A stretch of DNA of 64,000 nucleotides, taken from Adineta vaga (Eukaryota; Animalia; Rotifera). The notes beneath the pieces are model-generated. The model had not been told where the DNA came from and searched no databases. It was given only the letters and a program-made list of their open reading frames with translations. Location: NCBI GenBank assembly GCA_021613535.1, contig CP075492.1:4526001-4590000 (forward strand), given 5' to 3'. How positions within the stretch are numbered: position 1 is the stretch's first letter; each line of letters begins with the position of its first letter. The position numbers were made by a program, and so were the translations under genes. Shown piece after piece: positions 1 to 64,000 of the stretch.

Positions 1-1779
1 TCGAAGAAACATGTGATGATTTTATATTTGATAATTATTGGATTGTTAACAATGTTTCAACACATGTTGATCATACTTATGGAAATCTTTCTGGTCATTA
101 TATAACGTCGACTGATCTTGGAGTATTTAAACCGTCGATTACTTTTCGTACAAAAGATTGGATTGATGCACCAGAAAATTATACTGCATGTGTAAAACAA
201 TGGATTTATTCGAATCAAACTAATATTGTTTTTACGATAGAACTTGCACAAGGAGATGATTTACAAGCACGAATATCAGGAGGTCGTTTAGGAATCAGTG
301 GAAATAATTCGCGATGGATTGGTTCAGAGTTAATACCAATCCATAGTGGTTATTTCATTCCTTTTATTTCTTATTTTAATGTTACACAATCAATAGATCT
401 TGATGATATATATGTGTCAGTATGTTCAAATTCAAGATTTACACCAACAATCAAAGTGTTCGAATGTGATTTCGATAAAACTTTATGTCCTGAGTTGACA
501 CACTTTCGAATTATTCTTATAGTTGGTCAATTATTCAAGCAAAACAAGCTCAAAATTATACAATGCAAGCACCATCAGTAGACTATTCTGTTGGAGATCA
601 AACAGGTCTTTTAACAAAAAGAAAATCTTTTATGAATAATTCATTTTTCCATTCATTTTCCAGGTCATTATCTCTGGTTAAATAATTCTGATTCGTTGAA
701 ATGGGGTGGTGCTGGTTATTTAAATACACGTCTATTTAACTTTACAAGAGATGATCTTATATTTTGTCTTAGTTTTCGATATTACAGATTTGGAACAGCA
801 TTTCATACCAGTAAACTAACAGTATTTGCATGGGATCAAACGAATGGTGAATCTCTCCTGCAAGTTTGGCCAATCAATCCAGTGAATTATACTTATTTCA
901 ATCAACGATGGTAAGTGTGCTAAGATTTATATTTGAATAGTCTGAGTATTATTCTTCTCCTTTCGAATTAGGTCATGGGCATATGCACCATTACCGATAG
1001 GAAATTATTCTCTTCTATTTCGTATGGATTCCGAAGCTAGAGTAAATAGTTCATTTGCAATGGATTCAATTGATATTAGTTCATGTGGATATCAACAAAA
1101 TTATTTTCGTGGAAATTCATATTTAAATTTTGCATGTGATTTTGATTCAGATAATAATCATTATTGTGGTATTCGAGATGATTATAAAAATCTTTCACCT
1201 CAATATGTCCTTAATATCTCCATTGTAACACCAAATCGAATTAGTAATGGAGGACTTGGTCCAAAATATTCTTCTGGAATAAGTGGTGATTGGTTTCTTT
1301 ATTGGGGACGTTCTCAAGATACATCATCGACATTAGTTTACGGTCAATTTAAAACACCGTTGATCGAAACAAATGCAGATATGTGTATTCGATTTGCTTA
1401 TTTCGTTAATTCAACAAGTGTACAACTAGATGAACGTAATACTCAAATACAAGTGTTAACTTTAGATTGTACAAATGAAATTCTTTGGTCAAATAAATTA
1501 GATAATAGTCTTGGATGGCGAATAGTTACAATGTCGTTTATTCCTAATGCTTGTAGAGAATCGATTTATTTTCGAATTATTCATCCAAGACCAACTCCAG
1601 TAGCGGTTGCATTTGATGATATTACAATTGCTCCATGCAGTTCATTAGATGAGGTGACAACAGCTGTTCCACCAATTACAACAACACCTATCAATAAAAG
1701 TGCATCGAACTTTATTAATTTTACTCTTATTTTTACAACCCTAATTTTTCTTTTCAAATTGCAATTATCAGATGAATGA
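1..1779 (+). CDS. MAM-domain repeat surface protein, 5' part outside window; hydrophobic C-terminal tail (possible GPI anchor); apparent frameshift at ~504-509
   Basis: Exons <1-605, 664-910, 972-1779 (GT-AG introns 606-663, 911-971). Repeated MAM-like motifs: CDFD...C, VDHT/VDYS-x-G-x-x-GHY, CxxFxY, A(F/M)DxI-x-I-x-x-C. Reading frame shifts at cac-ttt-cga (501-509). Confidence 0.75.
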
Positions 1780-2591
1780 GATATTTTGTCATGATAAAAT
1801 TTTGCTTTTTTTTTAATTATTTTCCCACAATAAATGAATTTCTATCAATATCATTGTTTCTAGTTAAGAACTGTTACCTACAGTTCGCTTCATTTCTTTC
1901 TACTTGCATGAAAACGTCTAATTTTTATACGGTCTGTACAAATACGAATGCTTCCTATAGTATTACAAAGTAACTGTACAGGGAAACACAGAAATATGAC
2001 TTTTTTCGAAAGTATCCCTCCGTGAAATAAGTAAAATGAGATATATTGAATTTTAATTACATGCGTGTGAAAATATGCCTACCATCTAAAGCTTTTTTCA
2101 GTAATAGTAAGGTATCATACAGAATAATAAATTTTTCTAGAATGATCATAAAATTATTCAGAGGATGGAACTATTCAAAGAACATAGAATAACCAAAACT
2201 ACTTAGATAAAAATTGAACAAACTCGTTTTAAGACATCCTCAAGATATTTGACTCAAATCAATTTACTACAACTAATCTTGATGAATTCGATAATACTAA
2301 AGATGAAAGTTCACATCATAATTCTTCGTAAATTTGAACCTGGAAAAAGATTTCTTTTTCTCGTAAAAAAAAGACACGAAAGATTTTTTCTCTTTTCTTT
2401 TCTTTTCTTCCAAATACAAGTATTCCGTACTTGAGCGAAATGACATTGACAAAATATGTGTGTCGTTCTGTTTCAATCTTCATCGTTGTCCTCCTCTTCA
2501 CATAATAATAATAATAATAAGGATGAAGAAAAAAAACTAACGAAGAAAAAAAATACTGAAACCATTCTTATGCAATGCATTACATTGAATT

Positions 2592-3512
2592 ATGTCGAAT
2601 ACATTCGATTCACAACTAAAATCAATTCTTCAACCATTATCATCAACATCCGATGGACATGAAGATCCTATTCTTGCAGCTGTACAAGCAAATGATCAAC
2701 ATACACTACGAATTCTTATTCGTGCTGGTTATTCTATTAGTACAATTGATCCATTAAATGGACGATCTCTTCTTCATACAGCAACTTATCTTGGTCATAC
2801 AGAAGTAGTACGACGTTTATTAAAAGAAGGTGTAAATACTTCATTATATGATCGTGATGGTAAAACATGTCTTCATGTTTCTGCTGCATATGGTTACAGT
2901 CAAATTTTAACATTACTTCTCAAATATGAAATGCATGTCGATCATTTCGATTATGATAATAATACTCCATTGCATATGTCTTGTAAATTTGGTCATAATG
3001 AATGTTGTCGATTATTAATCTATGCTGGAGCAAATTTAAATCCAATTAATCGAGATGGTGATACACCATTACATTCTGCTATTCGTTATAAACATGCAGG
3101 TTGTACAGCAATATTAATTCATGCTGAAGCTTCATTAAATATTCGAAATGTTCGACAGGAATTACCTATTGAATTAGCACGACGTTTAGGTCATCATAAA
3201 ATTTATGATATCATTCTTCGAAATCTTTCAACATCATCATTAACTCTATCGAATCCATCAGAACCTCTGTCGAATTCGAATGCATCGATTACATTGACTG
3301 AATTCGAAAAACAATGGCGTCAATTTCATTTATTAATTCAAACACGTATGCTAGCAAATCAACATCAATTAGAAGAACAAATTGATTCCTTGAAAGATGC
3401 TTTAGATAAAAATCAATTAAAACAAGCTGTTATTCATCGAAAACTTCAAGTTTTAACCAATTTATGTATGCAACAAAATAAACAAACACATCAATATGAC
3501 ACACTTTTTTAA
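2592..3512 (+). CDS. Ankyrin-repeat protein with C-terminal coiled coil (ANKRD6/diversin-like layout), single exon
   Basis: Ankyrin consensus repeats GRSLLHTA, GKTCLHVSA, NNTPLHMS, GDTPLHSA, ELPIELA, followed by a Q/L-rich heptad tail. Confidence 0.9.
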   Translation: MSNTFDSQLKSILQPLSSTSDGHEDPILAAVQANDQHTLRILIRAGYSISTIDPLNGRSLLHTATYLGHTEVVRRLLKEGVNTSLYDRDGKTCLHVSAAYGYSQILTLLLKYEMHVDHFDYDNNTPLHMSCKFGHNECCRLLIYAGANLNPINRDGDTPLHSAIRYKHAGCTAILIHAEASLNIRNVRQELPIELARRLGHHKIYDIILRNLSTSSLTLSNPSEPLSNSNASITLTEFEKQWRQFHLLIQTRMLANQHQLEEQIDSLKDALDKNQLKQAVIHRKLQVLTNLCMQQNKQTHQYDTLF

Positions 3513-3805
3513 ATGATAATCAATTAATTCAGATGTATTTTTTTTTCTTATAATAAATTAGTCAGGTGATACGAATGCACAGAATGTATTTAAATCATTA
3601 AGTAAAGTTCTCTCTAAGTGAATACTATGTCCTCGATCTTGTGGTCTATCTGTATTTTGTTTTTACATAAGCAAACAGATATCATAGCATGCTGTATAAT
3701 CTCATGTTGTTTTACGAATGACAAAGAAATCAATAAGCTATAAATAAAGTTTATCAATGCATAATTCAACTGTGAGGATTTCGAGTATATATATATTTGT
3801 AGTTA

Positions 3806-4993
3806 ATGATAAAAGACAGTAATTTAAAAATGTTAAACAAAATCGTATTATTTCTTTTATTCTTTTATATCGATGAAACGATGTTACATATTCAAAATAA
3901 ATCAAAACCTCGTGCTCGTGATCTTGGCATACCATTCAATGGTATACCTGGAAAATCCAATTCTATTGTTGATGTTCTAGGTGTTGAAGTTGGTTTTAGT
4001 ACTATTATAGAAGGTGATTCAATTCGAACAGGTGTAACAGCAATATTTCCACGTGCACCGGAGAAAGTTCTTAATGATATGCGTTGTTTTGCTAATTGGT
4101 TTAGTTTAAATGGAAATGGTGAAATGACTGGTATTCATTGGTTAACTGAATCGGGATTTTTAACAACACCGATCTTAATAACAAATACGAATAGTATTGG
4201 AATTTGTCACCAATCGTTATTCAAATGGTTTTTAAAGAAAAATGTCATTACTCCATTAGGTAATCTCGTTGATGTTAGTCTACCTGTTATTGCTGAAACA
4301 TGGGATGGATATTTAAATGATGTGAATGGTTTTCATGTTAAAGAAGAACATGTTTTCGAAGCATTAGATAATGCAAAAGGTTTTGGAACGATTGTTCAAG
4401 AAGGAAATGTTGGTGGTGGTACTGGAATGGCTTCTTTTGGTTTCAAAGCAGGAACAGGAACAAGTTCAAGAGTTATTGAAGGATTGAATTACACAGTAGG
4501 AGTATTAGTCCAATCAAATTTTGGACGAAAGAAACAATTAATTATTGCAGGTGTTCCTGTTGGAGAAGAAATATTAGAAATGGAAAGGAATAATTCAAAG
4601 ATTCCAGATAAAGATGTCGGTTCAATTATTGTTATCATTGCGACTGATGCTCCATTGTTACCACATCAATTAAAACGTTTAGCCATTCGTGCTTCACTTG
4701 GAATAGGAAGAGTTGGTGGTATTGGTGGAGATTCATCAGGTGATATATTTTTAGCATTTTCAACTGTCGAATTTTCAAATAAAACATCAACAATAAGACA
4801 AACTGAATTCATGGTCAATGAAGAAATGAATCCATTATTTGAAGCTACCATTCAATGTGTTGAAGAAGCGATTGTTAATTCTATGATTGCAGCAGAAACG
4901 ATGATTGGACATAAGGGACTTAAAATCGATGCAATATCGCATGAAGATTTACTCAAAATCTTGAAAAACTACAATCGACTTAATGATAAATAG
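3806..4993 (+). CDS. dmpA: DmpA/BapA-family (peptidase S58/P1) L-aminopeptidase/D-esterase; bacterial-type, intronless; true start may be 3830 or 3881
   Basis: KPRARDLGIPF, NGNGEMTG, PVIAETWDGYLND, EGNVGGGTGM, the autocleavage/nucleophile site G|SIIVIIATDAPL, HQLKRLA and SGDIFLAFST, all characteristic of DmpA. Confidence 0.93.
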   Translation: MIKDSNLKMLNKIVLFLLFFYIDETMLHIQNKSKPRARDLGIPFNGIPGKSNSIVDVLGVEVGFSTIIEGDSIRTGVTAIFPRAPEKVLNDMRCFANWFSLNGNGEMTGIHWLTESGFLTTPILITNTNSIGICHQSLFKWFLKKNVITPLGNLVDVSLPVIAETWDGYLNDVNGFHVKEEHVFEALDNAKGFGTIVQEGNVGGGTGMASFGFKAGTGTSSRVIEGLNYTVGVLVQSNFGRKKQLIIAGVPVGEEILEMERNNSKIPDKDVGSIIVIIATDAPLLPHQLKRLAIRASLGIGRVGGIGGDSSGDIFLAFSTVEFSNKTSTIRQTEFMVNEEMNPLFEATIQCVEEAIVNSMIAAETMIGHKGLKIDAISHEDLLKILKNYNRLNDK

Positions 4994-5103
4994 AATGTAT
5001 TTATCACGCACTATTCTATTGACAGAGATTCATTTGAACTAAATTTTATTTCGATTATGTTACTCTCTAAGAATAGAGAAATAAATGAAGGCGTATTATA
5101 TTT

Positions 5104-5700
5104 TCGCTCAACTTTGTTCTATCGATAGTTGGAGCGAGCGATCCTGTGTATATAAAATAAATACTTTCATATAACGTTCGAAATATATAGATGGCGCTAT
5201 AGAGATACAAGATGAAATTTGGTACAGATTTAGGTATCTAAACCATAGTAACTTTTCAACCGTGCTTTCGGTTATGGAATTTTCGATTTTCTCTGGATAT
5301 CCTGGAAAGGATTGTGAGATCAAGTTTTGAAAATATATTCTATATATATGATCTCATAAAGTAGATTCTCATTTTGAAGCCTTTCGTTTTGAAAAAGATT
5401 GATTCTATGCATATACGTTTCTTTTTTTTTTGTTTCCTCTTCTATTTTTTGTCACGATGTCTACTCGCGTAATTTGTCATCGAATGGATGTGTTTATGCT
5501 AGTATAAGCATGCCGTTTTTTTCCTTTCTGTCTTTTTTCGCCGTTCTCTTGTCGAGCAACTGACTATTTTCTTCGTAGTCTTGGGCTATTTTTTCAAGGA
5601 GAAAAACAATACTTGTCTACTTTGATATGTCTTACAGTAAAAAAAGCACTCGATTGACGAAGATAGATTAGATATTTAGAGCCAACGACGTGACTTAATT
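5104..5700. repeat. Probable degenerate interspersed repeat with a terminal hairpin
   Basis: Hairpin cgctcaact...agttggagcg at ~5105-5140, followed by T-rich non-coding sequence. Right boundary is a guess. Confidence 0.3.
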
Positions 5701-5908
5701 TTTTTAGAAAAATATGTATTTCAAACAGTTAGTTGACGTTATCGTTCGTCAGAAGCTCTTTTACGAGCTTGTTCTAGTAGATTAAATAGAAATATAGAAT
5801 ACAACGTAGAGTAATGAATTATCCGTAAAAGACGAAACTTCTACTACTACTCTATACACTCGTTTTGTTATTTAAATAGATTTATTTATTTTTGCTCGAC
5901 TCTACTTC

Positions 5909-6877
5909 ATGGATAAACAACGTTTACGTGGGATTCTCTTGAATCTACAAGATCGTCTTAGTAATGACGATCGACAACGTTTTAATTTCTATCTTGCTGA
6001 TGAAGTTCCTCGAACTTTTACTATGGATTCAACATTTGGCGGTGCTCTTAATGTCATGCAATCATTATTCGAGCAGGATAAAATTCGAGAAAATGATGTT
6101 ACATTATTGATTACAGCATTCAAACAAATCAAATGTTTCGATGCTGCTAAACATTTAGAACGTAAAATTATCAATGAAATCTATGTGTTTTCAATGTTTT
6201 CTTTTTGTTCTAGAGGAAATGAAAAGAATGCGATCAAATGATGTTAAGCAGCCTGAAACAAATCTGTCGGCAGTGTTGCCATCACGTATAGATCAGTTAA
6301 TAATGGATCAAGAGGATGACGTTACTGTAAAACTTCGTATGTAATCATTAGTGTTGAATAGTTGATATAGATTTTGAAGATAAAATGAAATTTAGATTCT
6401 CGCCATGAAAAAAACAACGGTGGTCATAAGGATGAAAGTGATAATGGTGACAAAAGTACACCATTGATGAGTTCTAGCAATGAGAAGATAAAATTTTCTT
6501 TGGAAGAAATAGATCAACGACATTATGATTGTTCATCCAAAACAAAAAAATATTCATGGATATTATATATAACTTTAATGGTTTTATTGATAGTTGTTGC
6601 TTTTCAAGTTGGTTTGATTATTCATCTTCAGATGAAATATCGAGATATAGTTCGGAACTAATCAGGATCAACGGAACTCGTCAACATACGACAAATATCC
6701 ATTGACAGGTAATGCAATCATTTTACATTAAAAATTTTGACAGAAATAATGCTCTTATTTTAGAGTTACCTTACGGAACATTTGGATGTCACAATTTTTG
6801 TGTTTCTGGCAATGGCGGTCCATATAGTTCTGGAAAGTGTGTATGCACGTAGATGGAGAAGCGAGATGATTCTATTG
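5909..6877 (+). pseudogene. DED-transmembrane-defensin-like gene, copy 1 (disrupted ectodomain)
   Basis: Exons 5909-6161, 6214-~6336, 6396-6708, 6764-6877, with the same phase-1 intron pattern as copy 2. DED (LRGILLNLQDRLSNDD...LFEQDKI...NDVTLLITAF), TM (ILYITLMVLLIVVAFQVGLII). TAA at 6659-6661 with a frameshift, TAG at 6850-6852, and GC in place of the GT donor at 6878. Confidence 0.75.
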
Positions 6878-7224
6878 GCAAGATAAACTGAATTAATGTG
6901 AATATTATTGTTTAAATTTAATCTTATTTTAGTCAAAAATTGATCATGAAACGAGGAATATCAAACATATGTTACAATTGGTTTGATAAATATTACATCA
7001 AATTTATTTGTGACTTATGCTGTATATATTTTTTTGTATTATAGACATCAGTGGTGGTTTCAAAGAGAAAGTTGCATGATTACTATATGTTTTGTTATAA
7101 TTATAGAAAAAAAGTCTTGAAAAGTCTAAAGAAAAGAAGCATTTTCTAGTATACACTGCACTTAAATTTGAAGAGAGCAACCGTATAATCTTGCATTAGA
7201 AGATGTTTAGATATAGAAAAAAGT

Positions 7225-7776
7225 TCAATCGAAGGGATCGTAGTTTGGATCGGCCATCGGATCAGTCACTGGTATGTTTTGCCGTTTCAATGCAATACTG
7301 GGTGCTGTACTAGTAACGATGAATAATGTATCGTTTTTGTCGTTCAAATATTGAACATCAGATTACAAGTTTCGAATAAACATCGGTATCTCATTCAATG
7401 GTAATTCAGATAATCGTTTGCTTTTATCACGTAGTATTTCTTTTTCTGTTGCTATCATCTGAGCCAATAATGTGAATGATCTATCGCGTTCTGCATCTGC
7501 ATTTTGTACAATCTTGTCACGTTCTGCTACTATTTTCTGTCGAGTGTTGGCAGCGATTCGATCAAGAACATCAAGTTTTTCATTCAACAAATGCATAGCA
7601 CCATCGCTCTCTGCTGCAACTAAATCGACATGTTTTTGAGCACATTCCAAACAGATGAACTGTGAACAGTGAAGACATTGAACTTGTACCGGCTTCTTCA
7701 TACACTCAATACAATTTCGATTCGATGAGTCTTGCCGTTGTTGTTGTCTTGAATCGCTCTGTTGATATCTTGGCAT
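7225..7776 (-). pseudogene. B-box-type zinc finger + coiled-coil protein with a probable premature TAA
   Basis: CIEC-x8-CLHC-x4-CLEC-x3-H then a heptad helix. TAA at 7365-7363, after which the frame stays open for 45 codons (SDVQYLNDKNDTLFIV...NYDPFD) to TGA at 7227-7225. Confidence 0.65.
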
Positions 7777-9014
7777 AGATTTTCTAGGACTAATTTATTA
7801 CATACAATGAGTTAGAACGAATATAAAATATCAAAATCAATATTAGGTATATCTAAGTTAGAATTTCATGTATAAACTATTTTTATCTTCCGTCTTTTAG
7901 TATATACTCTTTAAGGAAAATTTTTTACTTAATCAACAAGATATTCAAAGCATTACCTCTGGTACATTTTGATATATTAATTCGATTAATAAAAGTTTCC
8001 AATGGACTAATCAGTAAACGTAAGCCCACCTATTGAATTAAAAAGAATACCAATATGTTATATTACAAAAATATGATGGTTGTAAACTGCGATATCAATG
8101 TCGTGTAACTCTAAGTGAAGAAATATCAATATAGGACTGCTTGATTATTGATTTTTCCTAAAAACTAATGGTGAAACTTTAAAGTAACAAAAATTCATCA
8201 TTTCGTGAATTTTGAAGAGGCAAGAAAATTTGATTCTCTTGGTTTTTATCCGTTAACAACTGGAAATAATCCTATATAGATGGCGTAATACGAAATTTGT
8301 TTAAACAGTAGATCATTATTTTCAACAGAGATTTTCTCTTAGTACGTGTTGAAAACTCAGCTTGGTTTTTCTTTAGATTCCATGTATATGTCTATTAGTC
8401 AAGATCTATTACAATTATTTATTCTTTCATTCATCAATATACACTATTTCATTTCTTAACTTTTTGAAAGTCAAATTGTTGTTATTGAAAGATTTCAGTT
8501 GAATTTATGATTACATAAGAAGACAAAAGAAAATGATCGAGAGAAAATACGATGTATGATGTTTGAGTATTCTGGTTTGGAATATTTTGTATTATTTCGT
8601 ATAAATTAAATTATAAATACAATTATACAACAGGTGTAGTATTTTTATACGATGGACAATTTTTTTTTTCATTCGGTCTGTTGCACCATTTTCTTTGTTG
8701 TCTAAAGAGCTAACTACTATTTTTCAAGATATCGGGTTATTCGCATGTAGAAAAAAGACCCATATATATATACATTACAAAAAACACAAATCAGTATCAA
8801 CATTAATATTTGATTGTAATAGTGAGAGTAAATATTTTGAAAGATTAGCTTTTGAAATCAATCGTTATCATTTATTTCAGTACATAGAATAAGGTGGAAA
8901 CTGTCAGTTTCATCTAGTAGAAGTGTCGAGGACGATATAGATTAACAACTTACGCATAAAAGTGGAATATTCTAGTTTTTCTATAAATTTTTCTTAACAA
9001 ATCAGATCTATTTC

Positions 9015-10187
9015 ATGGACTATCATCGTTTACGTGGTACTCTTTTAAATCTGCAAGATCGTCTTAGTGATGATGATCGCAAACGACTACATTTCTTTCT
9101 TGGTAATGATGTTCCTCGACGTATTCGAGATGATCAATCATTGGGTGGTACTCTTAGTCTCATGGAATCTTTATTTGATCAAGACAAGATCAAACAAAAT
9201 GATGTAACATTATTGATCAAAGCATTCGATCAAATTGGATGTCTCGATGCTGCTAGACATTTAGAAGGTAAGATTATCGACGTAATCTATGTGTTTTGAT
9301 TCTTTTTGTTTTTTAAATATTTAGAACAGATGAATGTTGTCAATAAACCAGTACAAAGTCTATCGATTCTAATGCCATCAATGATCGATCAATTGTTAAA
9401 CGACGAAGATAATGATGGAATTTCTGTAAAAGCTCGTATGTAATTATTAGTTGTCGTTGAAAAGGTCTATCTTGACTATACAGAATGAAGTTTATAGGTC
9501 TTGTTGATGAAAGAAATATCGATCGCGGGAAAACTTGTGATACATCATTGATGTTTGTTGATAATACAAAAAGAAAGTTTTCAGTGGACGAACAAGATTT
9601 TCCACAGACGTGTTATTTAAATTCGAAAGCAAAACAATGTTCAAGATTCTATAGTGTAATATCAATAGTTTTATTCATCCTTGCGATTGTTGAATATTTT
9701 TGGATGATTCATTTCAAGATGAAATATGATCACATTGTCAATAAGCATACAGAAAATATTAACATTCTGGAAGATTTAGAAAATTGCCGATTAAAAATGA
9801 AGGAAATATCGAACAAAAGTATAGCACATTCAGAGGAAGAGAAAGGTAAGTTCTCATCTTGAGATCTAGTTGTTCTACCAACTATTGATAGAAATAACCA
9901 TCTTACTTTAGTCTTTAGTCAAGGATTAACATGTGGTTGCAAACAGTGGTGTAATGAACGAGGTGAAATGTACGGAGTATGTGGCAATGGTCATGTATGT
10001 ATCTGTCGAAATATACCAATAACAGATGATTATATTGGTGAGACACAAGAAATCTGTTCGAATGTTTTCATCATCAATGTTTCATATCATTTAAGGAGAT
10101 GGCTGTACATGTAATCAGTGGTGTCGAACACATGCTCGTAAAAGTGGGGGAATTTGTGGTGATGGAGACACATGTATCTGTTCATAA
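9015..10187 (+). CDS. Type II membrane protein: N-terminal death effector domain, TM helix, stalk and two tandem six-Cys defensin-like modules (309 aa)
   Basis: Exons 9015-9267, 9325-9435, 9498-9845, 9912-10037, 10096-10187; all four introns are GT-AG and phase 1; 930 nt open frame. TM VISIVLFILAIVEYFWMI. Modules TCGCKQWCNERGEMYGVCGNGHVCIC and GCTCNQWCRTHARKSGGICGDGDTCICS*. Confidence 0.85.
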
Positions 10188-10393
10188 TATACATATAATC
10201 AGCATTATTTATAGAAGTGTATACGATAAAAAAAGATTATTATTGTATTAAGTTCCTATGAATGTATAATTTTGATTTCGTGAAGAAAGTATGCTGAAAA
10301 ATATATAGTTATTACTTCAAAGGAATAATGTAGATTCGAGTAGAATAGATAAATGAAAAAAAAGGCTAATTCTATCGATTAAATAAAAAGTAT

Positions 10394-11422
10394 TTAATAT
10401 TGTTCTTCAGCCATAGCAGCATTTGGTACACGTTCAAATTCGATAATAAACAATGGTAAAATTTGTGCGGATTTGAAGAGAACAATTTCTCTATATTCTG
10501 GTGATATATGCGAATCAAAACCAGGTTCACAAGGTTTACCATACTTTTCACCACCTTTTTTAACTACATAAGATCGACCAGATAGAACCATACTTAACAT
10601 AATTTCATTGGATTTCTTGTAATGTTCAGCATAATGAATAGCATAATCAGCAGCAAAACCATGATAAATACCTTTGCCGAAATATCCTGGATCTAGTTGT
10701 TTGATCTTTCCTGCTTCAAGAAAACCATTCTTCGCAATATTTCGTAAACTTGAAGGTAATGAACCATGATAAACATAGAGTACTTGATGATTCTCTTCCA
10801 AATGTGTACGATATTGATTAAATTTTTCAAATAATTCCTTATTTCGAATTATTTTCAGACCACACAAACGAAATTTTACCATACCTGATAGACTATTAAA
10901 GAATTTACTTTCAACATCTCGCCACCAATACGAATCTTCAACAATGTCACAAATCGAAAATGCAATCTGTGATTCGATCATTCCCAATAATTTCAATCTC
11001 AGATGATTTCGTGAAGTTCCATCTGGTGGTATGTAATTTAGAAGTGTTTGTTCGATCTGACATAACTGATGTTAATCACATTGATCTACAAGATTTAACA
11101 TCGTCAGAAGAATATGATACGTCAGAAACGTTGATGCTGAATTTAATAAAATATAGCAGATTACATTCAAATGGAATGGATCTTTTTTAAATTCAATCCA
11201 TTTTACAGCTACCAACTGATAGCCAAATGTCGATGAAAGAAGATAGCGTGATAATGGAAATGTATCAGGAATGGTTGGTAAAAGTTCACCGATTCGGTCT
11301 GCAACTAAATCTTTTTTTCGAACAATTGCCTCCCATGATGGATTCGATCTATCCTGTAAGATACTTTTATACTTCTCGTCGATTTGATCAATTTTCCTTG
11401 CTAAATTTTCAACTTCATCCAT
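10394..11422 (-). CDS. PARP-catalytic-like ADP-ribosyltransferase with helical N-terminus, interrupted by an in-frame TAA (possible pseudogene)
   Basis: YVYHGS, GYFGKGIY, YAIHY, MLSMVLSG, GFDSH, REIVLF, QILPLFII. The two listed ORFs share one frame, separated only by TAA 11074-11072 and 25 sense codons. Confidence 0.8.
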
Positions 11423-12123
11423 TATTATAAATACTGGTAATCCTAAAGCAGAAATTTTTACAATGTAAGAAGAAAAACAGGATTTTTTCTTTGTAAACAA
11501 AAAACCGTATCCATTGGTTACTGTAGTCAACGAGGAGACTCGAATTTATTCGCTGTTATCTTTCTCATAGAAAAGAGATATGCAAAAATAAATTCTTTGC
11601 TTACTCGCTTGCCATCTTGAGGGTGTAGTGTATAAAGTTTGTCTGTCTGTCCATTTCAGTCAGAAATCAGTCTATAGTAAATCAAAGAAAGGTGTCCGTT
11701 GATAATCATGAAAAGACTTAACCAATGGTAAATACACTTGGACTTGAAAATATAAATGAATAACTGTGTGTATGATACTTTATAAACATGATTTCTACAA
11801 GAACGAGCGCTATTTGTTCGTAAAATGAACTTTACATTGATTAGCAGTTAACGCAAGAAGATATTTTTATATTTAACTGTCCGACGAAAAATGTTTTGTT
11901 GATAAGAATGAAATAAATATAATATCTATAGTGACACTTTTATTCTGTTCCACGTGTATATCAATAACAATGAAAAAGAAGAGGTTGCTTTTTCTTCTTA
12001 TCAATGACATCATACCATCTCTATATAGTCAAAGATTTTCTCAGTTACTTCATTTCATTTTTTTTCATTTTCAAAGATAAACATTCTTTTTGTCGTTGTT
12101 TTTGAATCATTCTAGAAAATAAA

Positions 12124-12612
12124 ATGTTTCGTCTAACATGTCTTGGATTATTTGTTACATTATCAATAATAAAAGGAACTTCTGCTGATTGGTGTTACAC
12201 TGGTACTTTCAGTTCATATTATTGTTATCGTAAGTTCAATTGCATATGATTTCATTTTTTTTCTATTTCTATATATTTCTAGCTGGCCAATCTTGTGGAT
12301 CATATTATGGCGATTGTCGTGGTTTACCAACATATGCAATTATTGGCATTGTCTCATCATGTATTGTTCTTTTATCAATCTGTATTCGATGTTGCATACA
12401 TATGAATGCTTCAAATAATCGAGCAGTTCCACGAAGAGTGCCAATGTCTCCACAAAATGTCTCCACAAAATCCCTATCAAGTTCATTCATTTCAAAATAA
12501 TTTTGCCACTGTTGGACCCCAAATGGCTGTTCCTATTCACAATATTCGTGAAGATGCACCTCCACCCTACACAACAATCATATCCGAAACAACATCACAA
12601 GCAAAATATTAA
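12124..12612 (+). CDS. Shisa/CYYR1-like single-pass membrane protein (signal peptide, Cys/Tyr-rich ectodomain, TM, PPxY tail), frameshifted by a 13-bp tandem duplication
   Basis: Exon 12124-12229, intron 12230-12282. WCYTG..YYCYPGQSCGSYYGDC, TM followed by CIRCC. atgtctccacaaa occurs twice at 12444-12469; removing one copy restores ...DAPPPYTT...AKY*. Confidence 0.75.
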
Positions 12613-12773
12613 TTCATCTTATTCCAAACTATTTTCTTATAATAAATTTTTTCTATATTAAATTGTTTTGCTTTAACACGTAAAACGACATCAGATAATG
12701 TAGAAAACTTCGTATTCAATGAGAATCCAAAAGGAAGTACAAACAACTACCATATCTAATCTGCAAAACATAT

Positions 12774-14718
12774 TTATTGTTGTTCTATTATACAACAATT
12801 GTTAACATAACTATATTTACAGATATATTTATCACAAATTATTATCTTGTATTCGACAGATTGTCTATATTTGGTTATAGGTCGAACTAACCATGATTTT
12901 TGTTCACGAATAGTACGTCGAATAAATTCATATCGTTTATTAATTGAATTAAAACGTTGCATAAAATAAGTTTCGAGCCATTCAATTGCAACCTCTGGTG
13001 GAAAAACTTCATTCATTGATTTCATAAATGAATCCATAAAATCTTTCAATGAATAAATCACTGGTGTTAATCTTTCTAAACATTCCTCTCCACGTTTGAC
13101 ATGAATATAATTGTATTTTATATGTAGATCAGTCACATATTTCTTAACAAAGGATTCAACTTCCTCAACTTGATTCCAAAGACGTGACAACAAAATCATT
13201 GATTCATATATATCCGCACCGGGAAATTTACATCTAAACATTCGTCGGAAAAGAAAGACATAATTTCTCATCTATTATATTCAACTAACTTTGGTATTGG
13301 TTTCATCGACAAATGATCTTGAACATTTAAATGAAGTGCTGTTGAACATTCTAATTGTTTTTGTACATAATCTAGTAATTGATCTGGTATGAGATTATCT
13401 TGTGGAAGATTTTGAAATTGTTGATACCATGCAGAGATTGAAAAGAGCATGGATGGAATTGAATAAGGTAATAATTCACATAATGAAAGAAAATGATCAT
13501 AACGTGACCAACCAGTTAGAATTACTCCATTGAAATTCTTCCATTTCGTTGGAAGAGATATTTGTAATTGTTTTATCCAAGATATTTGATCTAAATATAA
13601 AGAATAAGAGTAATGAACAATAGGAGAAGAGTTTTATCGATTGTTGTTACTTTCATAATAATGTTTGACATCACTGATCGTTGCAGTTTCATGAGTCGCT
13701 CCTTTAAACGCAGTTGCACCCCAAAGAATTTGATATTGTCCGAAAAGATCAGCTTGAGAACCACTAACAAATCCTTCAACTTGAATATCTTCACGATAGG
13801 ACCAAAGAACAGGATTAATTAAATTGATTAAGTCATATTTTTGTAAAATTTGTAAATTTAAATTTTGTAAAACATCATGCCAAATGAAAAGAACAATGTT
13901 TGGAGATTGTTGTTTGATATACTTCACAATTTTATTTAAATGATACGCAAATAAATCATATTGAGTTTGAATACCTGTCAAACGTTGAAATTCTTGACAA
14001 GCAGGATTTGTTAGAAAATAGTAAACTTCATCATGACCAATATGTAAATAATGTATATTTGGATGAAGTTCTAAATATTGATCAATCATTGAATAAAGTA
14101 TCGTATATGTTTTATTTATACATGGTGTTATCACTTGAGGATATTTGATATCTTCACGTAAATCACGAAATTCATCGAGTTTTAATAAAAATTCCAAATG
14201 ACCTAAATATTTTAGCGTATATTCGCAAAGACATTTCGAAACTTACCGTAAGTTTGTAATAATGGCATGACATCTAATTGATTTTGTTTTGCTAATTGAT
14301 TGATTCGTTTAATCTCATATTTTGTGTAGGCTTGTTTATGTTTAATTGAACTAACAATTCCATCGAATGGAAACATATCTTCATATTCCATACAGATTCC
14401 TTTGACACCCCATTGATGTAATAAGGGAAATAACTTTTCGAAATAGGAACTTTTTGGTGCAGCTCCTTTCAAATCAAAATGAACATATAAAGCTAATGGA
14501 TGATTACCAATTTGAATTGAATTCGTATGGAGTTCATCGAAACTTAGAGACTCATCGAGAATTTCTGAATTAGATTGCTTTTTATTTTCATGTCGATATT
14601 TGTGGTAATGATGATGATCATTTCGTATGAAATATTTTGTAAATAACGATACAAAAAATACAGATGATAGAATCGAAATAAGAACTAAACAAAGACTTAA
14701 ACGACGAAAAAACAACAT
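12774..14718 (-). CDS. HEXD: Hexosaminidase D-like (GH20) type II membrane glycosidase
   Basis: [41 protein letters not shown] (catalytic DE), [25 protein letters not shown]. Introns at ~14246-14203, 13650-13591 and ~13289-13234. Confidence 0.9.
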
Positions 14719-15545
14719 ATAAAATACTTTCTAAAACGAAACCAATATGACGAAGAGAATTTAAAATAGAAACTTCATTTATTCCATTTGTCTACTCTCA
14801 ATCGGTCAAAAGTCAATACTTACAAAAGAATGTTATAATAGCCTAAACATATATTAGAAGAAGAAATAGGCACTAAAAAAATGCCTCTCACTCGATCATT
14901 TCTTTACCTATCCCCCGATATATGCATGTATACACCTGAGTATTGTCCGGTAGTAAAATGCGACGAATTCTTTCTTTCTTTCTTTCTTTCTCTCTCTCTC
15001 TCTTTCTCTCTTTTCATTCGAATCGAAGAAAAGAACTCCACGCAATGATGATGCCTTTCATAAGTATATCAATTTACTGAATAACAACAAATATTTTTCG
15101 TTCTTACTGATGAATACACATGTCTCTCAAGTGTATCATTTGTTATGCTATAAGAAGACACTTATCGACAAACAAACTGATGACTTTCAAATGAATGACA
15201 TATCACATAGTTTACTTTTTGATTCGAGACAAATGAATTCATACATTTTATCACTATAATTCACATATTATGAGGAAACTTATTTTGGTTATACGAGTAT
15301 CTAATGATCATTAATATATGAACTATTGAATAATTAATATAGCATGTCACATACATAGAATACATTCGTCTTCTTTATTTATAACGACAACTATAGTATA
15401 GGACGCGAGATGTTATCGAATTAATAAGGAGAAAACAAGATATTTTGGTGGTTAAAGAATTCGATTCATGGTTGTTTTTTCGACTATATATATGGTTGAT
15501 TTTTCGTTAGAATAGTCCTCTTTTTTACTAACGTAAATTTCAAGA

Positions 15546-17228
15546 ATGATGTTATTTTCAATCATTCTTGCTTTTTCTTCAATTTTATTTGGATTCGCAA
15601 GTGAAGATGTATCAAATACATTGAATATTCTCATGCCAGATGTTGTTGCTAATCATGTATGTTGAAAATTTCATCTTGTGACATCAATTTCAAATCGTCT
15701 TATTAGGTTGATGATTATCTATGTACATCAGTTGAAATGAATCATGATAAACCAACTTATATCAGTAAGAAATGTTTGATAAGAAGAAGAAAAAAGAAAT
15801 TGAATTTGGATATTTTAGCGGCATTTAATCCATCAGCTAATTCAACAGATGCTCATCATATTTTACTCTATGGATGTATGGAACCAGGAAGTCAAAAGAA
15901 AGTTTGGTAGGAAACGAATTTGAAGTTCAATTTCGAGAAGAAATTTTTCAATATGTGTACAGGAATTGTGGTGAAATGTCTAGAACAAATGAGCCATCTT
16001 CGAATAACTATGAAACAGGACCAACATGTGCTTCTGGTTCAACGATTATTTATGCTTGGGCAATGGATGCTGATAAAACTGAATTGCCTAAAGGTAAAAT
16101 TTTGTTATCAAATCTTATCAGTGGAATGTTTTATTTTTCATATAGATGTTGCTTTTAAAATTGGTGGATCAACATCAATTAAATATCTTGTCTTACAAGT
16201 TCATTATGCTAGAATCGATAAATTCAAAGGTGAGTCGTTTATAAAGAAAAACTGATTCTTAATATCTTTTTCTTTAGCTGGTGAAACGGATCGTTCTGGT
16301 TTAGTTTTAACAACAACACCAAATGCGTGAGTGAATCTTTCTCTTCATAGTCTTTTCGTAATCTCTTGCTTATTTTATGTTTTTCAGTACATCTAAACGT
16401 GCTGGTGTCTTTTTACTTGGCACCGGTGGTCGAATACGACCGAATTCTGAAGGTAAAATACATGCGAAAAAGAAAGATAATGTATTGTTGTTTGATTTTG
16501 TAGAAGTCTTTCAAGTTGCTTGTGAAATTCGACAAGATATCGAAATGCATCCATTTGCTTTTCGAACTCATGCTCATAAATTAGGTATGAATAAATTTGT
16601 TTATTTTTAGAATTGATGAATTAGTTTTGCAAAAAAATAGGTTTGGTTAATTCGGGTTATCGTGTTCGTGGTGAAAATGATGAACAAATATGGACTGAAA
16701 TCGGTCGACGTTCACCACAATTACCACAAATGTTTTATCCAGTTTCAAGTAATATAACTATTAAACAACATGATTACATAGCAGCAATGTGTACAATGTT
16801 CAATACAAGATCACATCTTGTCAAAGTTGGGTAAGGTTAACAAAACTGATGATGATTTTCTACTTTTCGAGTTTTATTAGTCCAACTGGTGACGATGAAA
16901 TGTGTAATTTTTATATTATGTATTGGGTTGATGGAGAACAATTATTAGATAATCCGATCTGTCAAAGTGATGGTCCACAGAATTATTATTTTCGACATGA
17001 TCCAGTAAGTGATCTTTTCCTTTTTTTTACTAAAAAGAAAGACATTTTCTTTTATAGTATTTGAATGTCGAAAAAATTCCTGATGCAGCATTTCGTATTC
17101 CTTCACCACCGAATGGTCCAGCTGCTGATGAACCGGTAAAAAGTGAACATCGAATGATGATACAACCGAAAGAAAATCTACAAAGACGTCAATTTCGTTA
17201 TCGATATACTGACAATCAAAATAAATGA
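15546..17228 (+). CDS. PHM: Monofunctional peptidylglycine alpha-hydroxylating monooxygenase (copper), about 12 exons
   Basis: Signal peptide. Cu ligands AHHILLYGC, LQVHY, FRTHAH, DEMCNFYIMY; also WNCGEM, IYAWAMDA, RSPQLPQMFYPV. Stop follows the PHM domain, with no PAL domain. Confidence 0.93.
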
Positions 17229-17359
17229 AGATAATATAATTTAACTTTTCATTCTCTTGTCCAAAAACAGATATTTTTTTGTCAAACGATAAGATTTTTA
17301 TTAATAAACAGTGCAATAATAAATTTCAAGTCGATAAAAACGATTGATGAAAGATTCTC

Positions 17360-18838
17360 TTAATCTTCATCATCATCAGGATCATCTTCTGCGATTTCAT
17401 TTAAGTTTTCATAATTCTGTCTTTGTTTATAATAAACATGGGATAGAACTATTCCTTCAACTGGATCATCAGCTCGAATTTTTCGAAGACAACGACCAAC
17501 AAATTGTGCAAATAATACCTAAACAATAAATGAATTTTTATTTATAGTGAAAATATTTCCAATTCAATGAATACAAACCTTTGATGTCGGTTGAACATTC
17601 CGTGCAATAACACATAAGCTTACTTGTTTTCGATCATATCCTTCAAGAAGTTTACCACACACAACCAAAATACGAATTTGTTCTGAAAAACAAGTTCAGT
17701 AAGGAGTTCCGTTCAGCTTCAAATACTATTTCATACCATTTTCAAATTGTTGAAGTACAGAATTCGAATTCTTTGTATCACCTGTATATGATGCTGCAAT
17801 ATTTCGATTGACTTTATTGTTGATTTCCGTTGCAAATCGTTTTGTTTCATTTTTCTCTTTCATTAAAATCATTGCCTGATGATGAACATTTCGATCACAT
17901 TCATCATGTTCATTTAATATTCGAAGAATTTCTTCAATTAATATCTAATTAAAGAAAAATCAGGGATTTATATTAATTTTAAAATTTCCATTACATGTCT
18001 TCGTTCAGGTCCTGAATCCTCTTCTCGTCCGATTTCATGAAATTTTGTTCGACGAATAGTTCCATTATTCATCAATGTATTCAAATTGATCTGGAAACAA
18101 ATTCTTCCATCTTGTTCATTTAATATCGGTTGTCCATTTCGAAATGGTGTGGCAGTAAGAAAAATTGTTTTACAATTGAAATATGATACAATATTATTCC
18201 ATGTCGGAGCGGGAAAATGATGTGCTTCATCAACAATTAAAAGATTGAAACTTTTACGATTTAAATTTTTCCAATCAACACTCGAATTTGTACCAAATTT
18301 TTGTGCATTAACGATAACTAAATTCTCAGCAAGATCTTCAATATCTCGTCCTTGAGTGACTATTCGAGATGCTTCAACAAACATACTTGCTGCATCTTCC
18401 GTAACAATTTGATGTTTAACATAGAAACTTCGTTTTGGCTTTTGTCTAAAACAAAAGAAGTTCATAAATAAAATCCATCTTTTGAGAAACTATCTTATAC
18501 CCAAAATCAGCTGCTAGTTGATTCGTAATTTGTAATGATGGAGTAATAACCAATACACGAGTTGTATTCAAAATATACGGAGCAAGAACAGCTATACCGG
18601 ACTTTCCACCACCAGTTGGAATAACAACTAAACCTATACGATAATTTTCTTGACTATACCAAGATTGCAATTGTAACAGCGCTTCGCGTTGATGAGGATA
18701 GAGCTTAAATAATTCCAATCTTTCAATAATACGCGAAGAATACGTGTTGAATCGTGATGTTTTCTCCTGAAAAGAATCAAGCAATTTTAAGTATATAGAT
18801 GAAATTGAGCATACCACATCTTTTAGATCGAGAGTCAT
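17360..18838 (-). CDS. Superfamily-2 DEAH helicase of ResIII/Irc3-like (bacterial-type) character, with spliceosomal introns; 5' end uncertain
   Basis: LYPHQREAL (Q motif), PTGGGKS (I), LVITPS (Ia), IVDEAHH (II), LTATP (III), ILVVCGKLLEGYD (V), QFVGRCLR (VI); acidic tail; at least four introns that splice in frame. Confidence 0.85.
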
Positions 18839-19103
18839 TCTCTATGACAAACAACTTATATGTGTTGAATGTAAAATATAACATCATACCTATGTAGATT
18901 ACCTTGCATAAGAGAAAAAAACCCAGAAAGGAGAAGAAGAAAAAACAATAAAATTTGATTGTTCTTTTAGGTGTTTAAAAAATCGAAAGATGTCGTAAAT
19001 AAACTGAAAATGAGTCAATCTTCCAGTTCCTTTTTTTTACGCATGAGAATAAAAAGAAAGTTTTACATTTGAATACTTGTACATATATATTTGAAATTCT
19101 TTT

Positions 19104-20462
19104 TTAATGTAAAAAAACGGAATGATCTTGTTGAAATTCATGATTTAAATCAAAATCATTCGCTAATACACTTAGACAACTTAAACTTAAATGTGCATGT
19201 TTTGTTATATAAGTGTACCAATAAGATGATAAATTAGGTAAAACAGCATCGGGTTTTGTTTGTTCAAATTGTGTTTCATTCGTTTCTTCCGAATGGAAAA
19301 TCATGGAATCCATTGGTGAAGTAAAAAAACTTGAAAAATATTTTGATGGATTTCCTTTGGTATATAATTCATTCTTTGTTGCTAATTGATGAGTACTTGT
19401 ATGAATAACAGTCGGTAAGACATCGAATTCTAATTCTTCAATAACAACTCCAGCTAACCAATTTGTATGACGTTTCAATGCATTGATATCTGATTTAATA
19501 TGATCACCAAAATAGATCACAATACTTTCTTTGCCACTTATTTGATTCATAATGATTTGTAAATCATCACTATTTCCCCATGAATAGATGTAATTCTTCT
19601 GGAAATTCTTGATTATTTCATCATTTGTTACCGGAATGAGATTGTTATCGTCGGTTATTCGATGAAATATTCGTTTTGTTGAATTCGAAAAGAACGAAGG
19701 TTTTTTACAATCAACAATAATCATATCGAATAAATTTTGCCAATCTTCACCGAATGCATAACTTGTTAGTAGATTTGTATAATCCAATCGTGAATTTGTT
19801 GCTAGAAATAGTCTTTTCTTATTTTCACGTAATTTTTCTAACCATTGTCGTACATCGGATCGTTGATAAATGAATTTTTCCGGATTTTTTTCTATTGATG
19901 AAAAATAATTTCCACGATTGAAATCATTAAATAAATAATCGAAGCCATTGAAAAGATCTGATAAGAAGAAATTATATTTTTTCTCATTATCAATGTTCTT
20001 ATTCGACGACTTTTCATATACATTGTTTTCATCAATTAAATCGACAAGATTCGCAATTATATATGAAATACTATGTTCAAAATATGTAAAGATACATAAA
20101 AATCGTTTGCTTGTATCTTCTTCAATGTCTTCTAATGCATGCGGATAGATTTCTTGAATATCTTTTGATGATAAACGTTTTTGAACACCATGCAATGCCG
20201 TATGAACTACTCCCTTCGAATTTAATTGAATTAAATTTCCATATAGACTATCGTAAATTAAACCTTTAACACCAAAATAATCATCGTAAGGTATTTCAAG
20301 TAGATGGGAATTATATTGATGAAAGTCAATCAAATATTGACACATGGATTGATAAATTAATGTATGAAGTTCAAATAAACGATAACGAATTAGAGTATGA
20401 TCTAAATCAAATCCAATCCAATCGCATGATGATAATGAAAATGTGTTCATTGATGAAGTCAT
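19104..20462 (-). CDS. NT5DC1: 5'-nucleotidase domain-containing protein 1-like (HAD superfamily), single exon
   Basis: IGFDLDHTLIRY (DxDxT), FLATNS, DCKKPSFF, YFGDHIKSDI, W-x-A-x-VIEEL. Confidence 0.88.
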   Translation of the reverse strand: MTSSMNTFSLSSCDWIGFDLDHTLIRYRLFELHTLIYQSMCQYLIDFHQYNSHLLEIPYDDYFGVKGLIYDSLYGNLIQLNSKGVVHTALHGVQKRLSSKDIQEIYPHALEDIEEDTSKRFLCIFTYFEHSISYIIANLVDLIDENNVYEKSSNKNIDNEKKYNFFLSDLFNGFDYLFNDFNRGNYFSSIEKNPEKFIYQRSDVRQWLEKLRENKKRLFLATNSRLDYTNLLTSYAFGEDWQNLFDMIIVDCKKPSFFSNSTKRIFHRITDDNNLIPVTNDEIIKNFQKNYIYSWGNSDDLQIIMNQISGKESIVIYFGDHIKSDINALKRHTNWLAGVVIEELEFDVLPTVIHTSTHQLATKNELYTKGNPSKYFSSFFTSPMDSMIFHSEETNETQFEQTKPDAVLPNLSSYWYTYITKHAHLSLSCLSVLANDFDLNHEFQQDHSVFLH

Positions 20463-20773
20463 TTCTTTCTAAAAGAAAGTAAAACAAAAAAAGATCGAGC
20501 TAAAGTTTTTTATCTTTTTCAATATATTTACATAGAAGAAAAACGATATCATGCTATGAGATACATGTCATCGAAAGAGATTCACTTTGTATAGTCTTAT
20601 CATTTTCAATAAAATATGTTTTTCAGTAGATGTCAGTCTATTCATATATGACTTTACATAGTGATAAATATTTTACATCAGAAGTTGTAACGATTAGTAA
20701 AGAAATGCGATATGTATTGCAGATCAGATGACATATGAGACGAACATGAATTCGTCTCTGTGTTTCATAACAG

Positions 20774-21055
20774 TTGAGAGCTTTATCGAAGATACTCGGC
20801 ATCGTTTTCGCTAATAATGCCTATAATAGCCTTAGTATTTTTCATGGACATAGTGGCAATGATATTTTTAGAAATCGAACGTCTTTTTCAACAGAGTACA
20901 TCTCTGATCTTCGCTGCATAGGTGATGGTAATCATCCAAATGGAGAAGGTGCATTCTTAGGATATATTACACATCTATCCTCTGTTATTTTCAGTGATTT
21001 CAATAATGACGAGAAGCTAGCATCAACTGCGATCAACGACAGAACTGACAGTTGA
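20774..21055 (+). pseudogene. Degenerate FG-GAP/VCBS repeat fragment
   Basis: LGIVFANNAYNSLSIFHGHSGNDIFRNRTSFST and SSVIFSDFNNDEKL resemble the DIVVAN...IFLGxGNGTF / GDFNNDxxLD repeat. No ATG start and no continuation. Confidence 0.5.
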
Positions 21056-23253
21056 AGTAAATATTTACAGACTTGATAATTTGACATGCACCACCTAGAT
21101 ATTTAATAGAAATATCTCTGTTAGTTTTCTAATTCATTATTTTGACAAAATCTTATTTTATATATCTAATCGAGAAAAGTGTGTCCGTAGAATAGTCTTT
21201 TATAGTGAAATAGATGTACTAATAGTTTTTTAAATAAATATTTCTTTATCGTTGTTCAACAATTACCAAAACTTGAGAAGCAACTCAAACTTTTTTCTCA
21301 ATATTACATTTGCGAAAGATCTTCGACTCATTCAAGTGACTGCTATCTGAATAGTAAACTCAGAGTTTCAATCCTATCATCTCAAGGATTCGTATATTGA
21401 TTCGTTTCACTACTCATAATACCAACACTTTTGTTCTTGATGACTTGTCGACAACAATAAATACGATACAAATCATTTTGTACAATTTACAGTCAATTTC
21501 ATCTATACACGAATGCAGAAAGATTCATTTTCTTCTCTTGTATACACTATCGATAAGATGTATAAGAACGTCAAAATACTTTGAGAAAGATTTTCATATT
21601 AGTAAAAACTATTGACGACATATTTTGTGATGACACAAAGAAGAGAACGATGACAAACATACTAAGTACGATTATTAAGAGTTAGTCGATAATAGAAATT
21701 GATATGTTGCTGTTAGATTTTTTCGTACAAATAAATTTTAGAAATTTTGTTTAATATATATTCACACATTTCCTTTCTGAAACTTGCTAGAGGTTAAAAT
21801 TTTTCTTTAATATAATTTCTACTTAATTACTTGTTGATGGCAAATATAGAACTATCATGAGTATGTCATAAAACTGCTGAAGGATTATTTAATATTAAAG
21901 TACAAATTTTTCCTGACATGTATAAATCACTTCAAGTACCTACTGAGGTTATATGGGAAAAAAACGAATGCATTCAAACCATTCAGTTTCATTATGATGA
22001 AGTAGTTTATTACTCTTGTTAACAGTGTTTGTTTTTACAAGGATACTATTGATGCAATACATGTATCAGAAGTAACACAACATCTATATAAATCGATTAT
22101 AACATTGGCAACTCAATATAATCTTCTTTTCACATTAAAGTATTTTTAGTAGACGACTAACATAATTATCATTTTTATGAAATTTTCGCAAATCTTCTTA
22201 GTATTCTAATTTTCACGTTGTTTTTTTGTTATGCATTATGGAATTAACTAAAAATCTTATTCGATTGTTATACTGAATGATTTTAGAAATGATATATTTT
22301 ACGAAAGATTTTAATTGTTCTCTTTCAAATCCGACCTAACTCAATTCCTATTTCGATTTTTTACTATGTAGTTCTCGAGTATTTATTCGATAGATAAATT
22401 GCCTTTATATTACATTACTAATCTTGTTATAAAATTTAATCTGATGCTATGAATAGATATTATTTAAACATTGAGCTACTAATCTAATCGTATCATATAC
22501 AACGAAAGAGTAAATTCTTATTTAATTGATTATCATGTAAAACGTCTAAAAATAAATGGTCGAGATATTGATCAAAATATACTGTTTGAAATGGCTGAAA
22601 TTTGTGGTGCGCGTGTGAAGAAAAAACAATAAAATTCATGCATATTTCATTGGTATTTACATAGTTCAATAAAATCGAGGCTCAAAAGATGAAGAATTGT
22701 ACTTTTATAGATAAAAGGCTAAATTAATTAGACACAAATGTTAGTTGTTTGATGTGTTGTTAATTACGTTTCCTTTTTTATGTTGCATTCTTAATATCAG
22801 TCTTTTCTTACTTAATCTTGCATAAATGAATACACCATTGGCAATTTCCTTTCTCGGTTATTTAGTACTCTCGAAATTGAACTCGAAGAAACTTACATGC
22901 CGTTTGGATCGTGTAAATCAACTATACAAAACTATTATCAGTGCAAATGAGAATATTGTTTCCGTTAAATGAACAAGGGTGGTTTTTTGAGATTCATATT
23001 TCAAGAAATAATCTTGTTCTTTTCATCCACAATCTACTATACTTTACAAAGAGAAATATCTGTCGAAGAAATAATATTATCATTATGTACCTGAAAATGT
23101 TTACACAAAAAAAAATAGATAGAATGACTGAGCAGTCTACGAGAAAAATAACTTTCTTCATTTAAAATTTTAATGAGATAATTTCTTTTTCTATCTCGAA
23201 GCAAAGAAAAAAGAAGTGCAGAAGCGCAAAGCAGACATTTCATTTGATCTACC

Positions 23254-24318
23254 ATGTCGACAGCAACAGCTATTGATATTATTCATTTTACTCAAAAGTA
23301 TTCTCTATATTCAATTAGTATCATTTTCTTCTTTGGAATTATTGGCAACTTATCCAATATTCTTATCTTTACTTCTCTTAAACTCTTTCGAAACAATCAA
23401 TTTGTTCTTTATCTTCTCATTGAAGCAATTGCAAATCTATTTCAATTAACCATCTTTTTTCTCATTCAACTACTTATTGGAATCTATGAATACGATGTAG
23501 CTGCTTTTTCTCTATTCTGGTGCAAGTTTCGCTCTGCGATGATTGTAGTATGCACACTCGTCGCCTTTTCTTCGGTCTGTTTTTCTGCTATTGATCAATA
23601 CCTTTCTACCAGTCATCAATTCTTTCTCCGACAACTCTCTACCATCAAACTGGCTCGTATTCTCATCTCTATAGGTATCGTCATTGGGCTACTCCAAACA
23701 ATACCTTTCGCCATTTTTCTCGAAATTCGAGCGGGTGCCTGTGCTGTATTTAACTCACACATGACAAACTATATTTCGTATTTTTACTATCCAGTTTTGT
23801 CTGGTTTTCTGCCCATACTTATTGCATCCACGTTCAGTTTGTTAGCATATCAAAACGTTCGACGAATTGTTCGACGACAAATTCCATTAGTTCGCCGACG
23901 ATTGGATCAACAATTAACTGCAATGGTTCTTATTCGTATAATAATATTTGTAATATTTACTTTACCATATACAATTCAAAGAATGTACACATACATAACA
24001 AAGATCAATCAAACAAATTTGTATCCTTTCGCTATCAATGCTTTGGTAGCAGCAGTTGCAAGCTCATTTTTCAATCTAAATTATGCGGTATGTTTTATTG
24101 AACGATATTCTTCTATATAATTAATATCATGTTTTTTTTCCGAATAGGTATCGTTTTATATATTCATGATAACATCAGGACGCTTTCGGCGACAAGTGAA
24201 AACAATTTTAATTAAGAAATATTGGCGTCGATGGAAACGATGGTACTCTTTTAGTAAAAATGAAGTGAATCCAAATGTGCCGATAAGATCAATGGATTCT
24301 AGTGATGTTCTCGAATAG
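23254..24318 (+). CDS. Rhodopsin-like (class A) orphan GPCR, copy 1
   Basis: Exons 23254-24087 and 24148-24318. Seven TM segments, GIIGN, WCK, AIDQY (DRY equivalent), TLPY, NYA|VSFYIF...RFRRQ. Confidence 0.9.
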
Positions 24319-24538
24319 AAATTCTTCAATATTGAAGTTGTCTATTAATGCTCTAATAAACGAAAATTATTCTCTATAGTTGTCTTCAAAGAAAAGAAAA
24401 ATCCTCGATGAATGTAAATGATTGAATTAATTTCACCAACAGATTCAGTGATATGGTTTAGAACACGGACAATATTTGTCTTATCAGTGTGTAATTTAAT
24501 AGACAAATCATTTTCAGCATCAATTGACCATATATATA

Positions 24539-25177
24539 TGTTAGGGACAAAATTAGGATTTGAGTAGAGATAAATCCAAACAACTACATGCTTGACTAAA
24601 AGTGAAATAAAATCAGCAAAGGAAAAAATTGCGAACCGAGGGATTATGTAGAGAACAAGTATGAATATAGATGTTCGCGTTATGGTTTGTCAACCGCGTA
24701 GACAACTAATGTCGAATTATATTATTATGAATAAATTGGGTGAAAAGTTTCACGAAAAGAGTGTAATAAAGAAAAATATTTGCCATTAATCAATTTAAAA
24801 CCAAGTGGTTTTCCACCGAAATTCATTTAGTGGACTCAACGTCGTTTCATTTTGATTGAAACTGCTGATAGTGGTATTGCTTGTTCTATTAGATCAAAAA
24901 AAAATTTTTTTATATTCATGAGAGTTATTATAGCGTGATAGGTGAAGCGCATGCTACGAGTTTTCATGGAGGCTGTATAAAAATTAGAAATGCTCTGTTC
25001 AACAAACTGTCATTCAAAACATGGTGATTAACGAGTTTTTGATGTGAAAAAGTATATTCCCTAACGAAAAATTGTTGTATTGCTGTAATTTTAATTATTT
25101 CGATTGTTTGAATTTATCTCTACATCAAATACTAGTTTTGTCGGGTCATAATTATAATTCCAATTTTGCACCTAACA
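24539..25177. mobile_element. Non-autonomous Tc1/mariner-like element (MITE, ~640 bp)
   Basis: Imperfect TIRs: tgttagggacaaaattaggatt (left) and tgttaggtgcaaaattggaatt (right, reverse complement), each flanked by TA. No ORF. Confidence 0.6.
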
Positions 25178-26081
25178 TACATATATTTTGCTGCTTTTGG
25201 TGATGACAAATTAACAAAAAAGAATAAAGTCTGTTTTTGACTTGATCATAACGAATGATTAAAGAAGCATGATGCTCTAGGTGAACCTTTTAATTAAAAT
25301 CTGGTAGAACAAGAAATGAACAACGAAAGCAATTTGTTCTTTTGAGGAACGACTAATCACAACTTTTGAAATAAATTCCTAAACAACGTTAAATTGTTTA
25401 ATTATTTTTGTAGTTCATTTATGTTCCAATGTATTCAGCTAAAATATGGATTTTCTTGACGAATTATTTAGTATCTTTAAAGTTAACTAACTCGTTCAAA
25501 AACGACGATATCTAAAATATTCTTCTAATTCATAAATACTGACTTTGGTATTAAACTACAATCGTATAATGGAGTCAACAATCTCGATATATAAAAGTAC
25601 GCATTATATTAATTAATGATGTTCTTTTCAGCTTAACTAATGTTTTGAAAAGCTTTTCAGTTATAATGAATATAATTAGTCGAGGATTTGATCTGTCGAT
25701 AGTAACAGTAACGAACACACTTTGTTTGATACAATAGAACAAATTTTAGTACTTTCTTTTCCTTTCGATATGGTTCATTAATCTTCTATTTTTTTACACG
25801 TCATTCTTGAAATTTTTCTCCCTGTTTATATATAGACACGAAGCCATTAAGTTCAGACTGTCATCACAAACGGTAATGAAGTTTTGCTGATAGATAATCC
25901 ATTCATTAGTTCTAATCTACGGATAAAAGAAGAAACAAAACTGAATTCAAGAGGGGAAAAAAAGATCACGATTTCCGGTTGATAGCTCCTAATGTAACAA
26001 GAAAAACTTTACGCTTGCTCTTTAATGAATGAAAGCATCAGTAGAGAACTCGCGTGAAGAAGAGATATCATTTTCAGTACT

Positions 26082-27138
26082 ATGAGCACATTTTCAACTA
26101 TCAATATTCTTCATTTAATTCAAAAGTATTCTCTATATTCAATTAGTATCATTTTCTTTTTTGGAATTATTGGCAACTTATCCAATATTCTTATCTTTAC
26201 TTCTCTTAAACTCTTTCGAAACAATCAATTTGTTCTTTATCTTCTCATTGAAGCAATTGCAAATCTATTTCAATTAACCATCTTTTTTCTCATTCAACTA
26301 CTTATTGGAATCTATGAATACGATGTAGCTGCTTTTTCTCTATTCTGGTGCAAGTTTCGCTCTGCGATGATTGTAGTATGCACACTCGTCGCCTTTTCTT
26401 CGGTCTGTTTTTCTGCTATTGATCAATACCTTTCTACTAGTCATCAATTCTTTCTCCGACAACTCTCTACCATCAAACTAGCTCACATTCTCATCTCTAC
26501 AGCCACTATCATTTCGCTACTTCAAACAATACCTATTGCCATTTTTTCCGATATCCAAGCGGGTGCCTGTGCTGTATTCAACTCACACATGACAAACTAT
26601 ATTTCGTATTTTTACTATCCAGTTTTGTCTGGTTTTCTGCCCATACTTATTGCATCCACGTTCAGTTTGTTAGCATATCAAAACGTTCGACGAATTGTTC
26701 GACGACAAATTCCATTAGTTCGCCGACGATTGGATCAACAATTAACTGCAATGGTTCTTATTCGTATAATAATATTTGTGATATTTACTTTACCATATAC
26801 AATTCAAAGAATGTACACATACATAACAAAGATCAATCAAACAAATATGAACCTATCTGTTATCAATAGTTCGATAGGATTTATTGCATTTGCGTTTTTC
26901 AATCTGAATTATGCGGTAAGATATTTGAAGTAATGATAAAATGAGTAGTATGAATTGCTTTTCTCAGATATCTTTCTATTTGTTTTTGGCAACATCACCA
27001 CGATTTCGTCGACAGGTCAAATACGTTCTAGTGAAAATATTTTGGCGTCGATGGAAACTTTGGTATTCTCGTACTGGCAATCAAGTTTTACCGATTATGG
27101 GTGACCGATCAGATATTGATAATGGCGAGATAGAATGA
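26082..27138 (+). CDS. Rhodopsin-like orphan GPCR, copy 2 (tandem paralogue)
   Basis: Exons 26082-26915 and 26968-27138. Same motifs and intron position as copy 1, with long near-identical tracts. Confidence 0.9.
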
Positions 27139-27733
27139 AAATCGGTTAGCTTCATTATCCGTTGACAAAACATACGAAATCTTTTTCTAACAGTATGAAA
27201 TAAAATGACATAACACTAGAATAATACTTGTGTATATAACGATTCCATTTTGCTAAAATTGGTCTTGTTCGGCAATTATCATTTTGCTAGAAAAATATCA
27301 ATCATTTATTTTCAGTGTATTGGTTAAGATGTTACCAACGATACTACGCCAATGTACTCAATAACACATAAATAATGTCCTAGCATGAGTCACATGTTAT
27401 TGACTAAATATAGAATCAAACTGAATAATATTTTTCATGACGTAATGTATAGACACAACATTACAAGTTAGTCACGAGCTAATATTCATCAATATTGTTA
27501 ATAATAAATCATCGATGAAATTAAGTTGATTAATTTAATATTCTTTTTAGATGTTTCATATGAAAAATCTTCAACAGCAATGTATGTATTTGACAACTAT
27601 AAGAATAGTGAGAAAAAAAACACATAATTTTCATTACTATTCCATTAACAAAAAGAAAAACATGTAACGTCGTATCTGACGTGTATTTACACACATTGTA
27701 TAGGATAATGAAGAAAAAAAATTGCGTGAGTTT

Positions 27734-29248
27734 TTATAATAATTTCGATGTTGCGATTAACTGTTCATATCGTGTTAATTGAGCAAGAAAATTTAAATTT
27801 GGATTTACAATTTTTCTTTTCTCTTTAACAAATAGATAAGCTTGATTAAATGTTTTCGAATGATATTTCATCAAATATCCAATAATAAATGATGAACTTC
27901 GACTAATTCCACCTTGACAATGAACAAGAATATTCTCATTTGATAATAATTTCTTATGAATATATTCAAATGTTTTATCAAAATATTGAAGAATATTTTC
28001 CTGAGCTGAATCTTGACATTTTAATTGTAAATAATCTAATGAAGATTCATTTTCATAATAACAAGGTATTGTTGTTGATATATTGATAATCGATTGAATT
28101 TCATTTCGTTTTAATAGACTTCGATCTTCAGCATCACAAGCATTACCAAGATAAAGACCCGGAAGAATTTCTGACATTTCATACGAGTGAATATCGATTG
28201 TGGGTGAAGGCGATAAATGATCTGCTGGAAGAATATTCGTTGAACTAACATAACAGTAGGTCGGATATTGTTGATAGAATTCATCAAATGATGTTTGAAG
28301 TATGTATATGGTTTTATTGTTATCAAATCGTTGAATTTCATCATAGATACATTTGATTGTCGAAGATAATTTCGGTTGAATTATTGAATTTGAACATGAA
28401 GAAGAGATTGAATCGTCGTAGAGAATAATAATTTCCGATTGATTAAAACGATCTAATTGTTTTTGATCAAGAAAATTTTTTAAACCACGAGTTGTTAGAC
28501 GTTTTCGAGATATTTTATCATTGATATTTAGTAGAAACGATTCTTTCATACGTCGTTCATTATGTCGTAATGGTGAACCACAATCAATAATTAATATTCT
28601 TTTTTGTGAATGATTAATTATTGCTGCTACATAAGCAGATACTTGTGCAGAAGTTAAAAATATCGATAACGTACTCTTTTCTTCTTCGTCATTTTCATTA
28701 GTTTTATCGACGACAGACGTTTGTTGACAGATAAGCATATTTTCGTTTGTTGTTGACGAATCTCGATTTGAAATAAATGGTCGAAACGATAGACTATTTA
28801 TATCACGATGTTGATCACGCGGCAAATCAAGAGAATGTTTTATGTTCTCCAAGGAAGAAATAAAGTGCATGTGACACTGATGAATATTCCTGTTCTTGTT
28901 CTTGTTATTTGAGTCATTACCAAGTGATTCTATTGGTAGAAGAAAGAAAACAACGTATAAGATGAAGCAATGTAAAAGGAAAAAGTACAAAAACAAAAGT
29001 AAGAAAATCTATTGATTCATGAGTCTTTCGAAATAGTTTTTACCTATTTTTCTTCGTTTAGTTGAATAAATATTGTCGTCATGAGGAAATTTCATCATCT
29101 CATCCGAACTTTCATTTTGTTCGCTTAAGAGTCGTTTTCGACATGACATTGAAGGTATAATTGAGTCAAAAGTTGCAGCACGAAGAAATTTCCGTGGATA
29201 ATTTTCAGTTGGTATATCAACTGATAATTGTCGTACTACGCACGTCAT
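27734..29248 (-). CDS. MAP kinase phosphatase (dual-specificity phosphatase with rhodanese/CH2 domain)
   Basis: Exons 29248-29044 and 28929-27734. ILIIDC...ISRKRL docking region, IILYD, EILPGLYLG, catalytic VHCQGGISRS, NPNLNF. Confidence 0.88.
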
Positions 29249-29312
29249 TTTGTTTTCTCGAAATCTGAAGAGAAACACAAAAGAATATTTGTATATATAT
29301 AAAACAAAGGAA

Positions 29313-29922
29313 TGACGCAACTTCTACGCATTAACATTACGTCAGGCATCATTCATACTTTTACTAATAGAAAAAGAAATATTGAACAAGAACTGAAACG
29401 ACTTTGAGGGAAAGCTTGACTCATCTTATCTTTCTGAAATCACAAATGAAATCGAATAGATGTACTCTTTCAACGACCTTTTCGTTCGCTGTAATTTCGT
29501 AATGTCAATCTATGATAGACAATCTCTTTCTTCGATAGTTATGACCTGTATATATAGATGAAATTTTTCAATCAAATTTCGACAGATAGTAACAAAAAAG
29601 GTGTGGCAATGAAGGATTGATCGAAGAACAAACGATAGAAAAACCATTTTTCTTCACTCAAACTTTTTTGTCCTTGTCATGCTATACTTACTCTATAGTG
29701 ATAAAACGCTAATACATGACTTTGAAATGTTTATCAATGAATCATATCGATAATGACTTTCGTCGAGTTATATCAAGCTTAAAAATATGACATGGAAAGT
29801 GAGAAGTATATTTCTTTATATATATTTGCTCTATGAGAATGTTAGAAGAATGAATCATGTGAGAAGTAATGTCATGTAATCATTTACCGTACATATTTTC
29901 AAAAGTATGATTATTGACGTCA
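29313..29922. promoter_or_regulatory. Cluster of bZIP (CRE/ATF/AP-1) motifs upstream of the MKP gene
   Basis: TGACGCAA 29313-29320, TTACGTCA 29337-29344, TGACTCA 29417-29423, TGACGTCA 29915-29922; TATA-like run at ~29292-29303. Confidence 0.45.
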
Positions 29923-30297
29923 GCGAGGAAGAAATGCATATATGCATATATAATAGAATGATCACGTTTCATAGAATGGAAATTATACAAGACTTACTTG
30001 AAAAGTGAGTTGTGTTGTTGTTTTTTCAAAAGAAAAAGTGACATTTGATCACTAAATTTACTTTAAAACTGAGTTATTGCATCATAGCAGAGCAATAACA
30101 TTTTTGAAAAAACGAATTTTCATAGATAAAGTAATTACATGACCAAGCATATTTTTCTCATGTCATGTGAATGAGTAGATTATCTTTTCAAGTACTCAAA
30201 TGACGATATTGTTATTCGAAAGATCCCTCGATAATATTAATCTTCCTTTACCATCAAATTAATATTTTATTCACAAATTTCGAAAAATGACGACAAG

Positions 30298-31339
30298 TTA
30301 TCTGACATCACTACCGACATAGTCCGTTATTTCCCTTAATGGTCTGATTTGATTATGATTTCGTTGACAAAACTGTTTACATTGACGCCAATATCTTTTT
30401 ACCACGAGATGTTTTACTTGACGACGATAACGTGATGACACAATAAGAAAAACATAAAATGTAAGCTAAAAAAGATCAAAGATATTTTCTCAAACAGCAA
30501 ATTCAATGACATACCGCATGATTAAAAAGAACGATTGAATTAAGTATTACTCCAGCTAAATATGCAATAATAATTTGCATTAAATTCGTTCGATCAAAAG
30601 AAGTTGTAGACCAATACATATAATAAACGATATAAGGTAGGTATAAGATGACTAGAAGAATAACTCGTGCAAAGACTAATGTTGTCATTTGTTGATCAAG
30701 TCGACGACGAATTATTGGGATTTGTCTTCGAACAATTCGTCGAACATTTCGATAGGCTAATAAACTAAATATCGATGAGATTGCCATCGGTAAAATTCCC
30801 AATAAAATTGGATAATAGAAATATAACTGATAACGAAGATAGGTTCGATCGGATGAAAAACAAGTTATTCGCATATATGAAGTCGTAAAAATACCACCTG
30901 GAATACTATGAAGAATACAAATACCGAGAGCAACAGCTACATATATTCTTGACGATTTTTGTGTACATCGTTGACGAAGATAAGGTATGGGACTTGATGA
31001 AAAATATTGATCGTTTGCAGCCAAACATACTAATATGAGTGAAAATGGTGTAAAAATTTGCATGAATGTTGATCGAATTTTGCACCAAATTGAATAAGTA
31101 TCGACGATTGTTATTGTTTGTGCAATAAGTGTAAAAATAAGAATAGCGATATTGACAAGAGATTCTATTTTGAAATAAAATGAAGAAAGATTTCTTCGGA
31201 ATGATTTCTGATTACTAAATACGAGAATATTGAGAATATTTCCAATGGCTCCAATAGTTGTAGTAATAACACTACTATAGAGAGAATATATTTTAATAAA
31301 TTCAGAAATCGCACGGACATTTACAACTATTGACGACAT
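30298..31339 (-). CDS. Rhodopsin-like orphan GPCR, copy 3 (more diverged)
   Basis: Exons 31339-30515 and 30465-30298. GAIGN, WCKIR, ANDQY, AYRNVRRIVRRQIP..RRRLDQQ; same TM7 intron position as copies 1 and 2. Confidence 0.88.
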
Positions 31340-31957
31340 GAGAGATGTTCGATAGTCACCCGATAAATATTATAAATGAGATTCATTACGAATAAAAAAT
31401 AGTTTATCTATCAGAAAAGCTGTTCTAGACAAATTCCTGAAATCTTCGCCATTCAAAACTGTCAGAAACAGTTGCGAATGACGTCAAAGAAAATATTTTT
31501 ATCGCGAACTTTAGAAATGTTGTCGAATTCAAGTACTATATATATATATATATCTTTTCAATGCACTTTCAAAGCATGAAACAGAAAAGTGATCTTTATT
31601 CACTTCAAATATAACGAACAAAAAAGAATCGTATTTCTAGAAATCAAGAGATGTCGCTATTTTCTGAAATCTTTTTAAAAAACAAATAGTGACATCTATG
31701 ATTATTCTTCAATAGAAATATGTTCGTTTGACTTGATATAAAATCTAAAAGATTTTTCGAAAAACTAATATAAAAAGAGAATCGATTTTAAACAAGTAAA
31801 AAGTCATACATTCTGATTGCTAATCCATCAAGTATCAAAACTTATCCGATTGGAATATTCATCCATTTTTACCTTGCAAGAAAATTTTGAAATATCTCAA
31901 CATTCATTTCACTGAAAATTATTTCTCATTATTGACTCATAAAAACATTTCGACAAG

Positions 31958-32251
31958 ATGATGATCAAAGTGAAAACGTTAACTGGCAAAGAAATCGAAG
32001 TTGATATTGATGGTACTGATAAAATCGAACGTATCAAAGAACGTGTCGAAGAAAAAGAAGGTTAAGATTACATTGTATAATTCTTTATACAAAAAATAAC
32101 AAACGATTCTTTGGTTTTAGGAATTCCTCCACCACAACAACGTTTAATCTTTGGCGGTAAACAAATGATGGATGATAAAACAGTTAGTGAATATAATGTC
32201 AATCCTGGTAGTGTTCTTCATTTGGTCTTAGCATTACGTGGTGGTTGTTAA
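31958..32251 (+). CDS. NEDD8: NEDD8 ubiquitin-like modifier (not in the ORF track)
   Basis: Exons 31958-32060 and 32121-32251: [77 protein letters not shown]. Has the diagnostic Ala72 (LALRGG). Confidence 0.96.
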
Positions 32252-32529
32252 AAAAACTAAGCAAGCGAACAAATGCATTGAAAAAAAAACTTTATTTTAT
32301 CTTGTACACTTCTTTAACGTAATTGAATAAACAAGAAAGAAAGAAAAATAACAATCAAAGATTTAAAATAAATATCCACTTTTTTTTCTTTTTTCAATGT
32401 AAAATATTTTCTTTCAATATAAAACGATCATAGATAATATTAAAAAAACCTTCTCATATTGACCATTTGTTTTTAGATTTTTTGCTAAATGTTTTTTTTG
32501 TTTATTCATTTCTATTTGTTATTGTAATT

Positions 32530-34078
32530 ATGTCTTCATCACCTTCGTCAACAACAAATGCAACACCACAACAAATTGGTAAAGCCTTTGTTGTTCAATA
32601 TTATCGTCTTCTTCATGAACATCCGGAATCTTTACATCGGTTCTATTCATCAACATCAACATTTATGCATGATGATCCTCAAAAAACCGTCACAGGTACC
32701 GAAGAAATTGCTAAACGTATCGAAGAATTATCATTAAAACAACGTCATGTGAAAATTCGTCAAGTTGATTGTCATTCAACAGTTGGTTCATCAGTTGTTG
32801 TTCAAGTTTGTGGAGAAATATCTTCATCATCCATAACTGATTCTCAAACTCAACCAATGATGAAACGTTTTGTTCAAACATTTGTTTTAACACCAGCAGA
32901 TAATTCGAAACAAAAATATTATGTACACAATGATATTTTTCGATATCAAGATAGTCCATCACCAAGTTCAATGACTGAGAATAACACTAATACAAAGACA
33001 ACGACTAATATAAATGAAGGTACAAGATTTGTTAATTAATGCTTGTTTTTTATACTCAAGCGTACTTGCGAGAGAAACTAATTATAGAAGCTTTTAAGAA
33101 ATTTGAATATATATGAATTGAAAAATTCCGTTCTCTTTTTTGTAGCAACATCACCTCTTGCAACTATGTCTTCAACAGTGATTGAAACACCAATAACACC
33201 ATCAGCAGCTAGTAATATTGAATTTTTTGATAATACAATTCCTGACAAAAAAGAAGGTAAGAGTAAATTGAATATTTTTTCGATTGCTTCAATAACTTCA
33301 TTAATGACTTCAGTAGTTGATCAAACGAAAGACCAACCATCAAAACCAAAATCTTATCGTGATGCAATTGGAAAAAAAGAAAAAGCAACTACACCGACAA
33401 CACCAACACCAACAACAGAGAATCAACCAGCAGCATCAGCAACGAAATCGAATAAATCGAATAAACAACAGAAAAAAGCAGCGGCTGCAGCAGCAAAAGC
33501 AACTGGTAATAACAATCGTACTCAACGTGGTCATCCACAAGATGCAAATGATTACTATGATGATTCTTGGTATTATGAAAATGGTTGTACGGAAGGTTAT
33601 CTTTCAACTGGTTATACCGATGATCAGGAAATATTTGTTGGCAATTTATCTGCTCAAGTTACAGAAAATGAAGTAAGACGATAAGAGTTGACACAGATAT
33701 GAAAATAATTCTTCTTTTGTAAAATTATAGATTCATGCATTATTTCGACCGTATGGAAGTCTTCTACTCGTTCGAATTGGTAATACAGGATCTCAAGTCG
33801 GTGCAGCTAATTTTGCGTTCGTTGTTTGTCAATCTATTGAAATGGCAAAAGCAATTGTTGCTGATCATGATACTCTTCTCAAATCACAAAAAATCAATGT
33901 CGAAGCTAAAAAACGTCGCCCTTTTCCTCATACATTTCGTCCAACATATCCAACAGCTGCATCACCAACAAGTTATCAATCAACTGGTTATCCAGCAGCA
34001 TTCTATAATCAATCAAGTTATTATGAAGGTGTCCCAACCCGTGGTACTCGACGTGGTGGCCGAGGTGGAACGAAATGA
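32530..34078 (+). CDS. G3BP: G3BP/Rasputin stress-granule protein (NTF2-like + RRM + RGG)
   Basis: IGKAFVVQYY..LHRFY, RFVQTFVL, KYYVHNDIFRYQD; RRM IFVGNL and NFAFV; RGGRGG tail; three introns. Confidence 0.92.
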
Positions 34079-34577
34079 TTTGTTTTCTTCTTGTCTGTCA
34101 TAACCTATGAACGTTTATTTGTCTTTTTTCCTGTTTTTTTGGAGAAAGTGATATTGTTTATTGGTCTTTCTTGTCTGCTTTGTCGTATGTGGATGAAAAA
34201 AGCTCTCGGGGATTTAAGATGAGAAAAAACTATGATAATAACGTTTACTCTGGTCTTTCCGCATATTTGAGTTTCTTCGTTGTTGTTTTTTTTCCTGCCT
34301 TCTGCCTTCTGCGCTCTTGTTCTCTTTTGACTTTCAACTTAAAATAAACTTGAAACATTACAATTAAATTTCCTTACATAACACAACAACGTGAATGCAA
34401 TGACTTAAATTTTTCTATTGAACAAAATTGTTCATATTCAGTAGCGTCATCTAGTCCGATTTAATGTCTTATATCCTCCAATCAATAAACAAAACAGAAC
34501 GCTGTTGTTTCTCGTCGTTTCGTTCGTTTTGTTTTGTTTGTATAGAAAAGAAATAATTTTTTTTGAAAGAGAAATTC

Positions 34578-35150
34578 ATGGAAGATACTACACGTTTAAC
34601 AAATGATCATTCAATAAAATTATTCATTCAACGTGATTATTCCGAAGGTACGGCGGTGAAATTCCAAGAACGTTTTCCAACAGAATTAGAAGGACGAGTA
34701 AATATTTTAGTCGAGTTATTTTCATATTCATTTCATCAAATGATTCGATATTAGATCAATCGAGAAGAATTTCTCGGTATTCTTCGAGATATCAATGGAT
34801 TCTTTCGTGATGCTGAAGCTTTAACATGTTCGACATTTATGGAAAATTGTTGTGCTTGTTTAACTGGTTACTTACTTCTACTTTGTATGCCAACTCATTA
34901 TGAAAAAGTAAGAATAACCTATTGATGATTGAATTCGTTTGATGAACAGAAAATTTTAGTGTGTTAGACGAGCAGCTAAATATATTGAAGAAAAAAATGA
35001 ACGTGTTCTCAATCATCATGGTATTTTTATGCTTGATCCAATGGAGAAAGGACTCCGATGTGTATGTATAGTGATTAATCAAAGAAAAACAAAACACTTT
35101 TTAAGAATTTTATTTAGATTGAAGTATGCATTTCAAACGCTCATCGATAA
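34578..35150 (+). CDS. GOLGA7: Golgin A7/GCP16 (DHHC palmitoyltransferase cofactor), 4 exons
   Basis: [50 protein letters not shown]; TAA at 35148-35150. Confidence 0.92.
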
Positions 35151-35326
35151 TTAAAATGTGAATAATTTAGAGAAAATTCTTGTTGTTCTTCTCCTATGTG
35201 GAACAGTGTATATGAACAAATCTGTACTGTCAATAAATATTCTTTTCTTTCTGCATTATTAAAAAAAAACATGAAACTTTTGCTTATGTGTTTATTATTT
35301 AAGATTATTTGGTCTCTTTCTAATCA

Positions 35327-38300
35327 ATGAATGAACATCATCGGTCAATATTACATCGAATTGAATTACGTCGTCGAAGTGAACGAGATAAATTCGGTTT
35401 TGCTATACAATATGAACAACCTTGCTCAATTTGTGTCTATTCAGGAAGTTTAGCTCAAGCTTGTGGTTTACGTTCAGGACAAATTTTAGCCAAAGTTAAT
35501 GGTTATAATGTCTTAGATGCAAGACATGATGATGTTAAACGACTTGTTTATGCTAAACACACCAATGTACTTGTCTTAGAAGTAAGATTTTATATTGAAT
35601 CATATATTTTATTTTTTTGAATAAGAAAATATCCGATTATTTCTAGGTTCTCGATCCCGACGATGATATCGACGAAGATGATAGTATTAATTGTAAAGAA
35701 AATATCTTATCACCATCATCGTGTCATGTAACATCGAAAATTTCAGTGAATGATGCACTTCGTGGACGAATTCTTCGTGAAAATAATACTGGTTCATCTT
35801 CCTCAACACTTCATAAATATCCAATAAAACATTATTATAAAAAAGCTCGCGAATCTCTAACATCATCATCACAAGATTCAACAACTAGTACAACATCCGA
35901 TCAATTAATGAATCATCGTCAAAAATCGTTTCCTAATATTAACCGTCAACGTCTTTCTAAAGTTATTATTAGTACTAATCTTCGAATGTATTTATCACAA
36001 ATCAATGATATTATTCTTTTAAAAGATATGTATTCATCTTTAACACCCGGTGTTAATCTGATTGATTCTCAATCATCTCTATCATTTAAACATCAAACAT
36101 TATATACATTTTCTTCGATTGATTTTCTCGGTCATTTCGATATTGATCATAATAGTAAAAATCAAACTGATTTAGTAAAAAGTGTTCAAAAATTTCTTAA
36201 ACGTTCAATTCTAAATCCAACAATTCAACAAGTTCAAATTCATATTCAATGTAAACAATTTCAAATTACACCACTTTGGTTTCATTTCTTAGCAGGCAAA
36301 TATCTAAGTTATATTTGTTTATTTCATACTCAACCAACATTATTTGCATTAATACTTTATTGTTCAATTAAAATCGATGAAAATATTAATAAATTAAAAT
36401 ATGAACATAATGCAAGTTCCATGTTCGTTTTTCGTGCATCATCAATTGAAGAACGAAATCGTATTATACAATGTTTATTTACAAGAGCGAAACATTGTTC
36501 AAATGAACAATGTAATATAGAAAGTAAACATCGAAAACATCATTTAGATGAACCAGGTTTGTTAGTTTTCAATATCATTTATGACAAACATACGTTGACG
36601 TCAGAGAGAACTTGAATATACTTCATTCTTTCTTTTAAACTGATTTGTAGACTAAGATTTATTTAGATACATGTTCAACGAACAGTTCATGTGCAACATC
36701 CATTGATTCAAATATTGATTCGTGTACAACAGGAACGACTTCTCAATCATCCGTTGAATCATCATCACCGAATCCTCTACGATCTTCGATTGAAGAAGAT
36801 GACGAAGAAGAAGAAGACGACAATGATCAACATCAACGAAGTATTCCACCACCACCTGAGTAAAGATGAATTTCTATTCAAAAATCCTTATCTAAACATT
36901 TTATTTCGTTCAGATTTTGTCACGATGATGACTCATGTCCAGTTCCCTGTTCATCATCCTCCTCTTCCTCACTTTCCGATGGTGATTTACTTGATAATCC
37001 CTTACCCAGTGCAAATTTAATATCGACAGCAACGACTGGTCAATTTCTATGGATTGATCATCATCCACGTCGTCATTCAATTGCCAATGATACACATTTA
37101 ATCGAAGCAAACACATTTCATTATCATCCGTCCAGTCCTTTTGTTGATCATCCACCATCAATCGAAGATCTACGTGCACGATTCGCTTCAGCGTACATTC
37201 TAACAACTGCTCCTGTATGTATTTCGAGAGTTTCTTTTCGAAATATCTCATTGATATTTTGCTTTTTTTTTCCCCAATCAGTCATTAACAGCGATTCATA
37301 ATGATGAAGAATTATCTATACAACATGAAACAAGTATCAATGAAGGTTCAATTGATATTAATGAAGAACATTGTTCAGCAACATCATGGACGATATGTTT
37401 TGAAAAACTACTCGGCGATGAAATGGGTTTACATGTCTTTACAGAATTTTTAAAGAAAGAATTTAGTCAAGAAAATATTCAATTTTGGATTGAATGTGAA
37501 AATTTTAAGAAATTAATCAATCCAGATGAAGTAAGTTAATGTCTTTTGGTGAGAAACTGGACGAAAATTGTTTTGATAATATTTCATTTAAAGATTCGTA
37601 CAAGAGCGAATTTGATTTGGTCAACATATTTACATGATACAGATGATGGTTCATGTCGGATTAATATCGATAATCGTACACGACAAGAATGTAAACAATT
37701 ATTATTAAAAAATCCAACAATACATCTTTTTGAAAAAGCTCAATCTCAGATCTTTCATTTAATGAAATATGATTCTTATACCAGATTTTTAAAGTCAGAT
37801 ATTTATAAAGATTGCATTCGAAATGAAATGGAAGGTAAATCAATGAATTATTCAAAACAACAAATAACCAAAACGAATGAACAACAACGAACAACTAATT
37901 TCGTATGAAAACTTATCTTGTTCTTGTTAAGCATCTTTGTTTCTCTTTCTCTTTTAGATTAAATTGAAAGAAGAAGAAAAAAAAGATAAGAAAAAAAGCA
38001 CTTTTTTACCTTGGACAAAAGGTAAGCAGATTTTCTTAATTGATTTCATCGAGGAAGAATTTATCAAGTTGAAAAGAAAACCTTATCTCAACAAAGATCA
38101 GATAAATTTGAATAGAAACTAATTATTCGTTTCTTTTTTATTCTGAAAAAAGAGTGAATAAAAAAAAGGTCATCTTATCTATTCTTCATAGAAGAAAATC
38201 TCACGACTCGTTCCATTAATCATTTAATCAAATCAAACAAAGTTCATATATATATACTTAAGATGTTCGAATAGAACTAAACATGCAGTTTTCTTTTTTT

Positions 38301-38804
38301 TGTCCCCGTTATCTGAGACAAACAAGCTAATTGGTTCGCCTTCGTCTCTTATTACATCGATTACTGTTGAAAGATTTCCTGATAAATGAATCAATATATT
38401 TTACAAGTAACATTGAACTGTCTTATCGTACATTTGACAGATAGTCAAGGGAGAAGAAAACAGACTGGTAGATGTAAATTATCTGCCAGACTTGTTGGAT
38501 AAATCAAGAAAGAGAGATAGAAGATTTCAACGAAAGAACGAAAGTACCTTAATTAATGATGAATATTAATGGAATATTTCTTCAATCTATTTAATAAAAG
38601 ATGACATTTTGATATATCTTCTAGCTTTTTCCAAATGGAAACGACCAATAGCATCAAGTATGTACCTATTCAAATGAATCTATCACGAAAGAAACTAACA
38701 AAATCATTTCTTTAGGTTCTATTCCTTCATCAACAAGTTCCACATTTGATTCTTGTTCAATCAAATCATGTCAGATATCTTCATTTAATACACTTTCACG
38801 TTGA
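35327..38804 (+). CDS. RGS12/loco-like unit A: PDZ + PTB-like + RGS domain with short tail
   Basis: PDZ (KFGFAI...GSLAQACGLRSGQILAKVNG..V) at 35327-35581; PTB-like region at 35647-36556; RGS exons from 37282 (SW..FEKLL...[39 protein letters not shown]); TGA at 38802-38804. Confidence 0.8.
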
Positions 38805-39181
38805 TATTTCATATGTGCATTCTCTCTTTGTTTTTGTGTGATCAAAACTTTTGATATTTTGTTTCTAAATATATATACATATATAATAATCAATACAATT
38901 CAATTAGCTTTTCTTTTTTCTTCTTCGAAATAAATTGTTGCATATTATTTTATAAATAATTGAATGGAGATTTTCTTCTTAAAGTTTCTCATAACAGGTT
39001 TAACTTTTCTTCTTGTCGTTTTCTGTCAGTTTCACAACTTGATGTCAAAAAGTGGCAAGATAAGTAGAAAATTGTTTCTCTTAATAGAGAAAACTAAAAG
39101 CGGAAATTGAAGAGGATTTTATTTGACTGTGAAGTTTTTGAAAAGCAAAATAAAAAAAAACTTTTAATTTCATTTCAAACA

Positions 39182-39238
39182 ATGCGCGCATGTTCGATTA
39201 TCAATGCAACATCAACCATTCGAATCACATACCATTTT
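39182..39238 (+). CDS. Candidate alternative first exon a of RGS unit B
   Basis: ATG, 19 codons, phase-0 donor ttt|GTAAGT. Confidence 0.4.
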
Positions 39239-39891
39239 GTAAGTACAATATTGATCCACTAATTATCATCAGAAATGATATTAATTGAATGGAAAACCTA
39301 CTAATTTTTGTCATAATTGATTAGGTAAAAGCTAAAACGGAGATGAAAGACATGCATCTGTGCGTGTCTAAAATTGCTTGAACGATAAACAACAAGGCGA
39401 AAGAAGAAAAAACATACACGCAAAAGAGAAAAAAAAGAAAAGAATGGCGATTAGAAGGATTCCGTTCTGAGCGCTTCACATTCGTATTAAGGGAATCTTC
39501 TCGTTGACGCCGGTGTTTTCTTATGGGTAGTTATTTGTTAACAAAGTCAAGTTCCTCTTTCTACTACTCGTCCAAATAAATCTATGCGTATGTCTCAGAA
39601 TAATTATTTTCTGTCTCTCTCTGTCTCTGTCTCTCTCTCTTTCTCTTTGTTTCTCGTCCTCTCTATTATTTCTATTTATCTACTTGTTTTCCTCTTCGGT
39701 TTTGAATAGCAGCAAAAAAAAGGCACTAGCTATTGTTATTATTGGCTATGTTGACACAGGAGCTTTCTATTGCTCAGATTCGTGATGAAACTTATTGTAA
39801 TATCTGACACGAACGTAGGTGTCCTTGGTTTTTTATTCTTGTTAGATGAAATAGATTTATTCAGACGAATGAATATTCGTTTTTCTAAACG

Positions 39892-40116
39892 ATGAATCAT
39901 CCATTAAATATTAGAAAACTTCCCTCACCGTCGTCGCCCAAGACAACAAATTGTTCTTTTCATGGACGAAAACTTGACAATCAAGATCAAGTGCCTGAAC
40001 ATTCCACATTATCATCTTCACCAGCAAATCCGTCGACATATTTAGCTGCTAATAGTGTATGGAATAACATGGCAACTATTGATTCTTTGAAATTGGATGA
40101 TGAGCGCAAGAAACAG
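39892..40116 (+). CDS. Candidate alternative first exon b of RGS unit B
   Basis: ATG, 75 codons, S/P-rich, phase-0 donor cag|GTAGAA. Confidence 0.6.
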
Positions 40117-40851
40117 GTAGAAATAAAACGAGAGAAGGAAATCATTTATTGACTTACGAGTAAAGTGATCTTTTCGATATTAGATTTCTTTGTTTTTTTC
40201 TTAATAATTCGACGAAAAAAAAGACTCTTGAAATAGGATGATGAGATTCTTTAAAAAGTAATTAAATAAATTGAACAATATCTTCCTAATATTCTGACAT
40301 TAAATGACAAAGTAGATTTGTTCATATATTAATATTTACTTCATTTTCTAACTGAATTCTTCGACATAGAGATGAAAAGATAAGAAATAACAATTAAGTA
40401 ATATTAATCTTGAATTGAAAAGAGTATTTGTCAGAAATTATTACGAATTATAAGTATGTACTAGAAATGCCTTATGAAAAAAGCTGAGAGAACGATGATG
40501 ACAAATCGATTGGAGTCAAACCGGTGCTTGTAGAAAGTAATGCCAATCAAGCAAATGTCATCTTGGGAATTCGCCTTCATCATTCGTTGACGACAAAGGA
40601 GAGAGAGAGAGGGAGAGAGATGCGAATGAAACGAGAAACCGAGAGGGAGAACACACACATTTCCTGTTGTAATTCCTATTACTGATTGTATATTGAACAA
40701 AGGGACGATGAAAATTCAAATGCGAAATGTGATAATAACAAATCTGATTGTAGAATTCTATGAAATGACAAAGAAATAAACTCTATCTCTTGTTTTCAAA
40801 TACTGACATCTACTTTTCCCCATGGAAAACGTTTTTCATTTTATTTAGACA

Positions 40852-40935
40852 ATGGAAATGAAAACTGTTGGTAAAATGGGTATGGTTCGACGAAAGCAAT
40901 TTCTTCAAAAACGAGATTTTAGTCGATCACATGAG
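40852..40935 (+). CDS. Candidate alternative first coding exon c of RGS unit B
   Basis: ATG, 28 codons (MEMKTVGKMGMVRRKQFLQKRDFSRSHE), phase-0 donor gag|GTAAGA. Confidence 0.5.
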
Positions 40936-42033
40936 GTAAGAATGAAGGAAGTATTTCACGGTGCCTTTAGTTTTGTCTTTTTCTCCTTTGAACATCATCT
41001 AATGATGATGACGAGTTGTGTACGCTAAATAAATATTTGAAAAAAAATTCAACGTTAAAAAAGAGAAAAAAAAGGAACGAGGTAAGTTTTTTTTCTTCTC
41101 TCAAATGTATTTTCTCAAGTAAAAGTGGTAGAGCAAGAAAAGAAAAGAAAACAATAAACGACAGTAAATCAATCATGTGCCAATTAAGAGACAATTTTTA
41201 TCACGTAAGTCTATCTAGAGCAATCGAATATTTAAAAATATGTCAAAATTCTTTTTCTGTTTCTGTTTCTCATTAATTCCACAATAGATAATCATATTTC
41301 TCGTTAATTCAATAGTATTTCCTGAGTATAAACTCTGTTAAATCCTTTATTAATTATATGTTTTTTCAAATAAGGAACGATGAAAAGTTTGGTGCGCTTT
41401 TCTTTCCTTCGAAGAAAACATTTTAATTATTGTTTGAGTCGAGGCTTTTTTTGGCCTTCCGTAATCAAAGAGAATCACTTGTCTGGAAAGAATTTCATCA
41501 GTTTATGCGATGAAATAAGATTTCCGTTGTTGTTTTTTTTTCGAAAATCGACATCGATAAAAAAATCTTGTTATTTCTAATGGACAATCGAAATTGACGA
41601 CATATGTTTGACAGCAATGGAAAGTGTTGGATAAGTCATCTAGTGTGTCGTTTTGTCGATGTTGTTATAATTGCCTGAAGGAAAAACAACAATATCATCT
41701 TATGTTGTTCTTCATTACATGTTGTCTAATTCTTATGTAGAAATACAAGGAAAGAACGATCAATCTCTTGGACATGAAAAGAAAACGAAGCTCTTTAATA
41801 ATCACTTTCAGTTAGATGTAGTTTTATGTCGAACGAGCAGATTAATCATATTGAGAATAGACAAAATAGGAGAAGAATTCCCACGAGTTTAGACTTTTGT
41901 TTCCGATATAGACAACATGTTACTGATGAAGTTGTATATTCGAAAGCCAATCGAGTCATTTGTCAATCGTTGAAAGTGTTCCTTTTTTTTTAAATTTTTT
42001 TTAGACTAGTTTATGTACCGAACTGTTAAGACT

Positions 42034-42034
<1 letters not shown>

Positions 42035-42076
<42 letters not shown>
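42035..42076 (+). repeat. (ATC)14 microsatellite
   Basis: Read directly from the sequence. Confidence 0.95.
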
Positions 42077-42897
42077 GTTGTTTTTGTTGTTGTTGAATAG
42101 ATTGAATTTGACGTTGGTAGAGTCTTGTTCCAATTCATGGAACAAATTCAACTTGCTATTGTAGTGGAGATCATCGTTGTTATTCTTTTCCTCGTTCTTC
42201 CGAAATCTATTAGGGAAACAAAAAGGGAAATCGATCGAGTTAATGGCCATAATGTGAACGAGAATGATCGTTTGTTCGTTCGTTCGTTCGTTCGTTCGTT
42301 CATTTGTTTGTTTGTTATTGAGCAAAAAAGAGAGAGAGAAATATCTCTGTATCTATATTGTTGCTTCATCATGTGTGCATAACATCAACCGAGAGCGTAG
42401 GTTTTATTCGACACTAGGATACAGGGAGAGAGAGAGAGATAGAGAGAAGCACAACGGAATGCTAGGAAAAAAAGGAAGCAAGCTCTCCCATCATCATCAT
42501 GAATGATTATTGTATTCATTTAAATAGAGATTGTCAGACACGACAGGCCTGTGCTTCTTGCTTTTCTTCTCGATTCTTTGCTTTGACTTTCTCTTTCCCT
42601 CTAGGAAAGCCTACATCATTATGTTTTCTTTTTCTTCAACCAACGACACCGAGTAAATCCTTCTTCTTCATATACATCTACTATCTTCTTCTCTATCTCT
42701 CTTCTCTTGTGTATCTTTATGTGCTTATGACATGGTAGGTGGTCGGCAACTACGATGACAACGATAAGAACAACTATTATAGCAATAATAACGACAACAA
42801 CACAATTCATTTGCTTTGACTTGTGATTTTGCTCTTCGTCTTCTTCTTCTCCTCTTTTAATTATCTTTGATTCACGATATCTTTTCATTATTCACCT

Positions 42898-43080
42898 ATG
42901 AATCCCGTACAATCCAATCGACATTTATTGGATGTCAATCCTCGTCGATTGTCCATGATCAATGCAGCTCATATGAGTGCAACTGGTCATTCCATGCATC
43001 AACGTCGAACATCGATTATCAATTATCATCAACATCGAAATTCTCAATTACGTAAAACAAGTTTTACTACTTCCATCTTG
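42898..43080 (+). CDS. Candidate alternative first exon d of RGS unit B
   Basis: ATG, 61 codons with RRLS, RRTS and RKTS motifs, phase-0 donor ttg|GTATGT. Confidence 0.6.
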
Positions 43081-43187
43081 GTATGTGACAAATTATAATT
43101 AGTTTCACTGGTGGATATTGACATCTAGACAGAAAGAGAAGAAAGAGGAAAATTATCTATCGAAGATTCATATGTTCCTTGAAGCAA

Positions 43188-43219
<32 letters not shown>
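43188..43219 (+). repeat. (ATG)~10 microsatellite
   Basis: Read directly from the sequence. Confidence 0.95.
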
Positions 43220-44778
43220 ACCATTAGAAAAAGAAAAAATGTGTTTATATATATATATATATATGAAGTGAACTCTATTCTTATGATAAATCAACGCTTG
43301 AATGAATTTCTATTGATGAAAAGAAACTAGAAGCATTTATTTCTATTAGTATCTTTTTTATTTTATTTATTCAATCATATAAAGAATCGTTTGTTTTCTT
43401 TGAGCGACGACAGATGTTGAATGTGTTGAAATTAACTAACCTAAGCATCTTTCTTCAACAAATAGAAAATATTTGCATAAGAAAAAACATAACGACTAAG
43501 TGTGTATCGACAAAGATTAAGTCAAGCCCATCAGTAACAGTTAACTAGTATTGATGATGGATCAGTTAATCGCCTTGAGAAATAAATCGTTAATATAATC
43601 AAAAATAAGAAGATATGGAAACAAGATCTTACTTTGAAAGTGTATTTTGTCGATGTGTAGTGTGGATGATATGTTATCTGAAATCTTAATGAACTTTATG
43701 AACGAGAGGAAATGTCGTTTTTTTCCAATTGAGGAAAATTTTATTCGGTTACCTAGAGATAATGAAGTTAATGGAACAATAATCGACGGAAAAACATTTT
43801 CCTATGAGAGATTTTGTTTGGATATTAATATCTTAGGTGAAGATAGAGAAAGAAAATCCACCTCGAGCTGCTCGTTCGACCTTCAATTATAAACAATTTT
43901 CGAGAGAGAAAAAAAGTTCTTCTCTTATGTCGACAGCAGATTATTTACTTCATTTTCTTCTTAAAATCATCTTTGTGAATGTTGGATGTCGTAAGTTAGA
44001 GCGAAACTTGAGAAGAAGTCTGTTCACTTAACATTTAGTTTCAATCGTCCCATGTTTATCTAATTCTTCTTCTTCTTCTTCTTTTCATACGTGAATTCTC
44101 GATTCAGGAAAGATCAGTTCAGCTTCATTGAGTTTATATTTAGTTTTAATAAAATTTGAAACTTCTTTTGAAATCCTAGTAAAATCTTTATCTCTTGTTT
44201 CATCTGTCGGAAGTTGTACTAATTGGTTGCCTGTCGCCATCGGTCTATTCAGTTTGTATCACGCTTGCGGATGCAACATTTATTCATCATTCCGCCTCTA
44301 ATTCTATCTGCGTGAACGCGCACGGGAATCGAATATTGTTTAATAATGAGAATAGACTTGGGCAACATATCTATATATTAAATTTACACGGTACGCATCG
44401 GCATCCAACTTCATTACAAAGAAAGAAAAGAGGTTTTTTTATCTCTATCTTTTGATAGTTCCAATGAAATCTTCTGATTTTACTGTTTTCTTGTTGGTTT
44501 TTTTTCTGCTGTTCGATCTCTCTCCGTTTTTCTTTTCTAATACGATTAGAATTAATAAGAATTTCTCACTCATTCTCATCTCTTTGCTACACACGACATC
44601 TTGAAAACCTATTTCTGTCAATGTTTTCTCTTCTATTCAACATCGACAATAACATAACAAAACATGTCGTAATGAAACTTATACATCTCCTTCTTTCATA
44701 TTATATCTAAATATTGATTTTTTCTAAAACAAAAGAAACATACGAGAATTTGATTTAACAAACCATTGACAATTAAAT

Positions 44779-44883
44779 ATGTCATTATCAACATTCAAAA
44801 CTTTGGATGACTATATCAATGATTGTCCTCGACCGATTCATCGTCTCTCTTGTTATTCACCATTACCCAGCCATGCTGCTCAG
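44779..44883 (+). CDS. Candidate alternative first exon e of RGS unit B
   Basis: ATG, 35 codons, phase-0 donor cag|GTTAGA. Confidence 0.55.
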
Positions 44884-46276
44884 GTTAGAATCTTTTTAAC
44901 AAAAAAAAAAGAAGATTTTTATGTAAAGTATTGCCTTATGTTTTCTTTTGTTTTTCTTAAGAGAAAAGATGTGAACAGATAAATACGTTTCTTTCCTTCA
45001 ATTAAAGAGATTTCTCTTAGAATTTTTTATTAATATCATATTTTGCTTGATTAACTTTTTACTTTTGTTCTACTGATTGTCTTTTTGTTTTTTTGAATTA
45101 GAAGAGGATGTTGATCATTTTCTCTTTCTTTTTCTTCTTCGTTTTCAATGTTGTTTCACACTTGAATAATAACAAATGAGAAATAGTTCGTGATGCCATT
45201 AGACACTCGTGACAAGAGTTTTTTCTTAACAGAAATGACATAGCAAATATATAGAATTGCTTGTTCGAAACCAAATCCAACAAGATTAATTCACATTTAT
45301 TGTCATGTTAAGAAATAAACCTAAGAAAAGACAATCCTACAGAAGAAATAAGCTGATTTATATAGCAGATTTTATTGCCATTCAACGAACAAAGGTAGTT
45401 TACTGTTTTGGATATTAATCTATTTCCTTTTCTTTTTCATTCGTTTGTTTTTTTATTTATCCGATTATCGACATGTTTCTTCCTTTATAAGAATACTTAA
45501 TGTGATTGAACGAATTGTTTGCATTAATAATTGAAATATCTCGAATAAGAACAATTGGTCTTGATAGTTTGTCAATAATCTAGAGAGTATATTTTTTTTA
45601 TCTGATCAATGCAACGTGCATATGGAGATATTCCGAAATCTCTCATCCGAACTAATCTTTTCCGACACGTTGCATCCAATTTCTTCGATTTGTTTTTTCG
45701 TCTATTGAATAGATTTTTTGTAAACTCGTCGATTAGATTTCAATAATTAATTGATTGTTCGATTTTATTAGATGATGATTCGAGATGAATTGTTTCTTGT
45801 TTCGACTTATCTATCGAATCGATGTGATTAATAGAAGGAAAAGAACGAATGAGTTAACTATTGTGTTATTTTTTCTACTTAGTTTCTTTTCTTTTTTATC
45901 CTTCTCAATCATTGAGACTCAATTATTGATTCCAGACGTTCGTTCTACCATTGAATCCATTTGGAAGAAAGACTTCGATGTATTGAAGCATTCTGGACGA
46001 CATAGGATGATGGAGTCGTTGTTTCTATATTGCATGTTAGTGAGCTTTTAAGAATTAGAAGAGTAGCGAACTGTGTTTGTCGAAAACATCTCGAAGAGCG
46101 AATCGAAGAAAGAATTACTTACGTTCTTTTTCTTTCTTTCTTTTTTTCTTTGCTTCACACTCGCAAACAACAATCAATCACTAGAACTATTTGTACTAGT
46201 ACTACAACAACAAAAAATATATCCTTGTTCGACACGAATAGAGTCGTTTGTTTTTTTGGAGAGAAAAAAACCTATC

Positions 46277-46384
46277 ATGCGAAATTGTACTATAAATCCC
46301 AATCATCGTTCATTGATACGAAATTTAGCTATCGGATTTCGTCGTCAGTCCAGTGTAAACGATTATAAACTTCCAAATACATTG
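46277..46384 (+). CDS. Candidate alternative first exon f of RGS unit B
   Basis: ATG, 36 codons with RRQS, phase-0 donor ttg|GTATGT. Confidence 0.55.
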
Positions 46385-47264
46385 GTATGTACTTAAACAA
46401 AGATAGATCATTTTCATCTCATTCGAAATGAGTTGACATGGGAAATAAAGGATCCTATGTGAAAGAAATCTGATTCACTCGTTTTATTGGATTGAGTATT
46501 TTATTGTTTTGCAGGTAGAGAGAAGTAAAAGATAAGCGATTTTTTCCTGCTCGACAAGCAATCATAATGATAGAATCAATGTTAACCACTTGAAATTGAT
46601 TAGATTTGTTCATTTGAGAAGGATACAATTGCGAAATGAGAACGAGTCATATCTCATCATTGTTCAGATGAAAAAGAAAGGAAATAAATCATGGCACTTA
46701 GTTATATTTTCACAAGTTATTTTTCCGATTTTAGACTATGTTATATGAGAGAAAGAGGTGAAATCTAGACAAGTATCTTTAGTTATTTCGATATCTGTGC
46801 ATGTCAAAACGAGAAAGAAAAGAAAACCGAAGGATGACATGTAGAGCGACGATCGTTGTCTTCGTACCAATGTTTTTCTTTCTACATTGATATGTTTTAT
46901 GCATTTCTCGAACAGAGAAAAACATATCAACTAGTGCTTAGAACAGAAGTAATATTTATCACTGCTACTAGCAAGATTTTCATAGAGCAGTCAACTAGTA
47001 AAGAATCAAGCAATAGAGAGACGATGCAAAGCTAAAACAAAAGAGAAATTACACACTTTTTTCCTTCTCCTGTCGTGTTCAATTTCCCTATTTTCCTTTC
47101 TTTCTCTCCTACCAATAATGGCGTCATCTAATAAGGCTAAGTCATGAAACCATCAGAGGTATTAGGACGTCGTATAACACAAAAATTGATTAAGACTAAG
47201 GTATACTTATTATGTCCAATGACATGAAAATGTCATTTTTGTTTCATCATGATCTTTACTTTAG

Positions 47265-50200
47265 TCACTTGCTGTTACCGATGAAGAAGCAGGTGATCTA
47301 TCAGTAACACGTTTATCGATTTCCAATTCATTAACAAGCGTTCATAAACAATGTGAAGATGAAGATGCAGAAGCAACGAATAAATTATTAGATATTGGCC
47401 GTGTTGCTTCATGGGCGGTTGGTTTTGAAAAATTGCTCAATGATGAAATGGGTTTACATGTCTTCACAGAATTTTTAAAGAAAGAATTTAGTCAAGAAAA
47501 TATTCAATTCTGGGTTGAATGTGAAAAACTAAAAACATCAACTGAACCTGATGAAGTTTGTGTGAATCTTTCTTCTTCATATTAGATTTCGTTTTCTTTT
47601 ATAGATTCGTGGAAAAGCAAATTTAATTTGGTCAACGTATTTACATGATACAGATGATGGTTCATGTCGAATCAATATCGATAGTCGAACACGACAAGAA
47701 TGTTATCAATCATTATTACATAAACCAAATGCTCATATCTTCGAAAAGGCTCAATCTCAGATATTTCAATTGATGAAACTTGATTCATATACAAGATTTT
47801 TAAAATCCAATATGTATAAAGAATGTATTATGAGTGAAATGGAAGGAAAATCGATACCATATACCAAACCAATTCAACCACCAGTCATGAATAATGAAGA
47901 ACGATCGAAAGGCAATGATTGTCTTGTATGATATGACTATTTCGAGGAAAGATTTTCAAGAAAAAATGTTCTTTCTTTTCCATAGACAAAAATCAAAGAA
48001 GAAGAGAAAAAAGATAAAAAACGAAGTCCATTGATTCCATGGACGAAAGGTAAGAACTCTAATGACATTCTCACTCTATTCTCGGTTCTTTTTTCCTTCT
48101 TTCTAGCATTTATTAAATGGAAACGTCTATCAGGTTAGTAGATATATTTCTGTATTGTATACATTTTTTCGATTTCTTTAGCTGCGCCCGAGACAAGCAA
48201 GTTTCTTTTATTATTTTTTTTCCTCTTTTGTGATGTCTATTTCCATCAATATCCGTAGACTAAGACAAGAACTTGTCTTACTAGAATAACCCCTATCCTA
48301 GAACAAAATAATTATCTATTTTGTTTTCTCTACCTCCTCGTGCGAACTCGAATGATATCGAGCCACGAATAGATAGAGAAAATATTAGTAATAATGATCA
48401 TCAACTTGTACTGTTGCTATTGCTATTGCTAGTAGACGTTTGGTTTCTGTGTGTGTGTTGATAGCTTGATGTCAGTTGCTGATGCTCTGCATGTGAATGA
48501 GGTGTAAACTGAAAATCAATGATTGATCGATTTAACCTAATCTACTGCTAAAACGCACAAACACACACACACACATGCATTTTCTCTACCACTTTGAAAA
48601 AAAGAACGATAGAGCATGTCACTGATTAATAGTGTTATTAACGCACCATACATATGTTTTATTGCACATTATTTATCTGTCTATATATACTCCTTTCTCT
48701 CTCTCTCTTTTTTATCAGTATTAATTTCATTGATGTTCAATAGATTTGAACATGATGATACTTAATAAGGATATTCACGCACGGCATCTAACCCTTTTAA
48801 TCATTCACATATTTATACTTCTATTTTTCTTTCAATAATCGAATTCTTTCGAATCTACATTCGTCTATTCGTTGCAGTGTCAACCTCGACGAGTCATGCG
48901 CTCAACGAAGATTCCATTGATGATTAGTGTATTTCCGTGTCTTTTCTACTTTTAATCAGGTAGATAGTCAAATGCAAAAAAAATAAATAGCAATCAAATA
49001 AATCATAACTAAAATGCCTATTTTCTCTTTATAAAACTCGAATATCTGATATTTAGTTAAACGTGATACATCTTCTTCATCGTCCATTATGTCTCAAACT
49101 GCAAATGGTAGTACAAATACATCCATCTCTGAAAATTTGAACACATCAATAACCAATAAATCTGCATCTGCTGAATTAACATTCGTTACAAATTTGAATA
49201 AACTTCCAACAGTAACATCATCACTATCACTTCAAAGTCCAACTAAATCTCCATTAAGTCCAATTGGATATGTAAATAAATTGACGAAGATTAATCAACA
49301 AGATTCATCATTAACAAATTTTATTCTACGACCAGATTTCAATCGAGATTTTATTGACAAAAAACTCGTCAATGTAAGTTCATTTATTCGCTCAAAAACA
49401 AATCTCAATTTGATAATCATTTGTCTTTTATAGGATTATTCATTATCATCATCAATCGATATATCACGATTTTGTCGTTTTATCTTTCCGGATTTCACAT
49501 CAGCTGTCATTGTAACAGCAAATGAAAATCAATCGATTCAACATGCAATTAATCGTTTATTTGCTAAAAGAGGTATTACGTGGTATCGAACGGAATTATA
49601 TTCAGCTGATCAGGTAAATAAGTCATCGAAGAAAACTAAAATCACCTGTTTTATTTGATCGACAATTGATTGATTAGATTAATCGAGTTCTTTCCGAATC
49701 ATTACTACAGACAGAAAATAACTTCTACAATCATTCGTTATCTATGTCCTTGTAATCAAGGATGATGACATCAAATTTCTATTGATTAAAAAACGTGTAT
49801 GTTTATCAATTTCAGCAACCTATTGATCTTCAAGAACCATTATCAAGTTTATGTGGTAAAGAAATCTATATTGAATCACGTATCTTACTTCGTATTGATT
49901 TTCCACATGAAATTATTTGTGTACGTTGTGATCCAAAACGATCATTATTACAAATTCTTCAACCAATTTTCGACAAATTTAAATATTCTCTTCGACAATA
50001 TGTTTTCTATAATGTAAATCTAATCTAATATTTTCTCACTTAAATGAATATATTATTCTAGAATGATTCATTAATTCCATTGAATGTCAATGAATTAATT
50101 GCTTGTTATGATAATCAAAGAATATTTGCTATGGACAAAACAGCATCAACAGTTGGTAAGGAAAAAAAACGATTATATTTAGAAAAGAAAAGTCAAATTC

Positions 50201-50566
50201 TCGTTTTGATCTTCTTTTCATTTACTTCAAGATCTATCATATCGACAGAAAAATCGAACAACAAATGATATATTTGATATGATATCAGAAAATGATGAAG
50301 ATATTAAATTTGATGAATGTGGAATATTAAAAGTTGTTACACAAACAAAAACTACAATTGTTGTCGTATGTTGATGAATAATTTTTGAGAGAAAGAGAGA
50401 GAGAAATAGTTTATTAAATATTTTTTAGTCAAATGATGATTATATTCATTTGTCAACACCTGAAACATCACCAACGTCAAATGAATATACCAGTAAGTTA
50501 ATTTTCTTCAAACATGAACATTTAGTTTGTTTTGTTTTAGAAACATTTATGGGATCAAAACGATGA
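47265..50566 (+). CDS. RGS12/14/loco-like unit B constant region: RGS domain + tandem Ras-binding domains
   Basis: Phase-0 acceptor at 47264. [14 protein letters not shown]...[14 protein letters not shown]; RBD-like FCRFIFPD...LFAKRGI and LLRIDFP...[12 protein letters not shown]; TGA at 50564-50566. No ATG in the first constant exon before the RGS domain. Confidence 0.85.
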
Positions 50567-51699
50567 TTGATCTTGTTGATTAATAATCATCGTCCGGTGT
50601 TAATTATTCGATGCAAATATATTCTCTTAGCATTGCAGTTCCTTAATCCAATAGAATTTATGGTGCTAGATTATGTACATGTGGTAGTATCATTGTCGTT
50701 GAGCATGTATGTCGATCATTCAAACAAATTTACCTTCTCTTTCTTTTGTTCTTCTATATGGTTCGTTGTCGTATCCATTTATGTGGTACAGAAAAAAACA
50801 AATACTTTCGTTTTTTTTCCTTTGTCTTCTATTCAATATGTATGTATGCGTGTGTATATGTCAAAATTCTTTTCCAAATTTGACATTTTTTGTCAGTGAG
50901 TATACGATGAAAAAATAATGAACAGTACGAAAACAAATATATCTATAAACAATGAGTGGATTTTATAATTGAAGATACAAGCGTAATGGAAAAAGGTCTA
51001 AGTTTTACTTATAATAAATCGAGTAATTGTTGACTGAAGAAAAAAAAACAATAATTCAAATCGAAATCGACAGTTGTTTATATAGTTCTTTTTTAAGTCG
51101 AATATGATACTCTCTTGTATTCATAGATTCGGAAAGAAACTGACACTTGTCACAGTAACTAATCATATATATTCTTTTTTAATACTATCGATGCTCTATA
51201 AAAATCACTTATATTATCCTTCGGTGTAATGTCTTCGATCAAGTAAACAACAAATAAGTGTAAAATTTGTTCTGTCTATATAAAAAAACAAACAATTGAT
51301 ACAATATTTTATTCTATACAGATTTCATGTTATTTTTATCATAGAATCGCACTGAGAACGTTGAAGCATGATCCTTTTATATTCTTCAATATGTTATAAA
51401 TAGAAATAATCAATCAATAGTGATGTATGAATTGTCGATTCGGTTGCTAGAAAACTAAGTCGATATAATTCGTCTTCTTTTGTATTCTGAATGTGCTGTA
51501 GAAGAAGAAGAAGAAGAAGTTATTAAGGATTCTTTTGTATCAAAATTGATAAAACAATCGGAAATGTGAGAAAGTCACGTATTCTATTCAAGTGCTTCGT
51601 TTAATTAAAAATACTTTTTTTTCTACATATTCGTCTAATATTTCACTGTTCATAAATGAATCAAACATCTACAGATGGATATGTATCTATTGATCTTTC

Positions 51700-51818
51700 G
51701 CTTACGGCCATACCACGTTGAATACACCAGTTCTCGTCCGATCACTGAAGTTAAGCAACGTCGGGCTCGGTTAGTACTTGGATGGGTGACCGCCTGGGAA
51801 TACCGAGTGTCGTAAGCT
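51700..51818 (+). rRNA. 5S rRNA: 5S rRNA gene, copy 1
   Basis: 119 nt GCTTACGGCCATACC...GAAGTTAAGC (box A)...TGGATGGGTGACCGCC (box C)...GTAAGCT, followed by an oligo-T pol III terminator. Confidence 0.97.
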
Positions 51819-52376
51819 TTTTATTTTTATTTCTAAGAAATAAATCAGAAATGATCAACTTTTGAATGAATGTAGTTTGCAATTCAATAGTGAGAACATA
51901 TACCATAGTCGTAGATATTCAACACATAGGATATCTTATACATGAATTCAAGTTTTTTCTGAATGAATTCGCCTGAAGGTTAGACCAAGCGACAAAACTT
52001 TCAGAATCGACAGAACTTGTCGAGCTCTATCGAATAAACACCTTTAGACGATATCATTAGATTTTCGACTATCGCAAAAAACAATGTGAACACCGGATTT
52101 ACAGAGGACATTTTTTTTATCAAAATCATGTTTCAGCTCCCAGTTGTAAATGTATCGAAATAAGCCACTGATGTTCGGCTTCTTTGACGGATTTTAATGT
52201 TAAGGTACGGCTACATTCGTGTTTTTTATTTGAATGACATCAAACATTGACTCATCACTATCAGGTCATAACGATAGCTCAAAGTCATCTTTTGATTTGA
52301 TGAGAATGATTATATGATAGACTTATTGTAAAATATTTTATGGTAAGAATAAAAAGGAAATGAAGATGAACTGTTA

Positions 52377-52627
52377 CCCAGGGGATGACTCCTAAAGCAG
52401 TATTCCATGATTTTCCGGCTGAACTCCTCAGAAAACGCACCGGTTTCGGTCGGAACTCGCAGGAAATAGACAAAGGAATCATCTTATCGCATCCGACTGC
52501 CAGTTTTTCCAGGATTCTGTCAGTTCGGATTGAAACCAGATGGATCCTGATACAGGATTACTGCTTCCATGAAAACTTCGGATTTCTCCGGAATCGACCG
52601 TTTCCACACCGGATTGTCCGACCAGGG
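52377..52627. mobile_element. GC-rich MITE-like element (~250 bp)
   Basis: TA|CCCAGG...CCAGGG|TA termini; CCGG/GGA-rich interior that contrasts with the AT-rich flanks. Confidence 0.55.
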
Positions 52628-52747
52628 TATTGCACAAATTTATTTGCTTATGATGAATAAAAAATAGAAAATTTTCTTGGACCGATTTATTGATTATAAT
52701 TTATCGAGAATGTCTTTTTAATTCAATAAAAAAAAAGCCTTACATGT

Positions 52748-53131
52748 TTATGTCATAAGCTTTGCCACAATCACTGGTAAATGAATTTCGAAGCAAGACA
52801 CGATTTGTTCTATTGAATCGAATGAAACTTCAGATTTTTTATCTGATTCATCCTCAGATTCAGACATTTCAACGACACATGACGATAGTGAATCGATATT
52901 TTCTAAATAATTTGAACAAGCTGTTTTATTTTTATCAATTTGTGATTGCATCAAATCAATGATAGCATTATACTCATAACGATTCACAATACAAAGATAT
53001 TCAAAAGGATCATGAACCATTCTTAATTATAATTCCGACTTTTTAAGATAAGAGTTTGTTTCATCGAATAATTGTTTCACACCATCTTTATCAAAGTCTG
53101 TATTTATAAATTTAAGTATCACTTTTTCTAT
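52748..53131 (-). pseudogene. Coding-like fragment of unknown family with an in-frame TAA
   Basis: The frame upstream of the listed ORF stays protein-like (IEKVILKFINTDFDKDGVKQLFDETNSYLKKSEL*LRMVHDPF...); TAA at 53029-53027. Confidence 0.35.
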
Positions 53132-54440
53132 GGACAAAAGCAAATCGAGTGGGGATTATTCGAGGCTCGTTGATATTCTATTAAAAATCGATCGAAATAG
53201 ATACACCTGGTACATAAAACGACGTGTAACTTATCCCTTACTATTTAAGTCACTACTATGGCGTTTGATTTTTTATTTTCTTCTATTCATATAATCTTTG
53301 AATATTACATGTGAAATGTACATAATCAGACTCTGAGGGCGTAAAGGTTTATAGAGCGTATTATTATACATTATGTTTTGTTCAGTTAGATGAAATAATA
53401 TATTGGTAACGAATACGTGAATGTGAAACATATATGGACAAGAGCTTTAATGACAACGAACTCTTGTTATTGCCAATTTATGGATAACACAGAGCAGAAC
53501 AGAATAATGATCCACTTTTGTGCAAATCTATTGAATTTCGTATTTAGGATTATCAACATTCGATCCTGATCATGTTAGAATAGAGGTATACGAACGATGG
53601 CTATACACAGCGAAAAACCGGATATATTAAAAGAATAAATGCTTATTATAACTAATTCGAATTTAAAAAACGAAAAAGTAAAACCGAAATATTTATGTCA
53701 ATGAAACAGATATCTTATCGCGAATGCCATAAATGAAGAAAAATAAGAAGTAATTTAATCTTAGTAAAAGCGTTCCTTTGATATGCAGTATACTTAAGCC
53801 AATAATAAACAGCAAAGTAACAATGAAATCATTATTCTGCTCCAGTTTTTTCTCAAAAAATTTCAGCAAAATCGTCCGAATGCATAGATTTGTTTTCACA
53901 ACTAATGAAACAACGAATAAATTAAACAATGGGAAAGCTAAATATTGAAGAGTTTGAACAACAAGTGTAACATTTAGTGTTGTTCAATATGCCTATCAAC
54001 ATTTAAATAATAGTCTTCGTTAGAGTTCGTTTTGTTGTAATGATGATCGAACTTTTCTTTGAAACTTTTGCATGGTTTTGAAGTAAGCAGACTGAAGATT
54101 GGATGAATATATGACTACTCATTGCAGTTATTTTTATATGATTTTGGCATTTGTAAAACTTTCCATGAAAAATTAACAAATCAGAAAAATCTGAAGTACA
54201 TTTTATAATCTTTTGACTTTCTCTTTCTGTTATATGCATCATTCACAATTTCTTTTAGGGAGCCTTCAAACAAAACATTTACACCCATCTTTTCAGAAAT
54301 AGATTGTCAGATACTTCTATATGTAACGATTAAGAGATGAACCGGAAGAACTATTTGCTGTTGAAACAACACAAACAATCGCTATTACAAACCTAATTCA
54401 AAGAGAAAAAAATATCTGAAGAATTTATCAGTCTATTTTG

Positions 54441-55045
54441 TATAATACCCTTTTCTGAAAGAAAGGGTTATAAGCTCCGTAAATAGGGTCGTTAAAATGG
54501 TTAAAGTTTTTTTTTGTCCAAGCCAATCAGGTGAAGCGGCCTATAAATCGATGAAAACTTACCCTTGGTCGTCAGACAACGATTTATCATATTTAATCGA
54601 GGTCGAGGAATGCGTATCTAGGCTTCCTTTCCGAAAAATATTTTTCTATTAATTATAATTAACTAATTATTATTTCTTATTTGTCTAATTCAATCAGATT
54701 ACAACAATATAAAAATTCATGAAAACTTTCTGATGCTTATCAGAAAATGATTTACCCAAAGGTAATCGAAGTCGAGGATTTCAAATCTGATGTTAGTTTT
54801 TCATAATTCTAATTTATGATTATAATTATTGTGAAACTGAAAATAACCTGTTATTAAGCATATAAGAAAAACTTCTGGCTATGAATTCTTTAATAAAGCT
54901 ACGGGGGTTCAACGAAGAAATGTTTTTTCAGTAGAAGTTCCAGCGACATTTGTTATGATGCTTCTCATTCAAAGTATTTGAGTATCTTGAGTCTAATTAC
55001 AATTCTTTCACAAAACGATAAGCGAATCCCAAGGATGAGCGCTAT
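54441..55045 (+). mobile_element. Helentron-associated (HINE/DINE-1-like) non-autonomous element
   Basis: 5' hairpin ataccctttt...gaaagggttata. The 3' motif aattctttcacaaa...agcgaatcc..ggatgagcg recurs at 61789-61829. Confidence 0.45.
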
Positions 55046-56992
55046 TTATATGAAAAAACATAAAAGTAAATTTCCTATATATCCGCACACTCTGTCAAGT
55101 ATTAGAAAAGGAACTGACAATCACACTTATCTAAACTAGTCAGTTAACATGTAACTCGTCAACGTTGGAGTTTACAAATTACATTATTTATTTGAAACAA
55201 AACTTTTTTTCGAATATTCCTACTTTTTTTCCGTCGTTACATCAAATAGGTTTTTAATTTCTTTTAATCTATTTTGAAAGTTAAATAAAAAACAAAGTAA
55301 TACTGATGCTACAAAAAAGATCATCAATAACGACTTCAAAAAAAATTCTGATTTTTCCAAATTATCATATTTTTTTATTGAATTCAAAAGATTCCGTTGC
55401 TAATCTAAATTAAAGAATCTCTTATATTTTGTAGTTTCGATCTTTCTTTTACAAGGCTCAAACTAATATAAGTTATTATTTATTATTTATTTTTGCAAGA
55501 TAATTCTTCGGCAAATCTAAATAATATATATACATTATTAACAAAGTACAAAATTATTTTTGCATATTTACGAACTTATTTTCTTATTTTAATATATATT
55601 ATCACAGTTTATAGTCTAAGTAACTATTATGAACACACTTTAATATTATATAAATTGTTGGAAAATAAAAAACATTTTTTTTGTTAATGAGTAAGTCATT
55701 TTCTTCTAGAATATTTTTATACTTCCCATTTCTTAGAGATCATATTAAATAATAGGATAAAGAGAAAAAAAACTGAGTGTAGGCAGTATGATCCTTTTAA
55801 AGAGAAGAGGAAAATTATAATTATATTCTCTTTCTTGCAGAGAAGAGTTTTGTAAACATAAATTATTTACTTCTCTGTTTTCACTTCAAAAGTAAAATCG
55901 ATTCTTTCATAAAAAGTTTGATGAAAGAAAGATAATTGAGATCGAGAATCACAAATCTGATGTTAGTTTTTGAGAATTGTATCAATGAAAAGATATATAG
56001 AGTAGGATTTCTACCAGAAAAAGCTAAGCTAGTCTCTGGATGAAGGTTGGTTGTACTAAAATATGTTACATAATTCCTATACATAAGAAATAATTATAGA
56101 ATACACGATATTCTGTTAATAAAAATACTTTATTCATTAACATTTTATTTGAATCTGATCTTTTGTCAGTTTTTTTCGTATTTAAAATACATGAAGGTGA
56201 ATATTGACAATCTTCTTTTTCAAATAAAATGTCAACGTTAAATACAACAACAATATTATCTAACATACAAAATGAAATAAATTCTTTTCTCATTATTTCC
56301 TTGCACGTTATTTTCATCTATTTGTTCTGTTATTTGGTGTTATTTGTAATTTGAGGATGTAGACGTGGGTGTGCACGGTGAAAAACGCAGATCCTGGATC
56401 CCCATAGATCCTAGCATCTAAAAAAGGCTGATTCTCGTGGATCTTGAAAGATACTCATGGGTTCTCATCGATCATCATAAACTGTAGGATCTCAGGAACT
56501 TTGAGGATCCAGGATCCTCCTTTTCCCCTTGTGTGGATGTATGTGTGTGGGTCTCCTCTGTCAAGGAACACTTACATCCACACCTTATTCCCTCAACTGA
56601 AAGGAAGGTCATATAAAAAAAAGTTTCTGTGTGCTTTTGTGTCAGTGTCAAAGATCAAATAGCTATTTGCTTGGAGACTGTCTTAAACTTTGGAAACCGA
56701 GAGTAGGGTAAGGGTAGGATGATAGGTGTAGTGAATGTAAAGTATCAAGGGTCAAAAGTTAAAGGCTGCACAACATAAAAATATTGCCATTCCCTTCAGT
56801 ACGAGCTCGATACCCGCTTTCGATAGATATGATATGATAGTACAATCTGTCGGTCGTTACCTATTCAAAACATCATTGAAATTTTAGTAATATTAAAATA
56901 GAAACTATTGATCATTCTAGAGATGATAATTCAATAAATGAATACATAGATAGAATAGAATCGAACCCGTAGCAGATTTGAGTAAAATAAAA

Positions 56993-57030
56993 TACAGTAA
57001 AACCTGTCTAATTTGAACACCACTGGAATC
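56993..57030 (+). mobile_element. Solo pogo/Tc1-like TIR remnant
   Basis: TA|CAGTAAAACCTGTCTAA terminus; no partner TIR found. Confidence 0.35.
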
Positions 57031-57718
57031 AATGAAAAACGTAGGAGAATGAGCAAATCATATAAAACATCTTAAAGATACGATCGCATAGACATACAGC
57101 AGTCTCAGTTAACTCGGCGAAAGTCAGACTCGAAGTTAGTTTCTACTTTCCTGTGTTCTCTTTTGCTTTTGAGAATATTTGATACACCAACAATTATTCA
57201 TACATAAAACTTATCTCGCAGATCACAATAAGATGAACCAGCTTTATTTTCTTCAATTCGATAAATTTTCTTGTTAAGATCTTTAGGGATAGACGTATTT
57301 GAAATAAAAATTGAATTACGTCGAACTAATATAATGAAATTAGTTTGTGAGAGTGTGCAGCGCAGGCGTGAAAAGAAGAAACTATCGACACCTACCCTCA
57401 AAGATTTCCTTTTCTGATTGAACTTTTGTTGAATATCACGTGCAAAAATATCCTTTCTTAAAATGAACTACGTATCTTGAGAGTAAACTGACACTCATAA
57501 TCATACACAGCAGACGAAACTCCATACTCAACACATAAATTTACGCCATCTTTCTGCATAAACTAACTATTCGCTTTAGTTGAAATCGTCAGATTTCATT
57601 ATCTTCTTCAAATAACAAAAATACAATACTATCAGTAAAGCGAATTTCTTTTCATAACAAACAAACTATATTTAACAGCTAGTATTCCCAACAAACTTTT
57701 GTGGACTTCGAAGCGAAT

Positions 57719-58775
57719 ATGTACACATTTTCAACATTACCGATCGAACTTGTCTATCGGATTTTGGATCATTTAACTGATTTTACACTATTTTGTTCAA
57801 TGCAAAATGTTTCACAACGTTTTAATCAAATTCTTAACGTTTATCATCGCTATCAAGTAAGTCTCCTAAGTGCTTTCACTATTTTCTCATCTGTTCAAGT
57901 ACACATGACCCTCGTAATATCTAATTTTATAAGTTTACTCAAAAAAAAACATAAATTTCACAACTCAGAAGCAATTTTCTCGAGTGAATCAACCACAACA
58001 TTGACTCCTATTATTCAAAACAACCCTTCCCTTCATCTGTTCTTTTCTATCTATGCCCATAGAATCTATATCTTATTAAATCTGCACCCATGTGTCGCAA
58101 AAAAACCGCAGAATTATAAAACACTTTTCCATTTTCAAACAATTGTTTCTATTGCAACTCCTGAAAATGCCACAACTATCTTTGAAATCCAACAAACAAA
58201 TTAAAGTGACCTGTTTTATATTGTGCCACCACTCAATACGATCTCGTAAATCAACTGTAAAAACCACAATCGAAAAACCATTCAAAATAATCCAGTATCA
58301 TTACCTTGAGTACAGTGGTCATCCTACTCAACCGACTATTCATGCATTAACTCAGTATCAATCCGTCCAGTAACGATTTTTCTTCTCACCTGAAGAACCT
58401 AAAATAAGCCCTTTCTGAACTCTTTTCACACACCCCAATCAAAACTCCAACCTGTATCATGCTACATATAATTGAAAAACCTTACTCTAAAGTTCTGATT
58501 GCCTTACCCACACTTCCGAAATGAATATTCTATACATAGACACTCACCACACTACATCTCGCGTACAATGAAATCGGGGAACAAGGAGCACAACATGTTT
58601 GTGATGCCTTGCGAACAAACACGGTAAGATTGATTTGTTCTTCACCCAATTGACACACTCACATCCTCTCTCTGGCTTGTAGACACTCACCACAATAGAT
58701 CTCCGAAGCAGTCGAGTCGGCGAACAAGGAGTAAAATATCTTCGAAATGTTTTAGGAAACAGGTTGAAGTTGTAG
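57719..58775 (+). CDS. Small F-box + two RNI-like LRR protein (104 aa)
   Basis: Exons 57719-57856 (TLPIELVYRILDHL), 58540-58623 (84-nt LRR exon TLTTLHLAYNEIGEQGAQHVCDALRTNT) and 58683-58775; phase-0 introns. Confidence 0.8.
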
Positions 58776-61700
58776 TTAGGCTCGATGGACATTGTTTGGT
58801 GGTGCTTTTTTTGTGACGAATTTGTCTAGAAGAAACTGATGGGGAAAAGAATGAATACACAGTGTGCTTAAAAGTCGTGTTATTCGTATGATAGCGTGTT
58901 TTCTTTTAAACTCATGTTTTCCGACTGTGAGAGTTGGAGATGTCATCTACGTTATTGATTTGTGTATGTCTGAGAAAAGCGAACGCCCGTGTTTAAAATG
59001 CACTATAATTTATCAGTTATGCGAGAAGTTCGATGGGTATCACGTCATATCTTCTTAAAGTGTCTTCTCTTAAGAAAATGTCTTATCAAAAATTTTGAAC
59101 AATGCAAAGGGTATGATGTAGAAGGACAACCGTCGGCGCATCTTAAAAGACTTTTAATGAGTCTGCTGCACTGATTACCGTCGCTGATCTTTTGGAAACT
59201 ATTGGAAAATTATTTGTTAAACATTATGTTGTGATTGAAAACCTAGCACAATATAATTTCGAACTTTATTTTGAATATTTCTCGTAACAGAGTTGGTCTT
59301 AATGTCTGAGTGCATCGCAAATCTTTACTGCATTTGGAACGCTAGAGAGTTGGGGTTGACGTCAAGATAAAGTGAATGACGAGTTTTACCACTTTATTTA
59401 GTTGTTTCTTGGATTTGACGTTTGATGTCTAAAGATAGAAAGAGTTTTTGTATTCGTACATGTTTTAACATAAAATTGAAACTTTTAGAGAAAAGTGTGC
59501 ATCTCAGTCTCGACTAACAAATACGTAGAGACACAATGTAGCATATAAGTCGCGTCAGGATGCAGTTTTCGATATATTCGAGTTTGAATGAAATGCGACG
59601 AAATGCATTTGTAAACACAAAGAGTGTTTCATGTTTATACGATGATCCGTACTTATGTTCCATTCCTATTCTCTCATTGACATTAGAGAATTACAAGAGT
59701 AGCAATGATTTGCAAGTGGTGAAGCCATATCATCTCGAGTTCACACATATTATTTCTTGAATATATTCATCATCGATGTCGATGAAATCGACTATAGTAG
59801 ATCTATTGAAGTTTTTCATGCTGTGCATTGAAATAACGACATATGATACTGAACATTTAGTTTTGAAATGTACATCCATAATAGTTTCTTTGTCTAATAT
59901 GACGATTTTGTTTATTTGAGAAATCCATGTTAACTTCCTTTCTAAATTTGTCGATTGTGATGAACATTCTTCTAAAATATACGATCGATGCATACATCAT
60001 GACATTTGTTTCATTGAACTAATGACATAATGAGGAAGTATATAATTGTCATATTTACAGTGAATAGAAATTTTCTTTCATATACTATTGGTATTTTAAC
60101 AAAGATAGGATTATATGTGACATGAATTAACAAATAATATTTAACATTAGTCGAAGAGAGATGGCAAAATTAATGATAAACTTTGTCTGATTTGATTTGA
60201 CCAATTTTGATTGCAATGATCTAAATATATTTGTAAAAAATATCGAATTCATATAATAGTCACCTATAAGCTTTGAACAGTTTCGCAGCATTTATACAAT
60301 GAGAATTCAAATGAGTGTTAGATTATAACCAAGATAAAAATGAAGACATTTTCAAGCGTCATTCGAAAGGACGATCTTGTAAGTTTTAAAATAATCGATT
60401 GTAAAAGAATAGTATGCATTGTCATACTTAGATAAATAACTATCGAATCGATACAAAAAATTCAATGAATTCTTTTTCTTCATTTTTTAATACTTGATGT
60501 TTTCAGATAAAAACTTTCTCTTCTATCAGAAAAGATATATATTTTGACCAAAATTATAGAGTATATGATTGTTCGTTCTTTTTTCAATGTTTTAGATTCT
60601 AATGAAAACAGATAATAATGTTGATGTCTTGTGTAGAAGAAGTTTTTCTTTTCTATTTTCATAGCAGAAGAGATAAAAACTTCCATATTTAGACTTACAA
60701 AATGAGAGCAAAATTAAAAACGAACGTTTCGTAAATCTCATCTATATTTCCACTAATTTTTTCTTATTCATAGACATAAGCAGTAATTTATTAAAGTAAC
60801 TCTATCTTCATTTGATTATCATAAATGTTCTAATGCTTTGTTGATTATTGTCTTTTAAACGTAATATCTGTTTAAGGCATCATGTGATATATCTTTCTCA
60901 TTATCGTCTTTCGATAGATTCCTATTATTTTATTCTTCTATACAATAATGTTGTCTATTCATTTAGGTAAATTCATAGGTTTACAATAGAAGACCTACTG
61001 GAAGATTTGACTGTTTTTTTTAGAAATCTATTTCATCTTTAGTAGATGTCATATTTTACATTAACATTACGAGAAACTATGTTTTATTTCAGATTTTCTC
61101 AACATTAAAAATCTGTTGTGGAACACTTTCATACTATTTCTCTTTTACACAATTTGAGACCAATTGCCTCTACTTTCCGAAATATACACAATCCATTATG
61201 GCTTTCTCATATAGTTCAGTCGAATAACTAATCATCGATGATTCATCATTGGTTTGTCTATTATCATATGTTCCATGATTTCGTTATTTATCAGTAAATT
61301 TATTACGTCGATATGGTCCTACATAACCAAATTTATGTGACATGATGTTGGTTAACTTGACATATGCATCTTTCAAATTCAAATCTGAAGCAGTAGATAT
61401 TTTTGAACAATTTTTTTCCTTCTATTGAAGTTTTATTTATAACATCAGATATTAGATGTACGAAAGCCAGTAGATGGAAACAATTAATATCATCATATTC
61501 ATCAAATTTACGTCTTTTTGATGTTCGACTGGTACCGATCAGTCCACAGAAAGATAATATCTAAATAGAAGATTTTGTTCAGTTTTCGATGCTGTATCTT
61601 TTAATATATTAAACGGATAATTTCAGAAAGCTCTTGGTGTCTAAATAAACCTCGATTTATAGGCATATTTTTCGACAAAATCTCAAAATAGTTTCTGGAG

Positions 61701-61920
61701 TGCTTGTCAGTAGAATTGATGTATTTTGACGAGTGTTTCTTCTATTTAAGAGAGTTTTAAAAAAAATATAGATGCTAATCACCATTAAAATTCTTTCACA
61801 AAGGGTTCAGCGAATCCTACGGATGAGCGTAACTTGTTATAATATGCAGGCGAGTATATCATTATTTAAAATTTCGTCAAACAATGCTATTCTGATCATA
61901 GATAAGCGATAAGTCTCCGA

Positions 61921-62493
61921 TTATTTTGTACTATAATCCAAGTAGCAATTACCTGAAGTTCGTTCGTGAAGTGGTATTGTGTAATATTCATTTATGTCAT
62001 TTGAATCACTTTCACCTACACATATCACTTCTGGTGTATACAAATTACCGTTAGTTCGACCGGTATGTAAATTATAAACCAATAAAATCACATAGACTAT
62101 ACAAATATCAATGATATGACTATAAAATATTTCCAAGAAGTAGTTAAATCAGCAAAAACAATGGCAACTAGTGTAAGAAATATTGCTACCATTGGTTTGT
62201 GGTAGAAGATCACCATCACGTATAGTTCTCTTCGAACTTTGGCCATTTTTAATAAAGATATCACATTGTTGTACGGCGTGATTGTATCTTGATGAATAAT
62301 TGTCATTTACATTTGCTTGGATGGTCGCTATTATTGCATTACCTATTGCCACAACATCAGCTCTATTATATCTATTAATGCCAACATACATATATTTTGT
62401 ACGTTTTTGATTTGATGGCATGACGCTACTGTTGTGATCAAGTCTTGGAAGAAGACCATTGTTTATGGAATAGTAACGACTGGCTTTTCCCAA
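61921..62493 (-). other. Possible coding remnant of unknown family
   Basis: ORFs 62149-62493 and 61921-62136 are in the same frame, separated by one TGA. No recognisable motif. Confidence 0.25.
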
Positions 62494-62764
62494 TCAGTGT
62501 TTGTTTCGAACAGATAAGATGATACAGATATGAAAAATAAAACATCTTCTATAAAAAGTGTTGGTCTAACCTTCTGGCGAATCCTAGTCTAAGATATTCT
62601 AAGTATTTTCAACTGCGTCAGTAGTAATGAATATTCATTAGATACGTATATCACATGATATTACTAATCGATTCTTTTTACTTAATAACTATGCAGAAGC
62701 GATAGTTGAACAATGATATACAGCTTGAACATTATCAAAACTAATCAATAGCAGTCGATCGTAC

Positions 62765-62883
62765 GCTTACGGCCATACCACGTTGAATACACCAGTTCTC
62801 GTCCGATCACTGAAGTTAAGCAACGTCGGGCTCGGTTAGTACTTGGATGGGTGACCGCCTGGGAATACCGAGTGTCGTAAGCT
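62765..62883 (+). rRNA. 5S rRNA: 5S rRNA gene, copy 2
   Basis: Identical to 51700-51818 by eye; followed by an oligo-T terminator. Confidence 0.97.
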
Positions 62884-63025
62884 TTTTTGTTTTGTATTTT
62901 TTATTAAACTGATTTATAAGATCAAAGACTACTATGTTTATATTTATCATCAAATTTGATTTAATTGGTTCACATTTCTGCTTCTACTTCGAAGAAATAC
63001 AAAAAGAGAGAGAAGCGAAAGAGAT

Positions 63026-64000
63026 TTAATGCGTTCGATCATTACTCTTAGTGAATTTGTATAAAAAAATCGATCCAGTTAATATTGTAATTAAACCGAA
63101 AAAAAATGGACGACGATACTTTGTGAAAAGAAGAGATAATATCGAAGTATCTTTATTCTCATTTAATACTGGTGATTGTTGATGTAATTTGGCTTTCATT
63201 TCATTGACTTTCTTTTCAATACCTTCATTACGTTTTAAACGTTCTTGACGAAGACGAAGTGATGTTTCCGTATCATTTCTAAATACAATTCAATGAAAAA
63301 ATTAAATCAAATCAAAACAAATTTCTTCTTACATTGTTGGTGAACGATTATCAGCACGTTGTCGTAACTCATGATTGATGTCTTCAAGACTTTTGCTTAA
63401 TTTTGAATCATTTTCATTATCACTTTCACTTAATTCATCAAAATCACTTTCATCAAATGAACATTCACATTGTTCAAGTTCATTGAGTTCTTTCAAACCA
63501 GCGATAATAGCCATATATGAAAATCTAATTTCGCAAATTTTAAAGAGATATTCATTTAGGAAATATCTTTACCTAAGTTGTTCAGGTGTTTGAATAAGAC
63601 CGTGACGTTGTGTACGAATATGAGCGAGAACTTCAGTTAACGATATATCATTCAGATTATCTGTATTAGCTAACTAAAAGCAAAACGATGTCAAATTGAA
63701 ATAGAAATTTTTTGAATTTTTTACCATTTTCAAAATACTATCAACAAGAACAAATGTTCCAGATCGACCAATACCTGAATAGTAGACAAGCACATGTTTA
63801 TAAGAAGAAATGAAATTTGAAAATCATTATACCAGCACTACAATGAAGAATGGGTGCACCAAATCGAGGATCGAACGCACCACATTGACGAACATCACAT
63901 AATAATTGGAGAAATGGTTCAGGACTACTTGGTGCACCATGATCTGGCCATTCAAAATCTGACCAATGAATTATTGGACGGGTTTCTCCTGTCTAAATAA
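63026..64000 (-). CDS. Non-receptor protein tyrosine phosphatase PTP1B/TC-PTP-like, 3' part, with C-terminal tail anchor
   Basis: WPDHG loop, HCSAG|IGRSGTF, R..RHGLIQTPEQLRFSY, C-terminal FFFGLITILTGSIFLY; TAA at 63028-63026. Confidence 0.9.

Follow-up and report, generated by a model that had tools for sequence, protein, structure and literature searches.

A gene at positions 9,015–10,187 of the forward strand of the window (the whole 64,000-nt stretch of Adineta vaga DNA analyzed here) encodes a 309-residue protein that joins a divergent death effector domain (DED) to a predicted transmembrane (TM) helix, a helical stalk, and two six-cysteine modules that are likely to adopt the cysteine-stabilized alpha-beta (CS-alpha-beta) fold. 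The gene likely belongs to a family of rotifer surface receptors that sense microbes, because its relatives keep the DED yet carry other, sugar-binding-type domains. We lean slightly toward the view that the protein is a type II pattern-recognition receptor that signals by DED clustering.

Exon 1 (9,015–9,267) encodes the DED (residues 1–84), exon 2 (9,325–9,435) a linker predicted to be cytosolic, exon 3 (9,498–9,845) the remaining linker, the TM helix, and the stalk, exon 4 (9,912–10,037; phase 1-1) the first Cys module (C1–C6 at 9,932–10,006), and exon 5 (10,096–10,187) the second Cys module (C1–C6 at 10,104–10,181) and the stop codon. All four introns (57, 62, 66, and 58 nt) have GT-AG borders and lie in phase 1, and the spliced coding sequence of 930 nt (309 residues) has a single stop. 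Each of the four junctions of this DED–TM gene occurs as a GT..AG skip in Logan contigs from runs X1, X2, and X3, which carry two study codes and are presumed, rather than recorded, to be RNA; exact removal of GT-AG introns across two study codes is the pattern expected of cDNA. Junctions 1 and 2 are spliced in X1, X2, and X3, junction 3 in X2 and X3, and junction 4 in X1 and X2. No contig spans the whole gene, two X2 contigs (records 4 and 5) share 25 nt within exon 3, and intron 3 is still present in one X7 contig. The single protein matched by exon 4 is NCBI I4U23_012031 from A. vaga (P0001), which is identical at 309 of 309 residues. The intact five-exon, 309-residue frame proposed in a preliminary description of this DNA is therefore confirmed by the splice skips at all four junctions together with the identical NCBI model, and its splicing of the Cys exons to the DED–TM exons is borne out by the transcript-like contigs. 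Inspection of the sequence also bore out the absence of a signal peptide: the DED begins at Met1, and the N-terminus lacks any hydrophobic stretch. Some loose ends of the Logan contigs come from different transcripts whose second module is similar, indicating that further module genes are expressed in A. vaga.

Other features of the window include an ORF with a PARP catalytic domain (10,394–11,071, reverse strand; Pfam E = 1.2e-9) that is convergent with the DED–TM gene, ORFs with the helicase-like motifs GGGKS and DEAH (17,971–18,841, reverse strand), and long ORFs resembling multi-pass GPCR-type genes (23,248–24,117 and 26,058–26,930 on the forward strand and 30,506–31,369 on the reverse strand), two of which are apparent near-duplicates.

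Judged by its sequence, the N-terminus is a divergent DED. Pfam PF01335 matches residues 7–82 of I4U23_012031 with E = 6e-8 and 33.3 bits, which is below the curated cut-off of 35.9 bits, and 45 family members score 20–32 bits against the same model. The top three Atlas clusters are DEDs (0.90, with 180–185 shared features), a 12-row family profile searched against the PDB ranks the caspase-8 prodomain first (E = 0.0065), and VIA places a DED assembly on top (Z = 5.0), with a PYD tied at 4.8. By these three comparisons, the death fold resembles a DED more than a DD, CARD, or PYD. Six helices are predicted for residues 3–89, at low pLDDT, in the full-length AF2 model. The RxDL motif is lost, with C-L-D-A aligned to the R-L-D of caspase-8 DED1, and the Cys of C-L-D-A is invariant in 12/12 family rows. 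F27-F28 aligns with the F-L pair in the helix 2 hydrophobic 'FL' patch of caspase-8 DED2. The dN/dS ratio of the DED is 0.31 among metagenome array copies, for which the pairs are non-independent. Thus, the DED assigned to the N-terminus in the preliminary description stands as a homology, on the evidence of Pfam, Atlas, and the caspase-8 profile, but its score lies under the Pfam cut-off and RxDL is gone. Two earlier searches were set aside: a first DED profile against the PDB gave weak Dronc CARD matches and nothing else, and the single match from phmmer of P0001 against the PDB was put down to chance. Another A. vaga protein, P0112, joins a DED to a 450-residue region with no Pfam match and no TM helix, and is a possible cytosolic partner.

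The sole hydrophobic stretch of the protein covers residues ~166–197 and peaks at residues 174–192 (9,653–9,709, forward strand; KD 2.35), in agreement with the one TM helix previously proposed. This TM helix or signal anchor forms a long helix with the highest pLDDT in the full-length AF2 model, which was built from 3 sequences and is poor overall (pLDDT 45.7). The stalk that follows (9,713–9,844, forward strand; residues ~194–237) is predicted to be helical and contains a sequon at N227 and an unpaired C218. An orientation with the DED inside and the modules outside, the type II topology previously proposed, is predicted from the charge distribution across TM-bearing relatives: of 30 dereplicated members, 21 are more basic on the N-terminal side and 5 on the C-terminal side, and 4 are ties (p = 0.0025). 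N-glycosylation sequon density fails to separate the two sides (1.2 versus 1.4 per 100 residues). An extracellular site for the modules is also suggested by the presence of the same module on secreted proteins and on a matrixin protease.

Both Cys modules occur as first described, fitting the pattern C-x-C-xx-W-C-x7/8-G-x-C-G-x-G-xx-C-I-C, which was absent from 100 shuffled windows. Searched against the 2011 ORF fragments of the window, an HMM of the module recovered only the two focal frames (E = 7e-15 and 2e-14; next, 0.28). Each module has six cysteines with CxxxC, GxC, and CxC spacings, and the AF2 model of the 72-residue tail (26 rows; mean pLDDT 76.9) gives each a helix and two strands in a hairpin. 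Of the 10 rows returned by Foldseek, all non-significant (E = 5–9.7), 9 are defensins or scorpion toxins. The best VIA match to the modules (Z = 2.1, rmsd 1.1 over 28 residues) was tied with an unrelated chain, and re-alignment of the modules by VIA gave no rows at Z 2. A module sequence profile placed an insect defensin first (E = 0.46), and a Pfam scan of the 72-residue region found no families at E 10, hence no defensin match. Atlas matches of 0.79–0.80 to scorpion short toxin clusters fell below the meaningful range and were discarded. An EGF assignment did not fit the region, which has no Pfam EGF match and is predicted to contain helices; weak EGF signals do occur among homologues, one as an hEGF match with E = 0.048 and one as a nematode homologue named EGF-like by UniRef. 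A CS-alpha-beta fold is likely, as the best fit to the predicted models, with matches that are non-significant; such scores, with CS-alpha-beta as the consistent answer, are probably common for 26-residue domains. The defensin-like fold suggested in the preliminary description agrees with the cysteine spacings and the predicted helix and hairpin, but no search returned a significant match.

In sequence, the modules differ from typical killing defensins: the n-loop is a single residue, the charge is close to neutral, and a Trp is nearly invariant. The n-loop is one residue long in 62 of 62 module copies, a selection defined by the pattern itself, compared to 4–16 residues reported for insect defensins (PMC5116183, in the part of that article available to us). 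A Trp precedes C3 in 59 of 62 copies, which are likewise pattern-selected and include near-duplicates, and the KCxN channel-toxin motif is absent from the module copies. Net charge is 0 and +1 for the focal modules and averages +0.56 over the 62 copies, near-duplicates included; insect-type defensins are secreted, cationic, antimicrobial peptides, and the focal modules are predicted to be tethered. [quoted passage not shown] The dN/dS ratio is 0.52 for module 1 and 0.22 for module 2 (from non-independent pairs), and pN exceeds pS (0.39 versus 0.32) at the six loop codons only, which falls short of showing positive selection on the modules.

We searched the 72-residue tail against 1.84 billion representatives and obtained 23 matches, 21 of which contain the module; P0077 and P0081 proved to be unrelated repeats and were dropped. 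The named carriers, from the 20 of 23 matches looked up, are Adineta, Rotaria, and the nematode Plectus sambesii. The module stands behind signal-peptide-like N-termini in P0065, P0075, P0079, and P0080, on a matrixin protease in P0063, and in other proteins in repeats or behind TM–stalk fragments; one free version with a signal peptide has a net charge of +5. The Plectus proteins (P0078, P0079, P0098, and P0099) have the module either secreted or TM-tethered on a Thr-rich stalk, with no DED match, and their link to rotifers may reflect transfer, contamination, or convergence. In P0063, P0065, P0072, and a metagenome locus (L011, 2,191–2,701), the module pair is joined to a matrixin protease or to uncharacterized secreted domains, one with an HExxH-like motif, an arrangement that suggests a targeting module.

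The family to which we assign the gene comprises 72 related proteins with a DED, many of them alleles or alternative models of one another; 59 were found among 530 candidates from a search with P0001, and a DED alignment search accepted 17 of 7996 candidates, of which 13 were new. All that have an organism name come from Adineta or Rotaria. A TM helix follows the DED in 44 of the 72 and is absent from 28, of which 14 have a named C-terminal domain. With domain labels that we assigned ourselves, the C-termini are NHL in 28 proteins (20 with a TM helix), jacalin in 10 (4), GH16 in 6 (6), DM9 in 3 (3), Cys modules in 3 (3), and TPR in 1 (1); the remaining 21 (7) have none or a fragment. Two orthologues, P0002 from A. 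ricciae and P0003, have the full architecture. Between orthologues, the DED is the best conserved part (82% and 73% identity, respectively), and the modules are 64% and 58% conserved, compared to 19–32% for linker and stalk; the stalks of the three orthologues are 23–30% identical.

Comparison of a GH16 member (P0013) and an NHL member (P0006), which share 96% of the DED and 89% of the linker and TM region but have unrelated C-termini, indicates that exchange of C-terminal domains is recent. On a DED tree of the 27 of 72 rows that have both a TM helix and a named domain (LG+G4), a single clade of NHL members was rejected (p-AU 0.002), and single-clade origins were not rejected for the jacalin (p = 0.15) and Cys-module (p = 0.25) members. 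All six GH16 members have A-I-Y-L-M-A where a solved laminarinase has E-I-D-I-x-E, and the loss of the catalytic E-x-D-x-x-E makes these siblings likely binders; the same catalytic-residue change is known from non-catalytic glucan-recognition proteins. For 10 of 11 pairs picked by hand, the TM-less model matches its TM-bearing partner except for the missing TM block, so that TM-less members may be gene-model skips or real cytosolic isoforms.

Module genes also occur in tandem. At 10 of 13 metagenome loci with the module, the module pair is accompanied by a TM helix and by DED or DED–linker parts, and 6 of the 13 contain two or more head-to-tail units, with four in 4.5 kb at L007. Exon borders of the metagenome copies agree with those of the window gene: counting the window copy, the module-1 acceptor lies 20 nt before C1 in 15 of 15 copies and its donor 31 nt after C6 in 14 of 15, and the module-2 acceptor lies 8 nt before C1 in 13 of 14. 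An otherwise invariant helix-3 segment of the DED is deleted in three array members (L003 880–1110, L007 3048–3269, and L008 1551–1772). These members, which may represent one orthologous gene, have intact TM and module parts and adjoin copies with a canonical DED, in the manner of paired receptors.

The window itself contains a tandem paralogue upstream of the focal gene (5,909–6,877, forward strand; tblastn and exon model). It has an intact DED exon (5,909–6,161) with an altered helix-3 segment, followed by linker and TM exons, a stop (6,659–6,661) directly past the TM segment, and a decayed module-1 exon (6,764–6,877). Exon-wise DNA similarity to the focal gene gives z = 26.8, 7.9, 6.5, 3.7, and 2.1, and the dN/dS ratio of its DED relative to the focal gene is 0.4. 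The paralogue could be a decoy, a signaling chain, or a young pseudogene. We considered its last exon as a module minus C1 and C4; although DNA-homologous (z = 3.7), this exon has no module HMM score, reaches a probability of 4.6% in hhalign, and contains a stop, and for these reasons it was not taken as disulfide evidence. Between the two DED genes, a B-box-like Cys cluster precedes a coiled-coil-like stretch on the reverse strand (7,363–7,794; weak Pfam matches).

In the receptor model that we favor, the modules, with their predicted defensin fold, would engage a repetitive ligand on microbial surfaces outside the cell, ligand-driven clustering would bring the cytosolic DEDs together, and the clustered DEDs would recruit a DED-bearing partner, which may be a caspase, a FADD-like adaptor, or another family member. 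Judging from the jacalin, DM9, and catalytically dead GH16 siblings, the ligand would probably be a glycan or wall component; its microbial origin is proposed mainly because siblings carry glycan-type domains, and NHL and TPR domains, as a counterpoint, are not microbe-specific. The preliminary description had clustered DEDs recruiting a caspase with no adaptor. Lectin-type or dead-glucanase siblings at the same position support the receptor part of that proposal, but we infer the ligand, the clustering, and the partner, and direct caspase recruitment becomes one option beside binding to an adaptor or a family member. A. vaga is reported to have 101 caspase-domain proteins, and bdelloid caspases to be mostly highly divergent and mostly not induced by fungus (PMC11258130, in the parts available to us); DED terms are absent from 12 of the 16 supplements of that paper, and FADD and caspase-8 terms from its file 13. 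A more ambitious proposal, for which our confidence is low, is that bdelloids, which reportedly lack canonical TLRs, have a surface immune system of their own in which a conserved DED–TM chassis takes up exon-shuffled recognition domains, the defensin fold has turned from weapon to sensor, members with an altered DED or a truncation serve as brakes within the tandem arrays, and DEDs fire caspases directly.

Several other explanations fit parts of these data. A type II DED receptor might respond to a non-microbial cue, such as a host ligand, a self/non-self or adhesion signal, or food particles, and act in tissue remodeling or stress instead of immunity. Purifying selection on the modules (dN/dS 0.52 and 0.22) would fit a fixed ligand, and the NHL and TPR siblings are generic binders, but glycans are the ligands suggested by the dead GH16, jacalin, and DM9 siblings, and genes in conflict typically show recent swapping and tandem arrays; we regard a non-microbial cue as unlikely. 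The sheddable antimicrobial precursor raised as an alternative in the preliminary description is weakened. Such a protein would release its modules or kill on contact, with the DED steering trafficking or release, as might be suggested by the free signal-peptide-bearing modules (P0075, P0079, and P0080, one of them at +5) and by defensins being the nearest fold matches. However, the charges of the focal modules and of the 62 copies on average are near neutral, the modules are under purifying selection, no common cleavage site or shared dibasic site was seen by eye in the stalks of the three orthologues, and the same DED–TM chassis bears lectin or propeller domains of 250–300 residues rather than peptides, so that we think this function improbable.

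Comparably improbable, in our judgment, is a scavenging or anchoring role, with the DED mainly self-assembling for receptor clustering or endocytosis and no death or immune signal sent. Loss of RxDL and the array neighbors that combine a helix-3-deleted DED with intact modules would fit such a role, but the DED is the most conserved part of the protein (73–82%) and keeps the FL-like patch. The reverse topology, with the DED in the lumen and zinc-binding Cys modules in the cytosol, is one to which we give very little credence: it would match the 5 of 30 members with reversed charge bias, but it runs against the overall bias (p = 0.0025), the secreted and extracellular-enzyme contexts of the module, and the phase 1-1 module exon, phase 1-1 exons being typical of extracellular modules.

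If the receptor model holds, the family offers candidate sensors for bdelloid pathogen detection, on which published work concerns effectors (NRPS, glucanases), and its constant DED and variable ectodomain would illustrate, in nature, how death-fold receptors can be wired in a modular fashion. In the literature searched, which consisted mostly of titles and the starts of abstracts and had most subscription papers outside its scope, we found no description of this rotifer DED family, of a type II DED receptor with swappable ectodomains, or of a tethered defensin-like sensor. In the parts of the sources available to us, canonical TLRs are reported absent in A. vaga (PMC6043800), a rotifer lectin survey left out TM proteins and has no mention of death domains (PMC8878817), and amphioxus is described as having DED-NACHT and TNFR-caspase shortcuts (PMC2575513).

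The inferred logic resembles that of Fas and TNFR1 with FADD and caspase-8, in which extracellular clustering leads to death-fold assembly. Those receptors are type I, with TNFR repeats, a death domain, and the DED on an adaptor, whereas the rotifer DED is on the receptor itself; the focal protein has an N-terminal, DED-like death fold and no TNFR or Death Pfam match. Dectin-1, DC-SIGN, and scavenger receptors are type II proteins with a helical neck, a C-terminal C-type lectin or SRCR recognition domain, and short tail motifs. The rotifer protein is alike in its predicted N-in orientation, neck, and C-terminal recognition region, but uses a death fold instead of tail motifs. Insect GNBP/beta-glucan recognition proteins are soluble and trigger protease cascades; like them, the GH16 siblings (not the focal protein) have GH16 domains that have lost both catalytic Glu residues and the Asp, but the rotifer domains are fused to a TM helix and a DED. 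CS-alpha-beta defensins and short scorpion toxins, as covered in the available part of Tarr 2016 (PMC5116183), share six cysteines, the CxxxC/GxC/CxC spacings, and the helix and hairpin predicted here, and the rotifer modules differ from them in n-loop length, near-neutral charge, lack of KCxN, tandem arrangement, and tethering. The nearest precedent is the Cys-rich-TM-DED-TRADD-N proteins of the oyster Crassostrea virginica (Kaur et al. 2021, PMC8195603, a paper whose main text, as available, does not include rotifers), which demonstrate that a DED on a receptor has precedent and which are also lineage-specific and single-pass, with an intracellular DED, a Cys-rich region outside, and a constant and a variable part. 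Pfam scans of the rotifer proteins gave no TRADD-N match. As described there, the oyster proteins are type I, with the N-terminus out, a constant ectodomain, and variable intracellular effectors including TRADD-N; the rotifer proteins, by their predicted topology, have the N-terminus in, the DED alone inside, and a variable ectodomain.
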